From assembly GCF_964204645.1 (NCBI RefSeq), contig NC_134036.1, positions 1,178,001-1,242,000 on the forward strand: 64,000 nt of DNA, written 5' to 3'. Shown piece after piece: positions 1 to 64,000 of the stretch. This DNA comes from Tubulanus polymorphus (Eukaryota > Animalia > Nemertea). Every line of letters starts with the position of its first letter. The first letter of the stretch is position 1. The translations under genes and the position numbers were made by a program. The notes beneath the pieces were generated by a model that was not told where the DNA came from, ran no database searches, and saw only the letters and a program-made list of their open reading frames with translations.

Positions 1-292
1 TTGAGAAACGTATCTCTCTGTAACGTATTTGAGTCAAGAGATGAACCTAGTCCTGTCTACAGGAAAGCTGGTGACCCTGTTCAAACAGGGACTTAACAAG
101 AGTTAGAAGATTAACTTTGTGCTGTCTACAGGAAAGCTGTACTACAACCCAGGGGAGCTGCAGTTGCTCCAAAGTTGATGAAAGATGTTAACCAGTGGAT
201 AAATACCATAGTAACAATGAACTTTTAATTTTCACTATGTCAGCTTTCCACTGATTAACTTTAACCGGGCAACTTGACCCTGGTGGCCAGAC

Positions 293-337
<45 letters not shown>

Positions 338-343
338 CAGCAG
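293..343. repeat. (CAG)n microsatellite
   Basis: About 16 CAG/AGC units with one TAG interruption. Confidence 0.95.
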
Positions 344-508
344 CCCAAGAATTAACTTTAAGTCTAAGCATTTGAATCTAACTGATGATTTTGTGCGATC
401 TGAAATGTTCTTAAATCTAAAGACTGACGTAAAGTTTTTAGATTGGCCATAGAACTAAGAAGTTCTCTTAGGCTGGTCTTAAATCTAAGCCGTGTCTAAA
501 CAACTTAC

Positions 509-581
509 CACTGATTTTACACGAATATATCTTTATCTTGTAGAGTTGGTGCGAGGATATGGATAAAGATTTCGGCGCCAT
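509..581 (-). CDS. Probable first coding exon of a gene continuing off the left end of the window (MAPKSLSISSHQLYKIKIYSCKIS...)
   Basis: Start context aaaATGGCG at 581, open frame to a perfect G|GTAAGT donor (exon ends 509, phase 1). CpG-rich promoter-like DNA at 590-850. No homology recognised. Confidence 0.4.
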
Positions 582-1744
582 TTTGGTAGAAACGAGTCAA
601 CACCCGGTGCATCGATTACGCGTGAACGGCGCGCTGCGTAATACGCCACATTTCTCGCAGTCGTTCGGATGTCGGCGCAAAACGGCAATGAATCCGCAGA
701 ACAGATGCGAAGTTTGGTGATCGTCCGAAAATCGGAACGCACGAAATTAAAAAGAAAAGCCGCAGAAATTAACGCGTGTGCCATTTTTACCGCACGCAAA
801 CATCGCCAGAAAATACCCATCCAGTTGTTGCGAGAGCACGGCCGGATAAAAGAAATTTCTGAATAGTTAATGTCTGAATTTCATCCGGATTTTAGAAAAG
901 AAAAACCCAAGCGATTCTTTTCATTTTGTATTAAGTTTTTTACAGTTTCAAAAACATTTCTCGACTATTTTGCATAAAACTAGAAAAACCAGTGTCAAAA
1001 ATACAGTTTCCATAGAAATTTACAATCGGGGTCTACCGAGGTTAAAAACAACTTTTTAATATTCGTCAATGTGCCTTCTTAATCTTTACCATTTTGCCTT
1101 AAGAAAAAAGGTGTGCAAACCGTACCTTTGAAATAGCTTTGAACCTTTTAAGAACCTTGCGCGCAAAACGTCATAATTCTAACATATTGAGCAGTTTCTA
1201 GTATTTAAAATATTTTATATGTTATTTTTTGCATCTAGTTATCGGGTTACGCTTATTTATCGGAGATATTTTGTAAAGGGTATTTGACTGGTATTCCTAA
1301 GTGCCTTGAACTACATCGCAACAATGTAGTTCGTTTGTACAAATATTTTCAAGCTTTGGAAACAATGTTTGGTGTAAATAATTTTTGTAGATAATTTGTG
1401 CACGAAGTTTGCGTCGTGTTTTAATTCGTAAAACCCATCTGATTCGGTCCAGTTTCGCAAAAGAGTTATCTTTGAAATCAAATGGATTTCTTCATGAATT
1501 CATTATATCTTAAATCAGTTTAGGCCTTATAGTAAAAGTAATATAGTAAGTTTAGGCTTTTAGTAAAACTGGTTCCCGGAACATCAAACCATGGCCAGTC
1601 TTTTTAAAGCTATTGCATTACCAATAGATCAATCCTTCAGTAATCTTTCAATAAGATTAAGAATGATTCGAATTTTGACCTGATGATTAAATCTAACCTA
1701 CAGCTTTGATGCGACAAGGTTCCAAAGGTGCAGATATGAGGCTG

Positions 1745-1945
1745 ACAAATAAAAAACCCACAGTTGATTTGTAGAAAAGTTTATTTTCTTACAGTTTCGG
1801 GATTACTTCTAAACCTCATCTTCAGAGACACTAAAATGATAGAATAATGAATTACAGTAATTAATGAATATAGGGGTTACCAAGGAGCTAAGAAACAATA
1901 TTACTTTTCTACATATCTACTGTGGGTTTGTATTTGTTAACTGTA
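1745..1945 (-). mobile_element. Penelope-like element terminal remnant with degenerate hammerhead-like core
   Basis: Minus strand CTGAAGA...CGAAAC motif (about 1793-1825) inside an imperfect ~40-bp inverted repeat (1741-1780 vs 1903-1941). Confidence 0.35.
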
Positions 1946-3918
1946 CACTGAGATTGATATTAGTTCACTACAGGTATCAGGCTGATTCGGTTCCTTGGTT
2001 AGAATTCAACAAAGAAGCAACTAGCCGTTGATCAGATGGCGTTTGCGTTGTGTATATTACGTTTTATCCAACGTTGTCAACCCATTTTACTCGTTAATCT
2101 ACTCATTGTATTGTTTTCTAGACGATGGTTACGTACCATCTTTTACATATTATTTTGTGTGTGCGGTGCATGGTACCATACCATTTGGAAATTCAGAGCT
2201 GCCAACTGTTCCTTTTTTTGGTAGGCCTATTTTGTTACTGTTTTATAATGAGAAATACTTATTTGATGCCTACAGAAATTTGAAAAATGTTACTGAGGGT
2301 CTTACTGTTGATTACTGAACAGAAATATGAAAGATATTACTGTTGGTCTTTCTGTTGATTACCAATTAATTTAAAAAATAATTTTCGTTCATATTTCAGT
2401 GACATGTCACTGTAAAAAAATTCAATTTGTTACTGATAGCACTGAACAGAGGTTGGCAGCCCTGGAAATTTACTGATAATATTCATTATAACTTTTTGTA
2501 GGAACTAACTTTAGCAATAAACTGGTGTTGGGTGTAGAATTACTACTAACAAATTACTAATAATAATAACATAATATTATGCAAATATTTCATCGTCGTA
2601 AGGCGACAAATATCGTCATGGTTACGCTGCCGTTGTCGATAAATGAAAAAAATCCACGTCATCCAAAAATACGTTGTACATATATAGATATTTTATAGAT
2701 AATCAGGAGGTGCTAGGAGCGAATGGGTAGAGACCGAAGAGAGGGGGGAGAAATGGGGGAAGGGTTAGGGTGAGAGTGTGGTGTATGTGAGAGTGTCAGG
2801 TTTGTGTGAGTGTCTGTGAGTGTCTTATTTTACCACAAGTTGCTATGACGCTTGTAATGCCAAACAATGAAATCCAAGTCTTCCATGGATGTTGTGTATA
2901 TCGATTATTAAAACTTAAAGGAATATATATTATATCTAGATTATTATAAACTAATTGATTATTAACTCATTAATATTTTATTATAATTAACAAGGTGCTG
3001 GTTTGTTCGTAGTTAGAAATGTCTTTCATATAGCAGTAGTAGCTTTTTGTAGGTATATTTTTCTATATACGGGCAGCATATAGTTTTTATATGGCTTCTC
3101 TTGTTGGCGATTTGGCCAATTTTTCTGGTGTTCCTGGCTTGAATAAAAGAAGTTTAGGGACCCAAACGCTCAGATATAAGTTGTAATAGTGTTATAAACG
3201 GTATGCATATGAACAGGAAAGCCTCTTATGGTGATTAGAGTGGTCTGCTGACTATGGGGCTTCTGTGATTGGCTAACCTTAGTTCCCATGTGATTTAGTG
3301 GTCTGCTAGGATTGCTGTGATTGGCTTACCCTAGGTTTCAATATTGGCCAGAGTGGTTTGCTAGGGTTTCTGTGATTGGCTAACCCTAGTAGCTGGTCAC
3401 TGATTGGTCAGTGGTGGTCATGTGACCTCAGTGATTAGTGATCAGGTGTCATACACTACTATATACTGCCAGTTTGTAAACAGTGAATTTAGGGACCCAT
3501 TCAACATTCATACAGTTCATAAATAGCTTAACTTAAACCAACATAACTTAAATGAATAATTAGCTTTGGAATGCACTAAATTCAGTACAATTTCAGCAAG
3601 TTTTCGAAGTTAATAATGAAATGAGGCAATCAAATGCTTGAGTCCTGGATTGGGGCTGGCTGTTAGATTAGGTCGCTATTTCAACTCGTATCTGAGACCT
3701 TGGTTGGAAAATATTCCAACACAACTGCCTATCTGTCTATGCAAAAAAAAACATAACCATTTTACCCTCTTTTTTCATAGCTATGGGATTATCGACTCTG
3801 TTCAAGGTATATTTTTGATATAAAGTCCATCAAAATATTTTTGCATGTATATTTCGCATGGTGCTGGGATTATTCTGTTTGATAACGAAGTCTTCCGAAA
3901 GGATTTTTTAAAACAAGC

Positions 3919-4058
3919 GGGGCTGTAGCTGTTCAAAAGTTGGTAAGAGTTAATCAGTGAATAGTAGACACAGTGAAAATTGAAAATATGTTCATTGTCA
4001 CTATGGCATTTATCTGCTGGTTATCTTTAACCAACTTTAGACTGTAACTGCAGCCCCC
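3919..4058. mobile_element. MITE, family B (~140 bp)
   Basis: Terminal inverted repeats ggggctgtagct...aactgcagcccc. Related copies at about 150-280 and 15410-15540. Confidence 0.6.
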
Positions 4059-4742
4059 GATATATCCATTTTCTGATGTAAGCTCCTCCTAAAACAGACA
4101 AGGGAGGTACAAGGGAGGTATGTGCTGCCTCTCTCCTACCTCCCTGTGTACAGATACTTAACGCAGACCCAGTTCTACAGTGTGGTGATTAAATTTGACT
4201 TATTGGTTTGTGCTATTGCAGATATCAATAAATCTGCTGTATGAATCTCAGACCTCTGACCTCAACATCCCCATTCTTTCAACTGTTCTCAATCGTTCTA
4301 ACAACTTCTAGAACCATATGAACTTGCAATGTAGAACTGGGTCCAAAACTTTTAAGTCCTCAATGGTCTAAAGACTCGTTTTCTGTATTTTTGACACTGG
4401 TTTTTGGGTTGATATCAGTTTCCGTTCTTACACATTTGTGATTGCCAATGACATCTATTGAGAAACACTGAAACTCCTCTGTATCTTAAAGAAAACAGCT
4501 CCCCCTGTGTGTGATGCGTAGAACTACATTAAGAAATCTCAAAAAAATAAAATTCTAAATCAACGAAATGAATGTTTTATTTTCTGGTTTCATTAGAGAC
4601 TCGTCCGAAGTTGTATTTTACGGGCGATGAGTCCATTCTGATATTGTTTTTAATTTTAGTTCTGGATCCAGTTCCAACTCAGCATCTGTGGTATAAGAGT
4701 TAGTAGATGACTTAACTCTTATTCACAGGAAATAGATCCAGA

Positions 4743-4880
4743 GGCCGGTTGCACAGTCATGGCTTAGATCCAAGACAAGTCTAAGACCAACTTAGTTCTA
4801 GAGCCAATCTAACAACTTAAGATTAGGTCTAAGATTTAAGACCATTTTTGGACTTAAGTCACGACTGTGCGACTGGGCCC
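4743..4880. mobile_element. MITE, family A (~135 bp)
   Basis: TIRs ggccggttgcacagtc...gactgtgcgactgggcc. Further copies at about 6878-7012, 16896-17038, 345-490 and 29855-30310. Confidence 0.7.
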
Positions 4881-5722
4881 TAGGTTCTAAGAGGCTTAAT
4901 TTCAGTCTGGTCTTTTTGTCTTGATTCTATGGAGCTCCTGTAGATGGCACTGATGTTAATTTCCTAGCACTGATAGTTTAACGACTAACCAAACATTTTT
5001 ATCGTTTACATTATGAATATCTTTTATTGTATATAAAAGGTTTCCCATTAAAATAATAATTCAAACAGGATGAAGCTTGTTTTTCCATATATGGACGAAG
5101 GCTATGTAAAAAATTTAAATAATATAATAATATCTTATCGTATTACCATGATTATTATTAGCATAAATTAAAAACTAATTCATAATTTATTGAAAATTAC
5201 AAAACAATTCCTATGGATAATCATATTATGTCCACTTTTGGCCCACCCCCAAATTAACATTTATTGAATAGCCCTCTCACTTATGATGGCTGGAATGCAT
5301 AGCAGTTGGAATACAAATAAATAGATCTTTTTCTCTGGAATTGAATCTACCTGATAGTTCCAATAAGACGGATTTATAAAAATACTGACATAGAATAGAA
5401 TAGATAATTATTTTCCTCTGAATTAAAATAGTCAATTGAAATTCTAAAATTATGTTAATATATGTACATAAATTTGCATTAATTCCATTCGACTTCTGCG
5501 AAAACCTGTTTTTTCGACATAACATAATTTATGAAATCGTTGATAGTCATTATTCTACAATGTATTACATGGGTTACAGTTCGTATAAATATAGATGCAT
5601 CGTAAATACTAGAATACAATGTTACAAACACTGTTTCAATATGGAATTAATGATAAAATACAAATGTATATTTATAATTTAGTATGGACGTTTTGATAGG
5701 ACGGTAGACGACCAAACCAAGG

Positions 5723-5890
5723 ACCCAGTGGCACACCATCCTATAAACCGGGTAGTGGCACACCATCCTATAAACCAGGTAGTGGCACACCATCCTGTAA
5801 ACCAGGTAGTGGCACACCATCCTGTAAACCAGGGAGTGGCATACCATCCTGTAAACCAGGGAGGCACACCATCCTATAAACCAGGCAGTA
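5723..5890. repeat. 27-bp minisatellite, about 6 copies
   Basis: Unit gtagtggcacaccatcctrtaaaccag. Confidence 0.9.
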
Positions 5891-6359
5891 GCGTACACTG
5901 ATGATCAGTGTGCCCCTATCCGGTTTAGAAGGTACCACTGCTTAACTCTGCTAACCTCAGCACTATACACAAACCTGTCCACCTTAGTTTCACTGTTGGT
6001 AGCTTGATTATAATTTATAACTAATTCATCAGACACATATATTGGAAAAATTCTCTATCCAAATTCACATTATCTAATCGCATGCTTATAGAATAAGCCG
6101 CAAATAATTTAGAAATTATCTTTATCAAATAAGCGCGACTCCAGGACCGCAGTTTCACAGTTGTCACACAATCTAAACCACGGATAATGGTAATTGGGTA
6201 CTTCACATTCTCAAATGATGTTAACCTTTGCTGCAACTGTGAAACTCGGTACTACAAGGAATTCATTACGATATGTTTACTAATATAAGGTACGAATGCC
6301 ACTTATTTATAAAAATATTGAGCTCAGTTAATTCTCTTGGTCCATTGCGCTAATCAGCG

Positions 6360-8237
6360 TTACTGTCGCGCCGTAAATATTGCGATAATTGTCAATGCGA
6401 ACGTCGATAGTGTCATCGCTGACATATAGGTGGCGGCGTTGCAGTCGTTGCCCTTACAGCAGGTGGCGATGTGCGTACCGAGATCCGTCATACGTCGATT
6501 GTTGACGCACTCGCCGTCTTTAATACATTGTCTCACAACATACGTTGTACCACCGTAAACCATCAGCAGTTTCTGTGTGAAATGAAGAGGAAAGAAAGAA
6601 AAAAACTTAATTATTCTTCATCTTAATCAGATTTTGAATCTGTAACATAATATGAAACAGCAATGTTGTAATACCATGGATCCAGAGAATTTTAAGTGAC
6701 ACTTGTTGTTTCTAGCAAAACCCAGGGAGAAAAGGACAAATCTATCTTAACTTGCACAGACTGAGGAGACTATCAGCAAAAGTCTGGCCTCAGGGCCTGT
6801 GTAGGGCATCTAGTAAAACAGTGACTACACAGGACCCTCTTCTGATAAAACAGGCTACAGAAGACTTCATAGTGAAACCCAGTTGGCCAGTAGTCATGGC
6901 TTAGACTTAAGACCACTCTAAGACCAACTTTTGTTCTAATAGCCAATCTAACAACTTAAGACCAGTCTTAAGATTGAAGACAACTTTTGGACGTCAAGAC
7001 TGTGCAACTGCACTCAGGGTCTACAGGATTTTCATGGGCATATAGATACTTCCATCGAAACTCTGCATCACTGACACAAGACATCAATAAAGCGACCTGT
7101 ATGATACTGAAAGGTGAGTTTCCCAAGTTACCGTACCATGCATTCTTGTTTTTGGCCACCTTGTGTTCTGTCATTGCATTTTTTCATGCTGGTCGACTTG
7201 GCGTTGAACGGATCGAGGCAATCCTTCGTGTAGACATCGCCATCGATCAGAGCTCCATCAGGTTTAGACGTGTCGCCTTTACATTCAAAACATTCCACAG
7301 CATCAGAAACTACAGAGGACACAAAACATAGATATGTGAATTGTTTGTTTGTTGGTGTCTGTCTTCAGCATTTCAGGTAAGAACTTTGCAAATATAAAAC
7401 TTTATCTAAATCTAATAATAATAATAATATTAATGCTAATTTGTATAGCACAGTAATTCCGTTCAAACACGCCTCTCCAAGGAAAATGTGCATTATCGAA
7501 AGACCTGTGTTTTGGCAAATAACTTAAAACTCTACAACGGACTTGCTCGGTGAAAACAAAACTAAACCTAGTCATATAGTAGGACCCTATCAATTAGAAT
7601 ATTCTAAGGTCTTGGAATGTGTGGACCTAGCTATATATCTGTGAATTAAGTCACAATTTATTTAACAATGCTTAGGGTAAGATTATCACTTTAAAAAAAC
7701 TAGATTCCTTTCAAAAATTCCTTTCATGTTCTTTTAATCATTTTGTATTAATAGATCAATAATTTAGATGTATTTTCGCGTGCTGTGCAAAGAGTATTTC
7801 GCAACAATGTAAATATTCTATTCCTGAACACCTCGGCAAGACATTGTTGCAGCAATACATGATGACATGTATTTTAGATTATGTGCAGATTATGTTTTAA
7901 ACGATACAAATTAATTGAATCAGTAGAAAGCATTGAAAGCGTATGATTCATATACTTTCTCACACAAATAGGCGTTTCTATCTTCGCCATGGACCTACGT
8001 ATGTTAGTGTACTATACATGCATAGGTAGGGCTGGGACTGGGAGGAAATCGCTTCGATTACGATCTAAAATCAGTACATTTATCAGCGTCGAATGTCGTA
8101 TGTAAGAATTCCTACTAGTTGTAAATTTTATGGCGATTTCATAGTAGTAAAATCCGCGATCGATTCTCACCTGCGATCATAGAAAATAGAGCTATCGATA
8201 CCAACGCTAAACCGTAAATATTGATGTTAGACGCCAT
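6360..8237 (-). CDS. GPI-anchored Ly6/uPAR (three-finger, quiver/sleepless-like) protein, 150 aa, 3 coding exons
   Basis: Exons 8237-8171, 7309-7137 and 6572-6360 join in frame with GT-AG introns (453 nt). Product MASNINIYGLALVSIALFSMIAVSDAVECFEC...DCLDPF...ECMKLL...VVRQC...TCCKGNDCNAA plus a hydrophobic tail: signal peptide, 10 Cys, the LU-domain CCxxxxCN signature and a GPI-type C-terminus. Confidence 0.9.
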
Positions 8238-8788
8238 TTTGAATAGTTTGATCTGTTACCGACAGATGGCGAATGTGTCACTTCCTGTTTCACACGCGCG
8301 CGAGACCTAGCGTTTCAAAATAAGATTAAAATAGATAAAGTAACTTGCAACGAAAATTTAAAAAAAAGACAAAAGACTTAGTAAACCGTAGTGAAATTAG
8401 AATATCAATATGGGAAACTTCAATAAGGAGAAACATTTGCAAATAATTAGGAAGGATGCGGTGTAGAAAAATTGTAATATTACTCAAGGGTTATCACCAT
8501 GGATGCCTTATTGCAGGGATATCTTATCTTCGGGACTTCTTTGTTTTACTTGGTTGTAGGCCGTCTTTTAGTGTCTTTTGATAATTCACTTATTGGGTAT
8601 CTAAAATGTCTGTTCTGGCCTAGCTGACAGTGTTTAATTTTACTGAATCGTTGTGAAGTTACTGAAAATGAGAATTTTAAGTCGACTTTCATTGCTGTTC
8701 ATTGGCTTTCACAACCGTGGCGTCACGGTCTTTTGTCCGAATGTGAATGGTCAGCGAATATGTGCGAATGTTTACCGGCTACAATCGG

Positions 8789-9060
8789 GCGGACCGGATG
8801 GCTTAGTCGGTCGGCGACTAGCGTGTCACCGCTGTGGCCCAGGTTCGAGTCTCGGAGGAGGCGGGTCAGGATGTGGCAAATGATCTCCGGTAAGCGGGCG
8901 AGTCGAGAGTACTGTCCTCCCTGGAATGAGGTTGCTAATGCGTGAGTCCTACAAAATATCTGGCGTGGGGTAAATTATTATTAATTCAGTCGTTTCTGGC
9001 TGAATTATTTATTTATCCCACAATGCCGGTCCAGGTTGCGGAGTAATTCCCCCAGGGACC
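8789..9060 (+). mobile_element. tRNA-derived SINE-like element
   Basis: Pol III A box (TGGCTTAGTCGG) and B box (GGTTCGAGTC) at tRNA spacing, no intact cloverleaf, followed by a non-tRNA body. The 3' boundary is approximate. Confidence 0.5.
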
Positions 9061-10616
9061 TTCGACTTTTTTACAATATTAGTTTGTTATTTTAAGTTGA
9101 GTGGTGAGGGTTTGGGAAATTTTTATATCTATTTAATTGCTCGAACTGAAGAAGAAATCCAAGCGACAATTCGGTGGTATGTGCATGCAACGCGGACGAT
9201 GATCAATCACAGGTCTTTCTCAACTGATGACAGAATTTCGATGATTTTTTTAACGTCACCAAATTCCAGTCAGAGTAGATGTGCACGCGGCAATGTTTGG
9301 TGAACGTGTGTATAAATTCGGCTTCAAAACGACTCTATCCAATAGAGAATAACTCACTGGAGACCTGGCATACGCTCTACTACACAATAGTGCCGCGTGA
9401 CTGCACAAACTTCGATATCCCAAAGCAAAACTCGAAAATAGTAAAATTGAGCCGGTATTATAGTTCAAAACCAGACGTAAATAGAAGGGAAATCTACACT
9501 AAAGTTTGTTGGATAGTTTAGATAAAATTCAGCGTACAATTTTAGGCTAAAATCGTAGCATTCGATATTTCTATCTTTAACAATATGTGTCTCTATGAAT
9601 ACGCGAATTAAACTCGATGACCTGTAAGCCCCATTGAAATGTTTGGCACGAATTGAATGGTTCTCGAGAATTAGCGTCACGGACTCGGGTCTGCCACAGG
9701 AATGCGCGATCGAGCTCTCTGATTGACCCATTCCGGTCGCCTCGATGATGCACCGTCGTTGATTGGTCGACGTAGGTATTAGAAGCGCGGTTCGAGCCTC
9801 CCGATGCCAGTCCGAGAACTGACGTCCAGAGATGAAGGTCAACCTATAAGAGCTCTGCAATAAGGCGTGAAGTGTGGCTTCAAGCGAACAACCTACTAAT
9901 TAGCGGCTGGTGATGTTAGGAGAGACTGGAACGTGAAGGAATTTGTGACGCCTAGCTATTGAGAACGCAAGATGAGACTGGCAGCTGTTGGTGCTGATGA
10001 TTGCGGAGGAGATCCCGCTGCTGCTGCTGTTGCTGCTGTTGATGTCGGATTTCAACTACAAACCGATGACGGCTCACTTGCTGATGAGGACGAGTTGCTG
10101 GTGTTGCCGATTTCCGATGTTCTATTTCAAGACGCACACATTTTGATCAGGTTAGAAATTTCATATAGAACTCTGAATCGAATCTTTCGAAAATTATCGC
10201 GTTTTGATTGTTGAACCAAATTCGGCTTAATTTGAATCGAAATTGCATTTTGAAATTCAACGTTTTGTTTTTTAATCTCAAATTCTAGTTTTCAAAACGC
10301 TTTTGGTTTTTGTCAGATTTATTTCTGGAATTCCTCTTGGTTATATTAGTCGCAATTTTATGCATTATGAATATTGTCTTTTTAGGGTTAAACCGAAACC
10401 AGTTCGCTACTACTGACAACTACATGTACACGACTCGGTTTGTCGCAACGTCCTGAACTAGTTTGCTGCAGGTGCTGCATTGGGAACCGCATCAACCCAC
10501 ATTTTGCTGTTTCGGTATCTTTACATTAAGATAAGGTAATTATATTAAACTACACCCATCCGGAATCGTTTTTCAGTTCATCCGATTTCTTTTTCAGCCG
10601 GCAATATTTGAGTTAC

Positions 10617-11137
10617 AACATCTTCAAACCTCGAGACGCAGACTCTACTCCCGACTACGGCACCATCTTCAAACCTCGAGACGCAGGCTCTACTCCGACT
10701 ACGGCACCATCTTCAAACCTCGAGACGCAGACTCTACTCCGACTACGGCACCATCTTCAAACCTCGAGACGCAGACTCTACTCCGACTACGGCACCATCT
10801 TCAAACCTCGAGACGCAGACTCTACTCCGACTACGGCACCATATTCAAACCTCGAGACGCAGACTCTACTCCGACTACGGCACCATCTTCAAACCTCGAG
10901 ACGCAGACTCTACTCCGACTACGGCACCATCTTCAAACCTCGAGACGCAGACTCTACTCCGACTACGGCACCATCTTCAAACCTCGAGACGCAGACTCTA
11001 CTCCGACTACGGCACCATCTTCAAACCTCGAGACGCAGACTCTACTCCGACTACGGCACCATCTTCAAACCTCGAGACGCAGACTCTACTCCGACTACGG
11101 CACCATCTTCAAACCTCGAGACGCAGACTCTACTCCG
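10617..11137. repeat. 44-bp minisatellite, about 12 near-identical copies
   Basis: Unit caccatcttcaaacctcgagacgcagactctactccgactacgg. Explains ORF 10608-11171. Confidence 0.97.
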
Positions 11138-11512
11138 TCATTATTTCGTTTTGTCGCATGTTATAAAGTAACGTAAATAAATAAACGTCCATGTATATAT
11201 AAAGTACTCGTCTTCCCTAACAATCTCTGTCTCGGGCATTTTTCCCCGGAAAGGACTCTTCCGCTTACAACTTCTCACGTTCAAGAAGGAAAGGACAAAG
11301 TCAAAAAGGAAAGGACAAACGCAAAGTACAAATCAAAGCATTTATTCCAAATTCAAAGTAGGAATTTCTTACAGCTTGTTTGCAAAAGTAAAATTCAACA
11401 TTTTATTGAAACATCAAAAATTCCAACAGCTTGTTAAGAAGTAAATTCAATATTTTATTTAATCGAAGTAAATTCAATATTTTATTTAATCATCAACAAC
11501 CAATAAATAAAA

Positions 11513-11578
11513 TTATGGGATTTGAACCATCAACCATTCGGCTAGCAGTCCAGCACCCTACCAACTACGCTATAGGGG
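11513..11578 (-). pseudogene. tRNA-derived relic / SINE head
   Basis: Minus strand TAGCGTAGTTGGT (A box) and GGTTCAAATCC (B box). The acceptor stem does not pair. Confidence 0.45.
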
Positions 11579-11689
11579 ACGTACTGACAACATACAGAGG
11601 AACTCCTATTTATCCATTGCTTAAGCAAATTTTATCCAAAAAATAATGCCATCTACCGGGTGAGACAGGAACTACAGTTCCTATCTCAA

Positions 11690-11910
11690 CCCGGTAGATG
11701 GTAGAATGAGAGACAAAGTAAGGAGAAAGGAGAAAGGAGAGATGAGAGAGTAAGGATAGGTAGATGGTAGATGGTAGAATGAGACAGAGTAAGGAGAGAG
11801 GAGAATGAGAGTGTAAGGAGAGATGAGAGTGTAAGGAGAGATGAGAGTGAGGAGGGGAATGAGAGAGTGAGAGATGAGGATGAGAGAGGATAGAGAGAGG
11901 ATAGGATGGC
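11690..11910. repeat. Purine-rich (GA) low-complexity tract
   Basis: GA/GGA-rich run. Similar tracts at 14290-14565 and 19820-20210. Confidence 0.85.
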
Positions 11911-12307
11911 ATATCACCTGAACTTCTATGTTCCTTGTTGTTTTCTATTTAGGATGCTGTCAGCAGTTGTTTTTAGTTCAAACAGATATTTATCCCATCA
12001 GCAGCAATGTTATTATTTCGTCCTCGTGGACATAAAGTTCATTATAACTGAAGTCAAGTTCTCCCAATAATTGTTCGTTCGTTTGTTTATCCTCAAGTTC
12101 TCCCAATATTTGTTCGTTCGTTTGTTTATCCTCTCGGTGAGTTCTAACACTGCCACACATATTCATTCAGTTCATCTGATGTAGTTCTGATCAACAAACA
12201 CCAACGTCATATTTCCACCGTGTTGACAAACGCGATGACAAACGTCCTAAAATATACATGAAACGCACCAATCAAACATACAGAGTTAGAGTTAGAGTTA
12301 AGTCTAG

Positions 12308-13030
12308 TTACCGGTGTATCTGAGAAATGCCCCCAGTATTTTTTGTCTCTGATAATGATGAAATTTAGTATAGAAATGTATTTTGGGGTGCTGATCACAA
12401 ATCTGAAAGAATTTTTCAAATCCAAGGCTCCAAATATGTGAAATTTGAAAATTTAGGGGACCCCAAAAATTTTCAAAAGGCTCTGGACCCCAGAGTTTTC
12501 GAGGTATTCAACATCTGATTGCAGATTTGGAATCAGCACCCCTGAAAGTAGTAAGGACTAAAATTTCAAGCAAATCGAAGAGATTCGATTTTTTTGCCAA
12601 AAACGGCAAAAATCTAAGGTGTAAGTCCAGGAGTTTTTTTTGGGCGAAAAATTTTTTTTCTCTGATTCCTTCGAAACTTGGTAGGAAGATGTATTCTGAA
12701 GTGTAGATTCCGGATCCGCAATCAGATTTTGAATCGGAGTTCATCTTCATGGCCAAATAAGGGTTTTAATGCCCAAAATATGCACCCCAAAAATGGGGTA
12801 CAAAGTCAAAAATTCTTTTGTGCCCAATTTTAATAAAATTTGGTACACCCATGGTTTTTGGGGTGCTGATCACGAATATGAAGTTAGTTTTTGGATCCGA
12901 GGCTTCTTAAGAGAGATATTCAGGATTTCGTGTTTGGACCCCTTATTTTCGTCACTAATTTTGATGATATTTAGTCCAGAAATACAATTTTTTTCTATGT
13001 ATTGATACCATATGTTCAATAAATTTTTAA
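12308..13030. mobile_element. Non-autonomous DNA-transposon-like sequence
   Basis: Internal direct and inverted motifs (ggggtgctgatcac / tcagcacccc), no ORF. Lies between two copies of a duplicated segment. Boundaries approximate. Confidence 0.4.
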
Positions 13031-16000
13031 GGCAGAAATTGATACTCTTAAACTAAAACTCTGAATTATAATTCCTGCAACACAACTACAGAGGCTGCTA
13101 CAAATAACCCCATTGACAATTCTTATGACACTCAGTAAACTTTATGTTAACAGATAAACTGTCCTCTCATAATTGTTTTTGAAACTTAAATGAAATTCTA
13201 CTCACACAAGTCTCTTCTCCATTGTCTAGCAGTAATAAATGTCCACCGGGTTCCACAATTCCACATACAGAGTTCCACACCTACAGGAATCCACCACTGA
13301 CTTCTTTGATCCTTGTTGTTTTCTATCCAGATGCTCGATACCGACAGCAGTTTTACAGTTTTCAGTTGTTCGAACATATATTTTTCCAATCAGCAGCAAC
13401 TGACATAAAGTTCACAATAACTGAAGTCAAGTTCTCCCATTGTGTTCGTTTGTTTATCCTCTCAATGAGTAGATCCAGAGTTCTAACACTTTCCCACATA
13501 TCAAGTTGTCTTATCTAGTTCATCTGATGTAGTCCTAAGCAACAAACACACGTCATTACAATTTTCGTTTCTGATTCCTGAGATTTATCTTGCCGTTCCC
13601 GATATTATCATTGATGATGAGCATCCACTGCTGTTGCTGCGGAAAGTCCTATTCATAGCTGGATTCCACACTTGCAACAATTCCACTCGCATCCAGAAAC
13701 ATTCCACTCTCACAACCTAAGACTAAATCAAATAAAAGTACATTATCATGCAATCCACAAGAATCAATGAATGAAAGACGCTTTGATAGATTGCCGGATG
13801 ATGTAGAGATGGGAGGATGACATGGACGGGTGTTGGAGAATGGGATGAGAAAAGACGCATAGAAGAGATAATGATTTAAATGAATGGCCATTGCAAATAA
13901 GTGAGAGGATTGAGAAGTAAAGGAATTGTGAGAAGGCCTATGAGAGGAGGTCTATTTTGACATCGGTTTTTGCTAGTGTCAAGCACTTTTAGGTTTAATA
14001 CATAACAAATCGTATGATACCGTGTTTATATTGTGCACATATGCCATTGATAGCCACCGTTCTGTGCTAATGCACTTGACCGGTGCGCCATCTATAGAAA
14101 TATACAACTACCGGTCAAGCATTAAATGCTGTTTGGGTTCGAGTCCCATTTTCTCGTCTTTCTGTCCGGTTTTTAGGTGTCAGGAATAAGTAGTGATTTA
14201 ACCGAGGCCAGTTTAATAGGGGAGATACAAGTGCGGGGAGACAGACTAAGGGAAATTGAGACGATTTAAAGAATGGATGAAAAGCAGTGAGATACGAGGG
14301 AGAAGTGAGGGAGGAGAGAGGTAGAAGTAAGAGAGGGAGAGGGGAGTGAGAGGCGAGAGGGAGAAGTGGGGAGAGGGAGAGGGAAGTGAGAGGGAGGAGA
14401 GGTGAGAGGTAGAAGGGAAGTGAGTGGGGTGAGGGAGGAGAGGTGAGAGGAAGAAGTGGGGAGAGGGAGAGGGAAGTGAGAGGTAGAAGTGGGGAGAAGG
14501 AGAGGGAGAAAGGGAGAAGTGAGGAGAGGGAGAGAGAAAGAGGTGAGAAGAGAGAGGGAGAGGATGGCGGTATAATTAATTCATACGTTACCTCTGCTGC
14601 AGCCTCCAACATCTCTTTCTCCTGTTGTTTGTTGTGGTCCAAAACTCAAGCGGTTTCTTCCACTTTGAATGAAATCCATTCTTCTATAGGCTATATTGAA
14701 GTACCTCAGTTCGTCTGGCACTCCTCTAGCACCACCTGGATGGAATAAACAGAACAAATGCAGGATTAATAAAATATGAGACAAATGGCTGAATAATTAT
14801 TGGGTGGGGACCTTGTCGAATCTATCGGTTTACTCATGGACTTCTTTTTAGAATCGATGGTAGAATTCGAAGGCTAAGTGTGGTTACTGAATGTTTTCAA
14901 TTAGGACAATTTTAGTTATTTTAACGAATCCAAGCTCATAATTGTATGAACTGGATCCAGTTACCTCGATATTATTTACCTAGAGAAGCCTGTATGAACT
15001 GCGGGTTATGTGTAGCGCGTGAATAACCCAGAAGAACAGCAGCACCGAGACGAGCACCTTCATTTCCTGGCATTGATAAACACCATTCCAAATTTTCCAA
15101 GTCAATTTCACTTTCCCTATAAATGAAATCATCGATCACAAGAAATTAAACGAGATTTGTCGACAAATCAGTTTTATGCAGGTATATTTATCTAGATATT
15201 TAAATCTTGTCGAAAAACGACCGGAAAATGTTAAACGTGTAATTGCAAAATCGAGTTTTTACCTCATCAAAATATACCTGATTTTTTGGCATTGAAAATT
15301 AACCAAAAGATGAAATACAACCTACGCGGCACGGACAAGTCCGCTAGGCAAGATTCGTCGACAAATCAGCTTTTTCATACCAAAGTAATTATATGCATTA
15401 ATTTTCGGAGGGGCCAGTTGATCAAAAAATGGTTTAAGTTGACCAGTGGATAGTTGACATGGTGAATAATGAAAGTCCTTTGTTTCTATGGTATTCATTC
15501 ATTAGATATCTTTAACCAACGTTTGAACAACTGAAGCCCGTGAATGATGAAACATAAGATATACCTGCAATGTAGCGATAACAGATTTTCAACGTGTAGC
15601 AGGGTCCTTGATATGTATGGCACCGTCAGCTTCAGATCTTAAACGCCTTTCCGAATCTACCGAATTCACATTCCCTGCAAATATAATGATAGAATTTGAA
15701 ATGAAGCAGAATATTGCGATGTTTGATGGAAATATCAAAACGTCGACGCTTGGATTCGTCAAGATGACATTAGTTGATTTTTTCACTCTCCAACCGTTTT
15801 CATGGTACGTTGAGGGAATATAATTTTTTTTCAAATATTTACGAAAGAGAGTAGAAGGCTTTCGAAAGAATAATAAGGATGGGTTTGCAATTCCTGTGAA
15901 AGCAAACGGTCCCTACGCAACGGGAGCTTTTCTAAGGTGAATTGTTTCGGGAGAGTTCTCCACGTGAGTATTTCAGGTAGGGTTGTCGTGGAAAGGGAAG

Positions 16001-16895
16001 GTAAGGAACGAACGGAATGTTTTTCATGGTGTCAAACTGGGGCAGTCCATCAGTTACATTCCTTAGAAACTGGACATAATTCTGATTATACCCTGGTGCT
16101 GGAACTAATTTCCCAACAACAACATTTTGGAAGACGGATATAGTTGAATCAGTTTGGTTTGATCTCGCTCTGATGGTTCTGCCAACTCACAATGAACTCA
16201 CAAATACTGGTACCAGTCAATACCGGTAATCCCTATCACACAACTATACATGCGCAGTCATGTTCAATTCGATATTTCCACTGTATTTATTTCGCAATAT
16301 CTATGTATCAAACATTTCTATATTTTCAGGTTAAAAGTCGATCGTTCAATATTCAATACCTATCGCATGAACTGTATGAGCAGTCATTCATGTTTTATAT
16401 AATCTATTTTTACACTTAAAGATGACAATGAAATGAACAATATTAACGCTGAGTTAACATCAATAAGTGAGGGTGCAGTCACAGAGCTAGCCCACACCGG
16501 CTGTAACAACATTGTACCAAGCCAAGTGGTGACTGTTTTATTCTAAACGTCCACTGTATTTATTTCACAATATCAACAGATATCTATATATGCGATATTT
16601 CTAAATTTTCAGGTTAAAAGTCGATCGTTGAGTTCCTCGGATGTAACTGAAGCTAACCAAAACACACGGGAGAAAACTGTGACCAGCGAAGAGCATAATA
16701 AACCGGTTTCTGAATACATCAGTACTTGGTCCCTAGGTCCGGTTTTATAGACTGATATAACCTTTAACCCGCGGGCTAACTCAATTGAAAATGAATTGAG
16801 TTAGCCCCCAGGTTAAAGGTAATACCGGTTTGTAAAACCAGTTCATATAATATGGATAATGTTTAAGTAACCCACGGTATTAAACCTCTAGATTA

Positions 16896-17038
16896 GGGGC
16901 CAGTTGCACAGTCGTGACTTACGTCCAAAAGTGGTCTTGAATCTTAAGACTGATCTTTAAATTGCTCGATTTTGGCTATAGAACTAGTTGGTCTTTGACT
17001 GGTCTTAAGTCTAGGCCATGACTATGCAAAACCAGCTC
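16896..17038. mobile_element. MITE, family A copy
   Basis: Reverse-oriented match to 4743-4880, starting ggggccagttgcacagtc. Confidence 0.65.
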
Positions 17039-18824
17039 CTGATGTTTAAGCGAATTCCTCATCGTTATGATCAGGGAATGAATAAAGCTCTAAGAACTAT
17101 TTTAATGACTTTAGTCAGTTGATTTACACCGAGGTTGCCCAGGCGGCCAGTCGCCAGTTCACCCGTTATTTCGTCCTATACTGGTTATTCGAGCCGGGTA
17201 CGTGTATTCCCCGTTAGTAAATTTGCTATATAGGAACCCTGCTCGTGGCACAACCTTTAATGATATAATTTGTCCGAGTTGGCACTCACCTGAATATTGT
17301 TCCTTTGGTTCCATTAATATAAAACATAAGTAGTTTTTATTCCTCAAGTTGTTTTTAGTCGATTGTCCTGTTAGAAACATTCCTATACGGCCTCCTTCAA
17401 CGTTTGCCACTCAAGAATCACATCATTACTATGTTTTCCAATACTGTTTTGCATGGAGGAATATGATTTTGATTTGAATATCGGCAGCTCTTCTATCCCG
17501 GTCGACAGCTTATCGTGGAATGACTAGTGCGCGATGCACTGAGCATGCGCGCAAGGCACGAACCACGTAATCAGCGAGCTCAGTGAACTCGAACTTGTCC
17601 AATACATGGGGTGCTTGTGACAATGACCAACTGCCAGTGGCCTCGCTCGGCCTGATTGCTCGCAGGGCCCACAAACAGAAAGCTGATCTTTTGTACCTTT
17701 TTTCTCTATGAAACGAGTTTTAATTTTGTTTGTTGAAACGATTTATGAATTTCATTGTGAGCATGTCGTTTTTCTTTTTGGTTTTGATGAGAGTCAAAAA
17801 AATTCTTGAAAGTCATTAAATGAGATTGGTTTTGAACGAACCCTGTCATCTTATATTTAATATGTCTTCGTCTTGTCTTGTTTTCTAAATGTCTGTATCT
17901 GCATTAATGCTTTCACAGTAGGATAATAACATAAACTTGAACCCATAGAAGGTTACCGTGAAAGACTGGAATCCCAAAATTTAGAGTTTATCAGACCACA
18001 AAGTTTCGGCTGTTTCAAAAACATATCTTTCGTCAAGTTGATTAGATATTTCTAGTCTTCGTTTTGTCTTGTTTTCAAAACATCTGTATCTGCATCGTGC
18101 TTTCACGGTAGAATAATTTATTACTTGTACTTTGAATATGCAAATGAATATTATTACTTTGCAACTTATACAAAGTACCGGAATTCATCCTTTTGTTTAT
18201 TTGGCGCCATTTCTTCAACGTCTATTTCATTCATACGATTCTGACTTTCGTTCCATGTTTTTGAATTTTGAATATAAACACGGATTCTAAAACGTGAGTT
18301 TTCTGTAGACTTCAAACACCAAAGGATGATTAATGTCTTGAGATGTGATGTTCGCCTCGAGGTTCCAGACTGCAGGCCCCAGACTCCAAAGTGCCCTGGG
18401 CTACAGAGCAGAATGTGTCACTGGTAAAAAAATCAGATACCTGTTCATGATAAATAAAGAAAAAAACCAAAGCGATTTTGGAAATATGGAGTTTTTCCTT
18501 TTTATTCATTCTAAATCAGGTTCGATCGACAGAAAATCTAAATAAGGGGACAATCATAACTAAGTTCCGACAGTTGAGTCACGAGTCAGACGTGGAGCAG
18601 TGAAATGAGATTAACAAACCTGCTAACAGTGAGTTGCACAGTCACGTACAGCAGTCCAAAAATCACCTTTCCTCGAGATACGGCCTATAATATATGTATA
18701 ACGTTGTTCGATTGGTTTGCAAAAAAAACTAATGAGCCTATCTTACTTCACAACTGCCACATAAAATTCTCCTGACCGGTAAAACTAGGATTTGAATCCA
18801 GTATAATTTCCTACAACTAAATAT

Positions 18825-18830
18825 TTTATT
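18825..18830 (-). terminator. Polyadenylation signal of the four-knottin gene
   Basis: AATAAA on the minus strand 33 nt after the stop codon. Confidence 0.6.
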
Positions 18831-18863
18831 CGACTACAAAGTTCGAAAATATGATCGACCATC

Positions 18864-19313
18864 TTAAGTAAAATAATTGTCCACACATACGTTGCCAGTC
18901 ACTGATGTTTGGCAATGCCCAGAGCAACAGGGCGCATCGGACCCGCAACTTCTTCCTGTTCGTACACATGTAGGTCTACAAACTCCATCGGGCTCACAGC
19001 GCATGCCCGGACAGCAAGGCCCATTCGAATTACATTGAGCGTCCTTATGCTGACATACGCAAACTTGATCCTTACACCAACCTTTACCCCCACAACACGA
19101 CGAATCATCATGGCACGGCTCTTGCATTTGACATACTGGTTTACATACTAGATTCGAACCACCATCGCCACAGTACATGCCAGGGCAACAAATCTTTTCA
19201 CCTTGTGGGTGACATTCGAGACCACCCGCCAAACAGGTCGGATCCTGTGCCCGACAGATCTGTACCATCGACACGGCGACCAACAAACAAAATGTTACCG
19301 AATAAAACTTCAT
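18864..19313 (-). CDS. Secreted toxin-like protein with four tandem ICK/knottin domains (149 aa)
   Basis: Hydrophobic signal peptide (about 22 aa), then 24 Cys arranged as four C-C-CC-C-C units. Single coding exon. Acceptor tttcag upstream (exon starts 19351), GTAAGT donor at 19505-19500, TATA at 19636-19631 and AATAAA downstream. Confidence 0.9.
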   Translation of the reverse strand: MKFYSVTFCLLVAVSMVQICRAQDPTCLAGGLECHPQGEKICCPGMYCGDGGSNLVCKPVCQMQEPCHDDSSCCGGKGWCKDQVCVCQHKDAQCNSNGPCCPGMRCEPDGVCRPTCVRTGRSCGSDAPCCSGHCQTSVTGNVCVDNYFT

Positions 19314-19630
19314 TTTTTATATATAGAGATAGAACTGTTCTGCGTCACAAACTGAAATGAAGCAAAAGATAAACTCCATCGATATCCCAGAAAATCTGAC
19401 GAGGAATTCATACAAAACACTTTTCTATAAACAAGACAAATATTTAAATGGATTGACTTCCAAATATTTTTCTATATACAAGACAAATATTCCTATGCCA
19501 CTTACCGAAATTCTTGAGCTGGAGAATTGAACCTGTCTCAGTGACTGGATGCTCGGGTAGAGGTTGAATCTGTCTCTGTGACTGGATGCTTCGGTAGATA
19601 CCACACAGAGATCTGTTCGCAGTTTCCGGG

Positions 19631-19636
19631 TTTATA
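19631..19636 (-). promoter_or_regulatory. TATA box of the four-knottin gene
   Basis: TATAAA on the minus strand about 125 nt upstream of the 5'UTR-exon donor (exon ends 19506). A CRE-like TGACGTC lies at 19702-19708. Confidence 0.55.
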
Positions 19637-20979
19637 AAGAGTTTGGAGATCACTAAGCAGCTGTTTTTTATTTGATTGTCTCAGCGGTTGGTGCACTGTG
19701 GGACGTCACTTAAATATTGTCTATTTTCCGTTTTTCAATATCGAGTAATTAGTTATTAATTGATTGATTGATTGATATATCACCACCTATAGTTCAACTT
19801 ATATCTCAACGCTCCTTGGAAGGAGCGGGAGAGAGGGAGGAGGGAGGAAGGGGGAAAAGATGAGCGGCCTACCTGTAGAAGTGATGGTTATGGGAGGATG
19901 GGCGTTCTAGGAAGAGCAGGGACATGGAGGAGCAAGGGAGGAGAAAGGGAAAGTGGGAGGGGAGAGGGAAGGAGGGAGAGCGAGAGGAGGGAGAAAGAGA
20001 GCGGGAGAGAGGGAGGAGGGAAGAATGGAGAGGGAGGAGGGAGGAAGGGGGAGAAGATGGGCGGCCGACCTGTAGAAATGATTGTTATGGGAGTTCTAGG
20101 AAGAGCAGAGACATGGAGAGGTAGAGAGGAGAAAGGGAATTAAGAGGGAGGGGAGAGGGAGGAGAGGGAAGGAGGGAGAGCGAGAGGGAGGGTAGGGAGG
20201 GAGAGGCTATAATTCTCATCCGACCAACCACAACATCTGGTCCATCTAATATTGTACAGCAGTCTGTTAATCGAACGGGTGCAAACAGTTTTCGATTTGA
20301 TTCATGCATGGATAAAAGATTTCTTCTTCTCCTCACAAGTTTCTTGTTCGGCGATTAGAATAGATAAATTGCGAATAACAAAAAAAAACACAGGACGTAT
20401 ATATTTCTCACATCTTCTTTATCAATAAACGCAGTAGGATCAATGCTATAGTCGATTTTAATAAGTCTCCACTCCGAGTAATAAAGTAAGCCCATTATCA
20501 CCAAAACAACCTACATTATATTATCGCAAGGTGCTGATTATTGATATCTTGGATACATTCAATCCTTCATATTAAGTTTTTCATAGATCACTTCCAGGAC
20601 TTGAAAGCCGGTGTAATTGCATTCTATTTCAAAATCTTGAGGTTTTCGGTCCTTCCTCGTGGCTTCGATCCCAGGTTTCGAATAGTTTTCATAGTAAACC
20701 CTGTTCCAAATTGCGAGTTGAGATCGGCCTCTGACTGGACTGTGTATAGAAGAAATTATGAACAAACATTTTTAAATCAGACAATATTTATTTCATCATA
20801 TACAATTCAAACACAAGATTTAGTTCAGGTAGATTTTCTTATTACAATCTCTATTGTTCTATCGAGTCATAGGGTCAGTAGACAGTATTATTATTTAGTT
20901 CTGTAAAAAGGGAAACAGTAACGTGTGTATTTTAGTGTGACTCAGTCATTCATACTTCGTCTACTTAATGACGGAACTG

Positions 20980-21822
20980 GAATACGAATACGAATACGAA
21001 TATTTATTACACTCCAACCATTTCCATGGTATATGGAGGAAAAGAAACAGTATCTACAATTATTTACAAAAACAGTAGATAAAAGCACTTTGAAACATAA
21101 CAAACGTTATATACAACATACTATTTACACACACTACCGGAGGGATCTATATACATCCAGACCTAATTTGATAAATTTAGCAAGTTTAAAAGTTGGATTT
21201 TTTAAAACATCAAGATTCCGAAAGGTATTTGAATTTAGGTAGCTTTCACGGAATACGGTAAGTAATTTACAGTCAAAAATGAAATGTAGTTCGTCGCCTA
21301 AAACGTTACAGGTGGGGCATAATCTATCGGTTCTCGGTAGATGGAGATTTGACAATTTATTTACAGGTAGGAGATAAGACCCAATCCTGAACTGGAATAA
21401 ACTGGTCACTAAGTCGTCATCAAGCCGATTTATATAGTTTTCAAATTTGATATCCTTCTTATATTGTCTAAAATTAATGTATAATGAGTTATTATTTAGC
21501 CTAAATTCTGTCTCTTGCACATGCTGATCACGGAGTATACGGTGTAATTGTTTTGGAGAAGTCCTAGAGTTTACCATAGATTGTTGTGTCCATATATACG
21601 AAAGGCCACAGTCATCAAAAGTCTTCTTAATAAATAACAGCCAGGGGCTCTTAAACCTATCATTCAGATATAAATTATAAGATATCTTATAGAGAATTGA
21701 ACTAAGTTTACTTTGTTTGCACTCTATCGTTTTGACCCAAAAATTAATCATTCTACGCTTTACGCTTATATACATAGGATAACGTCCTAACTCCGCTAAT
21801 ACTTGAAGGTTATGGGAATATT
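20980..21822 (-). mobile_element. 5'-truncated non-LTR retrotransposon (C-terminal ORF2 fragment with CCHC motif)
   Basis: ORF 21134-21868 contains ELGRYP...FW...FRIGS..LPV...RLCPTC...DELHFIFDC, then a 3'UTR with AATAAA and a (TATTCG)n tail at 20980-21003. A related 3' end lies at about 15780-15850. Confidence 0.85.
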
Positions 21823-21829
21823 TGACGGA

Positions 21830-22262
21830 CGTCCGCCGAACAGCGCCATCTACGACGTTAATCCTCACTTGCCAGAGGGTGAATAAACACGAATTTCATT
21901 GAATTTATTCACGGAGCGAGCGCCATCTTGCCCAAAAATCCGCGGCGAATTACACCGAAAACTGCCGATAAAACTCGTCGAAATTCAGCCGATCGCGGGC
22001 GTTTTAGGACCCGATCTGACATATAAAACGAAAAAGACGATTACAGCTTTGACTTGGATGTAAGATATCGAGGATCGGTGCGAACTGAAGCCAGAAATCT
22101 GCAGGTAAATGACGGCGATGTCGACCACTTAACGGTCGGAGCTTTTCGATCGGCCAGCTTCCGAAGAATTTATCTGATTGTATATCGGGTTTCATTGTTA
22201 CGAATTTTCGGATCGACAGTTTTTTTCGATGGTCTTACGCAGATATTTATGTTTCTTGCAAG
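21830..22262 (+). promoter_or_regulatory. CpG-rich promoter / 5'UTR exon region of the ZAD zinc-finger gene
   Basis: CpG-dense, YY1-like gccatct motifs, candidate donors CAG|GTAAAT (22105) and AAG|GTAATC (22262). Acceptor ttttgcag at about 22786. Confidence 0.5.
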
Positions 22263-22951
22263 GTAATCTCAAAACTGACCGATTTAGATGTTGATGTAGT
22301 TGAAATTTCCGGGATTTTGAGAGCTTTTAGGGTTTTTGTTCCTGGGATAGTGGATGGAGATATCGGTAGTGCGGGCGTTTAACGGCATTTGGCAAATTGA
22401 TTGCTGGAATAAATAATGGGGGAATAACTAACGTTTAAATCAGGCTTGGTGAGAAAAATTATTCTATAGTAGATTTGATTCCAATTTATGCTTTTTGTCC
22501 CTTTGTGTGGTGGTGGTGCCAATTTTGCAACTGGGAACTGCTGCTTCCACCAATTGTCAATCGTGAGATTCAGAGAGAATTGAGATTTTTGCAATGAAAT
22601 TGAATTTAATCATCGAAAATGATAGTTTGGTAATTGATCGAAAAGAAATTGTTCATAAACGATTAAGAAATTATGCAGAAATTGTCTGATTAAGTGAATA
22701 AAAATTGTTTGAAAAAATTCAGAAACATTTCCATGAATTTAATAATTTAAGGAATCGTAATCAATTTTCGATTGTTAATTTTGCAGGATTCCGACGGATG
22801 AAATGATCGCTTGAATTCGATAATCTCCACGGTGATGAGCATTGTTGCAACGATCGCAACGATGAATTGACAAACTGAAATTCCGCTTTTCGCGCGAAAA
22901 AAGCCCCGATATTTTCTAAAATCTGAGAAATCTTTAAATATCGTCGTAAAA

Positions 22952-25900
22952 ATGAAACGAACTCGATCGACGTTTACGATCCCGCGAACTCGTTCGTTGC
23001 CGTCGACGCCCATTAAACAATCGCCGGCTCGCGCGACGACCGCGTCGCTAGGTAACGCCGGCGATTGTTGCGTATTTTGCGATTCGGACGTGATGGCGAT
23101 GAATAATTATCGCGAGTTGGATCCGAATGGAGTGGACGCGGAGGTGTTCGAGTTTCTCGCGATCGCGCCGTCCTCCTATTGGCCGAATAAAGCGTGTCTG
23201 TTGTGTCTGAATCGGATACAACGTATGTACGACGCCAAGCGACGCATTACGAAAAACTTCAAAAAGAGGGCGCTGCTGTACGACGATTTGAATCCGGTCG
23301 TCATGCTCGAACCGATCGATCCGCAGACGGTGGCGCCGCCATCGCGACAGAAATCGATTATCACCGACGGTGACGATCGCGATCGCCAAAAGATGGCGCT
23401 GAACGACGGGAAATGCGACGAAAACGCCGACAAAAATACCGTTAGAAAATTGAATTTCGAATCTGCCTCCGATCGGAAGCAGAAAATATCGGATTCGATT
23501 AACGGACTCGTTTCCGGCGTTGATCTCACACTAAAACACGTATTCGACACGGATATGAATCCGATCGTGCGTTTGATTCCGTTGGAGAATACCGATTCAT
23601 TTCGGGCTCGTCACCACGGCAACGTGGTGATTCCGCCTCTCGATTCCTCGATGAATCCGATCGTACGATTAGTACCGCTAGAACAATCGGCTAAACGCGT
23701 CGCCATGGCGATTAAAGACGTTTTACCGATTGTTGCTCGATCAGCGGTGAAGATGGAGATTCCGGAGCAACAGCAGCAGCAGTCGGAGAGCGAGATGCAT
23801 CGTCAAGACAACGGTCAGTTTGTATCTATTGGTGTACAAACTGACGGGCCAATCAAAATTGAAAATAAGACACCAGAAAAACAGGTCAAGGTCAGTCAAC
23901 AGTCAGTTCTTTTGTTGGAGTTTTACTCTCAGGTCGAACCAACCTGGTCCACACTCGCCTGCACTGGTCCGCACCGGGCAGAATTCACCAAAAAATCTAA
24001 CATCCATGTTGCATTAAGTGGTCTTGCCCTTAAGCCCAGGGGCTGCAGTTGCTGAAAAAATTGGGTAATCAACGTTGAGCAACTTCTGACCCCTGGTGGA
24101 CCGAAATTTAAGTGGTGCCCTTTTCAAAATGGTACAGCATGAACTGTTTCTGACTTGGCCCAGAATTGATTTGTCTTAAAATCTAGCTAAAGAGCCCGTT
24201 CTCGGTCCTAAGACTACTCTCCTAAAACTTTATTTAACCTAACTCGGTCCCAGACTCGGCTTGTGTTTGCTGCATGTTTCATGTTCGTTTTCCAGGAACG
24301 ACTACCGGAACCACCAATAGATGTCGCCACAAACACCGAGCAATTATGTCTGGATATACCGATTAGTTCGCAGTTCAAACTACCGCAGATAGATGGCAGC
24401 ACTAGCGATGATGGCGTCTTGTTCGACGTTCGTCATACGATCGTCAGTCAGGAATTCGAAGATGACCAACAGGTGGCGCTGGACGATGACGACTACGAAT
24501 CCTGCGCTTTGTTGCAAGCTACCGAGGACGAGGTATTAGATCGTCTCGGCGATCGTGAATTGACGACCGATTTGGATGTGTTTCACGAGTACGTCGATAA
24601 CGACGCCGTGTTAGCCGTTAGAGCGTTGTTGAGTAACAGTCGAGCGGTTACCTACGGCGACGGTGTAGCGGACGGGATACAGGACGTGAAACCAGCTCTG
24701 TTTTACTCATCGGAAACAGCCGGAAAAGGTAAACAGTTCAGTATTCATAACTTCCTGGATTCAGTTCCACAGTTCTGAGTTAAGATTTGACCCTGAGTTA
24801 ACTCATCGAAAATGAACTAACTTTAACTAATTAGTTCAAGTTGTATAACCACTGACCAGACAGAGAGAGCCAAATGGCGTGTTCGACTAGCAGTAAGCAC
24901 GCTGGTCTTGAGTGTACGAGACCAAGGGCCCAGTTCCACAGTTCTGAGTTAAGATTTGACTTTGAGTTAACTCATTGAAAATGAACTAACTTTAAACTCA
25001 GAGTTATTACTCTAACTCACAACTGTGGAACTGGGTCCAGTGTTCTTCATAACAGGTTAACCCTTAATTTTACATTCACCCCTCTGAAAATCAGCCACCC
25101 CTTATTATAGAATAAGAAAAGGTAAACAGTTCAGTCATTAGTTCCAATTGTTAATGTTCCCAGGATTATTTTGTTCGACACATTTTGATATTAAAGCATC
25201 GACCTTCAGAAAGCAGTTTTCAGATTTTTCGACCAAAGGGCCCGACTTACGGAATATTTACGGATATTTACGGAAATTGTCCTTGGTGACAACCACTACA
25301 GTAACCTTGGGTAACCATAGTAATAACTGACAAATTTCAAATTGTAGCCGGAGTTTTTATTTCGCCCTCTTTATTTTCAGGTTCGTTCATAAAACACGAA
25401 CTCGACGCGAATTCTGATGATTCAGAACAACAACAACAACTCTACTTCTGCGATACGTGCGATAAAACCTTCGCCAATAGGTGGCGCTGCGTCGAACACA
25501 TGGGGGTTCATTATCGTAATATCGCTCGTCGTGGTAGCGCCACCTACAGGTCGTCGTCGAAACTGTATAAATGTCACATGTGCGATAAGTCGTTTCAGTA
25601 TCGGACGTGGCTCGCGCGTCACGTGCGGCGCCACCTACGCAACGAGCCGTACGCGTGCTCGGTTTGTCTCGCTCGGTTCGAACACGAGGATTACCTCGAC
25701 GCTCATCGCTGTCGCCCGGTCGCCGAGAAACGAGTCATAGCCGCCGCGGCAACAATGGCCGAATGCGCGCTTAGCGACGGCGGCGTAGTCGGCGACGACG
25801 TACTCGCGGTCGCCGTTGGCGTTTGGTGTAATTATTGCGGGAAACATTTTGTGACTCGCGACGAATTGAAACGTCACGCGACCGAGTTTCATCCCGACGA

Positions 25901-28900
25901 CGCGTCCGACAAGGCAGCGGTGGCGCCACCTGTCGTTAAATTAGAGAAATCGCTCGATTGTAAAGTTTGCGAGAAGCGATTCTCGCGACAGTCCGACCTG
26001 ACCAAACACATGGGCTGGTATCATCCGGTCGAGTTCGAAATACCGACCGCTCAGGTTGCCAAGGTGATCGCATCGCCGGTGTCGTCGTTACCGAGCGACG
26101 AGAAGGTGACGACGTATTGTCGGTGTAGTTTGTGCGGGCGATCGTTCTCGCGTCAGTCGGATCTGACGAAGCATTACGCGTTACATCACGCGGAGCAGTT
26201 CGATCTCGCGCCTCCCGATAAACGCACGTACGCATGCCACAGCTGCGACAAGGTGTGGTCGCGTCTGTGTGACCTGTCGCGCCATATCTCGCGCAAACAT
26301 AGCAACAACGACAACGACGACGGCAACAATGAAAACGAATCTGAGCGTTCGTACGAATCGTCGTCGTCGTCGGTTAAGCCGTCGTTGTCGTGCGCGACGT
26401 GCGATAAAACGTTTTCGAGGAAATGCGATTTCACGCGTCACATGTCGAGATACCACGACGATTCGAAACCGCGCGCTCGCTCGCCGCAGCCGGCCGTCGC
26501 TCGGCAACAACAATCGGGTTTGAAATCGAGCGAAATGTCGTTGTTCGCGTGTAAAATCTGCGATAAAAATTTCGTACGTCAGTCCGATCTGACGAAGCAC
26601 ATGAGATCGAATCACGCCGACGCGTTACTAGCCGCCGCTACCGATGGCGACAGTTCCATTGTTGCCGATAGTCGCGAGAATATCTGTAAAATCTGTAATT
26701 ATCGTTTCATGCAACGCGTAACGTTTCGCAATCACATGCAACAATTTCATTCGGTTAAGATCACGTCACCCGCGGTAACTACGACGCCGACGAAGATGAG
26801 CGGGCGCGTCGTTGAAACGGAGAACTGTCGCAACAATCAACATCGTTGTTCGTTTTGTTCGAGGCTGTTCCCGACCCGGTACGCGTTGTTGAAACATCGG
26901 ATGTTTTGTCGACGCGAACGAAGGACAGATGGCACCACCGTCGGTCATCGACAGGCGACCGCGAAGAATAATAAATGCGCGCACTGCGACATGGCGTATC
27001 ATCGAGCGTACGATCTGAAACTACACGTCAGTCGGTGCCACCTGGTGGACGCGGCGAAAACTGAAACCGACGAGACGGACGACGTCGACGGCATCAACCG
27101 CCGTAGCTCGGTAAAGAAGGAAACCATAGCAACGAAGAAAGATATTGTTGACGATGATGATGATGATGATGATAATGATGAAAAAGAAGAGAACCGCGGT
27201 AGATCAGTAAAGAAGGATGATGTTGATGATGATGATGAAGAGGAAATGATGAAAAGTTCCTCCTCGTCGGCAGGAGAACATTATTGCGCAATTTGTCGGA
27301 AGTCGTTTGGCAGACGCTGGACCCTGAAGAAACACATGTTGAATATACACGATCAGAAACTGGCGAAAACGAAGAAATTTACAACAATCCGCAAATCACC
27401 GTCGGGAACGCATCGTCCTCAGAGATTTTGGTGTAGCTATTGTCGAGTAAAGCTCGACGACACGGAACAGCTCGTTAAACACCGATCGGAGCACGTCAAG
27501 TGTCGCCAGTGTCCGGCGTGGTTCGCGTCGCGCTTCAAAATGGCCAACCACGTCAAACACGCTCATCCTCGTAACCGTGACAACTCGTATAAACCGGTCA
27601 CCAGCGGCGACGATAGTAAGAAGGTTCGAAAGGGGCAGGTTACGAAGAATAAAACGAAGGTTACTAACGACGATAAGGTCGCAACAATGGCGGCGGTCAC
27701 GGGTAAGAAAGACGCCAAGGGAAACAAGTGCGCGGCGATCGTCAAGGAAACCGCGGATAAGACTAATAAGAAAGGATCGAGTAAAGAATCGTTGAAACTC
27801 AGCGATGTTTCCGACTCGCAGGTGGCGCTGGCGTCACAGGATGGTACGGGTATCGATACGGTTGATTCGGCGGTGTTCGAGCGTACGACCGATCGACCGT
27901 TCAAATGCGCGTTGTGTCCTCGTACATATAAATCGAAGAAAGCGTTAAAAAATCACGGACGAGCGTCTCACGCTAATGCCCCGGCAACGACGACAACAAT
28001 AGCCGCGACAACGGGCGAAACTCGAAATAAAGTCGCCAAGAATTCGGATGAGCAAAAAATTAAACTACCGGTCGGATTCTATTCGAAAAAACGCAAGATT
28101 CAAGTCACCGTTACCGACAAGAAACGACCTATTGTTGCCGCCAAGAACGTTACCGCGGTTACGACCGCCGCGGCGGCAAAGAAGAAACGTAAAACGACGA
28201 AGAAATTCGACTGTTCGAAATGTAGCAAATCGTGCGCCGGTTACCACGACCTGATGCGACACTGGCGCGCTAAACATCAACAGAATAAACGTAGCAACGC
28301 CAACAATGCTGCAGTTACCGCGACGACAACGGCGAGAAAGAACAAAGCGAAGAAACTGAAGCCGTCGTCCGTAGAGACGAAGGCAACAATGAAAAATAAT
28401 AAAATTCATCATTGTCAGATTTGTTCGTTCGCGTTCGGTCGTCTGGACGACCTGGCGGCTCATCTGAAACAGCACGCAGCGGTGGCGCCACTGCAGGTCG
28501 TATCACCGCCGCCAACACCCGTCAAACACCAGGGGGCGCCGTCGCGATCGTCGCGTTCACCGAAAAACAACGAACAACGATCGACTAGATCGTCTTCGCC
28601 GTCGGAAAAGACTAAAAAGCGGTCGGCGTCTTCGAGTCCGGATAAAAGTTCGCCGAAACGCAGTCGGGTTGTCGCGACGACGAAAAGGTCGGACAACAAT
28701 GAGGAGGGTAAACGAGGAACGGATGATAAATCATCGACGACCAGTTGGCCTCATAAATGTCAGATATGTCGCGAGGGTTTCCCCGATATGGACACGCTCG
28801 CCAGACATTTAAAAACTCACGTCGCCATCAATAATCAATCGCCTAGCAACAATAATAATAACAATACGAACGACGGAGCGATGAAAGAAGGTCGTCGTAG

Positions 28901-28919
28901 GTTAGCGGTACGATCGTAA
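22952..28919 (+). CDS. ZAD (zf-AD) plus multi-C2H2 zinc-finger protein, about 1636 aa, 3 coding exons
   Basis: Exons 22952-23890 (phase 0), 24296-24728 (phase 1) and 25381-28919 join in frame (4911 nt). N-terminal CVFC...PNKACLLCLNRI matches the ZAD pattern. I count 19 fingers (17 C2H2, 2 C2HC) in the last exon. Confidence 0.88.
24925..25038. mobile_element. MITE, family C
   Basis: TIRs gggcccagttccacagtt...aactgtggaactgggtcc. Partial copy at about 24756-24830. Confidence 0.7.
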
Positions 28920-29954
28920 TCGAGGTCCGACTTGGTGCGCCTCTATTTGGGCCTAATTTTCATGCAAAAATTTTGTAATGTCTGATTGTAAAGTAACTTG
29001 TTCCACTTCAAACAAAAAGCTAATTTTAGTTCGATTGTTTTTAAATGTTTTTACTTGAGTTATTTGTTGTTTTTTTTAATGAATTTAGTTTTTCTCACTA
29101 CACCTTGTTAGACAAGTTTCAGGACATTCAGTTGGGCACGTTCAGATCTACTTATTCTCAACTTAGTAATAGCAATAATACGCCTAATAATTTGCACTAG
29201 TTTATAAGGACTTATTATTTATTGATATCATCAAGGATTTGACAGGATTTATTGTTTTCAAAAGCTTTTATGAAGTTAACAATGCACTATTTTTTTACTT
29301 AAGGCAGCCATCTTGAATTGCTTGTGATTGTCTGACTGCTGGGTACTCTATTGTTTGGGCCCGGTCTTGATTACGAGTATTTCTTAAAAGAGTCTTAATC
29401 TGAACAGTGGCTTAAAAAAAGAAAATAAACGTTTTGGTCTAAATGTTATTTTGGTTTAGTTGTAAAAATGATTTTTTCTGATTCTGAAATTCAAAACAGC
29501 AATATATTTCTAATTTTGCACTGATTAGTTGAAGCATATATCTTGTGATTTGAAGTAATATTGGTTGTTTTCAAAAGCTTGTTTTCTGAAATTCACAATT
29601 CAGTTTTTCTCATGTTCTGCACTGGTAATTGTTATGAGCTGGTTTCTTTGTTTGTGTATTACTCGATGAGTTTCTAATAGTTTTTAGTTATCATGATTTT
29701 TGTAGAAACCAGACTCAGGAGTTGTATGGATTGAAGATCAGTGATGTTGTTTATTATTTGACTGAAGTGATAACATTTCTACTTATCTTGGTGAAAAATT
29801 GAAATTTTCAGTCTTTCACGCGGTTTTCTCGGTAAATTACCAAACGCTGGGTCTAGGGTCCAGTTGCATTGTAGCCTAGTGACTAGCCTAGTCCATAAAT
29901 TGGTCTTCTTAATCTTGAGACTTGTCTTAAATTGTTAGAATGATCAAGGAAGCA

Positions 29955-30280
29955 TAATGAGCTTAGACTGGTCTTGAAGTTGTGTTCAAATAGGTTACAG
30001 AACCAAAATGAGCTTAGACTGGTCTTGAAGTTGTGTTCAAATAGGTTACAGAACCAAAATGAGCTTAGACTGGTCTTGAAGTTGTGTTCAAATAGGTTAC
30101 AGAACCAAAATGAGCTTAGACTGGTCTTGAAGTTGTGTTCAAATAGGTTACAGAACCAAAATGAGCTTAGACTGGTCTTGAAGTTGTGTTCAAATAGGTT
30201 ACAGAACCAAAATGAGCTTAGACTGGTCATAAGTTGTTGGATTGGTTATAGAACCAGAATGAGTTTAGACTGGTCTTCAA
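29955..30280. repeat. 51-bp minisatellite inside a family A MITE (probable 3'UTR)
   Basis: About 6 copies of aaatgagcttagactggtcttgaagttgtgttcaaataggttacagaacca. Confidence 0.9.
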
Positions 30281-31261
30281 TCTAACCTATAACTGTGCAT
30301 AACTGGGTCAAGGGTTCTTATAATTTTCAGTACCGGTACTACCATCTATTATTGTGATCAAGGTCATCTTAGTTTTGCTAGTAAAATTTTACAAAATGTT
30401 AATTTCAATCATTGAAATCAAAACTTAGGCTTAATTAAACTTTATATCTTGATTATGATCTTCATATTGTGATTATTTTTTCGCTTTAAGTTTGTCGTTG
30501 GTTTCTATTTTTTTATTTTCTGCAGTTTTAAATTCGGCTTCTGTTAAGTGAAAAATTCGTGAATAACAAGTAAGCAAAATTTAAAGTTAAATCCCGCAAC
30601 CATAAAGAAAATAAACTAAATGAGCATTTTGACTTTTCGACCCAATCCTATGGGCCATTTTTCTGTTATCAAATCGAAAAAGGTCTTTGAAAATGGCCCA
30701 TCTTAGAATTGGGTCTAAAGGTTTAAATGCTCACTAAGTTCTTATCTTTATTGTGAGTTTTTACCTCAAATAATATTTAGACATCCACTTGTCTATGGGA
30801 AACCATGTAATCGTAAAAATTGAATTCGTGTATTAATTAGTTAAATCCATTTTGATTATGCATTAAATAGTTAAAATATTAGTGATAATAATGAAATGAT
30901 AATGATCAATGATCAATGATTATTTATAAATGTAAATATAATGATACCGATAGAATTGTACGATAGATTTTTTTTAAAAATACAATGATGTGTTCATTAA
31001 TGATGTAAATCTTTGAGTATCTGGTTTCACGGAACTTGGTGGCTAATTCAAAGTCAATTCATATGCAACAATAATTTAAGGGATCATTCATTTATAGTGT
31101 GCGCATGAAATTCGACTTTTTCAAACCCAAAATCGGCCATTTTTTATGTACATTTATGCACTGATCCCTAATGCGGAATGTAATAAATGAATTAGCCCTT
31201 ACCTAAAGTGGAGTCTGATCAAATTAACTGTTGAACGAATTTAAGTAGCCTATAGGCATGT

Positions 31262-31485
31262 TAGGCTAAACTAAATTGATACCTTGTTTCTCCTAATCAG
31301 CCGGGTCATTTTGTAAACCACAATAGAATTTGTAATCTGTTCATTCTTATAGCTGCCGGGTTTGTTATATTAGCTTGATCATGATTTTAAAGAACATTGA
31401 TTTAGACAGTGTAGATAGGCAGCTGAGTCAACTTTTCAGCTTAGCAGAAATGAGAGAAACAAATTATCAATTTTGTTTAGCCTTA
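31262..31485. mobile_element. MITE, family D (Kolobok-like termini)
   Basis: TIR taggctaaac..aattgata / tatcaattttgtttagcctta. Same family as 47409-47634, 48348-48572 and 63443-63666. Confidence 0.6.
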
Positions 31486-32599
31486 CTCATGCTTACTATA
31501 ATATTTAGAATACATAGAAATTATACTATTAAATAATTATGAAAGTGTAAGATTTCAAGAGTATTTTTAGTGTTTTAAACAGGGTATGATACAACAGACT
31601 CGGTGTGACGAATGATTCTATTTGCATTGATACTATAGAATTTATAAATATACTTGTACAAATAACAGTCTGTTGCTGCTGAACAGTTAAAAACGTTAAG
31701 TTCTAAATTATCAATGTGTACAGCGCCTGATTGGATCAAATTTTTTGAAAAAATGACGACTTGGGGTTTTTCAGTGGCTAGCTTTTCTTCTATGCCAGAC
31801 CCTGGAGCACCTAACAGACCCTAGGGCAGCCCACAGGGTCTGTTATCCTATCCTACCCTAGGCAGACCCTCGGAAACTTAACCAACCCTGGGCAGTCCCT
31901 GGGGCACCTAACAGACCCTGGGAAACCTAACTGGGCAGCCCCTGGGGCACCTATCAGTCTCCGCATTTTTTATCAAAAATACTCGAAACAAATGCATTTT
32001 ATAATATTGTATGTTACTATGCTATATATGTACGTGTCTATGTGTGATCATTAAACTATTTGTTAATAAATAACCATTCACTTCGTGTTGTTGAATGTAC
32101 GATCTTTTTAGTGTTGATATTTATTTAGAATTATTAAAGATGGTTTACGGGCGACACGCTATGAGGACGGGCTTTACTTCCGGTGGGATAAGAGATGAGA
32201 ATTGAGTGAGCTATAATAATGGACTCTATTGTGTTTGTTCGCTGAATCGGTCGTCGGTTTTCTTGAACATTACAGGACTGGGCTTATGACATCTTCATCC
32301 GTCAAGGGATTCGAACCCACTAAGCTAAAGTCGTTCCCAGAGCAAAAAGCGAAGTGGGAGCGAGTTCGGGAGCGAATTCGGGCCCCTGGCAAGCGAGGAT
32401 CGGTCTATGAACGGATCGATTGAGTTAATTGTTTTAAGAGGGCGCCACGTGCCGGTCTAAGGAGACAAATTTTTCATTCGTTATGCAAATATAATTTTCA
32501 AAAATGTCTGACACTTGACACGGTTCGATGATAAAAACTCACTTCTGTGGGGATGATAAATGAATTGGTCTTTGATGATAGATAACAAGGACGACCAGA

Positions 32600-33730
32600 A
32601 GTATCAAATTTATGGTTGATTGATGACGCGAGTGAGGAGCTTGCTGGAGAATCAAATGGGAACCGTTGTTTCTCCCATAACTTTACTTGAATGGGGTATA
32701 CGAGTCTCTATAGTCTGGTCCTAATTTATTAACCGAAACACTCACTTCCGCGATGACGTCACAATATAAAAACCATGTTCCTAAATGATGGTAACATTTT
32801 TACAATGTTCCCTGTATATGAGTCCCTAAAGTCTGTTCATAATTATTTACCCGAAGAGGAACTGCTGATAGGATGAACAAAGATGGAACTTCCTTACCTC
32901 ACAGTCTTTGCCAAGCCAAAAATATCGTGCCATTTCCAATATTTAAAGTGTTATTCCCAAAATCTCTTTGAAATTCACTTTAGCCCATGTAGAATCTGTC
33001 ATGTCGACAGTCATTGAGTTATAGTTCTATTCTCACATCCAGGAGTCCACCGGAAGATACCGGAATGCATCCATTAATCCCATCATAAATCCGTTAAGGG
33101 AGTGGATAATACGCACACTACCGGTATGTTTAAGTTATCCCTGCCCCTCTTCTGCAAGCCCTACAAGCTGACCATACTAATAACACCTTCATGTGTGTAC
33201 ACGAATATACCAAGGCGAAGGATCAAGAAATGACCTCGTTAGGGATGATCAACTCTTTACATAACCGCTCAAATCTTTGACCTGATTCGGTTAGATTTCA
33301 TCGTAATCAATGAATAGATGAATTGGAACGGAGAAGGGGTGGTGGTATACATACCACAGGTCGTGTGACAGGATTGTGCCCTCGTCTCGAGTCACTTGTT
33401 AGGCCACTGAAAGGGACACCATCATCTCCCAAGGGGATGAAGAAAAAGGGTTCGATTAAGACTCGCAGTTATAAGTTGATTACTCCAAAATTGAAAGTAA
33501 CCCCCCTCGTGAAGATGTCGATTTCGTAGAACTTGGGCCTCGGAGCTTCCCGAGATCTGCCATCTTCTAGATGTGAAAACTGGAATATTGTGCCGGCCCC
33601 ATAAAATCCCACGTGATATTTTTTTGGGACAACCCGACACTGTTTCAACTCCTCATGCGGGACCATGGTCCATAACGTTCCCCAAACCTGATACAACTCT
33701 GTCTCCTTTGGAAAAAAACACAAGACCATG
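32600..33730 (-). mobile_element. Degenerate Ty3/Gypsy integrase relic
   Basis: Across frameshifts, motifs occur in integrase order: VVPKKY...HNIPV..SHL...RPKFY (zinc-binding region), GVPF, IPNEVIS, AYYP..NG, YR..PHSS. Many stop codons. Confidence 0.5.
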
Positions 33731-34044
33731 ACACAAACCGTTCACTCAAACAACAACACTGATTTCTGTGTTTGTCATGAAGAATAATGTATTAAAATCA
33801 CATATCTTATACTTTGTATGAAATAACAATAATATCGTTCCGTTAAAACAAAATATTCAAAAATTCGAAAAAAATGTTTCAGATACTTAGTGTCCACAAC
33901 GTAAGCGCTTTGTTTTAAACCCATTACCACAATTTTCACTGACTTCGTCCTCACTTACAGACCCTGGAGACCACGAGTATAAATTTTTACGATGAATTAA
34001 ATTGATTTGATTAGATTATTGAAGATTCACATTCGTCCATTCCT

Positions 34045-37000
34045 TCACTTCCATACTTCATATAGACAGTAACTGAATCACAGCTGGTTAAGGAACACAA
34101 TGTTGAAGTTATCGAGAATGAGAAGGTCGTTATTAGTAACTAATCATAATTTTACTGAATCGTTGAAGTTATCGAGAATGAGAAGGTCGTTATTAGTAAC
34201 TAATCATAATTTTACTGAATCGTTAAAGTTATCGAAAATGAGAAGGTCGACATTAGTAACTAATCATAATTTTACTGAATCGTTGAAGTTATCGAGAATG
34301 AGAAGGTCATCATAAGTAACTAATCGCAACTTGTATCGTTGAAGTCATTGATGACGAGAAAGTCGTCATTAGTTTGATCTTACCGAAGCTGGAACAGCCT
34401 ATAAAATGCGGCTGTGTATTGTATATAAAGGATACGTTTCATGGAACGATGGAACATGCCGAGCCCTCATTTCAAATTTAGCGCCTAAAGTTTTGATGTC
34501 ATTCTCGAATTGTGTTCGATAGTCGAGTCCACTCCAGCAGTTTCCCTGCGCGGATAGAAACAAAAACATATATATCATAGACTAACGTGCAGAGTGGATA
34601 GATAAAGGGGCATAAATCCCCCTAATGACATATCACCAAACTTCAGAGATCCCCCATGACATAATCAAATTCAAGTGGTGATATAAACACTTTGTACAAA
34701 GATGGCTGTCTCCATAAATTCCCCTATGACATTATTAAATAATGACGTCATAGATGGTATCATCATTTTGATGTGGTGATACCTGCTGAAAAGAAGTGCC
34801 TGTCCCATTAGTCCCCTCTACGACACCATCAAATAGAAATGGTACAGATATAGGCCTAGACCCCAAAATATAATGACTATTCTCCTAAATCTCCCTAATG
34901 ACAATAATCAACCTGATACTTCCAGAAAGAATGGTTGCCTCCATTAATCCCCCTATGACATCATGAAAGAAAACCTTCCTAGAGTGGATAGATAGACTGG
35001 CATAAATCCCCCTAATGACTCCATAGATCCCTCTTTGACATCATCAAATTCAAGTGGTGATACAAACACTTGTACTAAGATGGCTGCCTTGATAAATCCC
35101 ACTCTGACATCATCAAATGACTTCATAGATCCCAAAAGATGGCCACTACCACGAATTCCCCTATGACATCATGAAAGAAAACCTTTCCTATATTCTGTAC
35201 TTACTCTGGCTAGATATTTTCCGTTTGGTTTCAGCACATTCAACGACAATTCCAGAATCATACTGCAAGACTGGAAATCATAGTTGTAACCTGAAAATAG
35301 AGGAGGAAAATCCAACGACCGTTAGATTTGAAATTTAACCGTTAGATTTCAAATTTTCATACTTCCTTATATGGAGAAACTGAGGAATTCTCCCGACTTA
35401 CCTTGATTCGCCTTGTCGACCGGAAATTCAGTCAGATCGTTCACTACGAAATCAAAATGGATGCCTTTCGATTTGTAATGTATCAACTTCTTTATGCAAT
35501 CGTCAATTATAATCTGAAACGAGAACAAAAAACGATCAGTGACGATCAAATTCCGACATACGTCATGCTAGACAGCCTACGTCCAGAGGAACTAGCTCAG
35601 ATGGTAGAGCGCTCGCTTTGCATGCGAGAGGTACCGGGATCGATGCCCGGGTTCTCCAAGGTATTCTTTTTTGTCAAACCCGACATTAATGAGGACGACA
35701 CGCCAAGACGAGACCGTTTAGAAACATGACAGGGGAACTAGCGCAGATGGTAGAGCGCTCGCTTAGCATGCGAGAGGTACCGAGATCGCTGCCCGGGTTT
35801 CTTTTTGGTCAAACTTTATTTGTTACCCCTGACCTTTCTTTTATTTATCTATCTGTGTTCTTAGGGTGTGGACGAACAATGTTTGACTGAATCATGGCGA
35901 ACATGACGGATTGATATCTTTTTCGATCATATTTACGTACCTCGTGATTTTTTCCTTTAAACTCATCCATCGTATCTCCACAAACACTGCGCATATGTTT
36001 ACGACAAGCTTTTATCACTTCTTCGTCAATCTGTACGAAAAAAAAAATCATCTAAATAGATTTTACACAGCATTAACGGACAGTTCATTTGCAACCACCA
36101 TTTTCAACTACTTTAATCTCTGGTTGCATTCAGGGGAAGAGATATGTCATGGCAGCAATGGTACCAGAACTGGAAGAGTGAGACATCTCTGGTTGCATTC
36201 AAGGGAAGAGATATGTCATGGCAGCAATGGAACCAGAACTGGAAGAGTGAGACATCTCTGGTTGCATTCAAGGGAAGAGATATGTTATGGCAGCAGAACT
36301 GGAGGAGCGAGACATCTCTGTTTGCATTCAAGGGAAGAGATATGTCATGGCAGCAATGCTGGCAGAACTGGAGGAGCCAGAAATCTCTGGTTACATTGAG
36401 GGATAAAGATATGTCATGGTGGTAGACCTGGAAGAGCGAGATGTGGTGCCAACTGAGAAAGGCATATCTATACCTCGACCATGGTGACCATTTTAACTTT
36501 CTCTTTCACAAGTTCATGTATGAGACCGCCATCACCGCCGCCGAGAATCAGCACTTCTTTTCCTTTGTAATCCTCCCTGCGTTCGGCTCCGATACCCAAC
36601 AACGTATCCATGTAAACTCGGTCGCTCTCACCGAACACTTAAATATAAATATAATTATTTATATTAATATCTGATTAATGCATATGTTTTATTGGCAAAT
36701 AAGGAATTGAAGAATTTTATTACAAAGATGGAATCTTCGTTTTTTCGTTGTAGGACATCCGGTGGTCTCCTTGTTGAGGTAAAGGACGCCCCCTGGTGAC
36801 GAGTTGAGATACTTGAAGAGATGTAGGATGCCCCTAGTGACGGGGATACTAATTAATACCCTCGTTGAGGTGTAGGACGCCCCCTAGTGATGGGGATACT
36901 CACTAATACCCTCGTTGAGGTGTAGGACGCCCCCTAGTGACGGGAATACTAACTAATATCCTCGTTGAGGTGTAGGACGCCCCCTAGTGACGGGAATACT

Positions 37001-39792
37001 TACTAACATCCTCGTCTAGATGCAAAACGTTGCCGAATTCTTTGCTGTGAAGGATTTTGATATTTTGCCATTTGGAGTCGGAATTGTGAACGAGTTTATC
37101 GTAGTCGAACTCGAGCAGACGTTCGTCGGACGACGCGTAATATCTCCACAGGTTATCACCTCGTAATACCGGGCAATACAGACTGTAATACAATAGCAGT
37201 ATCTCAAATCAATATCGGATATATCAATCTCATCGCGAACTAGTGAACGAGAGAAAATTAAATTTGATAATTCATTCGATGAATATCGATTTAAATCTCA
37301 TGTGTACAACAGTGAATCTCAGAAATAATTCGATAATTAAACTTACTTCTATTAAGATATACTAATCGAAAAAATAATGAATATTGATTGATATATTATT
37401 GATTGATTGATATAACAATGATTGACCTATATATTATTTATTGATCGATATAATATTGATTGATCGATATAAAATTGATTGATACTGATATTATTGATTA
37501 AATATATCAACAGTTTGTTAGAGCATAATATCGCTGCGTTAGTCGAGTGGCTCCCAAAATACCCTGCTACACGATATAGTCAATTAAACAAATCACATCA
37601 AACGATACATCAATTTGTGTGCATTTGGATGAATTAGTAGGAGGACGGTTTTCAGAAATATATATATAGAGAGAATTCAAAAAGATTAAAAAGCGAATTT
37701 TATTTATCAAGAATTAAGACAAAAAAAAATCTTTACGCCAAGCTCCTAGTGCAATGAACGATAAGACAATGAACCCATAAACCGTCAATTACCTGCTTAC
37801 TACGAGAATTACTAAAATAGCTTGTTCTCCCTTCGCACCTGACGACAATCTCTAGCGAGAGTTCGAAACCACGTGTGCATCTTTATATCAATTCTTGATA
37901 AATAAAATTCCAATATCTAATTTTTCTAAATTCTGTATGTAGTTGCGGGTAATATGATTATCCGTAGCCTTCACGTTCCGGGGGTACGGGTGGCTATTTT
38001 AGCATAGCGAATTGAATGAAATAGATGTTGTACCTGCGACTGCTAACGCACAATGAACCGAGATGACTTTTCAATTTGTCTTCGATTGTTCGAGCACACT
38101 GCGCATGCGTGGACAATATGTGGAAATAATGAAAAAAAGATTTTTTGAAAAGAGAGAATAAGAAAAGAAGAAAAACATGCTTTAGTATTTTTAAACGTGA
38201 GTGACAAAATATCATAAGGCGGCCATCTTGGATCAGCAGACACCGGCGAAAATATCCGAGCATCAAAATCCAAGATGGCCGCCTCTGATATTTGAAATGC
38301 GTAAATTTAGAAGCGACATTTCGTCACTTTCCAAACGGCTTTGTAAGCTATATGGCTAAATATATAACGTAATTGATGAGCTTTTCGACTCAATTTTCGA
38401 CTCAATAATCTACGAGTCATTTACAAAACCTCCTCTACTTTCTTTCAATGCACCCCTGTCTAAAATACCCAGTGCACAGAGTCTAGTCCTCGTTTTCAGA
38501 CAACCTATCTTCAGCCCTATTTCGCGCGAAAAAATGTAAACTGATATTTTATAGGTTTGAATTAATAACCTTTGGTTGCTTCCAATTCGGGCCACGCTAG
38601 AAAACAATTCCGTCGGCTAGAGACAAGACATGTTTTGTGTCCTCGCGCGAGATAACTAAAAATGGGCCATTTTAAATTTTCACTCTTTATGTAAAAAGTA
38701 TTTTATCTTGCCTCTACGCTTTAAGAAAAATGTTTTACTATGGCCCAAATCAGCGACTTTATGATGATGATTTCAATGTGGCCAACTATTCAAACTCAAC
38801 CGTTTTTTTTAAATCTTGAAATAGGGATTGTCCCTGTTATCTATTTGGTTGGTAAATTTCATTTGATTTTCATTCATAGAGTGTCCCTTACAAACACCCA
38901 CCAAACCATTTTTAAGCGTTAAGCTTTTCCGAAAAACTATTCGACCCTGACCTCCACGAACAAAAGGCTCTATATTCCGACCATCTGTAGTGTGGGGGCG
39001 CTGTTAGATACAAAACCGCGCGTTAATTGGTTAGCTGGAACGTATGAATAAACATAACATATGCCAATCAAACATTGAATGGGGCGTGGCTTATTTAGCG
39101 TTCAAACTTTTTAAAACAATCTATCAAAATGTAGAAAACAATCATGAAATGTAATTAGAAAAACCGCGGTGCTTCAGTGGTTTGTATCAGAGTTTATAGG
39201 TGCTTGGGGACGACAAGCACTGTCCCTGGCATGCGACCATACACCGGATGTAACTAACAACTGACCCTTGCGTCTCGACTAGGTCGTCGCCCATTTTCGC
39301 GTTCATTTTGTGACGCATTTCTAAAGAAGTCTGAAAATTTCGGAATGAATTTCTGAGTTATCATGATATCTTCCAACGTTACCACCGTCGCCACCGCTGC
39401 CGCCGCCGCCGCTGCCGCCCTACAGCGCCTGCGTGTCGTCACGAATCCCTCGTATGACGTCATCGGAATGCAATAAACAATACCGTATCTGATATATCCG
39501 ATGACGTCATAGGTGGATTCGTGAAGATTAGCATGGTTTTTACATTTGAATGTGTGAGTCAAGGGCCGTGCCGCGAGTTTAGTTTTTGAGGGGTGGTTCT
39601 ATGCCAAGGGAAAGCTGCACTTTTTCACCGTGAAAATGGGCCAAAAATAAACCAAGAAATTGCATCCAAATTCGTTCGAAAAATCTTGACTCGATTTTTC
39701 GTTTTATACTGAGTTTTTGAAGGACACCCGAACCCTCCTCGGCACGGGCCTGTGAATGATGATAATGATAATGACGCCCTGGCATGCTAATG

Positions 39793-39838
<46 letters not shown>

Positions 39839-42800
39839 GGATGAAGACGCGCATGCTGATGAACCGGAGTTGATCCGGAAACTGACCCGTGTACTGCCGT
39901 TAACTCGTTGCTCAGCATAGCCTGCATGGCGTGTTGCGTTTCGTAAAGCATCTGAAACATGCCAGAAAATCTTAGAAAAAACCCCGATCCTTTACGGAGC
40001 CCCGCAATAGCTGATGACACGGTGAAAAAAGGTTTTTTTCTTTACTTGGGAACGAAAAGTTTTCATGGGAACAAATTAGGAAAAGATTTCGTTCCCGGAT
40101 TAAACTTTCGTTTGTTCCCACGTGGTTCTGTGGGCCAACCTACGTCGGAATTGCGTGGGCCACAATGCGCCGGAGTTGCGTGGGCCACAATGCGCCGTGG
40201 TTGCGTGGGCCACAATGCACCGTGGTAGCGTGGGCCACAATGCGCCGGAATTGCGTGGGCCACAATGCGCCGGAGTTGCGTGGGCCACAATGCGCCGTGG
40301 TTGCGTGGGCCACAATGCACCGTGGTAGCGTGGGCCACAATGCGCCGGAATTGCGTGGGCCACAATGCGCCGGAGTTGCGTGGGCCACAATGCGCCGGAA
40401 TTGCGTGGGCCACAATGCGCCGTAGTTGCGTGGGCCACAATCCCGTTTTAGTTGCGTGTGCCCAATCCCGTCGTAGTTTTCTACACCGACAAAGCGATGC
40501 CCAAAAGTTGCCCAATGACGTAATTCTCAATAGTTTTATCGAAGTTGTTTTTTCCTGCCGTTCATACTCACATTCAAAGCGTATTTTTGTACAAACTCTT
40601 CTTTATCTTCCATGTGGACGATGGCGTCTAAGGTCACGTGGTTACCATCGTTAAATGTTCGAATATTACAGCTCCTAAAAAATGCGACAAAAAAAAACTA
40701 TTGAACATTTTTAGAATCCTGTAAACTTTGACATTCTGTTTCATTTTGCTGACATGTAATTTTCGCTAACTTTTACTGACATGTAATTTTCGCAAACTTT
40801 AACTGACATGTTATTTTCGCTAACATTTTACTGACATGTTATTTTCGCAAACTTTAACTGACATGTTATTTTCGCTAACTTTTTACTGACATGTTATTTT
40901 CGCAAACTTTTAACTGACATGTTATTTTCGCAAACTTTAACTGACATGTTATTTTCGCTAACTTTTTACTGACCTGTTATTTTCGCTAACTTTTTACTGA
41001 CATGTAATTTTCGCTTACTTTTACTGACATGTAATTTTCGCTAACTTTTACTGACATTTATTTTCGCAAACTTTAACTGACATGTTATTTTCGCAAACTG
41101 TTTACTGACATGTTATTTTCGCTAACTTTTTACTGACATGTTATTTTCGCAAACTTTAACTGATATGTTATTTTCGCTAACTTTTTACTGACCTGTTATT
41201 TTCGCTAACTTTTTACTGACATGTTATTTTCGTAAACTTGTAAAAAATGTTATTTTCACTGGTATTCGCCTTTAATGACGCGTTTGCCATTTTACTGATA
41301 CGTTATTTTCGCCGATGTTTCTAATTTCTACTCACATGTTATTCTCGCCGATAGCCACGTAGAGTCTATCTCCGTTGGGAATGTCGTGCGAAGCCTTCGA
41401 AACGATTGGTCCGATTGTAAACTCTGCCAATTCGTACAGTTTCTTTTCACATTCTGCGATTTAAAAAAATCAAAAAAAAAAAAATCATTTTTTAAGAAAA
41501 CGAAATGATCTCGACTACATCCATTATTAAAAACCCATATGACATCACAATATTGACAATTCCAGAAAGATGGCCGCCTGCGTACATCCCCTTATGACGT
41601 CATGGCGTTAATGATGTGGTGACACATACCCTTACCTATATATCACCCTATGACATCATCAAATTGACACGGTAGACATTTCAGAGAAAATGGCTGCCCC
41701 TGCATGTCCCCCTATGACGTCATGCAATTAGTGATGAGGTGACTCCCACGACAACACTTCCTCTAATGGCGCAATATGTCAGCAAAATGATTTATGATAA
41801 TTAATGATAATTTAGCTGGGTAGGGTGTGAAAGCCGGTCAGTAGTAGGGTAGTACTACGAATTCATACAACGAATAAGTTGAATTCAAAACCGCGGGAGA
41901 GGATTTGGAATTATTCCGAAAACCGCGGGAGCGGATTAACGATTATTCTGAACCACGAACGTGTCGAATTAAACAGAACAAGTGACACTTTGAATCTGTT
42001 AGAATAACCCCCCCCGTACAATTGAATATAGATGGCGCTGTTAGAACAGCCCCCCGTACAATCTGACGTGTGCACAACAGATAAATCATACAAAATATAG
42101 GATCCTTTTGAATATAGATGGCGCTGTTAGAACAGCCCCCCGTACAATCTGACGCGTGGACAAAAAAACTAATTTTATTTCTTAAGAATTAGAATTAAAA
42201 ACCACGACGTTTCGCACTCTCACGAGAGGTCAGCGACACCTGGCGATGATCATCGAAAATAGAAAAAAAGGTTGACTTTAATCATTCAATACATTGCTTG
42301 AAAACGGATTCGGATTCTACTTGAATAGCAGCACCATTCATTCACAAATCAGACATCAATTAAAATATCATTATCTTATCCGAGCCCTGCTTTACTAGGT
42401 GGTAAACGGAGGTTAAAAAATCAATACGATTAAATATCGATTACCATTCGAATCCGTATGAATTTGATTTTTGAATTTTTGAACCGATGATATTTCTAAA
42501 AATCATATGTTGGCTCCCGTTCGTCCATAGATCTACATTGATTTATTCCTTTGAGGTTTTTAAAGCCTGTTTTTTTGTAGTTGTTGTTAAACCCACGACA
42601 CTATTTTACATAAATGAATGAATTAAAAAAAGCTGAAGTCACGAAAATCTAGATCGTTTGTATTCACGAAAAAAAAACGCGCACCGGGGATTTGCATGCT
42701 AAACAAGCACCTGTCCACCTGCTCGACAACAGCACGTGTATCATAATCGTCTTATTAAAATATCACGTAGAAGTTATTTTTTTTTTTTGAAAACGTATGG

Positions 42801-44453
42801 ATGGCACATTGAACTGGATTTTGTATGTATTCAAATTTCAAAATTCTAACCGTTAATTTCCATACCACAAAACTATCGGTTACATCTCCATAGCGGTAAA
42901 ACATATAGGCGTTAACCGATCACGATTGATGGAACACTGTATCCGTGTTGACGCGATTTAGAGAAAATCCCACAATGATAAGGAGAACGTCTTAGATTAA
43001 AAGTCTTTTTTCTTATCATTGTGGGATTATCTATAAATAGGCATTAACCTTTTAAAGTTTATCTGAATTTAGGATGAAATGCTAAATAAATTGATACCTC
43101 GATTCCCTCGTTTCTGTTGAGTTAAAAAAATGACCCACCCGGCCGCCAATCTGCCCTGGGCCCAGTTTCACGAAAAAGTGTAAGCCTAAAACAGTTTTAA
43201 GTTCCAATTGTTGTCCTCATTGAAGACATGAAGTAATGGCAATTACACCAAAAATTTGAGTTCAACTTTTTTTACTTTGGTTTTATATCATGATTCAGAT
43301 ATAGAAATGAACTGTTTAAAATATCATTGCAGTTTACAAAAATGAGCCCGGTCGATTAGGAGAAATGATTAGGTACCATTTTTCTAATTTTGTGAAACTA
43401 TGGGACAACTGACTCTGAAGAAGGAACCACAAGTAGCCAAGATCTAAATCTACTAATTTCATTGCCCGCACTTTGTCCGGTTAGACGCTAGTTCGAATAA
43501 TTCGCAGGACTATTGTCTGTCATGTATAGAATTGGACTTTGGAGCCCAAGTCAATACACGATAATATATTTACAAGGTCACCGGGTTAAGTCAGACCTCG
43601 TACAAGGCCTACAAAGTTTCCTATATCGCGGAAACTTTGATAAGTTTTCGGATTTTTACCTAAGTGCATAAAATAGGCAAATTTATTATAAATTCCCCCT
43701 ATGACGTGATCAGTCTAGCCCCGATATATCGATGGCGTAATGTGCACCCTCACAGTCAAAAATAATTATCAAAATCTATTTAAAAAATGAAATATACAAT
43801 AAAATTCAGAATTGTAATTGTTACTTTTGAAACACCCCGATATTGATGACGCATCGACTGACACAGAACCCATTGAATAACGCCTATTAGGTAACAATCA
43901 CTGAACTACATTCAGGCCGACAGACGAACAGACAAAAATCCCGAAATCAAGTATACACTATTTGGAGAGGCCTAGACGCAATACATTTAGAATATAGAAT
44001 ATGTTTAATTGCTCGATGACAAAATACAATTGCTTAGAGCACAAAACAAAATCAAAATCTATAACAATTAGAATAATTAATGCGGTTCACAATTAACACA
44101 CGTAGACGCACATACACATAAAGATACAAAATCAAAAACAGCTCACTGGAACAAACGCGTACAATAGGGGACCGCAATTTACAGTACAACAGGGGACCGC
44201 AATTAACAGTACAATAGGGGACTCTATGGAATACATAACTATATACATGTGTGATTATAGAAATACGAATTCGCTTGGCCAAATCACTGGTCTAAATCAA
44301 TTTGAATTTCACTGTTTTAAGTGATCTAAAATGTGAAAATAAATGTCCAATTGTAATCACCTAATCCATATTCCTAATTAGTTAGAATTTTACAGATGAC
44401 CCCGTCTTACAAATAAAAATCCACGCACACATTTCTACTGAATAATTCTAAGA

Positions 44454-44493
<40 letters not shown>

Positions 44494-44580
44494 CTTACCC
44501 GGAGAAGAAAGAAATCCCGGCACCACTTTGAAGTAATACATCAGAGTACGGGTAGTCGTCGGTACTGCGGTCGTTGCCAT
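34045..44580 (-). CDS. SMS: Spermine synthase, 378 aa, 11 exon positions with three alternative versions of exon 4
   Basis: Exons 44580-44499, 41453-41336, 40674-40572, [39951-39887 | 39330-39266 | 38098-38034], 37182-37004, 36637-36474, 36030-35941, 35513-35402, 35290-35205, 34545-34436 and 34072-34045 give 1137 nt in frame. Motifs [46 protein letters not shown] and VPSFHE are diagnostic of spermine synthase with its N-terminal extension. Confidence 0.96.
34101..34330. repeat. 60-bp minisatellite, about 4 copies (SMS intron 10)
   Basis: Unit gttgaagttatcgagaatgagaaggtcgttattagtaactaatcataattttactgaatc. Related diverged sequence at about 61840-62040. Confidence 0.9.
35586..35658 (+). tRNA. 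tRNA-Ala(TGC), one acceptor-stem mismatch (A2:C71)
   Basis: 73-nt cloverleaf GAGGAACTAGCTCAG...CTCGC-TT-TGC-AT-GCGAG...GGGATCGATGCCC...GTTCTCCA with the G3:U70 alanine determinant and a downstream T-run. Antisense within SMS intron 7. Confidence 0.85.
35732..35802 (+). pseudogene. tRNA-Ala(AGC) pseudogene
   Basis: Same body as the other copies but with substitutions in the D stem and T arm and a degraded 3' acceptor strand. Confidence 0.8.
36115..36410. repeat. 69-bp minisatellite, about 4.5 copies (SMS intron 6)
   Basis: Unit atctctggttgcattcaagggaagagatatgtcatggcagcaatggaaccagaactggaagagtgagac. Confidence 0.9.
36770..37015. repeat. 50-bp tandem repeat derived from the SMS exon 5 / intron 5 junction
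   Basis: ctcgttgagg recurs at 36861, 36911 and 36961. The unit copies the exon 3' end and the donor site. Confidence 0.85.
38034..38098 (-). CDS. SMS: SMS alternative exon 4c ([22 protein letters not shown])
   Basis: 65 nt, gcgcag acceptor, AG|GTACAA donor, phase 0 to 2, open frame. Confidence 0.8.
39266..39330 (-). CDS. SMS: SMS alternative exon 4b ([22 protein letters not shown])
   Basis: 65 nt, ttttcag acceptor, GG|GTCAGT donor, phase 0 to 2, open frame, homologous to 4a. Confidence 0.8.
39790..39843. repeat. (GAT)n microsatellite, read as (UCA)n in the SMS pre-mRNA
   Basis: About 15 GAT units, roughly 45-95 nt downstream of exon 4a in transcript orientation. Confidence 0.95.
39887..39951 (-). 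CDS. SMS: SMS alternative exon 4a ([22 protein letters not shown])
   Basis: 65 nt, tttcag acceptor, GG|GTCAGT donor, phase 0 to 2, open frame. Confidence 0.8.
40128..40465. repeat. 25-bp GC-rich minisatellite, about 13 copies (SMS intron 3)
   Basis: Unit gcgtgggccacaatgcgccggagtt. Explains the multiple overlapping ORFs at 40063-40654. Confidence 0.95.
40745..41345. repeat. 27-28-bp tandem repeat (about 18-20 copies) derived from the SMS exon 2 donor junction
   Basis: Unit ctgacatgttattttcgctaactttta versus the true junction ctcacatgttattctcgccgatagc at 41331. Confidence 0.9.
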
Positions 44581-45231
44581 CTTTAAAGTTTATTTTTTTG
44601 TTACGCAACAAAAATAGAAAAACAATCGATTGTTTATTTATCTAATTTGATGATATACGGCGCGCCTGTTGTTCGTCGTCTGCTGATCCCGACCGAGAGA
44701 GAGAGAGAGTTACCGACCCCCGGTTTCACTATCTCCAGTAACAGCCTGAATGAAAGTGACTATAAACCTCCTCTGATATCAGCTCCTGCTGATAATAATG
44801 CTATTCTATAACGGGTTAATATATGCGCGGATAAAGATATGAATATGAAAAAGATGTGAACTTTGTAATTTCTTGTTATAATCTGCCGTGTTTCATATGT
44901 CACCGCTGTTGACACGTCGCATTTCGATAGACTCGCTGTTTGTAATACAAGTGACAGCGATATTCAAGTACTGAAATATTCTGAATATATACATGTATAT
45001 CGCGTCCGTACCTGTCGCTACAGGTCATAGGCGTTCATGGGAAAGACTTGTTACCCGAATGCGTTACGTCACTTAGAATTCATGCGAATCTCGACTTGCT
45101 CTATTTATTTGTATTTATTTTATTTACAGCGAATAAAATCGATCAACGATTTTACTTAGAAAAAAATTGAGTAAAGTTTATCAACTATTTTACTATAAGA
45201 TGAAGAATGATTTTGAAATCATCAAGTAAAA

Positions 45232-45450
45232 ACCGCAGTTGCTATTGATATATTAGTTTCAACATCAACCATGGAGCCGCAGTTGATATTATTGATATAT
45301 CAGTTTCAATATCAACCATGGAGCCGCAGTTGATATTATTGATATATCAGTTTCAATATCAACCATGGAGCCGCAGTTGATATTATTGATATATCAGTTT
45401 CAATAGCAACCATGGAGCTGCAGTTGATATTGATATATCAGTTTCAATTT
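45232..45450. repeat. 47-bp minisatellite, about 4.5 copies
   Basis: Unit ccgcagttgatattattgatatatcagtttcaatatcaaccatggag. Confidence 0.9.
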
Positions 45451-45942
45451 TCAATATGAACCGCGGGTTTCTACTTGTTAACTCGAAATGCGAGATTAAT
45501 ATCAGTCTCAATATCAGCGGTCATGATTTTGAAATGTTATTAACAATTTTCAAAATTAGTACATTAGTACATTAGTACAATTTTCAAAATTAGTTACATG
45601 CAACAATATACGAAATTTCAAAAATGATTTTAAAATGTTCTTTTGAACTGAAAATTAGTATATACATTTAACTGTTAGAATTGTAAGGAGAAGAACTCGA
45701 AATGTTATTGATTACCTTGAAAATAACACGAATCTTAATATTGTCGACAATTAATGATATATTATTCAGGATCTGAAGTATGTTATTTTGGATTTGAATT
45801 AATATCGATTATTAAACTGAATTGACCGGCAACCAGTCAAGCCCCGATATGGTGATGAGGCAGCGCACATCCTCTCAAAAAATAATTATCAAAATTTATT
45901 CAAACTAAACGCTAAAATTCTCGATTTTAATTGTTATTGTAA

Positions 45943-47070
45943 ACTCCGAACTCAGGATCCAGTTCCACAGTTGAGAGTTTGAGTTAACTCCGCACTCAGG
46001 ATCCAGTTCCACAGTTGAGAGTTTGAGTTAACTCCGCACTCAGGATCCAGTTCCACAGTTGAGAGTTTGAGTTAACTCCGCACTCAGGATCCAGATCCAC
46101 AGTTGAGAGTTTGAGTTAACTCCGCACTCAGGATCCAGTTCCACAGTTGAGAGTTTGAGTTAACTCCGCACTCAGGATCCAGTTCCACAGTTGAGAGTTT
46201 GAGTTAACTCCGAACTCAGGATCCAGTTCCACAGTTGAGAGTTTGAGTTAACTCCGAACTCAGGACCCAGTTCCACAGTTGAGAGTTTGAGTTAACTCAG
46301 GACCCAGTTCCACAGTTGAGAGTTTGAGTTAACTCTGAACTCAGGATCCAGTTCCACAGTTGAGAGTTTGAGTTAACTCCGCACTCAGGATCCAGATCCA
46401 CAGTTGAGAGTTTGAGTTAACTCCGCACTCAGGATCCAGTTCCACAGTTGAGAGTTTGAGTTAACTCCGCACTCAGGATCCAGTTCCACAGTTGAGAGTT
46501 TGAGTTAACTCCGAACTCAGGATCCAGTTCCACAGTTGAGAGTTTGAGTTAACTCCGAACTCAGGACCCAGTTCCACAGTTGAGAGTTTGAGTTAACTCA
46601 GGACCCAGTTCCACAGTTGAGAGTTTGAGTTAACTCTGAACTCAGGATCCAGTTCCACAGTTGAGAGTTTGAGTTAACTCCGCACTCAGGATCCAGTTCC
46701 ACAGTTGAGAGTTTGAGTTAACTCCGAACTCAGGACCCAGTTCCACAGTTGAGAGTTTGAGTTAACTCAGGACCCAGTTCCACAGTTGAGAGTTTGAGTT
46801 AACTCTGAACTCAGGATCCAGTTCCACAGTTGAGAGTTTGAGTTAACTCAGGACCCAGTTCCACAGTTGAGAGTTTGAGTTAACTCTGAACTCAGGATCC
46901 AGTTCCACAGTTGAGAGTTTGAGTTAACTCAGGACCCAGTTCCACAGTTGAGAGTTTGAGTTAACTCTGAACTCAGGACCCAGTTCCACAGTTGAGAGTT
47001 TGAGTTAACTCTGAACTCAGGACCCAGTTCCACAGTTGAGAGTTTGAGTTAACTCCGCACTCAGGATCCG
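45943..47070. repeat. 44-bp satellite array with 36-bp variants, about 26 units, derived from a family C MITE end
   Basis: Unit caggatccagttccacagttgagagtttgagttaactccgcact. Confidence 0.97.
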
Positions 47071-47408
47071 GAACTACTTTGGAACTGGATGATGTAACGC
47101 ATATATAAAAACATTGCATTTAAAATGTACACAAATGTATATCAGTAACAAATCCTAGATATATAAAGGATTTTTATTATATTGTACACTCAAACAAAAA
47201 TGGGTTGATAAATAGTTAAATTGTATTGTATTAAAAAGAAATTAAGCATGTCGTTTGCTGTAAAAGCCTAGTTAAATGTATTAAAAATGAAGCCCATGGT
47301 TCAGGATTTTTATTTTGATGTAGCGCAAAAATGTGTTGATGCCCTACTTAACTGTAGTTGAAATGTATTCTACCATATTGTAGGAAAAATGTATTTGAAA
47401 TGAAAGCT

Positions 47409-47634
47409 TAGGCTAAAAAAAATTGATACCTTGTTTCTCCGCTCTGCTGAGCTTAAATGTTGACCCGGCCGGCCGCCTATCTACCCTATACATTACTTTT
47501 TTTAAAAATCGTGATCAATTTTACCATAACAGACCCGGCCGCTATAGAAATGAACTGTTTATAAATTTTATCATATTTTACAAAAATGACCCGGCCGCTG
47601 CGGAGAAACAAGGTATCATTTTTGTTTAGCCTTA
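47409..47634. mobile_element. MITE, family D (Kolobok-like termini)
   Basis: TIRs taggctaaaaaaaattgatacc / ggtatcatttttgtttagcctta with TTA(A)-like flanks. Confidence 0.7.
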
Positions 47635-50600
47635 AGTGTAGACTCTTTATTTAGAAAATTGTACGCAAATGTGTTTATGCATTATTGTATTTAAAATGTA
47701 TTAAAGATAAAGCCTACAGTTCAGGATTTTGCAAAATTGGCAAACAATGTGTTGATGCCCTACTTGTAGTAAAACTATATTTAACGAAGGCTTAAGATTA
47801 GAATTTTTATTTTGAAAAATTGTACACAAATGTATTGATGCCTTGTTGAAATTTATCAAAAATAAAGCCAACATTATAACGACTGTAGCACTCAGGAGTA
47901 ATTTATCAGGCCAGGTACCCATCTACTCCCTGGGGGTGAAGAGCATCTTATTTAACGCGTCAAATGATTCGAACTTACAATAAGCTAACTGGACGCGAGT
48001 TCGGGGAGCGATACCGGACCCCTGGCAAGCGAGGATGGTTGAAGAGAGGCAATGAGGATAAGTATCTTGCCCAGGGACCCTACAGTCGTGTAGTGGGTAA
48101 AAATATATTCTTATGGAAATAAAGCAATTTACTTTTGAAAACGGATATTTGCTAGATTTTGTAGGTTAATTGTAACCCCCCACCCCCAGTACGTCATGAA
48201 CCCCTTACACGCTACGGACACGAACGCATTATATATGACATGGTAGTTAAGAATTTGAGATAGGCCTATAATAGTTGATGCGAGCTCTGGCGATTGGCCG
48301 CGCTGTCCTAGAAATCCGATACTTTGTCTAGACAATTGTCTACGTGCTGAGGCTATAAATACGACACTTCGTTTCTCCAAATCGACCGGGGTTTTTTTCG
48401 TAAAGTGCAATGCCAAATTTATCAGTTCGCCATTTCTATAACTGCCGGGTCTGTTATGGTAGAATCGATCATAATTTTTAAGAAAAGTAATGTTCAGATA
48501 GGCGGCCGGCCGGGTCAAGTTTTAAGCTCAACAGAAATAAGAGAAACAAAGTATCAATTTTTTCTAGCCTTATATATTGTTAGTACAGTGTATAGTTACC
48601 TGTCGGGTTCATCCCGTACATGGAGACATGTATCAGCTGATCATGCGTGTCAAGCCAGTCCAGCCACCGAGCGCGAGTTCATCTCAACATCTCTTACACC
48701 ATTAGCGATTAATAAGTATAAATATCTGTATTAATATATTAATTCATACTGATTAGGCTTGAGATTAAGATTAACGGATTAGGCCGCTAAATTGCGCTGG
48801 TATTCGAAGCATTTTGAAGCGTTCAAATTTAGCGCCTTGTGGATGGAAAGTTATACTCGACGCGCTGTTGGCCTACATAGGTAATGATAGTGTGCAACTT
48901 TCCAGTGCTTATTTTCGGCGCGAATCATTTGATATTTCAACTCGATATCTCGCTTACGATATTAGATATTAGCGGTTTACGGAAAAGTGAATTTCGTATA
49001 GACATTATCAGCTGTTTTTCTGCTATTTCGCGGTGATGCTATTAATCTAAGGACATTGATTTAGGCCTTGTCGTAAAGAAAATGGCGTCTAAGTACATCC
49101 GGGTTAAAACGTTAATTAGTCCGCTTAAATAAGGAGTTAATTATTGTTATTAGTTAGAAAGTTAATTAGATTTATTTGAACTGGTAAAGCGCACACGCTA
49201 GGCTCGGATTTGTTTACGGAAGTCACGGATGGATAACGATTGTGAACGGAACGGCGATTTCGGATGCGGGCTCTCAGGATTTCAGAGGAAAAAAGGTAAG
49301 TAGTGTTACCCACCCACCGCGCTCCACGGGCCGGGTCTATTCCCAGTTGAAAAAATAAGAAACAATTTTCACACAAAAATTGATTTCTAGAAACGAATGA
49401 ATTCGGAATTCGTGATTCTGATCTGAATTAGAAAAACGTTAAGACCCTAGAATTTTAGCTCTTAATTCGGGGACCCATTCTTCGCGGGAGGTTAAAGGGT
49501 GTTTGAAATTTCTAATCGTAGGGACTTGAATTCAAAACAAAAAAATGATCTCTAGAAATAAATTCAGGATAAATTCGTGATTCGTGATTCTGATCTGGAT
49601 TTAAAAAAGAAAACGTTAAGAGCCTAACATTTTAGCTCTTAGCGAATTCGGGGACCCATTCTTCGCTTAAGGTTAGGGTGTTTGAAATTTCTAATCGTAG
49701 GACTTGAATTCAAAACAGAAACATAATATGATAATAATAATGAAATAAAATAATCTATATTTTTAGAAACTTAATTTGACGTCGATTTCGGGATGGAATA
49801 TTTTTAAGAACTGAGTTTGACCTGGAAGTTCCTCCGGAAATCCCTGTAACCATAGTAACGGTCAAGTAATGGAAAAAACCCGGAGACTTCGTCGTGTAGC
49901 TCAGATGATCACTCGTTAAACTGAATGCTGATATAATGTTGTTTCTTCGACTGAATCGCAGCGATTTCGACGCGCGGGGAAGCCCCGGAACAGCAGCGGC
50001 AAGCGAGAGATCATACCGCGTGTGTATGGAGGAGGTACTTTTTAGACAATATCGATATTTTTTATATTCGCGGTGTTGGTTTTGGTGCAAGCACGTCTTG
50101 TACTGGGTGATGCATGTACAGGTAGTAGGCCTACTGATGGTGGCCTTCACGCGGACGTTTTATTTTTAACACTTCAAACACTTGGTGATGAACACTTTGC
50201 GAACACTCTGCAACACTTTGAGGAGGGGGTCGGACACACGCTAAACCGGACAGACGACACGCCGTCGTGCACTACAGCGAACACATTATTAAAACTTCAC
50301 GTGATTTATACCGGTATTCGGGTTGCAAGACTGATGAAATATGAGGCCTAAATTATCGGTCTGATCACTCGTATAGAAAATTGAAATAGTTTTAAGAGGA
50401 TCTCTGCCCCGCAGGCACACTGCTTATAGGCCTTAAAATTTTGGAAGGGGTTTCGCTGCTAGGCCTAGCTATATATAGGTGTTAAAAGACAGCATGGGCG
50501 GATCAGAGTTGAGAATGCTCTACTGGTGGTCGTCCCTCCTCCCCAAAAAAATTATGAAAAATCAGTCTTAGGCTACTTTCATGCATTCTGAAAATTTTTA

Positions 50601-51034
50601 GACTCAGTTGGGTCATATATATTTAGATGTTCAATTGTACGTTTGAAATTTAGCATTGGTTCTGTGCCAGGGATTATAAAAACCACTAAGCCTAAACTAA
50701 GTCTGATTGTGTTAAAAACACTAGGCCTTATTCTAGATAGGCCTGTTACATCGAAGGTATTCTATCTTAATATCGCTTAGGCCTAGATAGATATCTTTCT
50801 TAATTGATTAAAGCATATTACCTAAACTGGGCCTACATTATCCACTACCAGGCCTAAATTGATGGATATTGAGGGTCATGTAGAAATTTCACCAGGCCTT
50901 AGTCTAAATCCTCTAAAGGGGTATGCAGTAGGCCTACATGTTATAGAGAAATTACTAGGCCTGATTTCAACCCACTTAAATGCACCACAGAAACAAAATA
51001 CCAGGCCTAAACAGAACCAGACATATACAGATAT

Positions 51035-51435
51035 ATTACCAGGCTCAAATTAATCCCTCTTAAAGGGTCTAACACCATACAAAAACATTACCAGGCTCAA
51101 TTCAATCCCTCTTAAAGGGTCTAACACCATACACAAATATTACCAGGCTCAAATTAATCCCTCTTAAAGGGTCTAACACCATACAAAAACATTACCAGGC
51201 TCAAATTAATCCCTCTTAAAGGGTCTAACACCATACACAAATATTACCAGGCTCAAATTAAACCCTCTTAAAGGGTCTAACACCATACACAAATATTACC
51301 AGGCTCAAATTAAACCCTCTTAAAGGGTCTAACACCATACACAAATATTACCAGGCTCAAATTAATCCCTCTTAAAGGGTCTAACACCATACAAAAACAT
51401 TACCAGGCTCAAATTAAACCCTCTTAAAGGGTCAA
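51035..51435. repeat. 52-bp minisatellite, about 8 copies
   Basis: Unit attaccaggctcaaattaatccctcttaaagggtctaacaccatacacaaat. Confidence 0.95.
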
Positions 51436-52974
51436 ATACCGCACATACACATCCCCAGGCCTAATCTAAACCCTTTCAAACCATCCTTTATCAGTGGTCA
51501 GTGCGACATATGTGCACTTTCAGTGTCATATATTCATTTCATTTCTTGTTCTATGTTAAATTTTGAGAGTATTAATTTTCAACACCTGGATGTCCAGGTC
51601 GGGCGTACTTTGAACAATGCCACCATGTTTATGTACATATGCAATGTACATATACTTGTGAATGAAGTGTACATGTACATAATATTAAAAATGTCTACAC
51701 ATTTTATCCTTTATTTATCACCTGCATGGGTGTATAGGCATTTACAAATTTTTTTTTTTGAAATTATATTAATACACTTTATTTTTGTGAATCTGGGCAG
51801 CTTGTCTAGCGCCAATGCGCCATCTGGTGGAATTTAGGTTTGTGTTCATCGGAAAAAGCACTTATTAGAACACATTGTATCTTGGTAAAAAGAACACACT
51901 ATAATCTGAATAAAGTAGAATCTGCTGAATTACAAGCTACACGTGGATCCAACAGGTCTCCGATAGTGATAAAAATCATATATAGTGATGAAACTAACCA
52001 TCGTCTGCCAGAAAAACACTGCGCGCTTGACCCCTGCCCCCATCTGCTTAAATCTCTGGATCCATCGATGCACAATTTCTTGGGGCCAAACCTTTCGCCA
52101 GAGACATTTGATATTCTGACCACTTAGCAATTTGAATTTATCGAATATTTAGTCCTACTACAATACGACCAAAATTTTCAGTGTGAAATAAGCATTTTAT
52201 AATTCTCGATGACTATTTGGGTAAAAAGCCGATTCTGCTAGTGCAAGTGTGTGTGTAAAGCCTATACTATTTTATGACTCGATCCTTCGTATGATATTTG
52301 TTTTAATTTATAAAATCCCTGCACCGGCTCCAGTCTCATGAAATAGTTAGACTCAAATTTTCGAATTGATCGCTATTGCAGTGTTTTCAAAATCGACAAA
52401 AATTAAAATTTAGCCATTTTAAGCTTTAATATAAGCGGGAAATTTATTTTCTTACTTTTTCATGACATTTAAACTTAATTAGGCTACACTTTAATTAAAA
52501 AGCATGTTTATGATAGGAATTCTTGATTTATATATTCAAATTATTTTATCAGTTTAGAAATATGTTTGAAAGCATGTTTTAGCTTGCATGAATTTTTTTG
52601 CTTTTGATTCGAAATTGTGAAATAAATCTAAAATGCATGTAATCGATTTGTGTCGAATTTTGTGAACATTTTGTTAGAAAAAAAGAAGAAATCATTGGTT
52701 TGAATTGAAATAAAATTTAGGAATCGACAATGACGACACGTACGCCGCCTATTGGTCGAGACGAGCAACCGGGCAAGCAAGCTAGAAAGAAAGAAAGAAA
52801 GAAAGAAACGACCTGTTGCTGTAAGGTACAGTGGAATTTTGATTCATCCAGCGTACTAAATATGCGTGCACTTTTCAACGGTTTTTTATAGAGCATATTT
52901 TTTATAGGTCAGATTTTAACCGGATAAAACAAACAAACAAAAAGTAAAGAAGACACTCAAAACAAAACAAAATT

Positions 52975-53100
52975 CGAAACAAATAATCCTTAATAATATT
53001 TCCACAAATGACTGTAATATTTCACAAATAATCCTTTGTAATATTTCCACAAATGACTGTAATATTTCACAAATAATCCTTTGTAATATCTCCACAAATG
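52975..53100. repeat. 45-bp tandem repeat, about 2.7 copies
   Basis: Unit aaataatcctttgtaatatttccacaaatgactgtaatatttcac. Confidence 0.85.
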
Positions 53101-55561
53101 ACCGATATTTCTGTGATGTTTCAACGTTTCTATTTGTTTTCAAGGCAGTTTTGTTTGAAGGAGGGAAGGTATGTCTGATCTCTAGGGTTTTATTGTTCTC
53201 CAAATTAAGCATTTTGTTCAACAGAAAATCATATTGTATTTTCACTAAGTAGGCCTCCTATTTGTCAACCAATAGAATTGTTAGAATTTTCCTACGATAG
53301 GCCTACGCTCTGTTTTGGGGGAAGTAGCTGTTGCTATGATACATTATTGTTGAGCGAAATTTCAATTTTGCTCAATATTTACGTATCATAGCAACAGCTA
53401 CTTCCTACAAAACAGAATGTATCATGGGAGTTCTAGGCCTATATATGGTCACACTAGGTATATAGTGTTAAAGGCCTGTACACTTAAGCCTTAGGCCTAA
53501 ATAACCCTAGACCATAGATTATAAATTTCTCTAGTTCAAATTTCTTTATATCCTGTCTTGAAAATTGCGTTCTGAAATGTAAACTAGGCCTATCACACCC
53601 ACATGCAATCATTGCCAGTGAATGTGGTTTTTTTTTTCTTCAAAATTGGTCATGGTGGTAGTTTTACTTCTGCTGTCGGTTTGATTTACCCTCAATTTGT
53701 CATCATTTTATTAGGACATAATTTTCGCACAATTTTCACAATCTTGGTTTTACTGGATTGTAAAAAGCTTCCTGGAATATTTTACCCGATCTTCAAGACG
53801 AGATGTCCGCGATAAAATGAAAAAAAAATATGAAATGAAAGACAAGTTTTTGTGAAACACGCTGCGCGAATAACACGGTATGGTCGGTTTATCAGGAAAT
53901 GTGTGTTTTCTACTCAAAAGGCATAAATAAAACTGACTGATGAAAAGTTACACTAAACGTGATGGAAATCAACAGACGATATCGGAATGCGCGAATTGTA
54001 AAACCAGCGATTTGACCCGTGCGATCACATCTTTTTGACTTCGTGATTTTTATTGGCCTCCCTCTCCTAATCCCGGACCCTCTAAACGCCCGCCCCCTTA
54101 AACTCCCCTACACACCCGGCAGCCTCTTTAAACCCCCTCAATATCTAACCCCTCAAAGCATTTGACTCCTTTTAACCCCTATTAAACCCCTTTCAGTCCC
54201 TCGCCAACCTCCCTACCCTCACGGCCTCTCTCAACCACTCCTGGTCTCTCAACCTCCCCGGCCTCTCTCTACCCCTCTCGGCCTTTCTCTACCCCTGCCC
54301 GGCCTCTCTCAACCCCCTGGCCTCTCATACTCCTCATGGCCTCTCTAAACACTTTCGGTTGTTATACCTTGGAGTAATCATTGAATTGATACTCCAAGGT
54401 TATACACTTCAAGGCAGTTTGCTTGCAGGTCACTTGTGACCAACATCTCTCAGTTCAATGATTGGTTGTGGTACCCACACTATCGCAGCCTCCTGAGGTT
54501 TTGGATTTCTGTTTGCTCTTTGTTGACGAAGGTTTTGTTCTGCCAGAGAAACTGGTTCTATAGACCAGTTTTAACTTAAATCAACTTATTTCATATAGGC
54601 CTTATCGACGGAGTGAATATATCTGAGTTAAGTTAAAACACGTCTATAAACCTGGCCTCTTGTAGAACTCCATATACAGGAATATCACGCACCTTATGTC
54701 AGTGACGCGTGCGCCATCTATACGCGTACGCATTGCACTTGTATCTCATATCACCATATATGTTTACACCATCTAATCGATAAACACAAACTAATACATT
54801 ATAACCATTTCACTAACGGGACAACAATGGGAATCGATAATTTTTAAAATCGGTTACCGAGACAACAAAACGAACTAATTTTTGTACAGACAATAATAAC
54901 AGAATATATATTTTATAGTTTTATTTCGTACGATTGTAAAATAATATATTCTATTTCTCGTTGGTTCCAAAAATTATAATAACATTCAATTCAATAATTT
55001 ACAACAAAATGTTAAATCATATCCCTATTCTGACCATAGAGCGTAATAGATGCTGAAATACTGAAAATATTCGGGATTTTATAAAATTCAAATACTTCTT
55101 GAGAGACGAAACCGTCTTTTGAAAACCGTTTAATTTGAAATTCAAAATCTTATAAGCCGAGTTCAGTCAGTAATGGCGGTGAATATCCGCCGGGTAACCA
55201 GCCGCCATTTTCTATCTAGCTTTAGTTGTAGATAATCCGTTGCTAGTATTTCCGTTGAAGGCTTTATCGTTGTTGTAACTTTTTCGTTTAAGTTAAGATT
55301 CAACTTCCTTTTCGGGTTGAAAGAACTTTTCATACTATCGATATCGTTGAATAAGAATCCGATGTGATATCTGAACCGATTATTATCACTTTTCTCTTGT
55401 GTGCGCGGTGTAATGTTGTGGTAACACGACGCGTGCGCTGTAGTTACTTTATCGCCGTGTTCCTTTCAATTTGGGAAAAACTTAATAATTAGTTTCGTAA
55501 ATCGTTCGGTCGACGAGGAGTTAGTTTCTGATCGAATCGACGCTAGATGGCGCGCGCGTGT

Positions 55562-56796
55562 CTATCGGTAGGGATTACGGCACACTGCTATGTTATATTG
55601 ACGGTCGCAGACGTGTCGTTTACTGCAACAATCGTCGTCGTTACGGCACACGAAACCGTGCGGTGCGCAGCAACGTTTCGTCGCTAGGTTACAGCGATTC
55701 GGTTCGCACTTCCAGTGAGACGAACACATCGTTCCCAGGCGGCGCCACTGGTCGTTCATTATTTTATCGAGCCTGAAAAAATAGAGAAACCACTTTGTGA
55801 GTAACCTAGGCTTAAGTATGGCTTAGTCACTTGATCTAACGGGTTTACTTGAACCTAACTCGGTACCAAAGACCCTTCGTATCGTAGGGAAAAAGAACCT
55901 TTACGCCTTACCTTTCAGAACCTCTGCGTTTGGTTGGTTCTTTTTCGTCCCTGGAAAAATTACACATTTTACACAATACACGTAGACAACACGGGTACAA
56001 CAGCGGATAGATTTATAATTCATAATTTTGTAAAATGAAAAATATGAATTATTTTGTGTGTGGTAGGATGTGTAGGGAGATATGGTGTATTAAAATTACA
56101 AGTAGTTGCATAATAGGGCGTGAGATAGAAAATGGATTTGAAATTTGAAAGATAAGAATTTTCTATCGATTGACGAAAATCGGCTATTATTGTTGAGTGA
56201 ATTACGGCAAAAGAGGAGCGAAAGTGAAGGGAGAAGGTTTGAACATTTGAATGGAAACAATTTTCGTGTGGGTGGAGACAAAAACGGTTATTATTGTTGC
56301 GTAAATTACCAATGTTTATAGCCTCGTTTTTCTTGTAGCCGTCCCGTTTGAATTGCATCATCCTCGTCGTCTGAAAGATAAAATGTCAGGATGCATTGTA
56401 TGACGTCACGAAAAAGGGAATTTTATGACGAACATATTACGTGTTTTTGCAAATAAATTGACTATTTTAATAAAAAAGCTACAAAGCTCAGTATTAACGG
56501 GTCTTCGGCTGTGCACCATTTTAAATAAATGGAAATACGTAACGTTTTTTTGGGGATTCGAACCCGATTTGACGGTCTAGTAAATATAGCCGCAAGGTAG
56601 CGATAACCGATTTTAGGCACAGCAACTCAATCCATTCAAAATAAGCGTGAAAACGTGACAGTCTCTGGGATTCGAACCTGACGCGACGATTTAGTAAACA
56701 GTTACCTTCGAAAACGTATCGTTTATTCGCGAAAACAGTGAGAATAATTCCTAATAAGACCACCAGGTAGAGCACGAAGTATCTTGTCGCTTTCAT
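55562..56796 (-). CDS. Secreted pre-pro-peptide with a C-terminal 10-Cys knottin (toxin-like), 133 aa, 4 coding exons
   Basis: Exons 56796-56706, 56370-56310, 55950-55912 and 55772-55562 (phases 1,2,2; 402 nt; all GT-AG) give MKATRYFVLYLVVLLGIILTVFANKRYVFEDDEDDAIQTGRLQEKRGYKHWDEKEPTKRRGSERLDKIMNDQWRRLGTMCSSHWKCEPNRCNLATKRCCAPHGFVCRNDDDCCSKRHVCDRQYNIAVCRNPYR*. Confidence 0.88.
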
Positions 56797-57853
56797 TGTT
56801 TCGCTAGTGTCGGAGCAGTCGCAATATCTGAAATGATAGAAATGAAAGGAATTTGAGAATAGTTTTTCGAAAAGTTCACCAATAAAGTAGAAAATCGATA
56901 ATGATAATGCTAGTAATGATAACGATAACATTAACAGTCATAAGAATAATAATTCTTATTTTTAATAATTTTTCTTAAGAATTGTTTCGTTCATAATTAA
57001 CGACGTTAGCACGTTAGGTATGGACTTTGCACCGTAGTCTCATTGTGGATCAATATGGCTGAACGGTATTTCATAAGAAGATTAGTTTCCGAGTAAGTGA
57101 ACCGTCAGATAAATTACATATCTTGGATACCTCACTCTTTGATATAATCACCCTTAACCAGGTCACAACAGAGATATCTAAAGGGTCACTTAGTAATCCA
57201 AGCTATAATTCGGTGATGAATGATAAATTCAGGTGACTCCTATCGCGTTAGGAATCCATAGGGGATCCATCAGGAATGAGCTAATTAATCTATAACTAAT
57301 TAACGCCCTGGAACCCCATAGATCCAATTATACCAATATAAATATATCGAGAGATTCCTTCCAATCTCTCTAAGAGTGAACCTGCGCACTGATTTATGGA
57401 CATCATTATGTAATTGTCTTTCACCCACCCTGATTTCTGGACATCTATATCTATATATAGCCTAATTTATTGTCCTTCGTCCTCCACGCCTTTACGCAGT
57501 CCCTTAAGGGATACCTCTAAGTGTAGACTGCCCACGAGGTCCCAACAGTCATACTAATTCCTTGCTCTAACGATTGAAATATTCCAAGTGTGACCCCTAC
57601 GGGAATATTAATAACAGATATTTGGCCAGTGCAGATTTCTGTACCAATTAAAATACACGTTTTAGAGTTTGACTAGACTCGAAAGAAGAGAGGATGAGAG
57701 AAGGAGAGAGGGAGAGGCACTGCTAAAATTCGGTTCAAGAATATCCAGGAGCAAGGATAAATTGTATGGGGTTTGGGATAATGTGTTAGGAAATAATATC
57801 TTACGACGATTTATGGAAATCGAAAAAGAATCTACTGAGAAAGCAAAAAGTCT

Positions 57854-57926
57854 TGGAGAACCCGGGCATCGATCCCGGTACCTCTCGCATGCTAAGCGAG
57901 CGCTCTACCATCTGAGCTAGTTCCCC
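57854..57926 (-). tRNA. tRNA-Ala(AGC)
   Basis: Intact 73-nt cloverleaf GGGGAACTAGCTCAGATGGTAGAGCGCTCGCTTAGCATGCGAGAGGTACCGGGATCGATGCCCGGGTTCTCCA followed by a TTTTT terminator. Confidence 0.97.
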
Positions 57927-58944
57927 TTCGATGTTTTGACGATGTGTGTCACGGAATTGACCTGACTATGACCTGTGTCCATGTTGGTCACTACTCAGGT
58001 GACCCAAAGATAAAGTACTCATTTTGTTACTGATAAAGTTGACGTTTTAGATATAGTCATAGATAGATTTCTTAACTCAAATCTGTTCGTTAGGACATAA
58101 AGTGCTCTAACAAAATAAATAAAATGGGTTGATAGATTTATTAGTGAGGCTACTTTCTCGTCGTGAACACAGAGCAATTTATATAAACCATCGTAGATAA
58201 GGATTAATTGGCTCGGATCAGGCTCGAGCCAAATTTGGCCCGTGCCTAATTAGAGAGTGCGTTCACACGCAAACCACTCACTCGATACTAAACAGTGCTC
58301 AAACAAAGCGATGTGGGTCATTTTCGCTAACATTTGGTGCTAACATTTGGCTCGGGCGTGGTCCGATGTTTTTGGTCGGCGGGCTTAGTTTGTATTTGGA
58401 TCCACGTTGTTTAAACCCGGCAATAGAATAACCCATGTTTGTATTTGGTTCCACACGGTTTTGTATTTAGTAGATTTCTATTGAAAGACGAATTGCTGCT
58501 CAAAGATACTTTCATTCAAGAACGTTCAATCTTTCGCCGAAAAATTATTGTGGGACTTCTATTCTATCGTATCTACCATACACACATATATATATCTTAT
58601 TTAATAGTAAATATACGCAGCACTTAACATTATCATTATTATAATTTTTACGACTTAGTGATTAGGGGCCGATTATGAACAGTATTCCCACTCTCCCAAT
58701 CACTCACTGATATAGATGGCTATCAGGCTATGTACTAATGGAGCCTAATCGTTCATATTTCATCAATTGTTGTCAAATAAATCATCGTTTGAACTTTCTG
58801 TGAAATGTAGCGATAATGTACAACACGAATCTGTATATGTTGATAATTGATGTACGTTTGACGCCGAGGGATCGGACAGTACTATATATAACGGCTATAA
58901 ACCCTATACGAGAGATCGCTGCACCTTATAATCAACCAGATAAT

Positions 58945-59350
58945 CTAGCTCATCGGGACAGGTTTTAGTTTCATTGGGCCCAACATAGGTTCCTTCGGGC
59001 AAACTCGTATCGGCAAAGTCTTATTGGCGTCGAACTCTTGTAGGGCAAAGTCTAGTAGCTCATTTGGGCAGGTTATTGTCTCATTGGGGCCAAACATTGG
59101 CTCCTTCCGAGCAAACTCGTATCGGCAAAGTCTTATTGGTGTCGAACTCTTGTAGGGCAAAGTCTAGTAGCTCATTTGGGCAGGTTATTGTCTCATTGGG
59201 GCCAAACATTGGCTCCTACGGGCAAACTCTAGCCCATATCGGGAGAGGTCTTATTGGCGTCCATTTTGGTCCCTTCTCCTTTGGGCAAACTTTAGCTCCT
59301 TAGGGCAGGTTACAGTCTCATTGGGGCCCAGTTTTGGCTCCTTGGACGTA
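58945..59350. repeat. 112-bp tandem repeat, about 3.5 copies
   Basis: agctcatttgggcaggttattgtctcattggggcc recurs at 59057 and 59169. A partial copy lies at about 59935-59980. Confidence 0.85.
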
Positions 59351-59683
59351 ACGGCATCAGTTCTATGCTACGGCTATAAGCTTATATACCGATGAAGTGG
59401 CTGTCGGTGGTGATGGTGGGTATCGCGGAAAGGGAAACGATCCGTTAGTAGAAGTAATTTCTGTTTTATTGCCATTTGGTCATCAATTCATTAATTGGAA
59501 AGAGAGAGGGAGAGATTGAATGAGGGAGAGGATTGGAGAGAGGGTCATTTGTGTGTTTATACTAGTAATCCGTATACACACAGTTTAATACTGCGGAACT
59601 TGGATTTATCAGTTAATATCAGTCGAGCTAGTTCACCTGCTAGGACAGCAGGTAGACTCTTTTTTGACAAAAATATTATTCTA

Positions 59684-59756
59684 TGGAGGACCCGGGCATC
59701 GATCCCGGTACCTCTCGCATGCAAAGCGAGCGCTCTACTATCTGAGCTAGTTCCCA
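59684..59756 (-). pseudogene. tRNA-Ala(TGC), probably a pseudogene
   Basis: Full length but carries G1>T, D-loop GG>AG and a second acceptor-stem mismatch. Confidence 0.75.
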
Positions 59757-59828
59757 TATCATGAAACATAGGGTTAGTCTCATGGTCGTCCGTCCTCACA
59801 AATGTCGGGGTTTGACCAAAAAGGTGTA

Positions 59829-59901
59829 TGGAGAACCCGGGCATCGATCCCGGTACCTCTCGCATGCTAAGCGAGCGCTCTACCATCTGAGCTAGTTCCC
59901 C
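59829..59901 (-). tRNA. tRNA-Ala(AGC)
   Basis: Identical to the 57854-57926 copy, followed by a T-run terminator. Confidence 0.97.
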
Positions 59902-60819
59902 TGACTATCCAGGTTTGCTTTGGCCTCCATATTACCAGGTTATAGTCTCATTGGGGCCCAGTTTTGGCTCCTTGGACGTAAGTGATCACACTTTCCTGAT
60001 ATAACTATGTGGCCATTATTTTAATGATAAGTTTTTTGGTGACCCCAAGTGAATTAAGATACTTTACTCGTTTATTTCATGCAGCCCAGAACCACCCGTA
60101 GACAGTGAAGTGAACTGATAAAATATCTAATATCTGGTGTTTGTTGTACATTTTCAATAAAAAATGTCTCAGGTGAAGCGCTGAACACATGTGAAGTGTG
60201 GACGATCAGTTTTTGAAACTGTGCCGATAAAATGTCCAATGTCTGGTGTTTGTAGTTCATTTGCAATTGACCAGTGACGATTAAAAATTGGAATCTAATA
60301 AAAAGAAGTCTAAACCTTTCCCATGAGTTTTCTGGTGACAATGAAATTTCTTCTTTTTGTTCTAGTCACGATATTTTCATAGTCAGAAATTTAGTTGTTT
60401 TTTCGCCTAATAATTTTCCATTTCAGTTGCGTGACGAGACAAAAGCCATTAAGAGGCTGCCTTTGATGATGGCTGGGATTATTAATTCATTTTATTTCTG
60501 CTGTTGAGTCGTTGGCAGACGACACGGAGGGAAGGGGGTGGAAGCTGACAAGAGTTTTACAAATGAGCTACTTCAATCGATAACAAAAAACATTTTATAT
60601 ATTTCCTTCAGCCTGATCTGTATTTGTCACCGATAATATACTGCGCATGCGTGTTGTATGGCCGTTTTATAACGGTAAAAACCTAATTAATCAATCGATA
60701 ATTTTTTATGATAAAAAATATTGTTTTTTTCTAACAGTCTATCTGTTTGGCCAACTTGAGGTGGTGAATATTAGTTCAAGGAAGGTCTTGGATGCTTTGT
60801 GGTCCAAGATTGAATTCCT

Positions 60820-61090
60820 AATTGCGTATTGCCAATGGAGTTCTTACTAGTTTGTCTTGGGTAGTCTAGTTCCAAAAACCGACATTGCCAATAGAATTTG
60901 TTAGGTTGCCTTTGGCAGCCAAATGATGTAGTTCCAAAAATGGACATCGCCAATACATTAGATTGTCTTTGGCAGCCAATTTGGTGTACTTCCAAAAATG
61001 AGTATTGCAATGGAATTCGATAAAGGTGTCTTGATCAGCCAAATGGTGTAGTTCCAAAAGTGAACATTGCCAATAGAATCCATGCTCGTA
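60820..61090. repeat. Diverged ~60-bp tandem repeat
   Basis: Recurring tagttccaaaa..gacattgccaatag..tgtcttt/ggcagccaa. Confidence 0.7.
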
Positions 61091-62939
61091 GGGTTGTCCT
61101 GGGAAGGTAAATAGTCAAATAGCTGAACATCTCTTCTGTGGAACCCGTTTTCCCCAAGTTCCTAGGAATGTTATGTTTTATAGCATCAGACACTTTGGTG
61201 CCATTCCCAATAGAACATCACAACTTTCATAACTTTATATATGTATGAAGATATTACTTTTCATCTACATATAAAAATTGATGATGGATATTTATAATGA
61301 TATTTAGAGTGATATTTAAAGTGATATTTGGAGTGATAGATTGAGATAGATATTTGGAGTGATATTTGGAGTGATAGATGGGGATAGATATTTGTAGTGA
61401 TAGATCGTGTCTGTTTTGTTATTGGTAAATTAAATTTCTGTTCCCACGCGACGACGCTCGTTGCTCGTAACTGTTACGTCGTGTCCCCCGGTAACGTCTA
61501 CGCTAATCAGAATAATACACGTTTCGGCTGCTGCCTTTTTATCTCTTCCCCGAAACGTATTTTTTGAGTTGATTCCATTATTTTTAGCAAGCGTTGCTTT
61601 TTATTGTTTTAGGAATTGTTTTAGCTCTGATACACCGCTGTATGACGCCTGATGACTTTGACGAAGTTATTGTTGTAACCGGTAGTATTGTAACCGACTT
61701 TGATGAAGTTATTTTTGTAAGCCTTCGGCATTTTTGGGATGAAAGCGCGGGGTCAATTAGTTTAGTTAATATCGTTATTTTGATCCGGACAGAGAATAAT
61801 AAAGGGAGTGGTCGAATATATGCTTTCCTGAAATATGAAGTTATAGATAATGAAAAGTCGTCAGTTATCAGTAACTTCGTCAATTACTGATGATGGTTTT
61901 TTTTCTGATGCGGACTGGAAAGTGGTCGTCGACACTCCTCGTGAAAGGAGGGAGTGTCCAAGTCTTCATGAAATATGAAGTTGTTTTGAAAATGTCGTTA
62001 TTATTAGTAAATGATCGCAATTTTACTGAATCGACGAGCTTATTCTTCTGGCATATAGAATGTAGCTTCATCAAATGAGTGAACAGGTTGTACTTCTAGT
62101 ACTGTTAGGAGGTCAACTGATATTATTAGAAATTATGAGTTTTCGGTACTGGTACTAACTTCATTAGGTAAATGGATACAGTCAATGTAGAAATAAAAGT
62201 ATCTATAGAGGAGCCAGGAGTTGATACGCAGCGGGAGCCGAGTAATTACAAATAAATTATTAGTGATTAGGTAGAGATGAAATTTCTAATTATTTATAGG
62301 GATAGTGACTCTGGCTGAACATTATATATATTTTATATATATTTCAAATTATCCTCAAAGGGTCTTATAGTGACTATGGTTATTATATATATTGTATCTA
62401 TAAAACTCTATAAAAGTGTGGAAAGCGTAATGAAGTCGTCATTTTCGAAATTTAACGTCACTCAACGTTTTAAACGCCAACGCTCAACGTCTTCCCTCCC
62501 GTAAAATACCCCATCGATAAAACCCTCCCAGGTGTTTGCGTTTGATTCTCTTTGTTTTAATCCGCGGGTAACTAATCCACCTCGCCCGGGGGCTACTACG
62601 ATGTTAAATGATGAAGGGATTTATCAGGGAGTAGAAATTAATCCAGGATTGCGGTTTCGGTTAAGCCAGTTGGTGGCGATATAATGCCAGTCCTTACCAA
62701 CGTTCAACAAGCATTTTGATCAATAATTCGGCTACGTTTCATTGTTGCAACGCTGTATACTGTTGCAACCGGCAGTATTGTTGACGAAAACACGGAAGAC
62801 ATTAGGGGATTTATGAAGGCGGTCATCTTTTTCTGGCAGTATCTATGTATCACTGTATCAATTAAATCTGATGACGTCAGAGAGGGATCTATAAGGACGA
62901 GATTTTTATAGGAAGTATCTATAATACGATGATAATAGT

Positions 62940-63400
62940 AATGATATTTATTTACAGTCCATTACATAAAACATCTCCAACAGATTTTACAAATTCACAA
63001 AACATAAGACAATTGACAGATATATAAAATATTACTCAATTAAATAGAATTCAAACAGTTGCATCAGATAAAAATCATTTGTAGCGCTCATTGAATAGGT
63101 GAGTTTTCAATTGCGAACTAATAAGGGACGATAAGACTGTGGCAAAGCATTCTTAAGATAAAGATCATTTATTTTCCATTTTTTCAAGTTTTCAATTGCG
63201 AAATAAAACTTAAGGGAAGATAGATCGAGCATCGACTGTGGCAAAGCATTCCAAAGGCGGAGAGCTACCACCGCAAAAGCTCGAGAGCCATAAAACTCTT
63301 GGTGGTATCTTGGTTCAAATAATTTAGTTGCCACAGTCAAACGCGTGCGTCTGGAAGGTGTACGAGTAGTTAAATGTGTATCTATCTATACTCGGGAGAG
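62940..63400 (-). mobile_element. CR1/L2-type LINE 3' fragment
   Basis: ORF 63107-63340 has YGSRAFAV..LRLWNALPQS...SSLK, the typical C-terminal motif of this group, with a short internal duplication. Confidence 0.7.
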
Positions 63401-63442
63401 CCTTATCAGTTTTATCCAAGTATAGGATTTATAAAGACAGCC

Positions 63443-63666
63443 TTAAGCTAAACAAAAATGATAACTTGTTTTTCCGCAGCGGCCGGGTCATTTTTGTGAA
63501 ATATGATAAAATTTGTAAACAATTCATTTCTATAGCGACCGGGTCTGTTATGGTAAAATTGATCACGATTCCAAAAAAGTATAATGTACAGGGTAGATAG
63601 GCGGCCTGTCGGGTCAACTTTTAAACTCAGCAGAAATTAGAGACGAGGTATCAATTTTTTGCCTTA
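63443..63666. mobile_element. MITE, family D copy
   Basis: Reverse-complement match to 47409-47634. Confidence 0.7.
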
Positions 63667-64000
63667 TTTTCCAAAACTCGTCGGTTCGCTATGTTGCAAT
63701 ATGATATGATAGTGATTCCTGCTCTCTGGTTTATGAATTACGTCGTGTATCGATTCAATAATTGAGTATATAATTAGATAATGTGTTTTGTTGTGCAAAC
63801 AAACGCTGTAACCACGGGTATAATAGTGATTGTTGTAGTGAAGCACATCTCGAAAATGAGATTAAATCCACAAAACATTGTGTCGGAACTGAGTCAACAG
63901 TTAAATTATAGGCCGTAACTATGTGGATAGGGCCGGGGTAAGATTAATAGACCCGTAAAAAGGCCATAACTATAATGTGAATAGGGCCGGGGTAAGATTA

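Follow-up and report, generated by a model that had tools for sequence, protein, structure and literature searches.

Introduction

Tandem mutually exclusive exons whose one-at-a-time use is enforced by the reading frame and by mRNA decay are well known from FGFR2 (IIIb/IIIc) and, among metabolic enzymes, from pyruvate kinase (PKM exons 9/10). In spermine synthase (SMS), the defects of which cause Snyder-Robinson syndrome, we know of no role assigned to the N-terminal domain beyond dimerisation. This domain is required for dimer formation and activity (PMC4730321). Two isoforms of Drosophila Sms have been mentioned in the literature (PMC5668419), and a conserved either-or exon covering one and the same helix of the enzyme is annotated across Diptera and Hymenoptera (flies, mosquitoes and wasps), as RA/RB in Drosophila and as X1/X2 in Glossina, Anopheles, Aedes, Cotesia and Microplitis.

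The spermine synthase gene of the ribbon worm Tubulanus polymorphus also has two RefSeq isoforms, X1 and X2, whose products differ only by the choice between two versions of exon 4, named 4c and 4a below; a literature search found no paper describing this swap. Here, we analyse the gene within a window of 64,000 nucleotides (contig NC_134036.1, positions 1,178,001 to 1,242,000), which contains a third version, 4b. We consider it probable that the gene has a mutually exclusive exon cluster, which arose in the Tubulanus lineage by tandem duplication of an ancient 65-nt exon 4.

Results

The spermine synthase gene of T. polymorphus

Searching with the RefSeq protein (tblastn) showed that the T. 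polymorphus spermine synthase-like gene is the one encoded in the window, with 100% identity, and that the genome holds no second copy of SMS. Judged by its domains and its resemblance to the solved human enzyme, the gene is a spermine synthase: the isoform X1 protein (P0151) matches both Pfam domains of the family among precomputed hits (PF17284 for the N-terminal domain, and PF01564), exon 5 matches the human SMS structure 3C6K with 56.9 bits, and the GGGDGG motif is retained, as are further invariant columns.

The gene lies on the minus strand, and all coordinates below are those of the window. Coding exon 1 (amino acids 1-27, 44500-44580) and exon 2 (amino acids 28-67, 41336-41454, low end approximate) were placed by tblastn of P0151, the former at 100% identity. 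The constitutive exon 3 (40572-40674) and exon 5 (37004-37182, accepting phase 2) were both mapped at 100% and are both present in spliced contigs, the one containing exon 5 continuing into exon 6 (36471-36637, low end approximate), which was likewise located by tblastn, holds the GGGDGG motif and has its start matched by the loose contig end at 37004. The end of exon 3 at 40572 and the start of exon 5 at 37182, as given by the first-pass annotation, are thereby confirmed. A scan for open reading frames in the intron between exons 3 and 5 gave no convincing frame of another gene, Rfam returned sub-threshold matches only, on a microsatellite, and comparison of exon 3 and of the 21-residue peptides of the three units with solved structures gave nothing useful.

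Three 65-nt units in one intron

All three units are located in this intron, at 39887-39951 (4a), 39266-39330 (4b) and 38034-38098 (4c). Each is 65 nt long on the minus strand, preceded by AG and followed by GT, open in phase 0 and running from phase 0 to phase 2, as had been reported. The residues that the first-pass annotation listed as common to the units are also correct. The final two bases of each unit form a codon with the T that opens exon 5, encoding Gly after 4a and 4b, and Ser after 4c. The same phase had been proposed for human exon 4, which is consistent with the variant c.329+5G>A (PMC6318755).

Because each copy measures 65 nt, only one-at-a-time use keeps the frame. The argument that had been made from this length holds in the translations: with zero, two or three copies a stop codon follows within a few codons, at codon 42 to 64, and with a single copy the frame reads through. 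The geometry of the units is by itself within chance, as the intron contains six open AG..GT-bounded units of 65 nt running from phase 0 to 2 against 2.5 expected from dinucleotide shuffles, 44% of which had at least three; what exceeds chance is homology.

Homology among the copies

On sequence grounds, the three units are copies of spermine synthase exon 4, homologous and arranged in tandem. 4a and 4b are identical at 34 of 65 nucleotides, 5 SD above the intron background (z 5.1), and are each other's best match, exactly in register. They share the acceptor TTTCAG/A and the donor GG/GTCAGT, and their flanks are randomised (13-30% identity); among the three units the pyrimidine tract is weakest in 4b. 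The three other open 65-nt units of the intron have no comparable similarity.

We also scored all 2446 stop-free windows on both strands of the intron against a profile of exon 4 built from ten other lophotrochozoans, a comparison made without close relatives, since the nearest proteins in the collection are about 48% identical to Tubulanus SMS. 4c ranked first (z 6.5), 4b second and 4a seventh, and the Lineus, Owenia, Lingula and mollusc versions of exon 4 align with 4c. Pairwise peptide scores link 4a with 4b (z 4.7) and 4b with 4c (z 3.6); the direct score of 4a with 4c is not significant (z 1.5), so that the tie between these two runs via 4b.

A tandem repeat that lacks splice sites, in the corresponding Lineus intron, scores 24 against 4b and so equals 4a. 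We attribute this match to chance, and it shows that a peptide score of this magnitude can turn up fortuitously among about 1000 windows.

Transcript evidence for the copies

According to RefSeq, isoforms X1 (XP_074661471.1) and X2 (XP_074661472.1) differ in residues 102-123 only. X1 carries 4c, and X2 (P0243) carries 4a, alone and in frame, residues 102-123 of P0243 mapping to 4a at 100%. NCBI Gnomon is not known to make alternative isoforms without transcript evidence. By this annotation, at least 4c and 4a are used alternatively, and 4b is absent from every annotated product.

Further transcript evidence came from the assembled contigs of one RNA-like sequencing run, which is not on record as RNA (run X2, to be distinguished from isoform X2). 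Here exon 3 is joined to 4c (40572 to 38098, depth 711) and 4c to exon 5 (38034 to 37182, depth 1152). A minor, frame-breaking extension of 4c (37793-38033), ending at the cryptic donor CAG/GTAATT at 37793, is represented by a contig spanning 37793-38063 that is joined to 37182 at depth 10, the main junction having 1152. The stretch from 4a to 4c is covered by abundant unspliced RNA (depth 100), and 4b sits within an unspliced contig of the run. No junction to 4a or to 4b was found among the run X2 contigs, in which rare variants are lost, nor any junction from 4a to 4c or from 4b to 4c, although contigs cannot exclude such co-inclusion. By these junctions, and by its profile score and alignment, 4c is the ancestral and dominant version. 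The proposal that the animal makes three isoforms by swapping is borne out for 4c and 4a, and not for 4b.

GCATG elements and RNA pairing

A motif scan located GCATG on the minus strand downstream of the donors of 4a (by 31 nt, 39852-39856) and 4b (by 32 nt, 39230-39234), and upstream of the 4c acceptor (by 10 nt, 38104-38108, and by 82 nt, 38176-38180), with an additional one 11 nt upstream of 4a. None of the six GCATG in the intron is more than 100 nt away from one of these exons (binomial p 2e-4), and the motif is always GCATG and never the full TGCATG. A scan for inverted repeats revealed isolated pairs only (39490-39502 with 37214-37226, 39545-39566 with 40557-40578, and 38124-38146 with 40025-40047), and no arm common to all three variants as in docking and selector sequences of the Dscam type.

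Predicted effect of the swap on the protein

In AlphaFold models of both isoforms, the swapped block is confident (pLDDT 92-98 with 4c, 85-93 with 4a), and exon 4 is predicted to encode one helix and one strand of the N-terminal domain. The swap would exchange the helix of amino acids 102-117 and the next strand (118-123), where the N-terminal domain meets the central one. The versions would keep a hydrophobic face, formed by positions 9, 13 and 17, and net charge would change from +2 (4c) to -2 (4a) or -1 (4b), with Cys traded for Met. The element is therefore modelled as a helix of the N-terminal domain, as had been suggested, but the accompanying idea of tuned dimerisation fits less well, the dimer interface being formed by the beta sheets of the N-terminal domains and not by this helix (PMC4207787).

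Discussion

The data can be assembled into a simple scenario. 4c would be the ancestral copy, chosen by default, 4a a diverged copy giving the minor isoform that is already annotated, and 4b an intermediate copy, which has retained its frame, both splice sites and the downstream GCATG. Exclusivity would follow from the frame, since any copy number but one leads to an early stop, and nonsense-mediated decay presumably clears such transcripts. The choice of copy may be steered by an Rbfox-type factor, for which GCATG downstream of 4a and 4b would be activating and GCATG just upstream of 4c repressing.

Two rival explanations are improbable. That 4b, alone or along with 4a, is an open AG..GT unit of chance origin and unrelated to exon 4 agrees with the shuffles, where three or more such units were common, and is nevertheless close to refuted: 4a is present in a RefSeq protein, 4a and 4b resemble each other in register well above background, 4b comes second against an independent profile, and the other three units have no such similarity. 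We also regard it as improbable that the main role of 4a and 4b is that of poison exons, whose co-inclusion with 4c would throw translation out of frame and mark the mRNA for decay so as to tune SMS level, like the unproductive splicing of other polyamine genes. Every double or triple inclusion does meet an early stop, and the unspliced RNA from 4a to 4c and the frame-breaking extension of 4c in run X2 would be in keeping with such a role. However, RefSeq has 4a alone and in frame, both copies keep the helix pattern and protein-level homology to exon 4, neither of which a poison exon needs, and the contigs contain no junction between either copy and 4c.

With a mutually exclusive cluster as the preferred reading, the status of 4b is finely poised. 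We put at slightly under even the chance that 4b is a genuine third option, with low-level use or use confined to certain cells or stages, and it would otherwise be a relic. A cluster of two, in which 4b is a duplication relic that splicing has ceased to use and that merely has its frame and splice sites left over intact, likewise falls just short of an even chance. It accounts for the lack of 4b in annotated products and in spliced contigs and for the weakest pyrimidine tract, and a frame of 21 codons would stay open by luck in about one case in three. Yet next to flanks that have drifted to full randomness, the length of 65 nt, the acceptor, the donor and the GCATG at +31/+32 have all been kept; had 4b died early, it would have decayed as the flanks did. 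Moreover, the exon 4 profile from other phyla is matched better by 4b than by 4a, which is annotated.

Comparison with known systems

The first-pass annotation took a cassette of this kind to be undescribed in a polyamine synthase. This does not hold: either-or use of 4a and 4c is already in public annotation, since X1 takes 4c and X2 takes 4a, and insects have an either-or exon across two orders. The RefSeq annotation differs from our reading in that it has no product with 4b and does not name the exons mutually exclusive. The gain for the T. polymorphus genome is small: a candidate exon that the annotation lacks (4b), and 4c as the clear default.

The spermine synthase-like gene of Lineus longissimus, a nemertean orthologue, also has isoforms X1 and X2 that arise by alternative splicing in the same intron. 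There, however, exon 4 is single (68 nt) and the variation consists of an optional 72-nt cassette adding 24 residues; no copies of exon 4 were found in the Lineus intron. As in FGFR2 and PKM, the Tubulanus exons lie side by side, are homologous and agree in length and phase, they exchange one structural element while the remainder of the enzyme stays constant, and wrong copy numbers break the frame. The Tubulanus cluster is unlike those in having three copies, and in that the swapped element lies off known allosteric and catalytic sites.

The closest counterpart is the insect pair, which affects the same enzyme, the same upstream intron position and the same N-terminal-domain helix, and in Glossina, the one insect locus examined, the two copies stand in tandem within one intron, as in Tubulanus. 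The insect pair differs in having two copies and not three, and in its downstream border, its block extending through the linker and first strands that in Tubulanus and human belong to exon 5. As the insect exons measure 108 and 111 nt, their exclusivity is not enforced by the frame. Comparison of the insect and Tubulanus versions revealed no variant-specific similarity, and an independent origin of the two exon swaps is therefore likely, as far as sequence comparison can tell.

Insects and, by an apparently independent route, a ribbon worm have turned the last helix of the N-terminal domain into an either-or cassette, which hints at a surface worth tuning. We are doubtful of the fuller combination, in which 4b is a genuine third isoform under a GCAUG-reading factor in particular cells or stages and the nemertean three-way cluster arose independently of the old two-way cluster that insects have over this helix. 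If both 4b and the independent origin were true, this outer helix would be a surface of spermine synthase that has been tuned repeatedly, with partner binding, stability or localisation as candidate functions. The Tubulanus cluster is real and, given the similar either-or exon of insects, a fairly ordinary exon duplication.

The exon 4 cluster of the spermine synthase gene

Exon 5 identifies the gene as spermine synthase (SMS): it matched the human enzyme (solved structure 3C6K) with 56.9 bits, and a search of protein representatives returned spermine synthase-like proteins of nemerteans and brachiopods. SMS is single-copy in the T. polymorphus genome, and the protein cluster of this species has two members of 378 residues each, RefSeq isoforms X1 and X2 (XP_074661471.1 and XP_074661472.1), which differ solely at residues 102-123. 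In those exons that were cleanly resolved by tblastn, both matched the window at 100% identity, and the difference corresponds to two of three 65-nt candidate versions of exon 4 (4a, 4b and 4c) lying between exon 3 (ending at 40572) and exon 5 (starting at 37182), with 4c in isoform X1 and 4a in isoform X2. The 4a/4c alternative is therefore already publicly annotated; to our knowledge, the NCBI pipeline creates alternative isoforms solely from transcript evidence. Of the three swapped isoforms proposed in the first-pass annotation, the 4c and 4a forms are thus supported by the annotation, whereas 4b appears in no annotation. The cluster is real, with two annotated versions and a third that is intact but unproven.

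The three units lie on the minus strand exactly as first described (4a, 39951-39887; 4b, 39330-39266; 4c, 38098-38034), each 65 nt long with AG before it, GT after it and an open phase-0 frame, and the residues listed as shared among them are correct. Taken alone, this geometry carries little weight. In the 3389-nt intron there are six open right-phase AG..GT units of this length, where dinucleotide shuffles have a mean of 2.5, and at least three were present in 44% of the shuffles.

Reading from exon 3 onward, a stop is first reached at codon 42 to 64 when zero, two or three copies are included, and any single copy leaves an open frame through exon 6, in line with the proposal that only one-at-a-time use is productive. 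Transcripts with the wrong copy number would presumably be removed by nonsense-mediated decay. The splice sites are ordinary GT-AG, and steric exclusion between copies is unlikely because the introns separating them measure 556 and 1167 nt. No docking sequence common to the copies was found in the intron.

Homology among the three copies

Among all 65-nt windows of the intron, 4a and 4b are reciprocal best matches, exactly in register, with 34 of 65 nt identical (background 16.1 ± 3.5). Outside the exons their identity drops to 13-30%, within about 10 nt on the upstream side and 45 nt on the downstream side, and codon position 3 has slightly fewer matches (9/21) than positions 1 (13/22) and 2 (12/22). 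We also scored an exon 4 profile of ten other lophotrochozoans (from alignment A1) against every stop-free window of 21 residues on either strand of the intron (2446 in all). The top-ranked window was 4c (z 6.5), while 4b came second (z 3.65) and 4a was seventh (z 3.0); all three hits began at the AG-bounded start of the exon. Pairwise peptide scores were z 4.7 for 4a-4b, z 3.6 for 4b-4c and just z 1.5 for 4a-4c. The ancestral exon is therefore 4c, with 4b intermediate and 4a the most diverged. Peptide scores alone are insufficient for homology, because a tandem repeat without splice sites in the Lineus intron scores against 4b as high as 4a does; the case is carried by exact register, nucleotide identity and shared splice signals.

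Transcript evidence and the status of 4b

None of the four runs is on record as RNA, and we judged the nature of two of them from coverage. Sequencing run X1 has an even depth of about 35 across the stretch and is DNA-like, apart from a high-copy short repeat at 38801-38870, where its depth reaches about 10,000. Run X2, available as contigs, is RNA-like, with exon depths of 700-1500 and zero over some intron parts. Its contigs contain the junctions 40572>38098 (depth 711) and 38034>37182 (depth 1152), so that 4c is spliced to both exon 3 and exon 5. Neither 4a nor 4b takes part in any of the junctions listed; since these contigs drop rare variants, and the annotated 4a is likewise missed, this is not evidence of absence. 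In a minor contig (depth 10 versus 1152) the 4c donor is read through and a cryptic donor at 37793 is joined to exon 5, a frame-breaking extension (37793-38033). Another contig (38069-39781; 1751 nt, depth 100) extends without splicing from within 4c across 4b up to an ATG microsatellite, and the flanking intron parts (37202-37705 and 39848-40477) have zero depth. Slow removal of this part of the intron, an internal start of transcription or an unrelated transcript could each account for it.

The microsatellite, (ATG)18 at 39790-39844, lies about 40 nt downstream of 4a; assembly contigs break there, and read-through from 4a would encode a His run. SMS introns also hold two tandem arrays, at 40146-40441 (25-nt unit x 11.8, with a GTGGCCCAC palindrome core) and 40744-41257 (28-nt unit x 18.8).

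Whether 4b is a maintained exon can be argued both ways. Between 4a and 4b the 65 nt themselves, the TTTCAG/A acceptor, the GG/GTCAGT donor and a GCATG (+31 in 4a, +32 in 4b) are kept despite randomised flanks, and 4b fits the profile built from exon 4 of other species better than the annotated 4a does, both of which would favour maintenance; yet it is absent from the annotation, none of its junctions was seen, and its pyrimidine tract is the poorest of the three. We regard its use as a third alternative as a serious possibility that falls just short of probable.

Candidate regulatory elements

The intron contains six GCATG motifs against 2.7 expected, all within 100 nt of a copy, a zone to which 24% of the intron belongs (binomial p 2e-4): at -11, +31 and +100 of 4a, +32 of 4b, and -10 and -82 of 4c. 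None is a full TGCATG. Rbfox proteins follow a known position rule for the effect of a site on an exon, under which an Rbfox-type factor, where expressed, would promote the use of 4a and 4b and repress that of 4c.

Several inverted or complementary segments were also observed. A perfect 17-nt inverted repeat with a loop of 34 nt (38217-38233 and 38268-38284) is found 120-185 nt upstream of 4c, and both arms carry a AAGATGGCC-type motif resembling a YY1 or core promoter element; a 20-nt inverted repeat upstream of 4b (39448-39467 and 39497-39516, 90% complementary) has the CRE-like palindrome TGACGTCA in each arm. Perfect 13-nt complementarity links 39490-39502, between 4a and 4b, to 37214-37226, 32-44 nt upstream of exon 5 (chance expectation about 0.1); if paired, these segments would loop out 4b and 4c. 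Between 4a and 4b, 22 nt (39545-39566) show 77% complementarity to the region of the exon 3 donor (40557-40578), and pairing there would mask the donor or loop out 4a.

Predicted effect on the protein

AlphaFold models of isoforms X1 and X2 have mean pLDDT of 90.8 and 91.6, with at least 85 over the swapped block; the 4a model is not independent, because every row of the 35-sequence alignment is 4c-like. The block was described as one helix, and a helix is indeed modelled (102-117 in X1, 100-113 in X2), followed by a strand (118-123) that belongs to the swap as well. Hydrophobic residues at positions 9, 13 and 17 are common to all copies, and net charge (+2 in 4c, -1 in 4b, -2 in 4a) and Cys versus Met content differ. 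The N-terminal domain is, as claimed, required for dimerisation and activity (PMC4730321), and the dimer interface is formed by the beta sheets of two N-domains (PMC4207787). As the swapped helix probably lies on the outer face of this domain, a direct effect on dimer contact is not the most likely outcome.

Comparison with other animals

The human splice mutation c.329+5G>A (PMC6318755) fits a phase-2 exon end, as in Tubulanus, in agreement with the proposed shared phase of human exon 4. Whereas Tubulanus has three copies, Lineus longissimus SMS has one exon 4, of 68 nt, and no further copies were found in its intron; the sole difference between its isoforms X1 and X2 is an optional cassette of 72 nt that lies in this intron before exon 4 (3726-3797 of locus L001) and encodes 24 residues with a Cys-Cys pair. 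Annotated Owenia, Lingula and mollusc proteins carry 4c-like sequence, with isoform differences elsewhere. The triplication therefore looks specific to the Tubulanus lineage, the closest relatives compared being about 48% identical.

The literature search found no paper that connects spermine synthase and mutually exclusive exons of this type, and a paper mentioning two Drosophila Sms isoforms leaves their nature uncommented (PMC5668419). The suggestion that such a cassette is new nevertheless does not hold, given the public 4a/4c annotation and the same kind of swap in insect SMS. Equal-length isoform pairs with one differing block occur in Cotesia, Microplitis, Glossina, Drosophila, Anopheles, Topomyia and Uranotaenia; in Glossina fuscipes they derive from separate either-or exons of 111 nt (8144-8254 of locus L006) and 108 nt (about 14448-14555), 6 kb apart in one 24-kb intron. 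The two version types are kept between flies and wasps, a pair conserved across Diptera and Hymenoptera that seems undescribed in papers. The insect block begins at the same upstream intron as Tubulanus exon 4 and covers the same helix, but also spans the linker and first strands, with borders unlike those of exon 4 in Tubulanus and human. Because the borders differ and no type-specific similarity of the insect versions to 4a, 4b or 4c was found, independent origin of the two swaps seems likelier. The Tubulanus cluster is an ordinary tandem exon duplication giving either-or exons, of the same kind that insects show in SMS.
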